A stretch of 64,000 bases of DNA from Mobula hypostoma (taxonomy: Eukaryota), in contig NC_086107.1 in NCBI RefSeq assembly GCF_963921235.1, positions 101,124,001 through 101,188,000 of the forward strand, written 5' to 3'. Within the stretch, counting starts at the first letter, position 1. Every line of letters starts with the position of its first letter. The notes under the pieces were generated by a model. That model searched no databases. It had not been told where the DNA came from and was given only the letters and a program-made list of their open reading frames with translations. The position numbers and the translations under genes are program-made. Of the stretch, positions 1 through 64,000 are shown one piece after another.

Positions 1-3000
1 TCCATTATCTCTCTCATTTGCAGTGTCTCTCTCCCCTTGCTCTTTCATTCCCCATTCTCTCTCATTTCCTCTCCCTTTCTGTCTCATTCTCGCTCTCTCA
101 CTTGCTGTCTCTCTCTCTTTCTCGCTATCTGCCTGTCAGTACTCTCTTCCATTACCTCCCACTCTTCTCATTTCAGTGTCTCTCTCCCCTTGCTCTCTCA
201 TTTTCTTTTCCTTTTCTGTCTCTCTCTCTCTCTCTCTCTGTGTCTCTCAGTCATAGTCATACTTTACTGATCCTGGGGGAAATTGGTTTTCGTTACAGTT
301 GCACCATAAATAATTAAATAGTAATAAAACCATAAATAACTAAATAGTAATATGTAAATTATGCCAGGAAATAAGTCCAGGACCAGCCTATTGGCTCAGG
401 GTGTCTAACCCTCCAAGGGAGGAGATGTAAAGTTTGATGGCCACAGGCAGGAATGACTTCCTATGACGCTCTGTGTTGCATCTCGGTGGAATGAGTCTCT
501 GGCTGAATGTACTCCTGTGCCCACTCTCTCTCTCTCACACACACTCACACTTCCTTTCTCCTCTCTCCTGCATCATTGACACGGATCAGTTTTGCAGTGT
601 TCCTGAGCTCCGTACCTGAGACTGTAGGTGGGAGGTGTGTGGGTTTGGGGTGAGGGAAGGCCGGGCCAGCTCCGCTTAACACTTTGTTTAAGAGTGCGAC
701 CCACTCGAAGGGTCATACAGCACATAAACAGGCCCTTTGGCCCATCTATGCTAACCCTACTTGCTCAGCTTCTGTTCCTGGTCTATTTAATCATCTGTAT
801 GATCCCACCACCTCCACTGGCCAGGCTCTCCCCATTAAAGCAAAAATCAACCTACCCTTAGCATGGCAGTTCGACTTGGGCTGCCAACTCAACTGTGCCT
901 TGTCCCATCCACAACTAACCCTTCCTCAGCCGTTATGGTCATGTCACTGAGCAATGCAGTACCAAATGTCTCCCCAGTACTCCAGGGTGACAAACTTCCA
1001 GGGCTGCTCATTGACAGAGCCGCTGCCTGGCAGCGTCAGAAACCCGGGTTGGATCCTGACCTCCTGAGGACGAATTTCACCCATGGTATTTAGTCCCTGA
1101 CTCACCCACTCGTGCTGTTGTGGGAGTGGGAGCCGATGCATTAACCTTGGAGGTGCTTTAAGAGAGGAATTTGTTCCTTTGGTCTTCCTGTGTCAGTGAA
1201 GGCAGGAATGGCTGTGCTGGAGCCAAGAGATCACTCAGTGCTCCAAGCTTGAAGTCAGTTCAGTCGGATCATGGGTTGCCTCTATCTCTATCTCAGTGCC
1301 AGCCCAGTGCTCCCATTCTCCTTGCCTATCAGAAGTCTACCAGTTAGCATGATGGGTTTCTGCTAAGACTTTGACGAAGACGTTGCTAAATTTCTGATGA
1401 CTCGAAGGTAGGTAGGAAAATGAGTTCGGAAAAGGACGTCATGGGACAATTACTCTCCCAAAGTAGTAAGGCTGATCAACACCTCCACTGACTAACCCAC
1501 CCCACCAGACCCCGCACCAAAACTACTTTATCATTTCCTGTCAGTGTCAGCTTATGATGAGTCGCCTTAACTCTGATACCTAGCGTCACTTTATGGACAT
1601 ACAATCTATGTACATAAGCTATCTTATGTATTTATATTTATTGTGTTCTTTATCTTACTGTGGTTTTTTTGTGCTGCATCAGATCCGGAGTGACAATTAT
1701 TTCGTCCTTCCTTCAGACTTGTGCACAGGAAATGACATTAAATAATCTTGACTCTAAAGTGAATGAGCAAACAGAGAATAACATGGGAAAATGTGAAATC
1801 ATTTTGATAGGAAGAGTACCAGAAGTTATTTAAGTGGTGACAGCTTTGAGGTACAGTTACGTAGCCTCATGCTATTACAGTGCCAGTGACCCAGGTTCAA
1901 TTCCGCTGTCTCTCCTCTTTCTCTCTCCCTGCGACTGCGTAGGTTTCCTCCGGGTGCTCAGGTTTCTGCCAACATTTCCAGGTCGTGTGGGTTAGTAGGT
2001 TAATGAGTCACGTGGGTGTTTTTGGCGACGCATGCCTGTTGAGCTGGAAGGGCCAGTTCCCCTGCTGTATCTCTAACTAAAAGAGGGATGTGGGTGTCTT
2101 TGTGTAAGGCGAGTGTGCTGGTGTCATTGATTACCTAAGAAACTGAGTGCAAGATTTCGAAGATTTATATAGGTCACTGGGGCAATCATATCTGGAGCAC
2201 TGTGTAAACAATTGCTCTCCATATTTACGGAATGATGTTAATACTTTAAAAGCAACTCCAACAAGGCTAAGATTTGAAATCAGTGGTTGTCCGATGAGGG
2301 AAGATTTGACAGGCAGGGATTTGTATCCACTGGAGTTTAGAAGAGAGGAAAATGGACTGAAACAGGTTCAGATCCTCTTGTGGGGGAATATAAAGATATG
2401 AGTTGTTCACTTAACAAAACAGATAAGGCAATCATATTTACTCTCAGACAGTTCAGAGTCCTTGGAGCTCTCTTCCTCAAAGGATGGTGGAAGTAGATTT
2501 TTTGAATATCTTAAGGCAAAGGGAGATGTGTATATGAGTAAAGGAGTGAACAGAGAGACAGGAATGTGGAGTTGTGGCTGCAGTCAGATAAGCCATGATC
2601 TTAATGAATGGCAGGGCGGGCCTGAAGACCGAGTTGAAGATCCTCAATTTTAGGTACTTGTGATTTTTCCTTCCCTTCTGCAGGAGAACTGAGGTCAGTT
2701 GTCATATGCTACCCTGGTTGGCATCGGCTAGTTCATCAGGGAGTGAATTTTGCCAGCTTTCTCCCAAGGAGTTTATAGCACTTAGTCAGGCCATTTGTCT
2801 CCAGGAGGACCGCAACCCTGTCACTGGGTTTGGAGGTTTGTGCCCCTCAATGACCCAGAGAGCTACGTTGGCTGGAGTCAGGGCTTTGTGCTTTGGCTCT
2901 TAGTAGGGTCACCCTTGCCTAACAGGTCAGAGGGTAGAGGCCAGACTGAGAGTGGTCCAGGTTCAGGGGTCAACTCAGGGCTAACAACGCTGACTGGTCA

Positions 3001-4062
3001 AACAAAACTGTTATGGAAACAGCAATGAAGAAACCCTCTACATCTGAGTGCGATGGTATTCCTGAGTCTCCATCCAGGACTTGCATGACTGACAGGAGTG
3101 AAGCTGCTGACATGATGAAGGAAGCCCTGAACACTACCAGAGATGGAGGACCTTAGTTGCTGGTGTAACCACCAGCGGCATAAGGGCAGTAAGAAGCAAG
3201 TCAGGCCATTTGAGTACTTCATCCAGAGGAGTACCTTGTCCTGATCCTTTCTCCCCATTTTATTTGCCACGTCCACTTAAACACACAAGTCCCGAGAAAT
3301 CGCAGATGCCTTCGACAAAGTACCAGAGACTGTCCAAGAGGACATCAGACGGTTTATAAAGTGATATGGATTGTTTAACTCAGATTATTTTTATGCCATG
3401 GACGCCTACCATTAACCAAGAGATCTGTGGACCCCAGGTTGGGAATCCTTGGTTTAAATAAATGAGCGAATTGATTATTTGTGGGAAAATATGAAATTGT
3501 CCATTTGACAGGGAAAATAACAGCAAATTCACTTTGGAAGATTGAATCTGATGACACTCTACAGGGTTAGTGCCTTGATTCATAGCTAGTGTGGAGGAAC
3601 AGATGGACCTTGGGGTCCACGTTCATAGATCCCTCAAAGTTGCTGCTCAAGTTGATAGTGTTACTAAGAAGGCGTTTGGTGTGTTGGTGCTCTTTAGTTC
3701 AAAGTTCAAAGTGCATTTATTATCGAAGTATATATACTGCATACAGCCTTGAGATATCATCTTCTTGCGGACAGCCACAAAACAAAGAAACACAATAGAA
3801 CCCGTTAAAACACCCTCACACAACAGAGACTGTCAAACACACAGAGTGAGAAAAAAGAACAAATTGTGCAAACAATAAAAATGTAAACAAATACACATGG
3901 AATGTTAACTGCAGAGTCCGCGAAAGTGAGTCCACAGCCACGGAATCAATTCAACGTTGAAGCGAGTAAGCCTTGTGGAGTTAAGAGCCAAACACCAGTT
4001 CATCCTTCACTCACGGCCTTGATGCCTTGATCAAATCATGCAAATAGTTTTTTAAGAAAGTA

Positions 4063-4986
4063 CAGTCGGCCCTCCGTATCCACGGGGGATTGGTTCCGGG
4101 ACCCCCTGTGGATACCAAAATTCGCGGATGCTCAAGTCCCTCATATAAAATGGCGTAGTATTTGCATATAACCTATGCACATCCTCCCATATACTTTAAA
4201 TCATCTCTAGATTACTTATCATACCTAATACAATGTAAATGCTATGTAAATAGTTGTTATACTGTATTAGGGAATAATGACAAGAAAAAAATTCTGTACA
4301 TGTTCATTACAGACGCAACCATCGTAGCTCTTCTAGGAACGTTGATGCTGCCTCAGTGAAAATAGCGTTCAGCGTTTGTTCTGCAGCGAGCTGTTATACA
4401 GGCAGCACGCACCCCGAGCAGCAAGAGTGGCGAAAAGCAAAAATAGCGTTCAGCGTCTGTTTTGCAGCGAGCCGTTATAGAGGCAGTGCGCACGCCATAG
4501 CTTTGAACTGCGTGAGGTTTTCACTACGATTGACAGTGCTGCAATGATTGCAGAAAAGTATGACTTTAATTTTGAAAGGGTACGTAGGTTTGAGCAGGTT
4601 TGCAGGATGTTTTGAGTGCTTACAATGAACTGTATGATAGAAAACGGCATGAACCTTCCAGTGTGCTCGTTGCCTTCCCAATTCTAGTAAGTGAAACTAC
4701 ACTGTACTGTACATACATTATTCTACTTTATATAGGCTGTGTGTTTATCATATCATTCCTGCTTTTACTATATGTTAGTGTTATTTTAGGTTTTATGTGT
4801 TATTTGGTATGATTTGGTAGGTTATTTTTTGGGTCTGGGAACGCTCAGAATTTTTTCCCATATAAATTAATGGTAATTGCTTCATCGCTTTATGCCATTT
4901 CCGCTCTACTTTCGGATAGCGGGGGAAATCTGTACAGTATTTTCGATCTGCGGTTGGTTGAATCCGCGGATACGGAGGGCCGACTG
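4063..4986. mobile_element. TcMar-Tigger non-autonomous element with MER2-like ends, containing a fragment of a second Tigger
   Basis: 23-bp TIRs CAGTCGGCCCTCCGTATCC(A/G)CGG (22/23 match), TA on both sides (4061-62, 4987-88). Internal transposase-like remnant QDVLSAYNELYDRK and a second terminus ...ggatagcgggggaaatctg|ta at about 4914-4934. Confidence 0.85.
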
Positions 4987-5494
4987 TAAACAAAAACACA
5001 TGGAACTTGAACTGCAAAATCCCCGAAAGTGAGTCCACAGCCACAGAGCCCGTTCCACGGGGAGGCGAGCGAAGCTCTTCCAGTAGTCCGGTTACAGCTA
5101 GGGGTTAGGGTTCCAGAGTTTGGAGATGAAATCCGGCTCCGTCTGTAAGGAGGTCGTACGCCCTCCCCATGAATGCGTGGGTTTGCTCTGGTTTCCTCCA
5201 ACAGTACCAGCCAGTAGGTTAACTGGTCATCGTAAATTGTCCTGTGTTTGGCCTCGTGTGAAGGAAGTGGGTGGCTGGGTGGTGCTGCTCATTGGGCTGG
5301 AGGTGCCTGCTTTGCACTATAAATCTAAAAGCATAAATAAATAAAGGCTGGCTCATGGTGGGCCGAAGGGCCTGTAACGTGCTGCAGTGTTCTACGTTCT
5401 AAATTATCAAGGTAATGAGAGCTCGGAGATGCAGGGTGATTTAGGTGTTCTCGTATCAGGTGGGTATGTCGCTTCCCGTTAACTAGCGGAACTC

Positions 5495-5865
5495 TCTGAC
5501 GGTGGTGTCTGAGTAGAGGATGCTGTCCAAGTTGCATGCCATCTTGGACAATGTCTCCCATCCACTACATAATGTACTGGGTGGGCACAGGAGTACATTC
5601 AGCCAGAGACTCATTCCACCGAGATGCAACACTGAGCGTCATAGGAAGTCGTTCCTGCCTGTGGCCATCAAACTTTACAACTCCTCCCTTGGAGGGTCAG
5701 ACACCCTGAGCCAATAGGCTGGTCCTGGACTTATTTCATAATTTACTGGCATAATTTACATATTACTATTTAGTTATTTATGGTTTTATTACTATTTAAT
5801 TATTTATGGTGCAACTGTAACGAAAACCAATTTCCCTCGAGATCAATAAAGTATGACTATGATGA
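5495..5865 (+). mobile_element. Young Rex1-like LINE 3' end with (ACTATG)n tail; sister copies at 248-520 (-) and 46737-47230 (-)
   Basis: ILDNVSHPLH...RLIPPRCNTERHRKSFLPVAIKLYN and a near-identical 3' UTR in three places. Confidence 0.8.
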
Positions 5866-6599
5866 TAACTGAATACAGGAGTAGGGAGATTATATAGAGC
5901 ACCAGTGAGACCACGCCCGGGGGCACCGTGAGTACTACTGGCATCTTCATCCGGAATGGCTGGTCGCCTTCTGAGGGAAGGTAGTTCAGGCAAGGCTTGT
6001 ATCCACTGGAGTTCAGAAGGGAGCAGATTGGTCTCTGATCAGGTTACGGCAGCGTTCCCTCTTCCTGTGACTCCCAAGAGTTTGCGAGTCCGAAACGCGG
6101 CAGGAAACCGAGTTCCCACCCCGCAGGAGGTATCTCAGTCCCATAGTAGCCCGTAAATCCATCCTAAACATTCAATTGTATGGACGGGCTATACACAAGA
6201 CGAGTGCTTCTAAACTGGGAGAACCTGTGGTTGTACAAGTCAGTAAGTGTTTTAGGGGAAAACAGGTTGCACTGCATCGACTGCATCTTAGTACACGTAC
6301 AAACACTTTGCACCTGCCAGCCACAGTTGTTAGGACCCAGCTGCTGCCTTTCTGAGTGCGAGAAGCGGCACTTGGTGCTGATACCTCAGCCGAGGGAGGT
6401 AGGCTGTTTCACTCCCTCGCTGCCTCAGCTAGGGCAGGGCTGGCCACCAGCACACGGCCTGGTCTGCCTTGCCATCCAACCAGTCGCCTCTCACTGACAC
6501 AGCAGGCTGACCACAGAATCTCTACAGATGGTCATCGTGACCAAGCTTCACCTGCCATCTGCCTGTTGCTGACATTTGATCAGGGGCTGTGCACTCGAT

Positions 6600-7100
6600 C
6601 CCTTTCTCCTTCTCCCTCTCACTGTCTCTGTTGTTCTGCCTCCTTCTGTCAGACTTCTCTCTTTGTCTTTCTGTACTCTCCTCTCTCTCCCTCTATCTCC
6701 TGCTCTCTCTCTCTCTCGCCGTCTTCGTCTCTCTGCCTGTCTCCATCTTTCTCTCCCCCGTCCCAACCCTTCTTTCTTTCTTTCCCTCTCTCTCCCTCTC
6801 TCCCTCTGTCTATGTGTCTGTCTTTCCATCTCAGTCTCCCTCTGACTTTTCTCTATCCCTGTCACTGTCTCTCTGTCTTTTCTGTTGTTGTTCCTTTCTC
6901 TCTCTCCTCTCCTTCTCCTGTCTGCCTTTCTGTCTCTGTCTTTGTCTCGCGCTCTCTGCTTGTGTGTGCATGAGAGAGGGAGAGGGGGAGTGTGAATGTG
7001 TCTGAGAGAGTGGTCAGTGTGTGGGAGAGAGGGAGCACCGGTGTATGAAAAGGTGTGGGAAGGGAAATGTGTTTCATTGTGTGTGAGAGAGAGTGACAGT
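6600..7100. repeat. CT-rich then GA/GT-rich low-complexity tract; a similar CT tract lies at 1-247
   Basis: Degenerate (CT)n followed by (GA)/(GT)n; source of several spurious Ser/Leu-rich ORFs. Confidence 0.9.
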
Positions 7101-7324
7101 CAGTGTCTGAGTGTGGATGAACGTGTGTGGCAGTGAAGGGAGAGACGCCCAACAGCTGCTATAGATCACAGTGTTGTAGCTGAGGTCTAACACTGCAGAA
7201 TTCTCAATTCCCTCAAGTAGCATAACATAGGACGCAAGTGGCAGCCACTCGAGGGTGCAGGGAATCTCACAGGTACCTTTTGTATTTGTGACTCCTGTGT
7301 GTTGGTGACTGCTGGTACTGAAAA

Positions 7325-7832
7325 CATCCATTTTAATTCCTCTTTCCATTCCCATTCCGATATGTCCATCCATGGCCTCCTCCACTGTCAGAATAGGGCC
7401 ACACTTAAGTTGGAGGAACAACACCTTAAATTCCGTTTGGGTAACTTCCAACCTGATAGCATGAACAGTAATGCCCCCCCCCCACTTCACCACTCCCCAT
7501 CCCCTGGTCCCTCTCTCATGTTATCTCCTTGTCTGCCCATCGCCTCCCTCTGGTGCTCCTCCCCCCCTCTTTTTTCTTTCTTCCATGGCCTTCCGTCTCT
7601 TTCCTAGCACTTTGCTTCATAACCTCCCCCTCTGAGTTTCGCCTATCCCCTGGCATTTCTCTGTCTCTCCTCTCCCCACCTTTCAAATCTTTCTCCAGTC
7701 TTGCCAAAGGTTTTGGCCCAAAATGTCAGCTGTGCTTTTTTTCCATAGACGCTGCCTGGCCCGCTGAGCTCCTCCAGCACTTTGTGTGTGTCGCTCGGAT
7801 TTCCAGCACCTGCAGATATTCTCTTGTTTGTG
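7325..7832 (+). mobile_element. Penelope-like element 3' fragment: GIY-YIG endonuclease C-terminus plus terminal repeat with decayed hammerhead
   Basis: ORF 7299..7607 contains HFNSSFHSHSDMSIHGLLHC...LEEQHLKFRLGNFQPDSMN, typical of the PLE endonuclease end. It is followed by the same terminal sequence as the dispersed short copies; decayed core at 7696-7732. Confidence 0.8.
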
Positions 7833-10800
7833 AACTACAGTATAGGTTTCACCCTGATCTCAATTCTAAAGATTGGCTTTATTTGTCGTGTGTATATCGA
7901 AATACAGTGAAATGCGTTGGTTTGCGTCAACAACCAACGCGCTCTGGGGATTGTGCTGGGGGGGGGGGGAGCCCACAAGTGTGGCTGTGCTTATGGCACC
8001 AGCGTAGCACGCTCACGGCTCACTCACCCTAACCCTCGCCATACAGTGAGGCAAGCGGGAGGAAACGGGGAGAACATACAAGCTCCTTACAGTAAAGCAG
8101 GGGGGATTGCACAACACTCGGTGATTGCTGGCTACTAAAGCGTTGCACTGACCGCTACGCCACCGTGCTGCCCACGAGCCATCTTCATGTACCTTTCCTA
8201 CTTTCTGTATCCTCCCAGAACAAACCCTTTTCCTATTAATCTGTAATTGTAATTTCTAGCTGAGTTCCTTTCGCCAACTCCTTCTTTTAGACTCATACTC
8301 CAAGGAACATTTTGTCTCCTATTGTGCTCTACCACCCATTTATGTACATTGAAATGTATTTGCCAATGGCCAATTCTTGCAGGCCTGTTTCAGGTTGAAA
8401 CATGTTAACTCAGCCAATTGAGAGGAATGAAATAAAAATGGCAATCCTCTGGTTTTCCCCAATGAGACAGTATTCCCAAAACTCCTTTATCCCGAAGATA
8501 ATATCAGCATTCCCAGAATTGTGCTCCCTGTAAGACACTTGAAGCATTCTGAGATTAAGATGTCATTTGTACAGCATGCATCAGGATAGTACAGAGTGAA
8601 ATAATAACTTATTTACAGCTTAACAAGCCACAGTAAGGGTTAGGGAGACCGCTAAAAGATGACAGAGTTTTCTCCCCTTCCTCGGCCCTCCGTTCCTGGA
8701 GGTGTTGACTGACAGTCATGATCCATAACTCTATGCTACCATTGAATCTGATACTCCGTTCGAGATAAGGGTCTTAAATTAGGCCGAGGCAATGACTGAC
8801 CTCAGTAAACTGGAACCTCCTGATAAAAGGGTGAGCTGTTAGGCTAACAGTAGCCAATTACAGACCCTGAGTCAAAAATTAGGCAACACTAAAGAATCAG
8901 AGACATCTCTTTTTCCCTTATTAGGGAGAGAGAGAGCCTGTGGTATTTCAAATTACTGGGTGAACAAGTAGTCTTTGGGGTACTGCAAGTCTGTGTCTTT
9001 ATTGATGCTTTGCTGCGTGCTTGAGTGCTTGGTAGAGGGTGCCGATGCTTTCTCGCTGGTGGGGGGGGGGGTTGTTGCTTTGCTGCTGCTTATGCATGGG
9101 AGGGGGAAGTTCCGGGGGGGGCTTTGAGGTTCTAGCATTTAGCTGTTATTCATTCATTGTTCGTGGATGCTTGCAAAGGAAAAGATTTCAAGATATATAT
9201 TGTGTACATTTCTCTGACATTAAGTGTACCTTTGAAGCCTATTGGTTGGCAACCAATTTAAAAAAAAATGTGATTGTTTAAAATACAGTGAAACCTTCGA
9301 AGGTGTTTCAGAGAAACATTCACAGTCACGTCTGTCATGTTATTGAATGAAGCGTCGTCCCCAATAACTGGAATCAGAGCACACACACACTTACGACTCA
9401 AAAATACCTTATTTTACTTACACACGAGGAGGACGGTGTGGCTCCTGTCACCACACTGAACTCTGAAGTCTGAACAAAGAGATGCCTTGCTTATCCAGAA
9501 TTGGCTAGCAGTTATGTATATTGATCATTTGGTAAACTCTGTAGGTTTGAATTCCTTACTTGCAAGATCAATCGGCATTCACAATAGAGGTGTTAAAAGT
9601 TAATAGAAACTATAAGCTTTGATGTTAGTAAAGCAATTTCCCCTTAGTTGGTGCTTGCACCTTGGATCACTATCTTGTCTTCAGACTCCTGGTGTGTAAG
9701 GAAAGGTGTGCTCTTTAAAGCCCTTTCTTGCCTGGGCTCTCAATCTGGAGCCTGTCATTGCCTGGATATTACATTAACCCTTTCCTTGCTGCAGCTTCCA
9801 CAGGTCACTCCATCAATATGAATGTGAGGGAAATGCAAGGATGTTGGCTTTGTGTGGGCACAGGGGATTAGTTTGGTTGGCCGTTTGATTAGTAATTTAA
9901 TTGGTTCAGCTATTCTATGTTCTATATTAAACAAAGGTTTATAAGTATCTTTAGCAAGCGCATAGTTTCAGAGCCTTTACTCATTCACTTAGTATGACAG
10001 AGGAGAAGGCCTTTCAGTCCATTGAATCTATGCCAGCTATCAGAGCAAACCCATTCTCAACCCGCCCTCTTAATTCCCTGTAACCTGTTCCCTTTAATAT
10101 TTCCATTATCTCTCCTATTGGCTATCTGCACTAATTAATTCAGTGTTATAGAACACTATAGCACAGGAACAGGCAGTTCAGCCCATCTTGTCCTTGCTGC
10201 CCTGGCCCTCTGCCTGGTCCCATCTATCTGCCCCTTGACCATAACCTTCCCACTCTCATCCGTGCACCAATCCAAACTTCTCTTAACATAGAAATCTACA
10301 GCACATTACAGGCCCTTTGGCCCACAATGTTGTGTCGACCATGTAACCTACTCTAGAAACTGCCTAGACTTACCCTTGCTTATAGCCCCCTATTTCTCTA
10401 AGCTCTGTGTACCTTTCTAAAAGTCTCTTAAAAGACCCTATTGTATCTGCCTCTATCACCTTCTGCCGGCAGTGCATTCCACGCACCCACCACTCTCTGT
10501 GTGGAAAAACTTACCCCCTCTGTACCTACTTCCAAGCACCTTAAAACTGTGCCCCCTCATGTTAGCCATTTCAGCCCTGGGGAAAAGCCTCTGGCTATCC
10601 ACATGATCAATGCCTCTCATCATCATCTACGCCTCTATCAGGTCACCTCTCATCCTCCGTCACTCCAAGGAGAAAAGACCAAGTTCACTCAACCAACTTA
10701 GGTGTTGCAATTGAACTTGTATGCACCACTTCACTTCTGCTGGCGGCTCGTCCCCACCTTCTGAATGAAGAAGTCCCCCCCCCCCCAGATTAAAGTCACT

Positions 10801-12450
10801 TGGCCCACTAACTTGAATTCCTTTGGGATGTGGGAGGAAACTGGAGCACCCGGAGGAAACCCACTCAGACGTAGGGGAGGATGGGCAAACTTCTCACAGA
10901 CAGCACCCGGGGGCAGGACTGAACCTGGGTCACTGGACAGTGGCTGTCCTCACAATCCTTGTCAGTATCATTCAGTGCAGTTCCTCTCCCGATGAGACAA
11001 CCAGCTCCTGCACCACAAAGTTGCAATGGAGTGTGTGCCCAGTGCAAACCACTTACTGTGGGTTAAAGGGTTAAAACGCGTGCTTGTGCTTGAGATGCGA
11101 CGGGAGGGGGGGAGCAGGGAGTGGGAAATGGAAGGCAGGAGGACAGGCAGCCTGGAATGGCTGGTGAACGAGGATCTGGTGCTGGTGGAGCGAGTGATAG
11201 CTGGGTGAATGGAGGGTTCGGGTGCTGGGGTGGGGGTTGTCCGGAGGTGTTGCTGGCCGAACGCCAGTGGGTCTGGGGAAGGGAACACTGTGTGTGGTGT
11301 GTGCTGTGGTTGTGGATAAGGCAGTTTGTGCTGGGGACTAAGCCAGGCACTGAATCTTTGAACTTTGGGGATACTGCTTTATTCGTTAAACTGGCAGAAG
11401 TGCATAAACACCAGGCGTTTAAATATCAGCAAGTTGGGTGCAAGCCAAGCCATGCCATCTGCGTGACATCAGTTTTCTTTACAGCCATTCCGTGAGCATC
11501 TCCATTGCTTCTTAAAGGCGACCCTGCCCTGGCAGGAGGTCCCACAGCCAGGCACTGTGGTCGTGGGCGGGTCTCCTTTAAGTAATGCTGAGGCAGCCGC
11601 ACCAGCTTATGAAAGCCTCCTTCTGTGTGAGTGCCCGCAGCAGGCTGCGGACGCACAGATGGAATTCTTGGGAGCTGTGGTCAGTTGTCCGTGGAATGCC
11701 GGGGTGGGGGAGGAGGAGGGTGGTGGACACCTCCGCACAATGGCAGCGCTGCTTTGCGCACTGAGGTTCAGTGATCACTTCGGCGAAATCAGATGCCGAC
11801 GGGGTGATCACTTTGTCAGGCAACTGCAGTCAGTCTGCAGGAACGACCTTCATCTTCCTTCTCCCTTCCCTCCCCACCCCACTCTGACCTCAATGTCTGT
11901 GATCTCTTGCACTGTTTCAGCAAGCATTAGGAGCGACACCTCATCTTCTGACCAGATACGTCGCAACATGTCTACCCCTCCAAGTTTACGCAACTCACTC
12001 TTTCTGTTTTTATCGAAATTGGCCATTTCTGTCATGATCATTCAAACTCACTTTTTCTTTTGTGTTTTCCTTCTAAGGTCTGGTCTGTTGGATATATCCC
12101 ATGGGTTTACTATGAGCAAGGTATCACTCAAACAACAGTGCTTGATGGCTCCTTAATTGCCACACAGTTGGTCTCACCCTATCAGAGGTATTCCCTTTTC
12201 CCCACCGTTCTCTGCTAGCTAGAGCTATCGTGTTCTGTTCTCTCTTTCTCAGTCCTGATGAAGGACCCGAAACACTAAATGCTTCTTGTCCCACTCATGG
12301 GGCCATGGCTTGCTGAGTTTTCCTGAGCATTTTCTGCTTTGATTTTGTGTTATAGCCCCTCACACACAGGAGAACGAGAGGGAAAATCCAGGTCATTTGT
12401 GCAAGCCACACTTAGCCTTTGTTTGACCTCAGCAGGTCCCATTCTTCTCT

Positions 12451-12680
12451 TCCTCCATCTCCCAAACCTACCCCTAACCCTAACATCCACACCTCTCTGT
12501 CCTCCAGCCTCTTTCCTCCATCTCCCAAACCTACCCCTAATCTTAACATCCATACTCCTCTGTCTTCCAGCCTCTTTCGTCCATCCCCCAACCCTACCCC
12601 TAACCCCAACATCCACACCCCTGTGTCCTCTGGCCTCTCTCCTCCATTCCTCAACTCTGCCCCTATCCCTAACCCTTACC
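12451..12680. repeat. Degenerate 63-bp tandem repeat, about 3.5 copies, containing CCCTAA-like motifs
   Basis: Units start at 12451, 12514, 12577 and 12640. Confidence 0.85.
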
Positions 12681-13629
12681 TCCAACAAACTTCCAAACAA
12701 ACCCTGGCTCATATCCCCCAAATCCAAGCACTCATTTCCAACAAACCAAGTCCCCCTCCCCCAACTTCAACCGCAGGTTATAACCCCACCACCTTAGCAT
12801 ATTCATAACCGTGCACCCTAAAATGGATGTATGGGGGAGGAAGATCTCAGTAAAGGCAAGTGTTGGACCAGGTTAATGAAGGTGTGGGCCAGGTCAAAGT
12901 AGCAGGGTCGAGTAACACTGAATCTCCAATAACAAGATCAAGGAACAGAAGAGGGATCGTTTCAAAGAAGTTTACTTGTTACTGTGTTCTGTATTAGTCA
13001 TAGCCATCTGTTTTTACATGGTGTTAGTTAATGGATAAATGTTGGTCCAAGAGAATTCCCCTGCTATACTTAGTGGCAGTGGATCATTTTTTTCACCTAC
13101 CGATAGGGCAGATGCTTGTAAGTGATCCCAAAGGCAGCAGATTGAACCACAATCCAAGGAAGGGCCCATCACACAGGGATCCTTTAACACGTGTCCCAGT
13201 GTGCCAGTAGATCTGTGCAGCAGGAGAGCTGTATGTCTGAGAGGCGGTGAGCTATCTGGATGGAGATGGAAGTCACCATGAGACAAAGAGGGAATGAGTC
13301 AGAAGCTGGCAGATAGCGTACAGTCTGTGGAATTATGAGGTCATCAGCTTGGCATCCGAGAACAACACATTGGAATATTTTGGAACTAGATTAAGAACAG
13401 AGGAAGGACAAAGGTTTGCGCATTCATCAGCGAAAACAAAACAGCAATCAAAACAGGCTAAAAGAATGCTGGTTTTGATCTCAAGGGGGCTAGAATGGAA
13501 AGGAGAGAAAGTTGCATTATACTTGTCCAAAGCCTTGTCAAGGAATACTGCAAAACAAACCCGGGGCTTAAAACGATAAAATTTCATTGCAAAGGCAGGC
13601 AGTTTCAACATCGAAATAACTCCGAGAAT

Positions 13630-14040
13630 GTGTAGCTCGGGTAGTTGATGGTTGGTTCACTTGTTCTCCAGTCTTAGCAAAAACATTTTGTCACCATACG
13701 AGGAGACTTCATCAGTGCACTGTTCATTTGTGGTGTGTCCTCCAATTGCTTGGCTTTTATATACTTATCAATCAGTTGACTGGTCATCATTACAGAAATT
13801 CAATTGTGACATAGGGAGGGGTCTCGTCGCTGATTGGTTATGTAGTGACCTCTGCACGTTGTGGTCTGGAGTTTTGCTGGCATTGTCTTATAAAAGGGAT
13901 CGAGGTCTACACGTCTATTTACAGAATTGTTTGCGGAAAACCATGTTCCTAGGAATTCTCTTGCATGCCACGTGTTAGCTTGCGCTATGATGCCCGGTGG
14001 AATTTGTGCCCCTTGCGATCTTCATGGGTAGTGAGAGTTG
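13630..14040 (-). mobile_element. Second Penelope-like family 3' fragment with its own hammerhead remnant
   Basis: Frameshifted minus-strand translation HEDRKGHKF.. / AQANTWHAREFLGTWFSANNSVNRRVDLDPFY; downstream GCA-CUGAUGA-aGUC...GAC-AAAA-UGUU at 13718-13677. Confidence 0.7.
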
Positions 14041-14169
14041 GTCTGCAAAATCCAGCGCGGGGAGTGCAGCAAAGATGGCGTCAGCCAAGCTGGGAGTAAA
14101 CTGTTTCAACGTGGTTTCTACTCCTTCGAGACCATGCGGTTAAGAGTAATAAAGAAGGGATTCAGCAAC

Positions 14170-14420
14170 ACCCACAGTAGCGTAGCGGTTAGCTTGGGGC
14201 GTTCCAGAGTTCAGAGTTCAATTCCAGCACTGCCTGTAAGGAGTTTGTACGTTCTCCCCGTGACCATGTGGGTTTTTCCCCATGTGCTTCAGTTTCCTCC
14301 CACAGTCCAAAGATGTACTGGGTAGGCCAGTAGGTCATTGTAAATTGTCCTGTGATCAGATTTGTTGGCGCTTGTGTGGAATGGCTCGAAAGGTCTTCTC
14401 CGAGCTGGATCACTAAATAA
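14170..14420 (+). mobile_element. HE1-like tRNA-derived V-SINE (representative copy)
   Basis: A/B-box-like head and V-core gagtttgtacgttctccccgtgacc...tttcctcccacagtccaaaga. Other copies near 1850, 5090, 10800(-), 25050(-), 26000(-), 31880, 36590(-), 41270(-), 44700-45020(-), 47500(-), 57010, 58400(-) and 61600(-). Confidence 0.75.
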
Positions 14421-15083
14421 AACAAAATAGAACATAGGAATCTACAGCACACTACAGGACCTTCAGCCCACAATGTTGTGCTGACCATGTGACCTATTCT
14501 AGCAGCTGCCTAGAATTTCCTTACCACATATACCTCTATTTTTCTGAACTCTTTGCATCTCTCTAAGAGTCTCTTAAAAGACCCTATAAATAAATAAAAA
14601 TCCCTGGAGGTACTCAGCATGCCAGGAGGGAAATAAACAGATAATGTCTTGGGCTGAGATCCCTCATCAGGACTTCATCAAGAAGGGATTCAGTTGGCTG
14701 AAAAGTTTTTTTTATTTCCCTCAGTGGTGGGTTCAAGATGGAAAGAGTTGTAATATATTAAACGTCGTTCTTAGTATATTTAAGTCAGTGCTCTGTGGAA
14801 AGTGTTGTTGGGCTGCAGCCTGTGCAGACACAAAGCTGTTAGAAAGGAAGCACAGAAACTGTAACCCAGTGCTGATAAAGGAAATGCAACAGGATGTTCC
14901 ATCCTCTAAGTTTAGGTGAACTATAAATATGGCAGGTGTGGCTTGTCTCTTACCACTGACTCAGTACTCCCTGGCTCCTGATGAACTTCAGGGAATTAAT
15001 CATGATCGTGATTGCGTGTGGCTTGAAATAAAGCACCAGAGACGTGTTAAAGGAGACGTATCTTGGTGTTGTTCAGGGCCCTG

Positions 15084-15181
15084 GGTTGTGATAATCTGTA
15101 GCAGACTGGGCCCAAGGTTGTGATAATCTGTAGCAGACTAGGCCCAAGGTTGTGAGAATCTGTAGCAGACTAGGCCCAAGG
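15084..15181. repeat. 32-bp tandem repeat, 3 copies
   Basis: GGTTGTGATAATCTGTAGCAGACT(G/A)GGCCCAA at 15084, 15116 and 15148. Confidence 0.9.
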
Positions 15182-16379
15182 CATCGTACACAGTAGGATA
15201 GCCTTAGTGATGGAACAAATGCACTATGGTCTTTGTAGGAGAAGTTCCTGCCATTGTGGAGTGTGAAGATCACAGAAAAAACACACTGAAGAATTGATGG
15301 AGGATAGGGTGCAGGTGGTTGAGAGGAGAAGTGGGGATGTATTGTGTTTATGGAATCTGTGCCCATTTAGAATTAATTTTCCTATTCTTCCGGTATTCCC
15401 ATCAACATCCCCAACACCCCCTCTCGCCCCATGTAACCCTGCAGTCGGGGCAGTTTACCAAGGGCAATTAACTTACTGACCTATATAGGAAGCAACCAGA
15501 GGAGACCCATGCAAGTACAGGGACGACGTGTAAACCCCGCAGTGACATGTCTCACTTTTTAGCTGTTGTGCCTGCTCTGCAGGCATCCCTGGAGGTCAAG
15601 TCATCTCAGGTCTCAGCTCCCTTCCCCAGGGTCTTTCCAAGATCTTCAGCAGATCTCCACAATGCCTCCTGAGCCGTTGCCCACCACACTTCAGGCAGGT
15701 CGCCCAGGTGAAGGAATGGTTTCAGTGACAGTAAAACTTTGTAAGCTGCTGTCTGGTTGTTGGGACATCTGGCTCATCACCGTCCCATTTCCCACACACT
15801 CTTTAAACACACCAAGGTCCAGTCTCCCCCCACCCGCCGTCAATTCACCAAGGCCCCATTTCACGCATCCCTGTTCATTATAATGTAACTTATTATATGT
15901 TGTGTTTTAAAAAAATTAAATGAATGTATTGGGGTATGAGTAGGAATTGTATCAATAGTTCAGTAAACCTTCCAGTCCATCATTACCAAAGTCCAGATGG
16001 GGTTGGATTATTGAAGTGTTATGATAAATTAATTCCAGTGGGGAACAGACAGCATCTTTGCTGCCTCGCCTCTGACTGCCCTCTTGCACACAAGGATTCC
16101 CTCAAATTCCCCTCAACAGGAAGGCTCTTCACTACCTCGATGTTCAGGTGGTTGTCCATCAGGTTGTTGGGACAGTGTTTCCAGGAGACACATGTGGGAA
16201 TTTTAGTCTCAGGGAGAGTGCGCCGTCGGACGTTTTCAGGAGCTGCCTCATTGTGGAGGGTGGCGGGGGATGAGAGCTGCCCTCTACACCCCCGTGTGTC
16301 CAACCACAGCAGCTGGCCACTGACCTAAGAGCAACACAGTGGCGGGCTGGTTGTGCTTAGCACTGTGGATCTTTGGAAA

Positions 16380-17900
16380 GTTCAAAGTTTAAAATTCAAA
16401 GTAAAATTTGCTATCAGAGGACGTACATGTCACCACATTCAACCCTGAGATTCTTTTCCAGTGGGCAGTCTTAGCAAATCTATAGAACAGTAACCTTAAA
16501 CGGGATCAATGAACTGTGCAAATGCAAATATAAATAAATAGCAATAAATAACAAGTACGAAATAACAAGATAAAGAGTCTTTAAAGTGAGACCGTCAGTT
16601 GTTAGAACATCAGAAGTAGAATGAGTATAGTTCTCCCTTTTGTTCGAGAGCCTGATGGTTGAGGGGTAGTAACTGTTCTTGAACCTGGTGGTGTGAGTCC
16701 TGAGGCTCCTGTACCTTCTACCTGATGGCAGCAGCGAGAAGAGAGCATGACTTGGGTGGTGAGGATCTTTGATGATGGATGCTGCTTTTCTACTGCAACA
16801 TTTCATGTAGATGTGCTCAATGGTTGGGAGGGTTTTACCCATGATGTACTGGGCCAAATCCACTACCTTTTGTAGGATTTTCAGCTCAAAGGCATTGGTG
16901 TTCCTGTATCAGGCCGTAACACAGCCGGTCAGCACACTTTCCACCACACATCTAGAGAAGTTTGCCAAGATTTTTGATGACATTCCAAACCTCTGCAGAC
17001 TCCTGAGGAAGTAGAGGTGCTGTCGTGCTTTCTTTGCGATTATATTTATATGATGGGTCCAGGACAGATCCTCTGAGATAGTGACACCCAGGAATTTAAA
17101 GTTACTGACCCTCTCCACCTCTGATCCTCCAATGAGTACTGGCTCATGAACCTCTAGTTTACCTCTCCTGAAGTCTACAATCAGTTCCTTGGTCTTGCTA
17201 AGCACACAGCTCTGTGGAGCCCCTGTGTTGATGGAGATCGTGGAGGAGGTGTTTTTGCCAATCTGAACTGACTGGGGTCTACAAGTGAGGAAAACCAGGA
17301 TCCAATTGCACAAGGGCATATTGAGGCCCAGGTCTTGGAGTTTACTGATTAGTTTTGAGGGATGATGGTGTTAAATGCCGAGCTGTAATCGATAAAGAGC
17401 ATTCTGATGTATGCATCTTGATTGTCCAGATGTTCTAGGGTTGTGTGAAAAGCCAATGAGATAGCATCTGCTGTAGACCTGTTGCTTTGGTAGGCAAATT
17501 GGAGCAGATCCAAGTCACTATTCAGACAGGAGGTGATAAGCTTCAACACCAGCCTCTCAAAACACTTCATCACTGTGGATGTGAGTACCACTGGGCGGTA
17601 GTCATTTAGACAGGTTACCACACTCTTCCTGGATACCGGTACGATTGAAGCCTACTTGAAGCAGATGGGTACCACACACTGCTGGAGTGAGGGATTGAAG
17701 ATATCCGTGATCAGCACAAGTCTTCAGTACTCAGCCAGGTACTCTGTCCGGACTGGATGCTTTCCTTGGATTCACTCTCTTGAAGGCAACCTTCACGTCA
17801 TCTTCAGATACTGAGACCAAAGGATCATCAGGAGACATGGGGTGCGCGATGGTCTCTCCTTATTGTGGTGGTCAAAGCGAGTATAGAAAGCATTGTGCTT
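16380..17900 (-). mobile_element. Rex1/Babar-type LINE, decayed RT with internal deletion
   Basis: [61 protein letters not shown]; the FADD region is lost at the CVLS|KTKEL junction near 17200. Confidence 0.85.
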
Positions 17901-18023
17901 TTCTCAGTTCAGGAAGAGGCGATTCCAGCATCTGCTTCAGTCCAGGGGAGCCTTGCTGGGCACACTACTGAACAGCTGCATTGTGGTGCTGTCTAACCAA
18001 AGTTCAAAGTACATTTGAACCTA

Positions 18024-19551
18024 CAGTACTGTGCAAAAGTCTTAGGCGCATTTAATAAAACATTCTGTAAAGCAAAGATACTTTCAAAAATAACAAAAAG
18101 TTTCTAAATATCAAAAAAATCACCAGAAGCAGCAGTAAACAGTAAAAAATTAAATCAAATCAATATTTGGTGTGGCCATCCTTTGCCTTTCAAATTGCAT
18201 CAATTCTCTGAGGTACACTGTCGTGCAGTTTTATAAGAAAATCGGCTGGTTGCTGTTCCTAGCATCTTGGAGAACTTGCAACAATTTTTCTGAAGACTTT
18301 AGCTTTCTCACTTGCTTTGTCTCTCCAAGAAATTCCAGACAGCTTTGATGATGTTGAGGTCAGGGCTCCGTGGAGGCCAAACCATCTGTTGAAGAACTCC
18401 TTTGTCCTGAGGGTAGTTCTTTATGACTTTGGCCGTGTTTGGGGTCATTGTCCTGATTCAGAATTAAGTTGGGACTAGTCAGACGTATCGCATGATGGAT
18501 GAGAACCTGCTTGTACTTCCCGGCATTGAGGATTCCGGTAATTCTGACCAGATCACCAACTCCATTTACAGAAATGCAGCCCCAAACTTTCAGGGAACCT
18601 CCATTGTGCTTCACTGTTGGCTACAGACACTCACTCCACAGCTCTTCTACAGACAAATTGTCTCCTGTTTGAGCCAAAAATTTCAAATTGTGACTGATCA
18701 ATCCGGAGCTGTTGCTGCCATCGTCCAGCACCCAGTCCATGTGTTTTTGTGCACAGGTGAGTCTCCTGGCTTTGTTTCCACTTTGGAGGAATCGCTTTTT
18801 GGCATCGACTCTCCCATAAAGACCACTTCTGACAAGACTGCTCTGGACTGAAGACGAATGTATTTGAGTCCCAGTGGTTTCTGTGAGTTCAGAACTGAAC
18901 TTCTTCCGACTTTAGAAGGGAAGTCAGTTTGATGTATCTCTCGTCTGCTACACTCAGATTCCGTGGCCGACCGCTGTGTTTCTGGTCCTCAGTCTTGCCC
19001 GTTTCTTTGTGCTTCTCCAGAAGAGCTTGGACAGCACATCTTGAAACTCTTGTCTGCAGGAAATTTCTGCTGGGAGAGAACTTGTTGATGCAGGATGCCC
19101 ACCTTGTGTCTTGCACTCACTCTTGCCATGGTGCAAGAACTGATGATTGGAAGGTTAAACCGTCACATCTGCCACACCTTCACCTTTTAGTTTGGTTGTC
19201 CTTCACCCAGTTTGGCTCTTTCTACACCCATTTCTGTTTCAGATAATCGGTTTAGTTCATTCAGCTTACCATGTCATTGATCATTAGCACCTGTTTGTTA
19301 TCTTTGTTCAAAGACCTACAAAGGAATCAAGTTTTTATTTGAAAAGTGGTCTATTACTTAATATATTACTTTCTTTAATGAAGTACAAAAAATTCTCTGT
19401 AACATTTAACTTTTTGGAAAATGGTTGTTTGAAAATCTAAAATTTGCTTTTTTCTGCTGACACACTAATGCAGAAGACAGAAAAAAGATAACCATCTAAA
19501 ACAAAATTTATAGAAAAAATCTAGGATGCCTGAGACTTTTGCACAGTGCTA
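18024..19551 (-). mobile_element. Near full-length decayed Tc1 transposon (DD34E-type transposase pseudogene)
   Basis: 24-bp TIRs CAGTACTGTGCAAAAGTCTTAGGC / GCCTGAGACTTTTGCACAGTGCTA, TA at left. Remnants SGRPR, KHNGGSLKVWGC, QDNDPKH, WPPRSPDLNII with frameshifts. Confidence 0.92.
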
Positions 19552-21420
19552 TTTATGTCACAGTATGCAACCCCAAGGTTCGTTTTCTGTGGGTGTACTG
19601 AGTAAGTCCAAGAAACACAATAGAATCGATGAAAGACCGCGCCCAGCAGGATAGAGAAGCAACCAACATGCAAAAGACATCAAACTGTGCAAATACAAAG
19701 TAGAAAAATAATAATGATATTTATTGCTTATTTATTTATTGAGAACAGGAGATGAAAAGTTCTTGGAGTTCATTGATGGGGTGAGTGAAGTTACCCTCTC
19801 TATAATAACCATTCCTGGACCTGGTGGTGTAGGTCCTTGAGGCTCCTGTTCCTCCTTCCTGATGGCAGCAACGAGAAAAAAGCATGGCCTGGATGGTGGA
19901 GGTCCTCGATGATGGATGCTGCTTTCCTAGGAGGGTGCTCCGTGTAGATGTGCTCAGTGGTGGGAAGGGTTTGATGGACTGGGTTGTATTGACTACTTTT
20001 GTAGGATTTTCCATTGAAGGGCATTGGTGTCTCCATTCCAGGCTGTGATACAGCCAGTCGGTATACTCTCCACCGCACATCTATAGAAGTTTGTCAAAGT
20101 TTTAGATGTCATGCCGATTTTCGCAAAGTTCCATGGAAGTAGAGGGGCTGCCGTGCTTTCTTCATAACTGCACTTACTTGCTGGACAGATTCTCTGAAGT
20201 GACAACACCGAAGTATTTAAAGTTGCTGACCCTCTCCACCTCTGATTCCCCTGATGAAGACTGTCTCACCGACTTCCGGTTTCCTCCTCCTGAAATCATT
20301 AATCAGCTCCTTGGTCTCGCTGACACCGAGTGAGAGGCACCACTCAGCCAGATTTTCAATCCCCCTCCTATTTGCTGATTCATCACCACCTCTGATTCAG
20401 ATTAGGACAGTGGTGTTGTCAGCAAACTTAAATATGGTAGCAGAGCTGTGCTTAGCCTCGCAGTCATAGCTATAACGTGAGTAGAGCAGGGGGCTAGGCA
20501 CACAGCCTTGTGGTGCAACTGTGCAGACGGAAAGTGTGGAGGTGTTGTTGCCAGTCTGAACTGACTGGGGTCTGCAAGTGAGGAAATCAAGGATCCAATT
20601 GCACAAGGAGTTATTGAGGCCAAGGTCTTGAAGCTTATTGATTAGTTTTAAAGGGATGATAGTATTGAATGTTGAGCTGTAATTGATAAATAGCATCCTA
20701 CTGTATGCATCTTGCGACATGTTAAAGATCACAGTGAACACTCCAACCATTTGATTGACACAGGTCTTTAGTACTTGGCCAGGTACATGGTGTGGGCTGG
20801 ATGCCTTCCATGGATTCACCCTCCTGAAGGTTGTTCTGAAGTTGGCCGCAGAGACTGAAATCACAGGGTGATTGGAGGCTGTGGAGATTAGTGAAGGTTC
20901 CTACATATTTTGATGGTCAACGTGAGCATAGAAGGCATTGAGCTGATCAGGGAGTGAAGCCTTGTCATCACCTATGTTGTTTGGTTTCACTTTGTAAAAG
21001 GTAATAGCATTCGAGCCCTGCCACAGCTGTCAAGCATCCTTCAGTGTTTCAGGTTTGGTGCTGAATTGCCACTTCCTCTTACTTTTTACTTGGACGCCAG
21101 ACCTAAATGCCACTGATCTGACCCTCAGCACATTGTGCATCTCACCGTTCATCTTGGGCTTGTGGTTGGGGAAGACCCTGAATGATTTTGTGGGAACACA
21201 CTCATCTGCAACTGTTTTTATAAAGTCCGTGACAACTGTGATGTATTCATTCAGATCCTCTGATGTATACTTTAACACGGCCCAGTCCACCAATTCAAAG
21301 CAATGTGTAGCCGCTCCACTGCCTCCTGTGACCAGTTCTCTGTTTTACTTTCCTCTGAAGCGAACCTCATTGGCCTCTGCCTGTGTGCGGGTAGGAGAAG
21401 GACAGCCAAATGATCAGATC
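19552..21420 (-). mobile_element. Rex1/Babar-type LINE; its 3' tail is interrupted by the Tc1 element
   Basis: RT motifs PQGCVPSPLLYS and FKFADNTT, endonuclease end SDHLAVLLLP near 21390-21420; the tail continues at about 17998-18020. Confidence 0.85.
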
Positions 21421-21421
21421 A

Positions 21422-21764
21422 GCCTGTGTCTGACGGTGACAGGTACAACATCCCCGTCTGCCTGTGACTCACAGTGACAGGTACAACATCCCCATCTGCC
21501 TGTGACTCACAGTGACAGGTACAACATCCCCATCTGCCTGTGACTCACAGTGACAGGTACAACATCCCCATCTGCCTGTGACTCACAGTGACAGGTACAA
21601 CATCCCCATCTGCCTGTGTCTCACAGTGACAGGTACAACATCCCCATCTGCCTGTGACTCACAGTGACAGGTACAACATCCCCATCTGCCTGTGTCTCAG
21701 TGACAGATACAACATCCCTGTCTGCCTGTGTCTCACAGTGACAGGTACAACATCCCCGTCTGCC
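21422..21764. repeat. Minisatellite, about 9 copies of a 38-bp unit
   Basis: Unit GTGACAGGTACAACATCCCCATCTGCCTGTGACTCACA. Confidence 0.95.
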
Positions 21765-23000
21765 AGTTGATTGGGGAAGCAAGCTGTTAAAAACACAGGC
21801 AACGAGGAGCTCCGCACAGACACTGTTTGTAAAGATCTTGCAAGGGTTCCCCAGTGTGGACAAAAGTGACCCCTCCCCACAACCCTTCGCATCACCGGAG
21901 CTGACAAGGGACCTGCCAAGCGGGTCCAGATGGCCAATAATCCCCTCCCCAACCCACCTTCCAATATATGAGCACCTGCACTGATGGTAGCATGTGAATG
22001 AATCTCCAGTCCCCCTACTGAGGCGTCTCACCCCAGCTGATGTTGTGAGGGTGTGAGGTTAGTGTCTGAATGAGTGAGTATTGACTCAGCTGGAGGTCAT
22101 ATCTGTGGCCACGTTCAGCCAGGGTCTTCCTGGGATAGGAGGGATGGTTCCCCGGCCCATTGGGACCTTAATGAGTCACTCACTCCATGGACCCCCTGTT
22201 CTGCTCCTCCCACAGCCCCTGACTCCAGTGCAGCCAAGCTGTGTGTTGTGGGTGAATACCTGCTGAGGGGACTGTGCCTTTAAGAGCTGAGATCCTTCTC
22301 GGGTCAGTGGACAGCAAGGTGTTGGAATTTTCCCTCAGTGTATCCCGTCTGGCCAACAACTGTGTCAGCTGCTTTGTTCTGCCTGGCTCCAGCTGCAGCC
22401 GTCTTTATGCAAATTCCACTAGACTTTGCCCAGTCGCGAATGCACTGACAATCAGTGCTGGAGGATCATTTCTGGGAGTCGTGTTTTAATGACGTAAAGC
22501 CACTGAGAGTTGGCTGCTCCCCTACATGGAGGACCCTTTACCCGGCTCCTGAGAGTTGCCTTGTCAACAGAGTGGTCTTGAGCTTGCAGCCTCCAGAGGG
22601 AACACACACAAAATGCTGGAGGAACTCAGCAGGCCAGGCAGGTGAGGCGAGGGCCTATGTCAGTCAGAGTTGACCATGGAGTGTCCTGGCAGTCTAGATA
22701 CCCAAACCTGGGCAGTACGTTACGGAGAGCAAGCTGTTGCCCATGTCACGAGCTCCCCCTCTCCACGCATCTGATGAACCTAAAGGAACTGCAGAGACCT
22801 TTCAGAAGAGCAACTGTGAAGGTCTCCTGTCCTCCTGGTGTCTTGACCTCCGAAGGTAAAGGATGCTGAGTCTGAGGAAGATGGATTCTTGCTGAACGAA
22901 AGGTTACTACAGGGTAGACAGGAATGTAGAGCCCTTGCTGCACTCACATCAGCCCCGACTTTATGGGATGGCGGAGTAAACTCAAAGGGCCTAGTTGCAT

Positions 23001-23220
23001 CACACACAAAATGCTGGAGGAACTTAGCAGGTCAGGCAGCATTGATGGCAAAGAGTGACGAGTGGACGTTTGGGGCCGAGACCCTCCCTCAGGACTCCTC
23101 TTTGGGTCTTGGCCCAAGACACTGACTGTTCAGTTTTTACCCCAGAGTTGCTACCTGAGTTCCTCCAGTATTTTGTGTGTGTTGCTTTGGAGCTCCAGCA
23201 TCTGCAGATCTTCTCGTGTT
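23001..23220. mobile_element. Older fold-back PLE terminal-repeat pair
   Basis: cacacaaaatgctggaggaac... then inverted ...gttcctccagtattttgtgtgtg...ctgcagatcttctcgtg. Confidence 0.75.
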
Positions 23221-26200
23221 TATGGGCCTTGTGGCTCCCAGTTTGAATGTTTCTGTACACAGTATCCCTCAATTAACTTTAATAACAAAGTTTCTGTTGG
23301 AGACAGAATGCTTTCTATAGTGAATCGATTAAAAAGTGTTATGAGTCGAGGGCGACATACTGAATGTCTTTAGCCTCCTGAGTAAGTAGAAGCAGTGGGG
23401 AGCTTTCTTGGCCGTTACATCATTGTGATTGGACCATGACAGGCTAATGATGATGCTCACCTCTAGGAACTTGCCAGACTTGGGCAACTGGGACTAGCTT
23501 AGATGGGAATCTTGGTCAACACAGAACAGTTGGTCTGAAGGGCCTGTTTCTGTAGAACTGTATGACTCTATGATGGTGAACTTCTGGTCCCCACGTTTGA
23601 TATGTTTTCGTGCATTGTCTGAATGCGGGCAAGATCAGCGTTTACTCTCTATCTCTGACTATGGAGATCGGTCTCCATAGTCTATTTGGAGAAGGTGCTC
23701 CCACTATCATTGCCACATTGGTGTGTCATGGATCGCTGCCCCGTGTGATGGGCAAGCAGTAGTATGGTGCGAGACTTGGAGTGGTCACTTTGGTGCCAAT
23801 ATTCCATGAAGCTGCATCTCTTTTTAGCTGGAAAGATTGTGCAATGAAAGGAGGTTGATGTTGATTCAGATTCAGATTTATTTATCACATCAGCACATAG
23901 AGTGACGTGTGTCATTTGTGTTAACAAGCAACACACCCAAGGATATGCTGGGGGCAGCCCACAAGCGTGCCACACATTCCGGCACCGACATAGCACGCCC
24001 ACTGTGTTCGGCAGAGCCACGCAGAGCCCCACAAGACAGGGCAAACTTAGCAGCAAAGCAGCAACAGAAGAACGAGTCGCGCTCCTACTGCAAGCATACA
24101 CAGTCCTCTAACCCCAAGGCAGCCCCCAGTGGGCTCGTGGATTCGCAGGCATTGAGATTCAACTTCCCCAACGGACTTGCAGAGATTTGAAGACTCGCAG
24201 CTCCAGCCATTGCAACTTGACTTCTGGTCCTCCTATCAACCTTCGTGCTTTGATCAGGACTTCTGATTGACCTTTGGGCTACACTGGTGTTGGGATGTCC
24301 AGAGTCATGACCTTGTGTGGGCGACAGATAAAGGAAAGGAAACAGTATTTCCATGGGACATCTTTGAGAAAAGCCCTTTAACAACGCATTGTCTTTATAG
24401 TTGACGATCTTGCGTTAGTCCCACCATCGCTAACAATCAGCACTATAGGAATGACAGCAAACTAGTACGCCCAGACTTCATTTTCCATTTGATTTGTTGG
24501 GTGTTCCATTCAGTTTAAAGGAGATCTCAATTGTACTGTGAATATGTACCACACCCATTGTGTGGGAATATACCCACAGTCAAGAGAAACTCCCCGAGAA
24601 CACACCTGCAAAGAAGTGTGAGGACAATGCTTCGCTTGCTCAGGTGAAAAGGTTTTTGGTGGGCTGAAGATTTCACATTGGAGTTTAGCTTCACTGAAAA
24701 AAAATCACCTGCAGTACATGGTTTGTGGTTATTTTGTACGTCAGTGTAACACTTTCTAGGAATTAAGAGGTAACACTTGGGGAACATTCTGTTAATTTCT
24801 GCAAAGCTATTCCTGAATCTTCCACCGACCCAAGTGCATCTAAATATTCTGGGAATAATGAGAAGGTGATCCGAGCATATTGTGTATGAAGTTGGATAAG
24901 AGTCCAGGATTCCCATGCGTAAAAGAGCAGAGGAAGACCGATTTTTACATTTTATTTTATTGAGATACAATGGGGAATAGGTCCTTCTGATCCTTTGAGC
25001 TGCTCCGCCCAACGGTCCCCCAATTTAATCCCGAGACAATTAACAATGACCAATTAACTGGAGCACCCAGAGGAAACCCACACGGCCACGGGAAGAACGC
25101 AGAAACTCCTTCAAGGTAGCGGCGGGAATTGAACCCCGGTCGCAGGTACTGTAAAGCGTTGTGTTAACCGCTACGCTACCATGCCGCCCAATCCCAGACC
25201 GATCTCCCAGATCCTGAAAGTCACTCATTCGGAGTTTCGACAGGTCCAAGGTAGTGGGTAGAGGCTTCATCGCAACCGGCAGCAGCAAGTAGTTGGCCTA
25301 ACAGAGGCAAGATTATCTGAAGTTATTGAGATCAGACCCTCCCTGCTCAGGAGATAACCTTTCCCTTCTCAAGCAAGGGGAGTTAGTTGGAGTCATAGCC
25401 TAGACCAGAACAGACTTGCTAGTGGCAGGTCGGAGCCTGGCCACCCATTACTCTGTCAAGATGTGTCCTGGATTGGAGGCCTCTAGCTCCGAGGAGAGAT
25501 CAGGCCGGCAGGGCCTCCTCAGGTGAAGGAGATTGAATGGCAATCCGATAGACGTGTACTGTTTAACACTGTGAAAGACTTAGATAGGGTAGTTAGTTAA
25601 TATCTTGTTCCATGGCAGGGGTGACAAAAACAAGGTGCAGTTTAAACTGAGAGAAAAGAATTTGAAAGAGTATTGGAGGAGTAAGGCTTTTACACAGAGA
25701 GTAGTTGAAATCTAGAACATTCTGCCAGAGGAAGTGGTGGAGTCAGATACAATCAGTATATTTAAAAGGAATTAAGAAGATACTTGAGTAGGCAAGGCTT
25801 GAAAGATACGGTCCTAAAGTGGGCAAATAGGATTGTGTAGATGACCAAAAACATCAGCATGATTTCAGGAGTTAGATGGGCTGAAGGGCCTATATTTGTG
25901 TGTGTTTATTTATTGAGACACAGCGTGGAACAGGGCCTTCCGGCCCTTTGAGCCGTGCTACCCAGCAATCTCTTGATTTAATCTTAGTCTAATCACGGGA
26001 CAATTTACAACGACCAATCAACCTGCCAACCTGTACATTTCTGGACTTGTGGGAGGGAATCGGAGTACCCAGAGGAAACCCGCGCGGTCACGGGGAGTAT
26101 GTACAAATTCCTTATAAGCAGTGGTGGGAATTGAACCCGGGTCACTTGTACTGTAAAGCATTGTGCTGTCCACTAGGCCTCCGTGCCACCCCAATTTGTA

Positions 26201-26539
26201 CCACTCAATCAGACCCACAGATTCCACTTTGATGGTAAATGCTCAGGAGCAGACCTTTCTAGCCTCCTCTTATCATTCAATACGTCCATGTCAGATCTTC
26301 CATTTTAATGCCACATTCTCACTCTCTGCACAGACCCTTTGGTGCCTTCTGTGTTTAGAAACTTGTCTTCCCCCTCCTTGAAAATTTAGTGTCCTGACTT
26401 CGGCCACCCCCTGTGGGCGAGGCAGGTTTGTAATTAAAGCTCACCCACTGGCTCACCCCATCTGAGTGAAGAAATGGTGCCACGTCCCAGTACTCACTGT
26501 CCTTCCCTGTATCTCAATAACTCTGCCTGTTAAATCTGC

Positions 26540-27112
26540 TGAGGCTTTATAGGGCATCAATCAAGACTGCACTTGGAGTATTGTGAGCAGTTTTGGATGT
26601 TTTATCCAAGAAAAAGGGCGTGCTGGCATTGGGAGGAGGTTCATGAGAATGATCCCAGAAATGAAACAGTTAACATATGAAGAGCGTTTGAAGGCCCTGG
26701 CCCTGTGCTCACTGGAGTTTAAAAGAATGTGGGGAGATTTCATTGAAACCTATCAAATATTGAAAGGTCTGGATAGAGTTTCATGGAGTGGATGTTTCCT
26801 AGAACAGCAGAGTCTAGAATCAGAGGGCACAGCTTCAGAATGCAAGGACACCCCTTTAGAACAGAGATGAGGAAGAATTTCTTAAACCAGGGGATGGTGG
26901 ATCTGTGGAATTCAATGCCACAGATGGCTGTGGAGGCCAAGTCATGTGGTATATTTAAAGCGGTGTTTGGTAAGCTCTGGATCAGTCAGGGCGTCAAAGT
27001 TATGAAGAGAAGGCAGAGGAATGGGGTTGAGAGGGATAATAAATCAGCCATGATCGAATAGCAGAGCAGACTCAATGGGCCAAATGGCCTAATTCTGCTC
27101 CTACGTTTTATG
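26540..27112 (+). mobile_element. CR1-type LINE 3' fragment
   Basis: YEERLKALALCSLEFKRMWGDFIETY, RGHSFRMQG...FLNQGMVDLWNSMP. Confidence 0.8.
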
Positions 27113-27459
27113 GTCATCAGCACCCTGAGCGCAGTCTGGGAAATGTAACGGTGTGAAAATCATTAAAGGGTTTGAAAGGGTAAAAGGAGAAAGGCAGCTT
27201 CCCTCAGCTGCCAGAGTTTGTGTCCTATGTGAATCACCAAAAAATGCCAAGCATGTGATTATGGAATTTGATTTTATTCCGCAAGTTGCTACTTCCTGCA
27301 GTGTGCTGCCTGAAAGGCTGGTGGAACCAGATTCAGAAACAACTTCCAAAAAGGATTCGATGAAAGAGTAAGGATCAGGAGAGCGGGGTCTTTGGATCAT
27401 GGAGCCGGGGCTGGCAGCATAAGCGGATATCCTCCTCTGCTGTGGCAGGGTTCTGTGAA

Positions 27460-29700
27460 AACTAATCAATAAGCTTTAAGACCTTGGCCTCAGTTCCTCC
27501 TTGTGCAATTCGATCCTCGATTTTCTCACTTGCAGACCCCAGTCAGTTCGGATTGGTAACAACATCTCCATCTACGCACGTGCACCACAAGGCTGTGTGC
27601 TTAGCCCCCTGCTCTACTCACCTTACACTTATGATTGTGAGGCTAAGCACAGCTCCAATGCCATATTTAAATTTGCTAACAACACCACTGTCGTTGACCA
27701 AATCAAAGGTAGTGACGAATCAGCATATTAGATTAGATTATGAGGACCCACAGTCCTCTTTTATTGTCATTTAGTAATGCATGCATTAAGAAATGATAAA
27801 ATTTGTTCCTCCAGAATGATATCACAGAAACACAAGACAAACCAAGACTAAAAAAACTGACAAAAACCACATAATTATAACATATAGTTACAACAGTGCA
27901 AAGCAATACCGTAACTTGATGAAGAGCAGACCATGGGCACAGTAAAAAAAAGTCTCAAAGTCTCTCGAAAGTCCCATCATCTCATGCAGACGGTTGAAAG
28001 GAGAAACTCTCCCTACCGTGAGCTTCCAGTGCTGCAAACTTGCCGATGCAGCATCCTGGAAGCACCCGACCACAGTCCGACTCTGAGTCCGTCCAAAAAC
28101 TTCGAGCCTCCGACCAGCCCTCCGACACCGAGCACCGAGCACCGAGCACCATCTCTGCCGAGCGCTTCGACCCCGGCCCCGGCAACAGGCAATAGGCAAA
28201 GCTGAGGATTTGGGGCCTTCCCCTCCGGAGATTCTCAATCGCACAGTAGCAGTGACAGTGAAGCAGGCATTTCAGAAGTTTCTCCAGGTGTTCCTCCGTG
28301 CTTCTCATGTCCGTCTCCCGTCAAGTCAGGATTGTGCACGGCCCCTATTTAGCAAATACGATTATCAATTTGGAGCGGCCACGCGCACTGCGTCGTGCCA
28401 CCATCTTCTCCTCCCCTCCTAGAGCATATAAGAGGGAGATTGAAAACTTGGCTGAGTGGTGCCACAGCAACAATCCCTCACTCAATGTCAGCAAAACCAA
28501 AGAACTGATTATTGACTTCAGGAGGAAGAAACTGGATGTCCATGAGCCAATCCCCATCGGGGAATCAGAGGTGGAGAAGGTCGGCAACTTTAAATTCCTT
28601 GGTGTTATCTTGTGGTTTTTGTATCGCTATATTTATGCTCTATTCTTGATTGGTCCAGCTGTAACGAAACCCAATTTCCCTCGGGATCAATAAAGTATAT
28701 CTATCTATCTATCAGTCACCTCAGAGGATCTGTCCTGGGCTCAGCACATAAGTGCAATTAAAATTTAAGATTTAAAGCACATTTATTATACACCTTGAAA
28801 TTTGTCTACATCTTGAAAATTACGAAGAAAGCAAGGTAGTGCCTCTACTTCCTTAGGAGTTTGCGAAGTTTCAGCGTGACATCTAAAAGTTCGACAAAAT
28901 TTTATAGATGAGTATTATCTAGCCTCATCGCAGCCTGGTAAGGAAACACCAATGCCCTTGGATGGAAAATCCTACAAAAAGTAGTGGACATGGCCCAGTC
29001 CCCACCATTGAGCACATCTCCACGGAGCGTTGTTGCAGGAAAGCAGAATCCATCATCAGGGACCCCCACCTCCCAAGCCATGCTCTCTCCTTGCTGCTGC
29101 CATCAGGAAGAAGGAACAGGAGCCTCAGGACTCGCGCTACCAGGTTCAGAATCAGCTTTATCATCACCGGCATGTGTCATGAAATTTGTTAAGTTAGCAG
29201 CAGCAGTTGAATGCAATACATAGTATAGAAGAGGAGGAAAAATAATAATAAATAAATAAATTGCTGTATACATATGTTGAATAGGTTAAAAAATCGGGCA
29301 TAAACAGAAATAATATATATTAAAAAATGAGAGGGTATTCACAGGTTCAATGTCCATTTCGGAATTGGATGGTAGAGGGACTCAGGAACGGTTATTCCCC
29401 CTCAACCATCAGGCTCTTGAACCAGAGGGGATAACTTCACTTGCCCCATCATTGAAATGTTCCCATAACCTATGGACTCACTTTCAAGAACTCTTCATCT
29501 CAATTTCTCAATATTTATTGATCATTTATTAATTTTTGTATCTGCGCAGTCTGTTGTCCTTTGCACACTGGTTGTCTGCCCTGCCAGGTGCTGTCTTTCA
29601 TTGATCCTACTATGGTTATTGGATTTATTGAGTATACCCGCAAGAAAATCAATCTCTGAACATATGTACTTTGATAATAAATTTACTTTGAACTTTGAAT
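27460..29700 (+). mobile_element. Rex1/Babar-type LINE 3' part with several nested insertions
   Basis: [46 protein letters not shown]; tail tttactttgaactttga. Confidence 0.8.
27729..28422 (-). mobile_element. Young non-autonomous retroposon with (TAATC)n tail
   Basis: TSD AGCATAT at 27722-27728 and 28423-28429; CpG-rich; same family as 42963-43264 (+). Confidence 0.75.
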
Positions 29701-29802
29701 AAGTAACTAATCAAGTTTTATGTTGTTTGGGAAGGTAATTAGCATGTTTCCATTTAGTTTGGGACAGAATGCATCACCTTATCTTTGCTTTTCTGATTTC
29801 AG

Positions 29803-29859
29803 CCAGACCTCCTGAATTTCAAGAAGGGCTGGATGTCCATTCTGGGTGACTCTGGCGAG
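29803..29859 (+). CDS. TRIOBP: TRIOBP coding exon, start of PH domain (PDLLNFKKGWMSILGDSGE)
   Basis: Acceptor ttttctgatttcAG, donor GAG|gtaagt, 57 nt, phase 0/0. GWMSIL matches TRIOBP rather than MPRIP (GWLTKQ) as recalled. Confidence 0.93.
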
Positions 29860-32640
29860 GTAAGTGTCCATTAGCAAAATGCCCTGTGTTAGACCATCAG
29901 ACCATAAGACAAAGGAGCAGAAGTCAGCCATTCGGCCCATCATGTCTGCGCCATTTTATCATGAGCTGATCCATTCTCCCATTTAGTCCCACTCCCTCGC
30001 CTTCTCACCATAACCTTTGATGCCCTGGCTGCTCAGATACCTATCAATCTCTGCCTTAAATACACCCAATGACTTGGCCTCCACTGCTGCCCGTGGCGAC
30101 AAGTTCCATAGATTCACCACCCTCTGGCTAAAAAAAATACTTTGCATCTCTGTTCCAAATGGGCGCCCTTCAATCCTTAAGTCATGCCCTCTCGTAGTAG
30201 ACTCCCCCATTATGGGAAACAACTTTGCCACATCCACATCCACCCTGTCCATGCCTTTCAACATTGTTGTACCTGCCTCTGGGTAATCCCTGCTCTGCAT
30301 GGTGTCTACCCCTGTGTCATACCCTGTCCCTGCATTTCATCACCCCTGCACGTTATCCACCCAGGCATTGTACTGACCTCCACGTCCGAACCCATCCCTG
30401 CGTCCAAGCCACCCCCGCGTTCAAGCCCATCCCTGCGTCGAGGGCCACCCCCGTGTCCGAGGCCCCCCTTCCCCGCGTCTGAGCCAGCCCAGCGCCCAAG
30501 CCACCCCCGCATTATACCCATTCCAGGGAACCTTCAACAGAAGAGATGGTAATTAATATTACGCAAGAGATTCTGCAGATGCTGGAAATCCAGAGTAACA
30601 CACACACAGGAACTCAAGGTCCGGCAGCATCTGTGGGGAGAAATAAAGGGTCGACATTTTTGGCCAAGACCTATCATCAGTAATGAATAGTTGTTGCCAC
30701 CTTCCTACTCTGTCCGGTGATACCAGCGCCTGTGGCCATCGCTTAAAGTTGCAGCCTGCCTCAGTCATTGGCAGGGATCTGGCACAGTGGAGTGGAGGTC
30801 GAAGTTTGAGTCAGATGTTGATGTTGATCAAGAATTTGTTTAGATTATGACACTAGATTCGGACCTAGATCTGTAAATAGCACGAGGCACAATTACTTTT
30901 TTTTTGGGGATATGGACGTTGACCTGGATCTGGCTCAAACATTGACAATGATCGGAATCTGTTCCGGATACTGAGCATAAATCTTTGAAGGTGGAAAGGC
31001 AAAACGTGCTGGCTGCTGTACAAACACTGCAATTTGCTCTATTAATACAGGATGTGAAGCTAACTGTTTAAGGCACACTGCTATAGAATTCTTCTGGGGA
31101 AGGGGTTATGGTACTGTGGCACCTTCAGGAAGGTTATCGAGACCGTGGTGAAGTATAAGAGTTTAGTGTCATGGTTCCGACACAGAAGCTGTTCAGTTAT
31201 GTGGGGAGACTAAGATAAGGTTATTACTAACATATGAATGGACGAATCAGAAGGAGGAAACTACTCCACACCTCAAACCTGCTCAACATGGCAGAGTTGA
31301 CTGTAACTTCCACCCTGCGTTCCCTGCAACCCCCACAGAAACCTTTCACCATGTTTCTTATTATAATCTTTTCAACTATGCTTTAAAATTATTTTTAGTC
31401 TCTGCTTCCGCTGGTCCTTAAGGAAGAGGGTTTCAGTGTCTCCCAGACTTCTGAGAGAAAAGCAAATTGCCTTCCTTCGTCCTAGATGGGTGACCCCGGC
31501 CCTCCCCCAGAAGGAAATATCTTCTGCATGTTCATCCCGTTAATTCTTCTTTGGGAAAGCTAGAGGCGATCTGAAAGTTAAACAAACAAAAAAAAAATGT
31601 GGGGGAAGTCAGTAACCAGAGGAAATAGTTAACAGGTGTTTGGTAAAAGAACATGGGGCCATTCAGCCCTTCGAGTCTGCTCCACTGTTCCATCATGGCT
31701 GATTTGTTGTCCCCCTCAACCCCATTCTCCTGTCTTCTCCCTGTAACCTTTGATGCCCTGACTAATCAAGAGCCTGTTAGTTATAACCAATAAGGATGAG
31801 GCATCAAGAGAAGCATTCTTTTGCATATTGAGCTGTTGTCATCGGCAGGATCAAACGTAACAGTTGGAAAGACCATGTTACAGCTCGGGGCATTCCAGAG
31901 TTCAGAGTAAGAAGGTTGTACGCCCTTCCCGTCAGCAAGTGTGTTTCCCCCGGGTGCTCCGGTTTCCTCCCATAGTCTAAAGATGTACCAGTTGGTAGGT
32001 TAATTGGCTGTTGTAAATTACCCTGTGATTAGGCTAGGGTTAATAGGTGGGTCGTTGGGTGGTGCGGCCCGTGGGGCTGGAAGATCCTATTCCACATTGT
32101 ACCTTTAAATGGGATAACGCATTGGAGGGCCTTGGTGAGGTGGCACAACTTGGTATGATGGGCTGAATGGCCCTTGGTGAGATGGAGTGCCCTGGAACTT
32201 GAAAGCAGTTCGAGCTGAACTGTGTGTAAGGGAAGCTCAAATCGTGGTCAGAAATCAAGGCACCACGACTTGGAGCTCCCTTGCCCATTGTTGGTCCCTT
32301 CCCCTTTTCCTCTTTGACTGTAGAATTCAGGTTGGTTTCTGTTTGGTTTGTGAGGAACATCACAAGCAAACAGGTTACACAAACTCAGTCCCAGTGTAAA
32401 CTGAAAGGCATCCATCAGGAGTGAGTTACCTGCCTGCTCTTTCCTGGGCTCAAGGGTGCTGACTTCATTGCTACTCTCAGGCTATGGTCACTTGGCCCCG
32501 ACCAGAGACAGAACATGGTACCTCCCAGCCATGGGTGCCCATCCACTACACTGGGTAAACGCACGGACACAGATGCCATCTTACTGATTAATCCTCCTGA
32601 ATAATAAGAGACAATTCATGTCAATGTTCTCCTGTTTCAG

Positions 32641-32709
32641 TGGAAGAAACACTGGTTTGTTCTGACAGACTGCAGCTTGAGATATTACCGAGACTCCACA
32701 GCGGAGGAG
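32641..32709 (+). CDS. TRIOBP: TRIOBP PH-domain exon ([23 protein letters not shown])
   Basis: Acceptor cctgtttcAG, donor GAG|gtaaga, 69 nt, phase 0/0; hallmark WKKHWFVL..[12 protein letters not shown]. Confidence 0.95.
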
Positions 32710-33019
32710 GTAAGAGGTTTTATGAAGCATCAGCAACACCCCCAGTCCTTGGTGCCGATGCAGCAGAGAGAAAAGGTTAGGACACGAATTGGCACTGGGC
32801 GGAGGGTGTTGTGGGTTGGTTCCCTTTTATGGGCAAGGATTCAAATCTAGCTGGCATTGTGTATAGCTCTTTGATTTGGCTGAGGGGAGACCTGTTTGTG
32901 GTTTAAGTAATGAGATGCACAGACAGAGCAGGCAGCCAGTATCCTTTTCCTGGGGAGAGGGGCTAAATTCAAAGGGGATGTGAGGGGCAAATTCATTACA
33001 CAAAGAGGAGTGGGTGCCT

Positions 33020-33475
33020 GGAATAGAATACAGCCATTTGGCCCACAATGTTGTGCTGAACCAGCTGAAAAGCAAATTAAAAACACCCGAAATACTAATC
33101 ACTCCTACCTACACCATGTCTATATCCCTCCATCTTCCTCACATCTGTGTTCCTATCAAACATCTCTTAAAAGCCTCTAATGTATTTGCCTCTATCACCA
33201 TACCAGGCATACACCATACCAGGCAGTACATTCCAGGCATCCACCACTCTCTGAGTAAAAAAACTTACCCCTCACATCCCCTTTGAACCTACCCCCTCTC
33301 ACCTTCAATACATGCCCTCTGGTATTAGACATTTCAACCCTGAGAAACAGGTACTCCCTGTCCACTCTATCTATGCCTCTCATAATCTTGTAAACCTCTA
33401 TCAGATCTCCCCTCAGCCTCCGACGCTCCAGAGAAAACAACCCAAGTTTATCCAGCCTCCCGTGATAGCACATGC
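33020..33475 (-). mobile_element. CR1-type LINE 3' fragment; further copies near 2080-2650, 25460-25890, 29890-30260, 33790-34370, 57470-58080 and 60750-61090
   Basis: LGLFSLERRRLRGDLIEVYKIMRGIDRVD...TRGHVLKVRG. Confidence 0.8.
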
Positions 33476-35486
33476 CCTGTGAGCCAAGATTGTGCTGCCA
33501 TGTGTGGGAATGGGGGACAAATATGAAGCTCTTAGATAGGTAATGTGCAGAGAATGAAGCGACAGGGATAGGCAGAAAGGATTAATTTAGTTGGTGTTTT
33601 AATCTCTGGTTTAGTCATTAAGGTACGACATTGTGGGCCACCCTCGCTGTTTCTCTATGTTGTACGAGCAGGGAATTTTAAAATGACAACAGCTTAAGCT
33701 AACTTGATTTTAGAGAACTGGATCAAGAAGCTGATCTTGGCAATTAACAGCTGTCAATCAGAGACCCTGACGTTGTAAGAATATAGTAGTTCGGATTATA
33801 GGAAGGATGTGGAAGCTTTAGAGAGGGTGCAGGGGAGTGTCAGAATCTCAGAATTACCAGGATGCTGCCTGGATTAGAGAGCATGTCTTATGAGGAAACG
33901 TTGAACAAACTAGGGCTTTTTCACTCTGGAGCAAAGGAGGATGAGAGGTGACTTGATAGAGGTGTGCAGGATGATAGGAGGCATAGATAGTGGATAGCCA
34001 GAACTTCTTACCCCCAGGGCTAATATGAGGGGGAATAATTTTAAGGTGATTAGAGCAAAGTATTGGGAGGATGTCAAAGGTAGTTTTTTTTTAAACACAG
34101 GGAGTGTTGAGTGTCAGGGGTGTTGGTAGAGGCAGGTACGTTAAGGCTGGGGTTCCCAATTTGGGGTCCACATACCCCTGGGTTAATGGTAGGGGTCCAT
34201 GGTATAAAAAAGGTTGGGAACCCCTGGAAACTCTTAGATAGACACTTTGATTATAGAAAAATGGAGGGCTACATAGGAAGGAAGGGTTAGGTTGATCTTA
34301 GAGTAGGTTAAAAGGTCAGCTCAACATCATGGGGCAAAGGACCTCAATGGTGTTGTAATGTTCTATGTTTTAATAATGGTCCAGGACATTAACCAAATTG
34401 TGGTTAAGGTTTGTTGAAGGTTAAGTACAGATTTAATCATTGTGGTAGAAAGGTTTTCAGCACGAGGGATGACGAGGACAGCTCAGCATTGGAATTTGAA
34501 CCTGTGTTTTGCAGAGGAAGGACAAAGGTGTGTGTCATCGAGCACTGCAAATGGGGTTGAATTGCTTTCTAAGGTCTGTAGTCATGCTGGAAGTTGGGGT
34601 CAGAGAGGCACAGCTACAGTTTCCAGTTCCCCTCCAACACACCAACAGCATCCGGGCTGAGAATCAGAGAGCCCCCGGCATGGGGTTGGGTGAAGGTGCT
34701 GGCTCCTGTCTGCTGTGAGGGCGGGTGGGTGGGTGGTCAGGAGGAGGAAAGGAGATGTGGCAATGGTCCTGAGTCTCAGAATGTGAACTGAACACGTAGG
34801 TATTAGGCTGGGACAGCTGTTCCCACTTGGTAACATAAAGTCGTAGAACTTTACAGCACGGAAACATGCCCTTCAGCCCATTTGCCTGCATTTGGCCCCT
34901 GGGGTATAGATTGGATGGATGGGATGATCACAGTCTTGCTCCCAAGGTAGAGGAGTCTTAACACTAGAGGGCACAGATTTAAGGTGAGAGGAGAAGGATA
35001 TTAAGGGCACCTGAGGGGCAGGTTTTTCACACACCGATGGGTTTATGGGACAAGCTGCCAGAGGAAGTGGTAGAGGCAGAGACAATTACGTTAACAGGAC
35101 ATTAGGATGGGTACATGGAAAGGAAAGGTTGAAGTTGAGATTCTGACACCGTTCCGCTTCAAACCTCTTGCATGAATCTGATTGTAATCAGGCCTGTTTT
35201 GGTGGCTGTTCCTAAGCTCTTGAATTCCCAAGCCAAATCTCCCAGTTCTTCCTTTCTCCTCATCTCCTGAAAACCTAGTTACTGACCTAGATGTCATCAT
35301 GCACCCAACACCCAATATACAGTTTGTGTGAAGTTTTATTGAATACTGCCTCTCTGAAGTTTGGAACATTTTGGAAGCTGAAGGGCTCTATATAGATCTG
35401 TGTGTTGCACGAGTAGTCACACTGGAAGGGTGAAGAGGTTTCTGTCTGTATCTTGTCACATCTAACTTCTGCACCTTTCCTCTCAG

Positions 35487-35576
35487 GCTAATGACCTAGA
35501 TGGAGAGATTGACCTGCGGAACTGCAGCAACGTCACTGAGTACCAGGTGCAAAGGAACTATGGATTCCAGATTCAC
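35487..35576 (+). CDS. TRIOBP: TRIOBP PH-domain exon ([30 protein letters not shown])
   Basis: Acceptor ctttcctctcAG, donor CAC|gtgagt, 90 nt, phase 0/0. Confidence 0.95.
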
Positions 35577-37231
35577 GTGAGTAAGCTTACCCCCACCCCC
35601 CCCCGCCACCGAACCACTTCCATCTCTCAATCTGTGTCAGACTCCCCCATTCATTGCATTCTATCAACTTAAGGGTGGAGGTGCAATCCTCAACCAACCT
35701 TGTAGCCAGGAAGTGTCCCTGAAACTTACAGTAAGCTTTAGTTGTCTAATCTGTGGGGCTTGTGTATCCTTATTAAAGGTGCAGTTTGCGTACAGAATTG
35801 ACTCAAGTAGGCTCAGGGTTCACTTGGATTCCACTTCGTAATCCAATTTCCATGATGTTCTCACCTTTCCATATGAAAACTACAGTTGGAAATCACAAAG
35901 GAAGTTTAAGACTAATAGTTACTGGGTTACTGGGAGCAGGGGTCAGCATGCGGGATGCTGTCGACCAAGTCTCCCTTCTCTAAAGCTGGATGGGACCTGC
36001 TCTCATTCTTGTACATTGAATAGTAGCCGGAGAATCACTAGCAATAGTTTCTACTCCCAACCCCACATGCTTCTTGGTCCCCAAATGTTCCTTATTTCCC
36101 TGCGACCGCTCACCAATATTCCCTGACCGCACCATCAGATTTCAAACTTGCGTCTCGACCTCGCTCCTCATTGCTTTACTACTAAACACAGGTGAGCGTA
36201 AATCCCTAGACGCTACGTCTATGCCATTGTCTTCTGTCCACGTTCTCTTGTAGTCCCCCAAAGCTGAATTTGGCTGGTAACAACTTTGGAGGGTGAGCTT
36301 CCTATCACGCATCTGCTGATTCACTGGTGTAACGATGTTTGACCCAGCAGCTGAACGACTGCAATGGTCACCTTCGACCTTCCACCCTGCACTCGCACCC
36401 ATCTCCATGTTCCCTATCTGACTCTGCGCCAAGCCTCGTTTTCCGTCGCCCCCGTGAATGCTCCCCAGCACTTCTCATAGTTAACTTTTTTTTTAAATTT
36501 AGAGATACAGCATGGTAATGGGCCTTTTCAGCCATCGAGCCCACACCGCCCACTTGTAGCCATGAGGCCTCTTTGCCTATTGATCCATACGCGGTAGGAA
36601 ACCGGAGCATTCAGAGGAAACCCCTGTGGTCATGGGGAGAATGTATCGCTGTCCTTATGGACAGTGGCGGAATTGAACTTGGGTCACTGGTGTTACGCGA
36701 CCATGTCGTCCACCAGAAAGTTAGGAGCAAGTTAAAGTCTTCACTGTTCCTCTAACTCACCTTTCCAAACTTTGAGATGTCCTCCAGTCCTGTTTCCACA
36801 ACCTGCGTTGCACCAGTTCTGGTCTCTCCCACATCTCCAGTTTCAATCATTTCCCACTGTGCCCATTGTCCTGATCTCCCTCCCTTAAATCTCGCCATCT
36901 TCCCAATCTATCGAACACTTTTCAGTGATGGCCAATTTAAAGGCCTTCACTGCCCCCCCCCACCCCGTTCCCCTTCCTCCATTTTTGGATCAGTGTTGAA
37001 AAAATAACAGGGGAGGAATTAATCCAGTGAAAAGCCTTAGCCTGGTTGTAACGTTAAAGGCAACGTTTAAATGCTGGTTGACATTGATGTGATATCACCA
37101 TCGTAGACAACGTGGAACCCATCACTTCACTAGTGGAGTGATGGGCTGGTGTTCACTGTCCACCTGTAGGTCAGGTGGCAGAACTGATCCCCGTCTTACT
37201 GCCACTGTCTAAAAGGTGATCTGTCCCCTAG

Positions 37232-37341
37232 ACCAAGGAACTGGTGTACACCCTGTCGGCAATGACCTCTGGGATTCGGAGAAACTGGATTGAGGCTCTC
37301 AGGAAGAATGTTCGTCCAAACTCTTCGCCCGATGTGACAAA
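37232..37341 (+). CDS. TRIOBP: TRIOBP exon, end of PH domain ([36 protein letters not shown])
   Basis: Acceptor ctgtcccctAG, donor AA|gtaagt, 110 nt, phase 0/2; [19 protein letters not shown] is TRIOBP-like. Confidence 0.95.
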
Positions 37342-38430
37342 GTAAGTTACTTAGAAGGATGCGAGTGAGTGGGCGTGCAGGGAGAGTGCCGGGACTCGGC
37401 TGGAGGAGGAACTGGAGTGGTTGGTGGAGACATTGGAGATGGGTGTGAATATGGCAGTACTGGTGACCATGAGGGTAAAGGGGATGGGCAGGGGTGAAAT
37501 AGGATGGGTGGGGAGAGGGCGAATACACTGGTTGGACAGGGGGACTCTGGTAGATGAGTGAGAGGGAGTGGATGAGCTAAGGTGAGCAGTTGAGTGAGCT
37601 GGAAATCTCATTAAAGGAATTTGAATTTTTTGGGGGAGTAGTTGACAAAAACGTTTGGATCCCTTAGATTGCAATCCAGACGTAGTGAGCCAGGGTGTGA
37701 GGAACAGACAGCTATTTGACCTCTCGAGTTTGCTTGTTCAGTGAGATCATGGCCGGTGTGCGAGCTAACTCCACGCATCCATCATTGATCTGTCCCAGAA
37801 TAAATTACATTCCTCAGTAATTCATTTTGTTCATCCTCCTCAAGCATGTTTACATTTACCTGGACTGAATTCCTTTGCTAACTCTGTTAATGTTTTGAAG
37901 TTCCAAGCAAGTTTATCAAAATACCTATATGTCATCATATACCATCTTGAGATTCCTTTCTCCCTGTAAATACCTGCATGAAAATGAATTTCAAGGTCAT
38001 GTATGGTAACATAAAAATACTTTGATAATAAATGTACTACCTTGAGGTTTATTTTCTTTTAGGCACTTACAGGACAAAAAGAATCTCAAGGTAGTACATG
38101 GTCCAGATGTTTCTTTACAAGGGATTGTTTTCAGCTGAATGGTTCACAATATCACCCATCTGTACGTCATTGTTAAACTTGTACATGAACTTGTGTGTTC
38201 TGAGTTATTTATAAATCTGGTTCTAAGCTGTGGCACCAATGCTATCCGTGTGAGTTAGCTGTGACCTGCCAGTGGGTCCGCCCACCTCACCATCGTCCTG
38301 CACTGTGTTTCTTGCCACTCAGTTCATTTCCCAGGCAGGCTGATAACTTTCCAACGCTTCCATGAACTTTAACTTTAGTTAACGGTCTCTGAATGGGAAC
38401 TTGCAAGTGCCTGAGAATATCCATATAAAT

Positions 38431-38493
38431 CAGGGGTTCCTAACCTCGGTTAAGGGTAGGGGTCTATGGCCTAAAAAACGTTGGGAACCCCTG
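38431..38493. mobile_element. Tiny hAT-like MITE (about 60-80 bp)
   Basis: TIR caggggttcc(c/t)aac / gttgggaacccctg with an imperfect 8-bp TSD (atataaat/atttaagt). Copies near 3385, 34148, 47764, 49358 and 59278. Confidence 0.65.
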
Positions 38494-38557
38494 ATTTAAG
38501 TATCTTAGACTTTCTCTGAGTTCTACGTTAAGAAACTTTTCAAAAAATTGATATATT

Positions 38558-39171
38558 TGAAACACCCTGGTTTCCTTGGCTGCCTAAGTGTAGGGAAGAC
38601 ACTGTCCAGTCCCGCCAAACTTGTGAGATTGAGATGACTCTCCCAGTTTGTGTGGTTGCTGTGTAATTTGTTACCCTGTTACAAATTAATGTCACGAAAC
38701 ATCAGACAGCACACTGCATACAATTAAAGGAATTATATTTATTGAATCTTTAATTAAATTTTAATTAAACAGTCAAATATGCACAAGATGGAGCTCATCC
38801 TGAACTTCTCAGTCACTCCTGTTCTGGGCCCTCGACCTGCGTGAAAGCACACACCACCTTCTGAACGTCACTCGCAATCCATCTCGAACAAACGGGTCTC
38901 CCACCGGGTCGTAACCTATGACTGATTCTCCCCAGTGTCTTCTCTCTTCATCTCCTGCCGAACAAAAGCCCCAAGACCAACCGTAGTGTCCCTCACCCCA
39001 AAAAAAACCTCCCCCCAGTTCCGGCATCCTAATTGGATGGCACGTATCCCTCATCATCCCTTATCTTCAACAATAACCCAAACAGATTGAAAGCAGAACA
39101 TTCTGCTCTTACAGAACTGCTAAGTGAAATACCTACAGCATAACAGTAAAGATGTGAGCCAGGGCATTACA
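38558..39171 (-). mobile_element. Solo LTR (Gypsy/ERV-type)
   Basis: TG...CA termini with imperfect inverted ends (tgaaacaccctgg / ccagggcattaca), 4-bp TSD TATT, minus-strand AATAAA at 38738-38743. Confidence 0.7.
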
Positions 39172-39224
39172 TATTCATCAGTACAACTTACTTTTACAGG
39201 TAATAATAATAACGTGGCTATTAA

Positions 39225-39640
39225 CATAGAACATAGAAATCTACAGCACATTACAGGCCCTTCGGCCCACAATGTTGTGCCGACCATGTAACCTACTCTA
39301 GAAACTGCTTAGAATTTCCCTACCACATAGCCCTCTATTTACTATCTAAGAGTCTCTTAAAAGACCCTGTCGTATCCACCTCTACCACCTTCCTTGGCAG
39401 TGCATTCCACGCACCCACCACTCTCTGTGGAAAACTTACCTTTGACATCCCCATTGTACCTACTTCCAAGCACCTTAAAACTATGTCCCCTTGTGTTAGC
39501 CATTTCAGCCCTGGGAAAAAGCCTCTGGTTATCCACACAATCAATGCCTTTTATCATCTTATACACCTCTATCAGGTCAACTCTCATCCTTTGTTGCTCT
39601 AAGGAGAAAAGGCAAAGTTCACTCAACCCATTCTCATAAG
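39225..39640 (-). mobile_element. CR1/HER1-type LINE 3' end
   Basis: LFSLEQQRMRVDLIEVYK...TRGHSFKV; same subfamily as 10290-10700 (-). Confidence 0.85.
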
Positions 39641-41820
39641 GCACACTCAAACTTCCCATAACTCAACTACAAATCTCGAATCCAGGAACTAAGAGTACAA
39701 ACATTAGGCTAGCCACTGGCCTTTCTTTGTTGTACCTTGTAAGGAAATATGCAGTTTTCCATTCTAAAGGAGTGTTTCCTGAATCAGGAGGAGTTTGGAA
39801 GCTCAAGGCATCGTAATACATGTGCTTGCCTTCCTTGAGCCTTTTGATGAAAGCTCTCTGGTCTTGGTTGTGCCAGTTCTTAATCGCATTATTTTCTTCA
39901 CTGTATTTTTCGCACAATGGATTTTGTTGGCTCTATGTATTTGATTTTATATTACCTGGATTGGCTGGCATGTCTGCTTCACTGTGAATGCCCAAACGAA
40001 GTAGAGGCCTGCTTGGGAATAAAATGAAAGCCTGACCGCAGCCTGTCCAAACCTGGCCATCATGGTAAGTATTGCAACTTCAACATGCTATTCAGATGCC
40101 AATGATATTGCGCAAGTCATCTTGACCTGTCTGAAGTACAAAGCTGTGCCAATGTGGCCCAGACCGAACCAGAGTGTGCAACTGAACTTACCTGAGCTCA
40201 GCACTTACAGTGAGGTAGTCATGGTGTAACATTGAGTAGCTAACCATGATCTTCACCAACTGCTTTTGTTTCCAACAGCACTTGCAAAGTGCTGCAAATT
40301 CCTGTTTTCTTTGTGCTTTTATAATATGTGGATATCACAAGCATGTTTCTTTTCAATGCCCTCTTTCTATAACTTGTAATATCTTTCTAGTCACCTTTTG
40401 TTCATTGCATCTCTAAGCTTGAGTGAGGCTTCCTTCGACAGCAGGACCTCTTGCTCCTTGGGGCTAGGAACTGGTTCAGTAGTTAATGTGAATCAGTTTG
40501 TATCCTCAAGGAGAAAGAGGGAGTATTAACTGGTCCACATTCCCTATTGATCGTCTTTGGTTCTACCAATTAACAGATTTTGCATGGTTTCCATGGAAGT
40601 CTGGCATTGCGTTGAAGTTAGTTTTGCGCAAATTGAGACACTGAGTGGCAATTTCATGCTCTTCTCTTTAGAACGTTAGTTGTGTTCAATCATGACTACT
40701 GTTCAATACACGACTGGGCTATTAGCCAAGTCTGCCTCATCAGTAAATCTTAAATGGCCCATGTCCTTTGATTTAAGGACATATAGTTGCAGAAAACTCA
40801 CACCAGAAAATGTACTGCCTTCTGATAATCAGCTAACCTGTCTGTCCTAACATAATCAAAGTAACTTTCTACATTTTACCATTATGACAGGCTTGTCCAA
40901 CCTTGTATTTAAACATTCTACAGGAATCCTTTGTGTAACTCCCTTTGTTTTGCCGATGAAATCTCCACTGCCTGTTTGACCCTTATACCATCTCTCTTCA
41001 CTGAGCTGATCAAAGTTCAAAGTAAATTTATTATCAAAGTACATATATGTTACCACATACAGCCCTGAAATTCCTGTTCTTGTGGGCATTCATAGTATAT
41101 AGAAAGAAACACAGTAGGATCACTGAAACTTGGTGAGAGAGTGAGATTGAGCACCAGTGTGGGGCAGTTGCCAAGGACCGGACCAGGTTGGTCCACACTC
41201 CAGAACTCCAGTTGAGACCGGAAAAATGTACTTATCCAGGAGGCTCTTAAAAGACCCAATGCCAACTAACTGGTACGTCTTTGGACTGTGGGAGGAAACC
41301 CTTGCTGTCACAGGGTGAACGTACAAACTCCTTACAGGCAGTGGTGGGAATTGAACCCACACCGCCTGCATCGTAAACCGTTGAGCTGTCCACTATCCTG
41401 CCATGCCGTCTTAGCTTAAACATTAGACCTCGATGTCCTGTTCTTTAATTTGGCTTGTAGCATTTATTATTTTCTGAACAGCACCTCTGTCTACCTTTTA
41501 TCATGATGTGGCTTCCACTTCCCCCAGTAATGTTCTCTGATGGTCATCATCGTGGTACAAACCGTTAATCATGTAGGTTCACATTCCTACTCTCAGCACA
41601 TTGCATCTCACTGCGTTATTGATTCCCTTGCCCCGCCTCATTAGATTCCCCTTCCTTTTCCCAACTCCAAGAGCCCCGGTTTACTATTCAGCTCCCTCCT
41701 GACAGTCTATACTGTACCTCGCAGGCAGAAAGGACATTTTGCATAATAGTAAAAAAAAAGGCACAGAAAATGTTTCGGAAACACTCAGCAGGTCAGGCAG
41801 CATCTGCGGAAAGAGAAGCA

Positions 41821-41859
41821 GAATTAACGTTTCGGGTTAATGACCCTTCATCAGAGTTC
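41821..41859 (-). ncRNA. Hammerhead motif of a related PLE subfamily
   Basis: Minus strand GAACU-CUGAUGA-AGGGUcauuaACCC-GAAA-CGUU-AAUUC: intact core, 4-bp stem II, one mismatch in stem I. Confidence 0.6.
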
Positions 41860-42049
41860 CAGTTCTAAGAAAGCCGCCGTGTAATTTATTTCTCCCTCCA
41901 CAGGTACTGCCTCACCTGCTGAGTTACTATGCACAATGTTCTTTCTGCCTGTGAGGGTTGCCAACATTTTCCATTTTCTACACTTCCAGCATCTGGACTT
42001 TATTTTCAATCATTAACTGCATTTTGTGAGTTGGATATGGTCAGTGATA

Positions 42050-42470
42050 TATCGATGCAGCTGTAAAGAAAGCAAGACAGCTGCTGTATTTCATTAAGAG
42101 TTTGCTGAGATTTGGTTTGTCAACTAAAACGCTTGAAAACTTCTACAAATGTACCGTGGAGACATTCTGACTGGCTGCATCGCCGTCTGCTATGGGGGCA
42201 TGGGGGGACTACTCCACAAATTGCAGAAACTTGTACAATTAGCCAGCTCCATCATGAATACCAGCCTCCATGGTATCCAAGACTTCTTCAAGGAGCGGTG
42301 CCTTAGGAAGGCGGCGTCCATTATTAAGGATCCCCACCACCCAGGATATGCCCCCTTCTCATTGTTGCCATCAGGAAGGAGGTACAGAAGCCTGAAGGTA
42401 CACGTTCAGTGACTTAGGAACAGCTTCCTTCCTCTGTCATCCGATTTAAATGGGCATTGAACGCATGAAC
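42050..42470 (+). mobile_element. Rex1/Babar-type LINE 3' fragment
   Basis: ILTGCIAVCYG...KAASIIKDPHHPG...LLPSGRRYRSL. Confidence 0.75.
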
Positions 42471-42523
42471 ACTTAATAGACAGATAAATACTTAATGTAG
42501 CTCAGCTTTTTGTGTTCTCCGTA

Positions 42524-43316
42524 CGAGTGGTGATTGGTAAGTTCGTGGCCTAATGTGGAAGAAATCAGTTTTAGAAAACCTAGCACATTTATTTTTCCTA
42601 CATTTACACACTTAGTCCAGCGGTTGTGGAGCATACGGATCCCTTCTTTGTAGAAGTCGGTCTCTTGGACCTCCAGAAGTGGTCCACAGCAGGAGTGATT
42701 GATAAGTTTGTGGCCTAAGGTAGAAAGAGGTGAGTTATTAATTTCAAACTTTCTGCATAATCACTCAGAGTTGAACTGCACGTGCACGTAACGAGAGCTG
42801 CATAACTCATCTCCTTCTACCTAAGGCCACAAATTTATCAATCACCCCTGCTGTGGACCACCTCCACAAAGAAGGGATCCGTATGCTCCACGACCGCTGG
42901 ACTAAGTGTGTACATGTAGGAGGGGACTATGTTGAAAAATAAATGTGCTAGGTTTTCTAAAACTCAGAGTCGGACTGTGGTCGGGCATGGCCGAGAGAGT
43001 TTTCTTCCTTCTCCCATCTGCGTGAGATGTGGGAGTTTCGAGAGACTTTGAACTTTTTTTACTGTGCTATGGCCTGTTCTTCATCAAGTTATGGTATTGT
43101 TGCACTGTTGTAACTATATGTTATAATTATGTGGTTTTTGTTAGTTTTTCAGTCTTGGTCTGTCCTGTGTTTCTGTGATATCACACCGGAGGAATATTGT
43201 ATCATTTCTTAATGCATGCATTACTAAATGACAATAAAAGAGGACTGTGTGTCCTCATAATCTAAAAAAAATTGACTCCTTCTACTTTAGGCCACAAACT
43301 TATAAATCACCCCTCC
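42524..43316. mobile_element. Palindromic mariner derivative with four TIR copies, interrupted by a retroposon at about 42963-43264
   Basis: TA-flanked TIRs (cgagtggtgattggtaagttcgtggcct / aggccacaaacttataaatcacccctcc); internal TIRs at about 42690-42720 and 42820-42850; mariner C-terminus KEGIRMLHDRWTKCVHVGGDYVEK* at 42868-42942 and its inverted copy near 42570-42650. Confidence 0.8.
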
Positions 43317-44138
43317 TATTTATTTATCATGTATTTGATTGTGCTGGTGTTTGTAAAGTTAATAAATTGCACGCCATAAGCCTGTGTTATTAAACCTGAC
43401 TCTGATTGGAGATTCTTGCTGTCTGTCTCACCGGGGTTCCCTTTTACACCAACCCTTTGCATGTCCTGCTCTGCGCCATGGGTTATTACTGAAATCTGGC
43501 CTAGAGAGTTCCTCCTCACCACGTTCTCTGTGTGTTGAGAGTGTCTGACCCACGATGCAGGAGAGATTGGAGGTGACTGCAACCAAGCATGGAGAACAGT
43601 CAGTGTCTGCAAATTTCCGAATCCTGCAAATTTCCGAATCCTGCAAATTTCCTAATCTTGCCAATTTCCTAATCCTGCCATCCGGGCTCACAATTACTCA
43701 GTGCCACAGCTGATCATTACCTCCACTCTCAATCTCTGCTGTAAATTGGGGCTTTTAAGTCAGCATTCCAAGCCACAAATCTGGAACCACAGGACCAGCC
43801 TTCAAATACTTATTGCATTGAGTGTACTACTACCAAAAAAAAAGCATCTCCTTCTACTCCCAAACCAGAGAGTGCTTCCCATTCTTAAAACCTGTGTAAA
43901 CATTCTGCATGATCATTGCCTGCACACTGCTCTCTGTAGACTATTGTGTTTCAGACCAGTCACTGCACACCACACCCTGTAGACTGGTGTATATCAGACA
44001 AGCATCTACAGACCTCTCTCTAGACTTCCCTGTGGACTTCTGTCTGTAGCTGCTCTTGTGTTGAAATGGTTTGTGCTGATTTATGTTTGAAATTTCTAAT
44101 GTCTGCTCTGTTTTTCTCTTCTGCTTACTGTTGTGTAG

Positions 44139-44177
44139 GAGGAACAGTTGGATGAAAACCCCACCTTCAAAAGCCAG
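44139..44177 (+). CDS. TRIOBP: Candidate 39-nt cassette microexon of TRIOBP ((K)RNSWMKTPPSKA(S))
   Basis: Polypyrimidine tract, CTAAT branch-like site at 44096-44100, no AG in 44050-44136, acceptor tgtgtAG, donor CAG|gttaga. Phase 2/2 matches the host intron and there is no stop. No homology evidence. Confidence 0.5.
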
Positions 44178-46001
44178 GTTAGAATGCGCAGTATTAAATT
44201 GTTATCGGTTCCCCCTCCCTCTCCTGTACATCACCCCTGCCTGCCCTTTGGGCTGGGTGCAAAGCACTGGGTGACTGGTGATCTCTGACGCCACCTCTCG
44301 AGTCTCCCTCCAAGCGCCCCCACTGTGATGAACCCCTAGTTCCTTCTCCCTCTGGCTTCTTGACCTTGTCGCCCGACGAGGAGTGAGCCTGTGATCGGTC
44401 AGTTGGTCTTGGAGGGTGTCCTACCCTGCTGTGGTCAGTAGCCATTCCAGTAGTCCGGTGGACAGAGGCAGACTCCACGTGGTCAGGGTTACAGCCAGGC
44501 TGCTGGTAAAGCTCTTGCACAGAGCTGCCCCACCCACTAATTCAGGTCATGGAGTCTCGGTGAGATAGTAGGCCACTCGACCCATCAGGCCCGCACTAAC
44601 TACTGAGCTCCTGTTACACCAACCGGCCTTATTCACGCTGCACGTCCCCCTAGATTCTATTAGCCACCTACATACTTGGGGCGGTTTTCACTGTCCGGTT
44701 AGCCTCCTAATCTGCACATCTTTGGGGTATGGGAGGAACCTGAATGAAGCCCACATGGTCACAGGAAGATCATGCAAACTCCGCACAGATAGCACTGGGA
44801 AGCTGGATTTGTGTGGCAGTAGCACTCCCTGCTCCCTTCCCCCCCCCCCCACCCCCAGTTATGGGCAATAGAGTCTGGTTGCTCTGGGCAACCTGAGACC
44901 ACTCTGCCCATTGACCTTTCACAGGGAGAGCATGCAAACTCCACACAGACAGCACCAGAGGTCAGGATCAAACCCAGGTTACCGATACTGCGAGGCAGCA
45001 GCTCCAACAGCCGCACCACCGGGCGATCAGGTGGCCAGAGTGTCGGAAGCTGAGCGTGCTTGCTGGCAAAAGTGGGCTCCATGTCAGGCAGACTTGCTCG
45101 CAGTTTTCCAGAGGCAACGGATTAACAGATTATCTAAAGTCGGATTAAGAAACTTGGTGGCTTGCTGCAACTCTTAAAGCAGAGTGTGTTGGTGGACGGG
45201 GGGGTGAATATACAAGCCCAGTAGGACAATGAGAGAGTGGATAGGCCTGTAAGAATATGAGAGGTGGGGAAGGGGGTAGGGCATATGCGAGTAGGGCAGT
45301 GGTGGGCAGGAGGGTCTATTAGAGGAGGGAATGGCCATCTGGATTCTGTGCCTCTGTCTCGAATGTGGGGAATGAGCCCACGATTGTTTGACTCAAGTCA
45401 GCGTGCTATCAACTGAGCTGTACGGCAGAGGTGAGCAATATTTGTGCTGAATGGCAATCCCACTAACGTATTTGTTTCTTATACTGTATGGTGGATGTTT
45501 AAAGTGCGTGATCCTTCCCTAGTCAGAAGGGAAGTACTAGGGAGGTCCCCTAGTCCCCTCGCCCCCTCTTGCAAACAATTAGTTACGTCCTTCTCTAAAG
45601 CAACACTCTCACTGAAGGCTTGCTGTACGCCCTCAGGTGCGACACAGAGTGTTTTCCATGAGGAGAAAGGGTAGGTGGCCAGCCTGTTCTTTGCACAGTT
45701 AATGAGCTCACAGCTGTGTATACAGTGGCCAGGGACGAGGAGTCAGAAGTTCCAACTCCTTCCCCAAAGCCTAAAAGGTAAAATGAGTTCAAGTGCCTGG
45801 CTTTGAGCAGGAACTCCAAGGCAGGAAATTGACAAATTCCTTAACAGGGAGGGAGTGAGAGGATGCAGACTTCCTCCTTGGGCAGGAAGGTGATGATGCA
45901 CTTCACCCTGTTATTGGAGACACTGGTCCTGCCGCTGCTCGCTCACTAATGCCCGACTGGACGGAGCTTCCTCAGTGGCGGAAGTAATCTGCTGGCAGCT
46001 T

Positions 46002-46120
46002 GACGTTCCTCAGGGTGACGACGCGGGAGGACACTGTGTGCCTTGTCCGCGAATCCCATAGCTGATGTTCCTCAGGGTGATGACGCGGGAGAACACTGTG
46101 TGCCTTGTCTGTGAATCCCG
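46002..46120. repeat. Two-copy tandem duplication of about 60 bp
   Basis: tga(c/t)gttcctcagggtga(c/t)gacgcggga...cactgtgtgccttgtc(c/t)g(c/t)gaatccc occurs twice. Confidence 0.85.
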
Positions 46121-46767
46121 CAGCTTCGTGTCTGTTACAGGGGCTGAGCTCCTCGTTGGTCATTGTCCGGAGACTGACGGAGCAGAGTGTGGTACCTGTG
46201 CGCCCTCTCAACACTCGGACTTGAAACCATCCCCTGCAGGGAGCTTCTCCCTGCCAGAATCTCTGTATGGAACTACCATTTAGGCACGGTAACAGATCTA
46301 TAGCCCACACCAATCTTAATCACAGCTACACTCCCCAGTTCATTCCCGGTGATCCCAGATTTGACCTCCTCCACACTCTGCCGTCTCTGCATTTTGACCC
46401 TGTGATGACGCCTAACCTGTATTGCTTGAGCGGATCCTCTTCACGTTTCCCAGTCTGTTCCAAATTTCTCCTTTTGCTTCCTCCAATTTAATCCTTAACC
46501 CCGATGGAGCTTCCTGCAGACGGCACCCTGCATTGAAGCAGAGAGCCGAGAGGTGAGATGCTCAGCCCCAGCGCCGTTCATCTCCAGATCTCATTGCAGC
46601 CTTGGTCCAAGCACGGACCAAGATCCCCAGAAGTGGGGTAAGAGGGGCAAATCTGAACTCAGTGGGCATCACGGTGAGAGCTGTCCAGTGCGAGGCAAGG
46701 CTTTGCCAGTGGGCACCTACATCCTGTGGAGCAAATAGTCATAGTCATAGTCATACTTTATTGATCC

Positions 46768-46892
46768 CTGATGAAGGGTCTCGGCCCGAAATGTCGACTG
46801 TCCCTCTTCCTAGAGATGCTGCCTGGCCTGCTGCGTTCACCAGCAACTCTGATGTGTGTTGCTTGAATTTCCAGCATCTGCAGAATTCCTCG
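46768..46892 (+). mobile_element. PLE terminal-repeat copy nested in a Rex1/Babar tail
   Basis: Begins at the CTGATGA core; TGATCCC duplicated at 46762-46768 and 46893-46899. Confidence 0.85.
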
Positions 46893-48429
46893 TGATCCCG
46901 GGGGAAAATGGTTTTCGTTACAGTTGCACCATAAATAATTAAATAATAATAAAACCATAAATAGTTAAATAGTAATATGTAAATTATGCCAGGAAATAAG
47001 TCCAGGACCAGCCTATTGGCTCAGGATGTCTGACCCTCCAAGGGAGGAGTTGTAAAGTTTGATGGCCACAGGCTGGAATGACTTCCTATGACACTCTGTG
47101 TTGCATCTCGGTGGAATGAGTCTCTGGTTGTGCCCAACCAGTCCATTATGTAGTGGATGGGAGTCATTGTCCAAGATGACATGCAACTTGGACAGCATCC
47201 TCTTTTCAGACGCCACCGTCAGAGAGTCCAGGAAATGGAATATGGATGAGCTCAGCCGGCTCCTGCAACCTTTGTGCTAAATCCTGTGTCTCTCGCTGGG
47301 TTTCAGCTCTGGCAACGTATCTCAATGTGTCAAATGTGTGGCTCTCTGATGAAAGTATCTTCCAGAGTCACACAGGCCATTGGGTCCATTCCAACCATTT
47401 ATGCTCATTCTACTCTAATCTCATTTATTCTCTCCACACTCCTCTGACCTACCCCCCCCCCCAGAGTTTCTACCCCTCACCCACGCACCTGGTGCAATTT
47501 ACAGCGGCCTACTGACCTACTAGTTCTTGAGATGTGGGAGGAAGCTGGAGCTCCCAGAGGAGATCCACATGGTCACAGGGAGAGTGTGCAAACTCCACAC
47601 AGACAGAGCCCGAGGTCAGGATGGAACCTGGCTCTCTTGAAGAGTGAGGCAGCGGCTCTTCCAGCTGCACCAATGTTTTTCTTTTTGATGTCTTCCCCCT
47701 CGTTCTAGATTCTCCCTTGCTAGGTAACCAGTGTTTCCATCCAAACTTAAAATTGTTCTAAACCAGGGGTCCACAGACCCCTTGCTTAGTGGTAATGATC
47801 CATGGCATAAAAAAGGTTGGGAACCCCTGTTCAAAAGAGTCTCGGTATTGTATTTTCTCACATAAGGAGCCTTTAGTAAAATCGGCACTGTGAGCTCTCT
47901 CTGACGCCCAGATGTGGTTCCCACATCATGAGGCCCATGAAACCCCATCTGAAGTTTCATTAAAGATTAATGTGGTTTCTCAAACTGCTAAGTAGCCATG
48001 TGCCCCAGGAGGCAGCTGCGAGTGGCCTGAATCTGCCCCTACCCTGAATCTTCTGAGTCTACTTCCAGTGCTGACTAATTATTTCGAGTAAATTTATTTA
48101 TTTACCAAAACGTTATCAGCTTTCCTACACTGACACTGAATTGCATATGCTATCATTTTCAAGCAATTATCTTATCAGCGTCTTGTACAGTTTCCTCTGC
48201 TTTTCTAAAGAATTAACAGTATCTCCCATTCTGTCAGTGACAGTCCCCAACACAGCTCCCTCCAGACCAAGGCCTTATCACTGATCAGCACATACAAAAG
48301 AGCTGGTATGGCAGTGGACCATGTGCAGCATCGCTCAATTTCAGCCACTCGAACTATCTGCCCATGACGTACTGTCCCAAATAGCCAGGGTTCCCTGACA
48401 TTCAATACTCATCCCTGATTATGCATATG

Positions 48430-48905
48430 AGAAATACAAACTGCTGAAGGAACTCAGAGGTTCAGGCAGCATCTGTGGAGGGAAATGGTCTGTTGACGTT
48501 TCAGGTTGAGACTTTGTACCTGGGCTGAAAGAGGAGAGATGGGCGGGACGAAGAGGTGAGGGGGAGGGGTGGGTGGCAAGAGCTGGCAAGCGATAGGTGG
48601 ATCCAGCTGATTGACAGGTGGAGTCAGGTTAGGGTGAGGGAAGGTGACAGAGGCCGGGAGGCAACAAGGGGCTGCAGATGATGGAACCTGACAGGAGTGG
48701 AGAGACCCAAAAAAGCCTTTAACAAAGTGCTGATGAGACGCTTTTGTGAACCGCTGCAGTGTTTTTGGGTGAAGAGGAGAGAAGGGTCTTGGCCCAAAGC
48801 ATTGACTTTTTATTCCTTTCCGTAGATGCTGCCTGACCTGCTGAATTCCTCTGGCATTGTGTGTGTGTGTGTGTGTGTATGTGTGTGTGTGGTATTACTC
48901 TGGAG
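48430..48905. mobile_element. Decayed PLE terminal repeats in inverted arrangement
   Basis: Minus copy 48430-48690 and plus copy 48780-48905 ending in a (TG)n tract. Confidence 0.65.
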
Positions 48906-49733
48906 TTTTTAGCATTGTTTCTGTGTTTAAGGGAAGTGAGTAAGGTTTGGACCCAGGGACAATGAAGGATCTGTTTGTCACTCAGCCTGGTGTGTGAGCT
49001 GGTGGTGGAGCTCTCTTGCCCCTGCTGCCCCTCTTCTTGGTCACTGTCGTCTCAGTGATCAGTATCACTGCAGAAGCCAGCCTTCAGTCAAGTGGATTCA
49101 CTCGCGGTGGTAACGAGGAGTGACTTGAGGCTCTGCAAAGGCTGGAGAGCATCCCAGCTGCAGTACCTGAACCCTGCACCAAGTGTACTTCTAGTCAAAG
49201 AACCAGAGCGTAAAAGGTCTAGGGTGAGAGGGAAGAGATTTACAAACGTTTATAATAGGAACCTTGGGGGCAATTTCTTCACCCAGAGGGTGAACGCAGC
49301 GAGCTGCTAGAGGAGGTGATTGAGGTATTTAAAAGGGTTTTTGAGCAGTATATGTTCATGGGTTCCCAAGGTTTTTTAGGCCATGGACACCTACCATTAA
49401 CCGAGGGTCCATGGAACCCAGGTTGAGATCCCCGGTTTTAGAGGGAGTTGGACAAAACACAGTCAAATGAGAGTTGCTTAGATGGGAATCTTGCATGGCA
49501 TGGGCCAGTTGGACCAATAGGCTGGCTTCTGTGCTGTGCGACACTGTGATTCTCACCCTCCCCTTTAATCACAACTGACCTTCCCGTGACACATCTTCCT
49601 CTGTGGTTCAAGGGCCAGGAGTCGCTGGGTTTGCAAAATGTCCAAGTTAGAAGTGCGTCACCAGCACGATTTGCTGTTGTCTGCAGATTGTTGGGCAGGA
49701 ACTGGCAGTAACGATCTCACGTTTTGTTTGTAG

Positions 49734-50286
49734 TTTAACAGACAGCAATAAGGAAAACACTTTCCGTGACGTGATCACCAGGAGGACCACAGGGAGACAG
49801 GAGGCGGCATCTGCAGAAAGGACGTGGGGGAGCCGCAGGGCAGATGGCCATGAGCAGCGTCTACCCGCGCACGACTGCGTGGAGCTGGAGCCCGTGCAGC
49901 AGCCGTGCGCACCAGAGCCCGCGGACTCGCGCGTGCAGGATCCCACACCGGCCAGTACACGCATCCCAGAGCCCGCGCTGCTGCGCGGACAGGACTCAGC
50001 CAGGGCGGACGAGCTGCAGCGCGACCAGGCGCAGCGGATCACCGAGCGGAGCAGGTGGTTCGAGTCCACGGCCCCCAGCGACGGCCCGAGGAAGGAGACG
50101 GACTGGAGCTTCGAGCCCATCCACATCCCCGAGGCCCTCAGCAAGGACATTGAGGTGAAGTGGCAGGAACTGGAGCGCATTCCTCTGCGGGACCACAAGC
50201 AGGTCCCCCTCGTCTGCGTGCGGCCTTCCCCCTCCAGGCAGAACGACAGCGGCACCTCGGCGACCACGGAGCGGCTGGAGAAGGAG
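49734..50286 (+). CDS. TRIOBP: TRIOBP large linker/coiled-coil exon (LTDSNKEN...ELQRDQAQRITERSRWFE...IEVKWQELERIPLR...ERLEKE)
   Basis: Acceptor gttttgtttgtAG, donor GAG|gtagga, 553 nt, phase 2/0. Same frame as ORF 49771..50466; CpG-rich; motif order as recalled for TRIOBP. Confidence 0.93.
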
Positions 50287-50829
50287 GTAGGAGAATTAGA
50301 CCCAATTTTCTGTGTGGCTGTTTGTCCTTGGCCCCAGTCTCCTCCACCTGATCAATGTCTGTTGGCTTCTTACTGTCACATGAACCAATATACAGTGAAA
50401 CTTTTTGTTTTACCTGGCATCCATACAGATCGTTCCAAACAACACAGGACCAGTAACAGAATGTAGACTATGTTGCTACAGTTACAGAAAGTTGCAATAC
50501 ACGTAGACAAATAAGATGCAAGCACTCAGCAAGGCAGTTGGAGGGATAAAGAGTTCATCCTTAACATACAAGGGCATTAGGAAGCTGCCCATGAACCTGG
50601 TGGAGTGTGTTTTCAAGCTTTTGTGTCTGCCTGATGGAGGGGGTGGGCGGCAGAGAAAAGAGAATGTCTGGGGTGGGATTACGCTGGCTTCTTTCCCAAG
50701 GCAGTGGGAAGTGTAGACGGATTCAATGATAATAGATAACATGTTCTATTAGGTAACTTGGTCAGCATGGACAAGTTGGGCGGAAGGGCCTGTTTCTGTA
50801 CTCTATGACTCTATGATGTTTCCTCAGTA

Positions 50830-51730
50830 TTAATCACCAAGCCTCAAAACCTGGGCCTCTGTTCTTCCGTCTGCAACTGGATCCTCAACTTCATTTTCAG
50901 GAGACCACAGTCAGTGTGGACGTTTAATAACACCTCCTCGCTGAGAATCTACACAGGCATACCTCAAAGATGTGTGCTTTAGCCCACTGCTCTACTCTCT
51001 CTACGTGTCTGGGCACAAATCAAACACAATCTGTAAAGCTGCCGATGACATCACTATTGTTGGCAGATGCTCAGACGGCGATGAGGCGGTGTGCAGGGCT
51101 GAGGTAGGTCGGCTGGTTAAGTGGTGACACAGTAACAACCTCGCAGTCAGTGTCAGCAAGACCAAGGAACAGATTGTGGGCTTCAGGGAGGGGAGGTTGG
51201 GAGAACACACACACCCATCCTCATTGAGGGGTTAATGGTGGAAAGGGCGAGCATCTTCAAGTTCCTGGGCATCAGCATCGTGGAGGATCTACCCTGGGCA
51301 CAACACATTGATGCAATCACAAAGAAGGCTCTACTTCATTGGGAGTTTGAGGAGATCTGGTGTGTCACCAAAGACTCTTGCAAATTTCTGTGGATGTACA
51401 GTGGAGAGCATTCTGACTGGTTGCATCAAGGCCTGCTTTGGAGCTGCCAATGCACAGGAACGCAAGAGGCTGCTGAGTGTTGTAGACTCCTCCAGCTCCA
51501 CCGCCACCACAGCATTCCCCACCATCAAGGACATCTTCAAGAGGTGGCAGTTCTAGAAGGTGGCATCCATCATAAAGGACCCTCACCATCCATGACATGC
51601 CCTCCTCTCAGTACCTCAGTCAGGGCCGAGGTACAAGACTTTGAAGACCCACACTCAATGCATTAGGAACAGCTTCTTCCCCATCACCATCAGATTTCTG
51701 AACATTCAATGAATCCATGAACACCACCCC
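50830..51730 (+). mobile_element. Rex1/Babar-type LINE fragment
   Basis: RT 3' motifs: FKFLGI, LYFIGSLRR, CTVESILTGCI. Confidence 0.75.
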
Positions 51731-51743
51731 ATTATTCCTTTTT

Positions 51744-52220
51744 AAAATTTTTTTTGGCTCAGCATAACGAACGTTTCAATTTCCAGATACACTTACATTT
51801 ACATTTCTTCCCCTCACAGATATCAGCTATCAGAACACTACCATCAAAATATAGACATCACCACAACATCCTATACAAAAACCTTTATCAGTTTAGCAGA
51901 TAAGTTTACATCTACATACTGCAGAAAAGGTTGCCATGTTTTATGAAAACTATTTGTTTCAGTGTGCACCATACATGTCAAAAAGTCCAAAGGAATGTGT
52001 TCCATGATTAATTTACGCCAATCAAAAAGTCCAGGGGCCTTATCGGATGTCTAACAAAGTAAAATGTTCTTCCTCACACAAAAAGTCAGAATGTTAAGAA
52101 GTTTTTTCTGACGTGCATTAATAATATGACTGCTGGGTAAGCCTAAGAGAAAAGACGCTGGGTCCAGTTCAAGCTCCATCTTCAGAATCTTTTCCATTTC
52201 ACCCAAAATATCACTCCAGT
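51744..52220 (-). mobile_element. 5'-truncated L1-clade LINE (ORF2 C-terminus plus poly-A)
   Basis: YWSDILGEMEKIL...LLNILTFCVRKNILL*...FHKTWQPFLQY on the minus strand; T tract at the left end; TSD ATTATTCCTTTTT at 51731-51743 and 52221-52233. Confidence 0.8.
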
Positions 52221-52934
52221 ATTATTCCTTTTTTTAAACAATTATTTTGTAATTTTATGACTTTGCACTGACCTTTTGCTGCAAAACAAATTTCACTCCC
52301 ATGTTATTCAGTAACAATAAACCTGATTCTGATTATTACGTTCTCCTTTCCGCCATCTTGTTTCATCAGAGACCTTCTTCCTGACTACATGGTAAATGTT
52401 TTCCAGTTCTGATGAAAGATCATTGCCCTACCCTAAAGAATTAGCACAGGTTCTCACTCCACAGATGCTGCTGAGTGTCTCCTGCATTTTCTGCTTGATC
52501 TTGGTGCATTTTTCAATTGCTGCCCTCCTTGAACCCAGGAGTCTGCTGGGGTCTGTAAAGCACAGCCTGTAGTGGGATTGGGGGCTGTGTATGTGCACAG
52601 GAGGAATGGGGCTTGCTTCACTGTTGTTGCTTGCCTCCAGCACACCCTTGGGTGTGTTGGTTGTTAACCTAAATGACATATTTCACACTCGATACACATG
52701 TGATAAATAAATCTAAATTTGCAGCCTTCCCTTAAATGCATCTCCATATTTCTCCCTTCACTCCCACATCTTCACTCTGGCTTTCGACAAACAACAAATT
52801 ACACTGACCAAGTTTTATTAATCTCAGATATTTTTTCCCTCTTTACCTTGGGACGTGGCATCTGGCTGCTTCCTCTCGCAGGCACACAGGTACCAATGTT
52901 GGAGCTATCTAGGAGAGCACAACTTAATCAGGTG

Positions 52935-53317
52935 CCAGGGTGGAGATACGTTTCTACCAAAGGAGGTGTAAGGCACTCCTTCCCTTGGCTAGCCTGGAGA
53001 TCACCCTTGGTCAAGGTGTAGCACCTGCTGAACTCCCCCCCCCCACCCCGATCAGGGTCACATGAAACCATGGAAGCAGGTGGTGGATGGTCATATGAAC
53101 AGCCAGCACATCACAAGACCTGGTTATGCAACCTCTGATGCCAGGCAGATAATCTCTGAAGAGTATTGATAATGGCTGGGGTCACCTGTCTTGTAAAGAC
53201 ACTGTCCAGAAAAAGGCAATGGTATACCACTTCTGTCGAAAAATATGCCAAGAACAATTGTGGTCAAGACCATGATCGTTCATGTCATATGACACGGCAT
53301 GTAATGATTGAATGAAC
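52935..53317 (+). mobile_element. Probable RTE-related SINE-like element
   Basis: Contains aggcaatgg..accacttctg...tgccaagaa, resembling RTE/BovB-related SINE segments, and a short simple-repeat tail. Confidence 0.4.
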
Positions 53318-54123
53318 ACACAACTTAAGTGAAAATCATTAAAAAAACAGGAGATTCTGGAAACCTAAATGAAAATAGAAATTGCTGGAAATATTCAGCA
53401 GATCAAGTCGCATGTATTATTGGAAGAGAAACAGATAGAACACTTACCCCTTTTCATCAGAACTGATCACAATTGTAAGGAAGGGCCTTCACACAGAAAT
53501 GTTAACTCTGCTTCCCTCTCTGCTTTACTTTCTCTGCTGCTTTAAGCTGTGAAAGAAGTCAGAAAGTGGGAAATGCAGCCCAGCGCACTGCACTGAACAG
53601 AGTAGTGAATGGCCAGGCCTTTTGGTGATTAAAGTTGAGGAAGAGATATTGACCAGGCTACTGGGGGAGATGCCTGTCCTTCAGGTGGAGCTGTGGAGTC
53701 TCTCTTATGTCCATCCAAAAAAGACAGTTGAGTCAGGAATCAGAGTGATACAGCACAAAAACAGGCTCTTTGGCCCATCTCACCCATGCCAATCAAGGTT
53801 CCTTAGCCCCACTTGTACATACCCATCTAAACCTTTCCTATCCACATACTTATTCAAATGTCTTTTAGCACCTGCTTGAAGCACTTTCCCTGGCAGCTCA
53901 TTCCATGTACACACTACGCACTGCACGAAAAAAGTTGCCCCTCCAATCCCTTTTAAATCCTTTCCCCTTCACCTTGTCTCTGGCCTCACACTGTGAAGAA
54001 AATACCTCTTCAGAGGGAGTGGGGGTTTTGATTCCCTCTCCCAATGGGGGGAGAAAAAGAGTGCGTGCATTCAGGAGGTCACAGACTCACTCTGCCGCGC
54101 CCCACAAATGACTGAACTTTGCA

Positions 54124-54312
54124 AACACGAGGAATTCTGCAGATGCTGGAAATTCAAGCAACACACATCAAAGTTGCTGGTGAACGCAGCAGGCCAGGCA
54201 GCATCTCTAGGAAGAGGTGCAGTTGACATCTCGGGCCAAGACCCTTCGTGACTGTACCTCTTCCTAGAGATGCTGCCTGGCCTGCTGCGTTCACCAGCAA
54301 CTTTGATGTGTG
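54124..54312. mobile_element. Fold-back PLE terminal-repeat insertion
   Basis: Inverted arms joined at 54249/54250; 16-bp TSD ATGAC(T/C)GAACTTTGCA at 54108-54123 and 54313-54328. Confidence 0.88.
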
Positions 54313-56018
54313 ATGACCGAACTTTGCATACAGGATCTTGGCGACACTCTCAGTGGGGTACTGTCTCAACCGGAAGATGTTCTGTCTTTACCGCTGCACT
54401 GGGAGCATCCGCAGGCATCTTTCTGTTGCAGATCTCTGGAATTTGGGCTTGGACGCGTGGCATCAAAGCAGGAGCATTCCCATCCTCAGACAAAGGTCCA
54501 TCTCCGAGGATCGTAGTGGAGAGGCTTGCGAGTTCCTGAGGTCCCGAGAGAGATGGCGTCTGGAGTTTACCCATCTCGCGTTTAGCTTCTGGTAGGACCA
54601 CCCGTTGCAGTATGGTCAAGGAGGAGGTTTCAGACAAAGAATGATCCAACTAAGACCTCGTCGGTGGAGCTGGCAGAAGATGGGGACACATCACAACAGC
54701 AGTGGACGGCTGCAGGAGTAAAGGGTCCCCAGTCATCTTGCATTCCATGTCACTGGACCCTGACCCTGATCTGTCAAGGACCATGTGGTGGCGGCTGCCT
54801 GTTTGTCGGTTTCCCCCCATTAAACAAGCAAACACTTGCATTCTCCATTATGGGAATCCACCCTAACGTCCCGGATTTGACAACCCTTTCAGAGAACATC
54901 ATACTCGACTTGAGTGATCACATCAATATTAAGACTGAGGTCAGAGAGACTCTTTCAGATGATGAAGACAGAGAAGGACGTCAGAAGAACAGAGTGTGAA
55001 GCAATAATAACGATCCACTTCCTTGGTCTCAGTTCTGCACAGGAGAGACAAGAAACATCGTACGGCCTCTGCATCTACTGATGGGCGTTGTAAATTAGTG
55101 TCAGTGATGTCTGCACTTCAGGCGTGAAAACCGCAATTGCACATCCAGAGAAGGTGTGAAGAAAATAAATGAGGCTGGCCAAATTAGGAGCCCAAAAAAA
55201 AGCCAGAAACCGCGCCTCCCTCCCCATCAACCTCACGGAAGCACTCCAGTGTGGTGTCTGCACTCAGCTAGGACCTGGCCTCTTCCACTGGTGTTGCACT
55301 TCCCTATTCGAGCGGTGTAACGACAGGCTGGATTGTGCTGTCAGTATCAGTAACAAGGGTCAGTCCACTTACATCTAGCTATTGTAGAGGTTAATTCTTC
55401 TCACTGGGACTTTGTTACCTCTAGACTGAGTGCTGTGTCCATGCTGACCGTCAAGCACCCATTTTTTTACATTAACCTGACCCTAACCCATTTCATCAAC
55501 CCCCTCCCCACCACTCGCTTAAACACACTTGGGTCAATTTACAGTGTCCAGTTAACCTAACGACCGGCACCTTCCTGGGATGTGAGAGGAAAACTGGAAG
55601 ACTGGAGATTGGCAGAGAGAAGGTGCAAACTCCACGTGGACAGCCTGTGTCCTCTACAGTGATGCTGTGAAAAGTCTTATCTCTGGGGTCTTAATGCTTC
55701 AGACACAGGGAGCACTGCCAGCTGGGGACAACTTCTTCAGCATTACAGGAGAGCAACAGAATGCTACTCTAAGTTATTGGCTCGTGTCTCTGAAGCGGGC
55801 CGAGAACCCATGGCCTTGCTCAGAGGGTACAGTATAACCTACTGGTCCCCAATAGCTCATAACTGGTCCCTGTAAATGTCAGTCAGGCCAGTCATAGTTC
55901 AAGACACTGAATATGAAAGACAAACAACAGGAATTCTGCAGATGCTGGAAATTCAAGCAACACACATCAAAGTTGCTGGTGAACGCAGCAGGCCAGGCAG
56001 CATCTGTAGGAAGAGGTG

Positions 56019-56056
56019 CAGTCGACGTTTCAGGCCGAGACCCTTCGTCAGGACTA
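56019..56056 (-). ncRNA. Minimal type I hammerhead ribozyme motif, antisense twin of 56078-56115
   Basis: Exact reverse complement within the 103-bp inverted repeat. Confidence 0.75.
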
Positions 56057-56077
56057 ACTGAAGGAAGCTTCATCAGT

Positions 56078-56115
56078 TAGTCCTGACGAAGGGTCTCGGC
56101 CTGAAACGTCGACTG
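56078..56115 (+). ncRNA. Minimal type I hammerhead ribozyme motif (PLE-associated)
   Basis: UAGUC-CUGACGA-AGG gucucgg CCU-GAAA-CGUC^GACUG. Stem I UAGUC/GACUG, stem II AGG/CCU, intact core, stem III reduced to palindromic ACGU; predicted cut after 56110. Confidence 0.75.
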
Positions 56116-56325
56116 CACCTCTTCCTACAGATGCTGCCTGGCCTGCTGCGTTCACCAGCAACTTTGATGTGTGTTATATGAAAGACAATGTTGTTTTGAT
56201 TTTCACTTGAAATACTTTTAAAAATTAATTGGATGGGTAGATGGATTGGAAGGGTTTAGAGGGATATTGGCCAGATGCTGCCGTGTGTTTGGTCAAATGG
56301 AGAATTCCTGTGCTCTTTGACTCCA

Positions 56326-56889
56326 CACTCAGTAGCCACTTTACTAGACACAGGAGATACATAATCCTGAGTGTATTTCTGCATGCTCATGATCTTCTGT
56401 TGCTGTAGCCCATCCACTTCAAGGTTCGATGTGTTGTGTGTTCGGAGATGCTCTTCCGCACACCACTGTTGATATGTGTGATTATCTGAGTTACTGTCAC
56501 CTTCCTGTCAGCTTGAACCAGTCTGGCCATTCCCCCCGACCGCTCACATTAACAAGGCGTTTGCACCCACAGAACTGCCCCTCACTGGTTTTTTTTGTTT
56601 TTTCACACCATTCTCTATAAACTCTAAAGACTTGTGTGCGAGAAAGCCCAGAGGATCAGCAGTTTCTGAGATGCTCAGACCATCCCATCTGGGACCAATA
56701 ATCATTCCACAGTCAAAGTCACTTAGATTACATCTCTTCCCCATTCTGATGTTTGGTCTGAACAATAACTGAACCTCTTGATCTTGCCTGCATGCTTTTA
56801 TTCATTGAGTTGCTGCCACGTGATTGGCTGATTAGATATTTGCATTAATGAGCAGGCGGTCTGGTAACTAATAAAGTGGCCACTGAGTG
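56326..56889 (-). mobile_element. Internally deleted Tc1 element
   Basis: 22-bp TIRs CACTCAGT(A/G)GCCACTTTA(C/T)TAG; N-terminal HTH remnant MGKRCNLSDFDCGMIIG...LSISETAD (ORF 56544..56765). Confidence 0.85.
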
Positions 56890-57156
56890 TATGATGCCCC
56901 CACCTCCGCACACCCCCCCATCTGATTCCAACTGTCGTTCAACACTCTTTTCTTCTCTAATGGCCCCTATAATGGGTACTCCCAATGAATGCATGCACAC
57001 GACCTCACTCAGTAGCGTAGTGGTTAGCGCAGTGCTGTGCAGTACCAGTGACTAGGGGTTCAATTCCCGCCGCTGCCCACAAGGAGTTTGTATGTTCTCC
57101 CTGTGACTATATGGTTTCCTCCAGGGGCTTTGGTTTCCTTCCATAGTCCAAAGAAA

Positions 57157-57463
57157 AGTGTACAGCCGGCATTTCAGGCCGAAACCCTTCGGCGGGACTG
57201 ACGAGAAAAGGCTGAGGATTAGATTTAAAAGATGGGGGGAGGGGGAGAGAGAAACACAAGGTGATAGGTGAAACCTATCTCCATCCCCTCCCTCCACCAT
57301 TCTGCTTCTCAGCTTTTTTTTCTCCAGTCCTGCTGAAGGGTCTCGGCCCGAAATGTCTGCTTTACTTTTTTCCATGGATGCTGCCTGGCCTGCTGAGTTC
57401 CTCCAGCATTTTGTCTGTGTTGCTCTGGATTTCCAGCATCTGCAGATTATCCCTTGTTTGTGA
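57157..57463. mobile_element. Fold-back PLE terminal-repeat pair with mutated hammerhead cores
   Basis: Minus arm 57157-57275; plus arm includes cagtcCTGCTGAagggtctcggcccGAAAtgtc. Confidence 0.75.
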
Positions 57464-58693
57464 TTAAATTACAGGAGCAGTTGGGCAGACTAGGACTTCA
57501 TTACTCGGTGTTTACGAAACTAAGGGGTGATCTTATAGAGGTATATAAAATCATGAGGGGCATAGATAGGGTGAACGAACTCAGTCTTTTTGCCAGGGCT
57601 GGGGAATGAAGGAATAATGACCTGGATCTGGGCCATCCCCTCCAAATATCCAGACCTGCATCTCGGTTTTTTTGTACTACCTTACTTTCCATTTTTATAT
57701 TTTCTATTTATGATTTATAATTTTAATTTTTAATATTTACTATCGATTTGTAATCCAGAGAGCGGGAAGCGCAGAATCAATTATCGCTATGATGATTGTT
57801 CATTCTAGTATCAATTGTTTGGCAACAATGAAGTATAAAGTATAATGGACATAGGTTCAAGGTGAGAAGGGAGAGATTTAATAAGAATCTGAGGGAGAAC
57901 ATTCCCGTAGAGCGTACTATGTGTATGGAATGAACTGCCCGAGGAGTTGGGGCAGGTACAGTAAGGACATTTAAAAGAAATTTCAGACAGGTACGTAGAT
58001 GGATGAGGTTTAGAGGGATATGGGCCCAAAGCAGGCACATGGGATGGACTGAAGGGCTTGTTTCTGTGCTGTATGAATCTATATTGGCACATTAAAACCA
58101 ATTTATTTTTGCTGTGGTGCAGTGGGGACCAGTAAATTGATGACAACTGTGTTCGAGCCTCCTGTAGAGATCCTAAAATTGACCCAGCTTCAGATGCTGC
58201 CAGTTATAAACAACAGGCATGGCTCCTGTTTCCTGTGTTAGTGGGGTTGTGAACTACTGGGAAGGATTCATTGTGTTCCTCACTTCACTTATTTATTTAT
58301 TTGTTTATTTATTTATGCATTCATTGAGATACATCACAGAATAGACACTGCCCAGTAATCCGGGCCTAATCACGGGACAACCTGATGATACAACTGGGTT
58401 GTGAAACTGTGAAAGCCGTGCTGTCACAGGGAGAAGGTACAAACTCCTTACAGGCAGTGGTGGGAATTGAACCTGGGTCGCCTGTACTGTAAAGCGCTGT
58501 GCTAACCACTATGCTGCCGTGCCTTAACTACAACTTTGGAAGCAGAAGGCTGCTGTTCCAGCCCTCAGTCTCGTTCACCGCTCGCTGTGGCAAATGCCAA
58601 TCCTGCCTTTCAGCCCCTGCCTCGGTTTCTTCTCACTTTGAAATTGATTCTCAGATTCTGCTAGGAAGTCTGTACAAGTCCTAGAAAACCATA

Positions 58694-59535
58694 CAGGCCG
58701 TTCCCGTGTAAGGAATGGGTTCTGTTTCTACAGAGGTGGATAAGATGATTTAATTTATTAAGTCAGAAAGACATGAGGAAAAGCAGTCACTTGAGAGGGT
58801 GCAGAGGAGATTTACAAGGATGTTGCCTGGATTGGGGAGCATGCCTTATTGAGAATACATTGAGTGAACTCGGCCTTTTCTCCTTGGAGCGATGGAGGAT
58901 GAGAGGTGACCTGATAGAGGTGTATAAGATGATGAGAGGCATTGATCGTGTGAATAGTCAGAGGCTTTTTCCCAGGGCTGAAATGGTTGCCACAAGAGGA
59001 CACAGGTTTAAGGTGCTGGAGAGTAGGTACAGAGGAGATGTCACTGGTAAGTTTTTTCACTCAGAGAGTGGTGAGTGCGTGGAATGGGCTGCCGGCAACG
59101 GTGGTGGAGGCGGATACAATAGGGTCTTTTAAGAGACTTTTAGAAAAGTACATGGAGCTTAGTGAAATAGAGGGCTAGAGTTAAGCCTAGGAATTTCTAA
59201 GGTAGGGACATGTTCGGCACTACTCTGTGGGCCGAAGGGCCTGTATTGTGCTGTAGGTTTTCTATGTTTCTATGACAGCAGGGGTTCTTTTTAAGCCGTG
59301 GACCCCCCGGATGGGAACCCCCACTCTAGTGACAACACCTCCACTGTATTGTAATGAAATGTATCAAAAGAGCATCAGACCGATGAGAAAGACTGATTAC
59401 TGAAAGTGGTGGGAGACATGAAACAATGTAGTCTGGCTATCTGTGGGATCAAATGTACACATGAACATTTGGGATTTCATTCATATGTAGGGGTATCCAT
59501 GAGCTGGGTGTGTTGTGTAACCCAGGGACGATCTG
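58694..59535. mobile_element. Old Tigger-like DNA element split by CR1 and hAT MITE insertions
   Basis: TA-flanked imperfect TIRs caggccgttcccgtgtaa / taacccagggacgatctg. Confidence 0.4.
58790..59275 (+). mobile_element. CR1/HER1-type LINE 3' end
   Basis: LGLFSLERWRMRGDLIEVYK...TRGHRFKV; (TTCTATG)-type tail. Confidence 0.85.
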
Positions 59536-59682
59536 TAAGGTTGAGCACACAACTAGCTGAAGGAACTCAGTGGCATCTCTAGAGGAGAATAAGCAGATGA
59601 CATTTCAGGGCCCTCATCAGAATTCAGCAGTTTACTATCTCTCTTCAAGGGTTTGAAGGCTATCTTTTCCCTCAAATTTCAG

Positions 59683-59823
59683 ATCTCCACCCTAAATCAA
59701 CAACTGGATGAAACCAGGAAAGAGCTAGAAACTTTCCGGGAGCAGAGTTTTCAGCTGCAGGGGCAGCTAAACGCATCCGAGGACCTGAAAAAGCAGACGG
59801 CTCCTAAAGGCTTCATCTCTCAG
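59683..59823 (+). CDS. TRIOBP: TRIOBP coiled-coil exon (ISTLNQQLDETRKELE...APKGFISQ)
   Basis: Acceptor ctcaaatttcAG, donor CAG|gtaggg, 141 nt, phase 0/0; ends in a PxG(F/Y)ISQ motif. Confidence 0.88.
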
Positions 59824-60029
59824 GTAGGGGGCTCGCCACCGAGCTGGGAAAGGCTGCGTCCCTTTGCAGACCGGGCAGCGGGGTCAGTAACGGCCAGATT
59901 CGGTCCACGCCTGTGAACCTGTGTTTTCCCCGTCTCCTGCGGCTGAACCCGGCGCAAAATGTGTAACCCCCACACATGAGAGGTAACTCTCAGTTCCAAG
60001 CCACGAGGTCCAGCGTTAAGGAGGGAATC

Positions 60030-60420
60030 ACAAACATGAGCAAATCTGCAGGTGCTGGAAATCCAAAACAACAAGCCCAAAATGCTGGAGGAACTCAGCA
60101 GGTCAGGCAGCATCTATGGAAACAAACAGTCGACATTTCGGGCCGAGACCCTTCATCAGGGCTGTTAAAGAGGGTGCAGGAACAGGGGGAGCTGTCAGTA
60201 TAAAATGCAAATGTCATTAGTAAAGAGCAGACTGCTGGAGGAGTTCAGTGGCTGGGGCAGCATTTATCAAGGGCAGTGTGGGGAGGAGAGGAATTTCAGG
60301 TTGAGACTCTGCATCAGAACCCGAAACATTGGCAGTTCCTTTCCCCCACCGATGCTGCTCGAGCCCATGAGTACCTCCAGCAGTTTCTGTTTTGCTCCAA
60401 ATTCCAGCTTCTGCAGTCTT
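60030..60420. mobile_element. Cluster of PLE terminal-repeat copies
   Basis: Minus copy 60030-60164 plus an older inverted pair at about 60205-60420. Further copies near 12250, 14600, 22601, 30560, 41760, 52400, 53360 and 59550. Confidence 0.7.
60127..60164 (-). ncRNA. Hammerhead motif (slightly decayed)
   Basis: Minus strand CAGCC-CUGAUGA-AGGGucucggCCC-GAAA-UGUC-GACUG. Confidence 0.6.
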
Positions 60421-62808
60421 TGGTGTCGACATATTAACCAGGGACAAGAGGAGGTGAAAAAACAGTGGGGGCTGAAGGTGTATATGTCATTACCTGGAGT
60501 CCAGTCCAGCTGACATGTTGAATCCGAGACCTGGAAAAGATGCTAATCTTTGCAAGTAGTGCAGATTGTTATCAACGATGAAAGATTCGGGTATGTGAGG
60601 AGGCAGGAGACATTTGCATTATTCTTAAATCAGTAAATTGGTTTAAGATTGTCGTATGCACTGAGGTACAGTGGAAGTCCATTCATACAGATCATTTCAT
60701 TGAAACAGTAGTACACGGGAAAACGATAGCAGACTGCAGAATATTAGGGGTGTAGGGGTATAGACCGGGTAAATACAAGCAGGCTTTTACCACGGAGGCT
60801 GGGTGGGACTACAACCAGAGGTCATGGCTTAAGGGTGAAAGGTGAAAAGTTTAAGAGGAACATGAGGGGAAACTTCTTCACTCAGAGGGTCGTGAGAGCG
60901 TGGAATGAGCTGCCAACGAGTCCATGCGAGCTCAATTTCAACATTTAAGAGAAGTTTGGATAGGTACATGGATGGTAGGGGTATGGTCCGGGTGCAGATC
61001 GATGGGAGAGGGTACTTTAAATGGGTTCAACATTGACTAGATGGGCCAAAGGGCCTGTTTCAGTGCTGTACTTCTCTATGACTCTGTAATGTTATAGAGA
61101 AAGTGCAGTGCAGATAGACAAGGTAGTCTCTGAGGTCAAGAGTCCAAGTTATATGAGGGGACTGTTGAATAGTCCTACAGCAGGCAGATGGAAGTTGTCC
61201 TTGATCCTGTTGGTACATGTTTTCATGCTTTTGTATCTCTATCCAGTGGGAGAGGGCAGAAGAAGGAATGTCTGGCGTGGGTGGGATCTTTAGTTTGGTT
61301 GGCTGCTTAAGCAAGGCAGTGAGAAGTGTGGATAGAGTCCATGGCGCTGTGGAGCCCATAGAGATGTATCGAGCTGTGTCCACAACGCTCTGTAGTCTCT
61401 TACAGTCTCGGGCACAGCAGCTGCCATTATAAAGTACAGAGACATAGAACATGGAACCAGTATTTTGGCTTACCAAAGCCATGCTGGACCATCAGCCACT
61501 CATTTACACTAATCCTGCCCAAACCCGTTCTATTCTCACTACCTTCCCATCGATTCCCCCATATTCTCCAACTCACTCGCATACCAGAGGCAATCTACAT
61601 CGGCCAGTTAACCAGGCAGCCTGCGTGTCTTTGGGATGTCGGAGGAAATCGGAGCACCCAGGGGAAACCCAGGCAGTTACAGGGAAGGCATGCAAACTCC
61701 ACACAGAGAGCACCCGAGGTCGGGGCTGAACCGGTTATCGATCTCACTCTGAAGCTGTGCGCCCTGCCACCTTGCGCGAGGTGTTCAGACGCCACGAGCA
61801 TTCTAGTAAGGGGAAAGTGATCCAGGTGGCAGGGAAGGCCAGTAAACCAGGAGTCAGCAACAGCAGGGAATTGGCAAATGAATCAGAGCTGTCACAGGAT
61901 TTTATAAAAAGCACAGATGTGATCATCAGGAACATGCTGTTTTTGAAAGGGCAGCAGTGGCAAAGTTGAACCCACTTCCACTGGCATTTGTAACAAACCA
62001 TGGGTAAAGCACTGGAGTCGAAAGCAAGGATGGTGCTCTCAGCACCAGCTGCTGCTTAAAAACACTATTAATGCACCAAAGAGGTCCCGATGTTTGACGA
62101 TAGAACACAAAGGACAGATAATCCAAAGTTCTGTCATAGATGAAAGAACGACAGAGAGATGCTGAGGTTTAGGAAGGAAGTTGCTGCCCTAGACAGCCCG
62201 AGCAGTCAGAAATGGAGTCAGGTAATTTAGAAGGTTGTGTTAGTGGGTATTACAGAGGAGGGCCATGGAGGACTTTGAAAACGAGGATTTAAAATTGGAG
62301 CATAATGTATGTGGGAACTGGTGACAGTGGGTGAGCACGGGGCAGATGGAAGGGGTCAGGGCTGCTGGTTGCCTCTTCTGTGACATTTTACACCCTCCCC
62401 CGTCCCCTTCCTGGTGACACAGATTGAGGCCGTTCAGTGGCCAGCCTCTTCTGCCATTGTTAGATCAAGGCTGAACTGAATCTGACCCCATCTTCCCATA
62501 ACCCTTCCCCGCACAGATCCATTCATCTCTGTGCTGACGTTTCACTTGCCTCCCAGCTCTGGGGAGGGGGTTGTCAGATTGCCACTCCCCTTTGTGTGAA
62601 GGGCCACGCTCGAATTACATGCTTCTCAGGCTAGACCTCGCCAGAGGAAATGGCTTCCACTTACCCTATCAGCTCAGTGCGAGCACTTCTGTCAAGTCCG
62701 CCCGGGCTCTGGGCCATCACTGCTGATGATTTAACCCTTTCAGGCCTGTGGTGAAATCCTGGCCCGGACTGAGAGAGTTTTCTGATCTCTGGCCCTTTTG
62801 GTGTGCAG

Positions 62809-62956
62809 GCAACCTGCGAGCGAAGCTTTATGGAGATGGAGAAATCCCACCAGAAGGCGATGGAGGAGCTGCAGAGGCAACACCAGCGGGAGTTGGAGAG
62901 GGTCCAGCAGGAGAAAGAGCAGCTGCTGTCTGAGGAAACCAACGCCACAATCGCCG
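62809..62956 (+). CDS. TRIOBP: TRIOBP coiled-coil exon ([49 protein letters not shown])
   Basis: Acceptor ttttggtgtgcAG, donor G|gtacga, 148 nt, phase 0/1; CERS..EME.SHQ..EELQR.H.REL..EET.AT motif of TRIOBP/MPRIP. Confidence 0.93.
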
Positions 62957-64000
62957 GTACGAACAGGGAGGCTTGCAGCTGGTGCTGGTGTGGGGGAAAA
63001 GGAGGGAGAGAGGCTGCATGCGGAAAGTAATCTCCCAGCAGGGCCCCTCCCAAGGGGGTGTCTCCTCCAAGACCCCTATCTTGTTACAACACAGCAGGAG
63101 GGCATTTGGCCCATTTAGTCTGTACCAGCTCTCAGAGCAATCCCACCAGTTCCTTTCACCCTTGTGTTTCCCTATAGCCTATACAATTTGTAAAGTGCAC
63201 TGTTGAAATGTAGCTATGGTGGCTGGGAATTTCAGAATCAGGTTTAATACCACCGGCATTGCAGCAGCAGTACAATGAAATACGTAATAAGAAGGAAAAG
63301 AAAGTGTAAATTATAGTAAGTATATATGTATTAAATTGTTAAAGTACACAAGTAGTGCAACAACTAGAAATGAAAATGTAGTGAGGCAGTGTTCATGGGT
63401 TTATTGTCCATTCAGAAATCAATGTGTTCATTCAGGCTTCTGTACCTTCTTCCTGATGGTAGCAGTGAGAACAGGGTGATGGGGGTCCTTAATGATGGAT
63501 CCCGCCTTTTTGAGGCATCGTCCCTTGAAGGTACCGCATACTGGATAATCTGGTGGCGTATTGTAGAGTAAGGGTTAACCATCGGTCAGGGATGATCATG
63601 TCCTTCTGAGGAAAGGGTCCTGACCCGTTACCTCGGTGAGTTGGTCTGATGATGTGGCTCCTCCGACAGTGAGGCACACCCTTAATGCTAGATCTTCTTC
63701 TTAAGTCTCCAGGGTATTTTGACCCCTCTAAGTATCTCTTAAATGTTATGAGAGTCCACCATCCCTTCAGACAGTGTCCAACAAGTTCCAGATTCCAACC
63801 AGTGGCTAAATTTTTTTAAAAATCCTCTGACCCTGTTGGGGCGTATTCTGGAGTTAGGGTATATAGCAAAGATTAATTTCAACAGCAAGCAATCTTCAGA
63901 TCTGAATGTGGATTGTAGATTGAAGTTAAAATGCAGCTTGGAACAGCAAGTTGCAGACTAGGGGAAAAAATTCCTCTGACCCCTTCTAACTCTCCTACTT

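Follow-up and report, generated by a model that had tools for sequence, protein, structure and literature searches.

A hairpin insertion in a TRIOBP intron of Mobula hypostoma as a probable 5′-truncated, head-to-head copy of a Neptune-type Penelope-like element

Endonuclease-positive (EN+) Penelope-like elements (PLEs) are described as inserting, as a standard, as a unit that has an inverted 5′-truncated copy and, on one side, a tail of 30-40 bp (PMC8557442, PMC3846280), and the layout of inverted pLTRs, one-sided tail and target-site duplication (TSD) has already been published for this group (PMC8557442, PMC3846280, PMC4209133). The minimal hammerhead ribozymes of metazoan PLEs are reported not to cut as monomers and to cut weakly as dimers (PMC4209133; dimer cleavage is also covered in the review PMC6765202), and dual minimal hammerheads on opposite strands, ~100-700 bp apart, have been reported in PLEs (PMC4209133). 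Self-priming has been proposed for the inverted layout (PMC3846280). In vitro, a PLE protein nicks and extends both strands, two reverse transcriptase (RT) start sites bound the tail and uncut RNA is the main template (PMC11167929); the main text of that paper, which deals with the anole element PAc, leaves inverted insertions aside. Two questions are presented as open in PMC8557442 and PMC11167929: by what route head-to-head insertions of PLEs arise, and whether the hammerheads of these elements cleave in vivo. The locus described below belongs to a large set of truncated copies with this published layout and matters little alone; the tens of thousands of near-identical termini found in the same genome open both questions to tests by simple counts, of the longer arm in each pair, of private variants present in both arms and of any accumulation of 5′ ends at the cut site.

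The window analysed here is a stretch of 64,000 nucleotides of Mobula hypostoma DNA (contig NC_086107.1, positions 101,124,001-101,188,000 of the forward strand), to which all coordinates without a locus label refer. The hairpin insertion at 55911-56188 is bounded by a left and a right TSD of 13 bp (55911-55923 and 56176-56188, plus strand), found identical by repeat comparison; the last 3 nt of the left TSD also belong to the parent element in the alignment of tailed arms, which makes this boundary ambiguous by 3 nt. Inward of it lies a 35-nt tail of parent sequence (55924-55958, minus strand), confined to the left arm and continuous with the parent in locus L031, followed by the left arm itself (55959-56061, minus strand), which terminus comparison with L031 identifies as the element terminus (pLTR), antisense to TRIOBP. 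The 11-nt centre (56062-56072) comprises 7 nt of extra left-arm parent sequence and, where a short palindrome lies, a joint of 4 nt; the right arm (56073-56175, plus strand), by arm alignment the identical terminus, is sense to TRIOBP and lacks the tail. An earlier note on this DNA had described the 103-bp perfect inverted arms, the 11-nt spacer and the 13-bp TSD, all of whose coordinates were re-derived exactly; the one-sided 35-nt extension was absent from its description. The fold computed for the whole element (-230.1 kcal/mol, z = -29.5) was equalled by none of 200 shuffles. In the Rfam search, mir-5429 was the top weak match (53.4 bits, cut-off 80), owing to the hairpin shape only.

The placement of the insertion within TRIOBP, also put forward earlier, was borne out, as exons encoding the ray TRIOBP protein lie on both sides of it on the plus strand, at 49726-50301 and 59671-59826, and delimit an intron at 50302-59670 (plus strand; approximate limits taken from tblastn exon ends). 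Seven TRIOBP exons were mapped on the plus strand between 29800 and 62958. The exon at 49726-50301 matched TRIOBP-family proteins of rays and sharks, the best match (97%) being labelled Mobula hypostoma; this homolog search supplied the name TRIOBP, and Pfam and PDB searches with the same exon yielded no identification.

Each arm carries a minimal type-I hammerhead motif, read from the sequence and found by a descriptor: the sense copy at 56078-56115 (plus strand, predicted cut after 56110) and the antisense copy at 56019-56056 (minus strand, predicted cut between 56024 and 56023). The plus-strand motif is made up of stem I (56078-56082 with 56111-56115), the core CUGACGA (56083-56089) followed by an additional A (56090), stem II (56091-56102) and GAAA (56103-56106), with an ACGU palindrome replacing stem III. 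A hammerhead on each strand had been claimed before, and with the core, stems I and II and the palindrome all present, and the descriptor giving exactly these two sites in the window, the claim stands. The same descriptor found seven sites in random genome totalling 160 kb and none in any of five shuffles of 224 kb; the Rfam hammerhead model gave no match at its gathering score and was absent among 21 weak matches. The architecture, with a palindrome in place of stem III, appears to be that of the minimal dimer-type hammerhead proposed earlier, the behaviour as dimers being taken from PMC4209133.

Conservation was scored in an alignment of 20 rows (the window copy, one close copy and 18 older copies, one fragment being left out), and bears on a condition named in the earlier note as one that would count against it, a core no more conserved than the flanks, which was not borne out. 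Mean column conservation was 0.94 in the core, 0.89 in GAAA and 0.82-0.89 in the stems, against 0.49 and 0.59 in the two flanks and 0.45 at the free position N7. Of the stem cells, 84.9% were able to pair, compared with 16-45% when the stems were slid; stem covariation was not above shuffles, 37-347 of 500 of which reached the observed value. When a single arm was folded, the ribozyme fold was not the minimum and was no better than in shuffles (z -0.2 to +1.1), the active fold being computed at -7.0 kcal/mol, and no significant stem-loop was found at the tail (z -0.4 to -1.2). A diverged relative at 41791-41871 (minus strand), with the same ribozyme core and other stem I and loop II sequences, probably represents another PLE family.

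A genome search with the left half of the element, in which 40 of 239 candidates were scored, gave 60 matches, the 40 full-length ones being 97-100% identical, and several of the 30 loci fetched run past the centre into common sequence. L031 holds the 145-nt terminus of the window element at 97-99% identity, adjoining RT and GIY-YIG frames. Its 832-aa frame matched RT PF00078 (E 6.8e-6, 26.4 bits; curated cut-off 29.6) and L031:6837-8132 matched GIY-YIG PF01541 (E 2.8e-4, 21.6 bits; curated cut-off 22.6), with the pLTR lying downstream of the GIY-YIG frame at 8417-8561. The terminus is present both upstream and downstream of the 832-aa RT frame, and the pLTR contains a hammerhead by motif scan. 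As a whole, L031:3206-8568 is a 5.4-kb head-to-head insertion, in which a near-complete tail-less unit is inverted against a 1.7-kb truncated tailed unit, the two being 98.4% identical over their overlap. Since the terminus adjoins the RT and GIY-YIG frames in L031, the arm is, as judged from the sequence, the pLTR of a coding, endonuclease-positive PLE, and the tail is parent sequence that follows the pLTR. The linker that separates RT from EN in the L031 protein reads C-x4-C-x2-C, and a CX2-5CxxC linker at this position is given as a feature of Neptune, Nematis and Naiad elements (PMC8557442); by its Cys linker the parent would be of Neptune type. Among the best 101 matches to the RT-thumb/EN protein, 97 were without an internal stop and seven lay in open frames longer than 1000 aa. 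Thus the Penelope-like origin suggested before the present analysis was confirmed by the link of arm terminus to RT and GIY-YIG frames, and the accompanying proposal of a separate non-coding, retrozyme-like derivative fell, the arms being the terminus of a coding element and the joint differing from locus to locus. We conclude, with a probability of about 0.9, that the window insertion is a dead-on-arrival, extremely 5′-truncated head-to-head insertion of an abundant EN+ Neptune-type PLE of rays. Elsewhere in the window, a reading-frame fragment at 7221-7607 resembles by eye what we take to be the end of a PLE endonuclease, and fragments at 16480-17370 and 20397-20900 look by eye like what are presumably pieces of a LINE reverse transcriptase.

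The family is abundant. The exact 34-nt ribozyme was counted 37,833 times in the genome with T at the variable site and 5,621 times with C, and 16 random 10-kb regions contained 17 hits, seven of them at 89.7% identity or more. With T in 87% of exact copies, the earlier statement that most other copies carry C does not hold for the window's subfamily, and the T variant was rejected as evidence for a common template of the two arms; the common source itself was upheld by other markers, as detailed below. A genome pattern search for ribozyme 5′ stems placed back to back no more than 12 nt apart retrieved 177 loci (control, 0). Among the first 50 of these, 37 different centres were counted by eye; the window's own centre was not among them, and some centres recurred up to four times. 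Among the first 100 exact-ribozyme matches, inspected by eye, we found eight head-to-head pairs within 1 kb, with spacings of 40-826 nt, no tail-to-tail pair and one direct pair; head-to-head pairs with coding arms were L017, L023 and L031. The window element is the short end of this continuum of head-to-head insertions.

Further copies lie in the same window. A second fold-back of the family, 1.8 kb upstream at 54108-54335, has its tail on the left arm and a 16-bp TSD with one mismatch, and the start of its short arm coincides exactly with the ribozyme cut site. An older-subfamily fold-back of ~80% identity at approximately 57121-57474 has arms that differ at the T/C site and are separated by ~120 nt of purine/pyrimidine-rich sequence, and a single non-inverted copy (94%) at 46767-46890, whose ends show a short direct repeat, sits inside another repeat.

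The fold-backs share several regularities. All 32 pairs (window and loci) had the tail on one arm and not on the other, among them all 15 of a pattern-picked set, the first 15 of the 177 loci, chosen by centre pattern alone. Tailed ends fell at terminus positions 140-152 in 35/35 cases and tail-less ends at 95-116 in 31/35, and clusters of loose contig ends before 55921 and 55956 correspond to these two end classes. With one mismatch allowed, the TSD measured 12-16 bp in 28 of 30 pairs. The arms were compared at markers after two pairs with less than 40 nt of overlap had been dropped: a three-state marker agreed in 28/28 pairs (33.5% when shuffled) and four non-CpG markers in 98 of 102 cells (57.6% when shuffled), four cells differing between arms, and in neither case were values as high reached in 10,000 shuffles. 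Several loci have rare variants common to both arms, and 4 of 30 pairs show no arm differences at all. By comparison, the three-state marker disagreed by eye in two of 12 head-to-head pairs lying up to 2.2 kb apart among the matches listed. Because marker agreement lies so far above that of the shuffles, we read both arms of a fold-back as coming from one source; the agreement could also reflect later gene conversion, or successive waves each dominated by a single subfamily. Three loci (L004, L052 and L055), all members of one subfamily, have the same non-CpG arm difference, C on the tailed and T on the tail-less arm, which may be the trace of a source element with two differing pLTRs. The 11-nt centre of L003 differs from that at 56062-56072 by a single base, its TSD and arm end being different; the joint in L003 and the window resembles a short stretch of the arm and may have been locally templated.

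Two accounts of how such insertions form were weighed. In the one we favour, the GIY-YIG/RT protein of the element would nick both target strands, 13 nt apart, and each target 3′-OH would prime a cDNA on uncut element RNA. One cDNA would start at the outer and the other at the inner RT start site, ~35 nt apart, yielding tailed and tail-less ends; both would stop just beyond the ribozyme, and a short palindromic microhomology would serve to join them. The head-to-head geometry would yield the second ribozyme as a by-product. In the other account a single cDNA folds at a short palindrome, copies itself, stops ~35 nt short of its start and joins the second target end, with later deletions blurring the centre. 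Such a snap-back explains the identical arms directly, accounts for palindromic centres, of which that of L012 is perfect with zero gap, and offers a simple explanation of the strict one-tail asymmetry. Self-priming from a tailed cDNA would, however, never leave the tailed arm the shorter at the centre, as a copy cannot exceed its template. In the 15 pattern-picked loci the longer arm at the centre was the tail-less one in seven cases, the tailed one in seven and neither in one; in L026 the tail-less arm is longer by 72 nt, and in L031 it has ~2 kb of extra sequence, including the RT, that is missing from the tailed arm. Across all 35 pairs, 20 of which are the window or loci fetched with a tailed query, the tailed arm was longer in 22, the tail-less arm in 11 and the two were equal in two, a distribution that speaks for snap-back. 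With either arm equally often the longer in the pattern-picked set (7:7:1), two primers fit better than self-priming, which would require an extra deletion for every longer tail-less arm; later asymmetric deletion at the centre of the palindrome could nevertheless randomise which arm is longer and so weaken this test.

On balance, the genome patterns tip us slightly towards two cDNAs, one per target strand and joined by microhomology, at the window locus, and leave snap-back as a tentative second choice. That the fold-backs of the family at large record two-primer PLE integration, from RNA of one source element and from two start sites ~35 nt apart, we put at an even chance. A search of open-access full texts found no two-primer model for PLEs. 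If true, this step would unite inverted pLTR, one-sided tail and TSD, tie them to the start sites seen in vitro with the anole element and replace the idea of self-priming or of an antisense template.

A different possibility is that the palindrome is a non-coding, self-propagating unit of retrozyme- or SINE-like kind, transcribed and moved whole by enzymes of the parent. Non-autonomous PLE derivatives exist (bioRxiv 10.64898/2026.07.22.740005), and the near-identity of the L003 centre to that of the window and the recurrence of some centres would be in keeping with it. We nonetheless regard it as improbable, in view of the 37 distinct centres among the first 50 loci, of head-to-head spacings that are continuous from 40 nt to kilobases and take in coding sequence, and of outer ends that fall into the two end classes of the parent, where a palindrome moved as such should have one freely truncated end. 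Furthermore, the window locus has no head-to-tail ribozyme tandem, and its ribozyme is predicted to be sequestered in the hairpin. Head-to-tail terminus pairs were seen at L034:4790-5209 and L033:9054-9307, with same-strand hammerheads ~275 and 110 nt apart; these, and not the window copy, could fold as dimers, and they resemble retrozyme seeds.

To judge the reality and age of the insertion, contigs of 4 of 23 sequencing runs were compared with the locus under a bridging rule of 31 nt. In run X1, which may stem from the very sample used for the assembly, one contig joined the unique left flank to 20 nt of the tail and a second joined 21 nt of the right arm to the unique right flank, both with 0 differences and both with element stretches shorter than the rule. 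A contig of run X5, which bears another species label, covers 56154-56412, a stretch made up of 22 right-arm nt, the TSD and flank, with three differences, all in the flank; short of the 31-nt rule as it is, it suggests that the insertion may predate a species split. 'Young', as the element had been called, therefore holds only loosely, a contig with another species label carrying the right-arm end and TSD. No empty site was seen among the joints listed for contigs of the four runs, a listing dominated by repeats. The whole element was spanned by no listed contig, as would be expected if the palindrome were an assembly artefact arising from read-level fold-back; yet the asymmetric tail and perfect 13-bp TSD, the support of run X1 for both borders between flank and element (over 20 and 21 nt, and maybe from the assembly's own sample) and the occurrence of an equal layout with different TSDs at many loci make such an artefact extremely unlikely.

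In the predicted fold of a 500-nt intron piece the arms pair with probabilities of 0.93-1.0, and the stems of the sense ribozyme reach at most 2e-47 (stem I) and 2e-20 (stem II). The antisense arm is transcribed first and, in the predicted folds, has already captured the ribozyme when the transcript reaches 10 nt beyond the cut. Within TRIOBP pre-mRNA, the two arms would accordingly form a 103-bp duplex with the ribozyme locked and cleavage not expected, a prediction in agreement with the earlier suggestion that the sense ribozyme is locked by its own antisense copy. Traces of cleavage were sought in the genomic copies, 68,876 of which read intact through the cut site. Copies beginning exactly at the cut site numbered 235, against 41 and 64 at two neighbouring positions, in a count that required three foreign bases upstream and could detect roughly a fifth of such starts. 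For 70 of 100 listed cut-site starts the upstream letters match, by eye, the element's own antisense arm, and microhomology can explain most of the excess.

A perfect 103-bp duplex, possibly common to a second species label, could also be taken to mean that the hairpin has been retained because, as double-stranded RNA in the intron, it regulates TRIOBP through editing, through an effect on splicing or as a source of small RNA. Short head-to-head pairs are, however, common, with eight within 200 nt counted by eye among the first 100 read-through matches, in ~4 Mb of one contig; the pairs without arm differences (4/30) indicate that perfect arms need only youth, and no evidence of selection was found. 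We consider such retention highly improbable. Many ray introns likely hold perfect 100-bp duplexes, which would be a load on the handling of double-stranded RNA.

MITEs and fold-back DNA transposons have symmetric terminal inverted repeats and a fixed short TSD, and were ruled out by the one-sided tail and variable TSD. In LINE-1 twin priming, both target strands prime cDNA, which generates an inversion inside TSDs; there the cDNAs copy different parts of the RNA, whereas here they would copy the same stretch, from start sites ~35 nt apart. Animal non-LTR retrozymes (bioRxiv 10.64898/2026.07.22.740005; PMC7229834) are, like the window element, short and non-coding, with a type-I hammerhead and PLE pLTR ancestry. 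They are described as head-to-tail tandems with a ribozyme per unit (bioRxiv 10.64898/2026.07.22.740005), whereas the window holds a single head-to-head pair whose ribozyme is predicted to be unable to fold; a retrozyme was ruled out by this single pair, the distinct centres and the continuum into coding sequence.

Among the PLEs themselves, a search of the open-access literature gave no description of this ray family. The Anolis carolinensis Poseidon element PAc (PMC11167929) has, in the same way, two end classes one tail-length apart and insertions that run through an uncut ribozyme, and differs in belonging to the Poseidon clade, without the Cys linker. The minimal type-I hammerheads of metazoan PLEs (PMC4209133) likewise have no stem III, palindromic positions 15.2-16.2, an extra base after the core and a 5-bp stem I; the window motifs differ in their short stem II of 3-4 bp and in lying only ~60 nt apart, against ~100-700 bp for the dual motifs of that paper. 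The TSD of 13 bp (12-16 bp in the family) compares with 8-10 bp in rotifer PLE examples. Finally, the EN+ PLE insertion unit (PMC8557442, PMC3846280) has in common with the window locus the head-to-head pLTRs, the single tail, the palindromic joint, the TSD and the hammerhead inside the pLTR, and with its parent the RT, the Cys linker and the C-terminal GIY-YIG domain; the difference is that in the window both copies are reduced to the pLTR alone.
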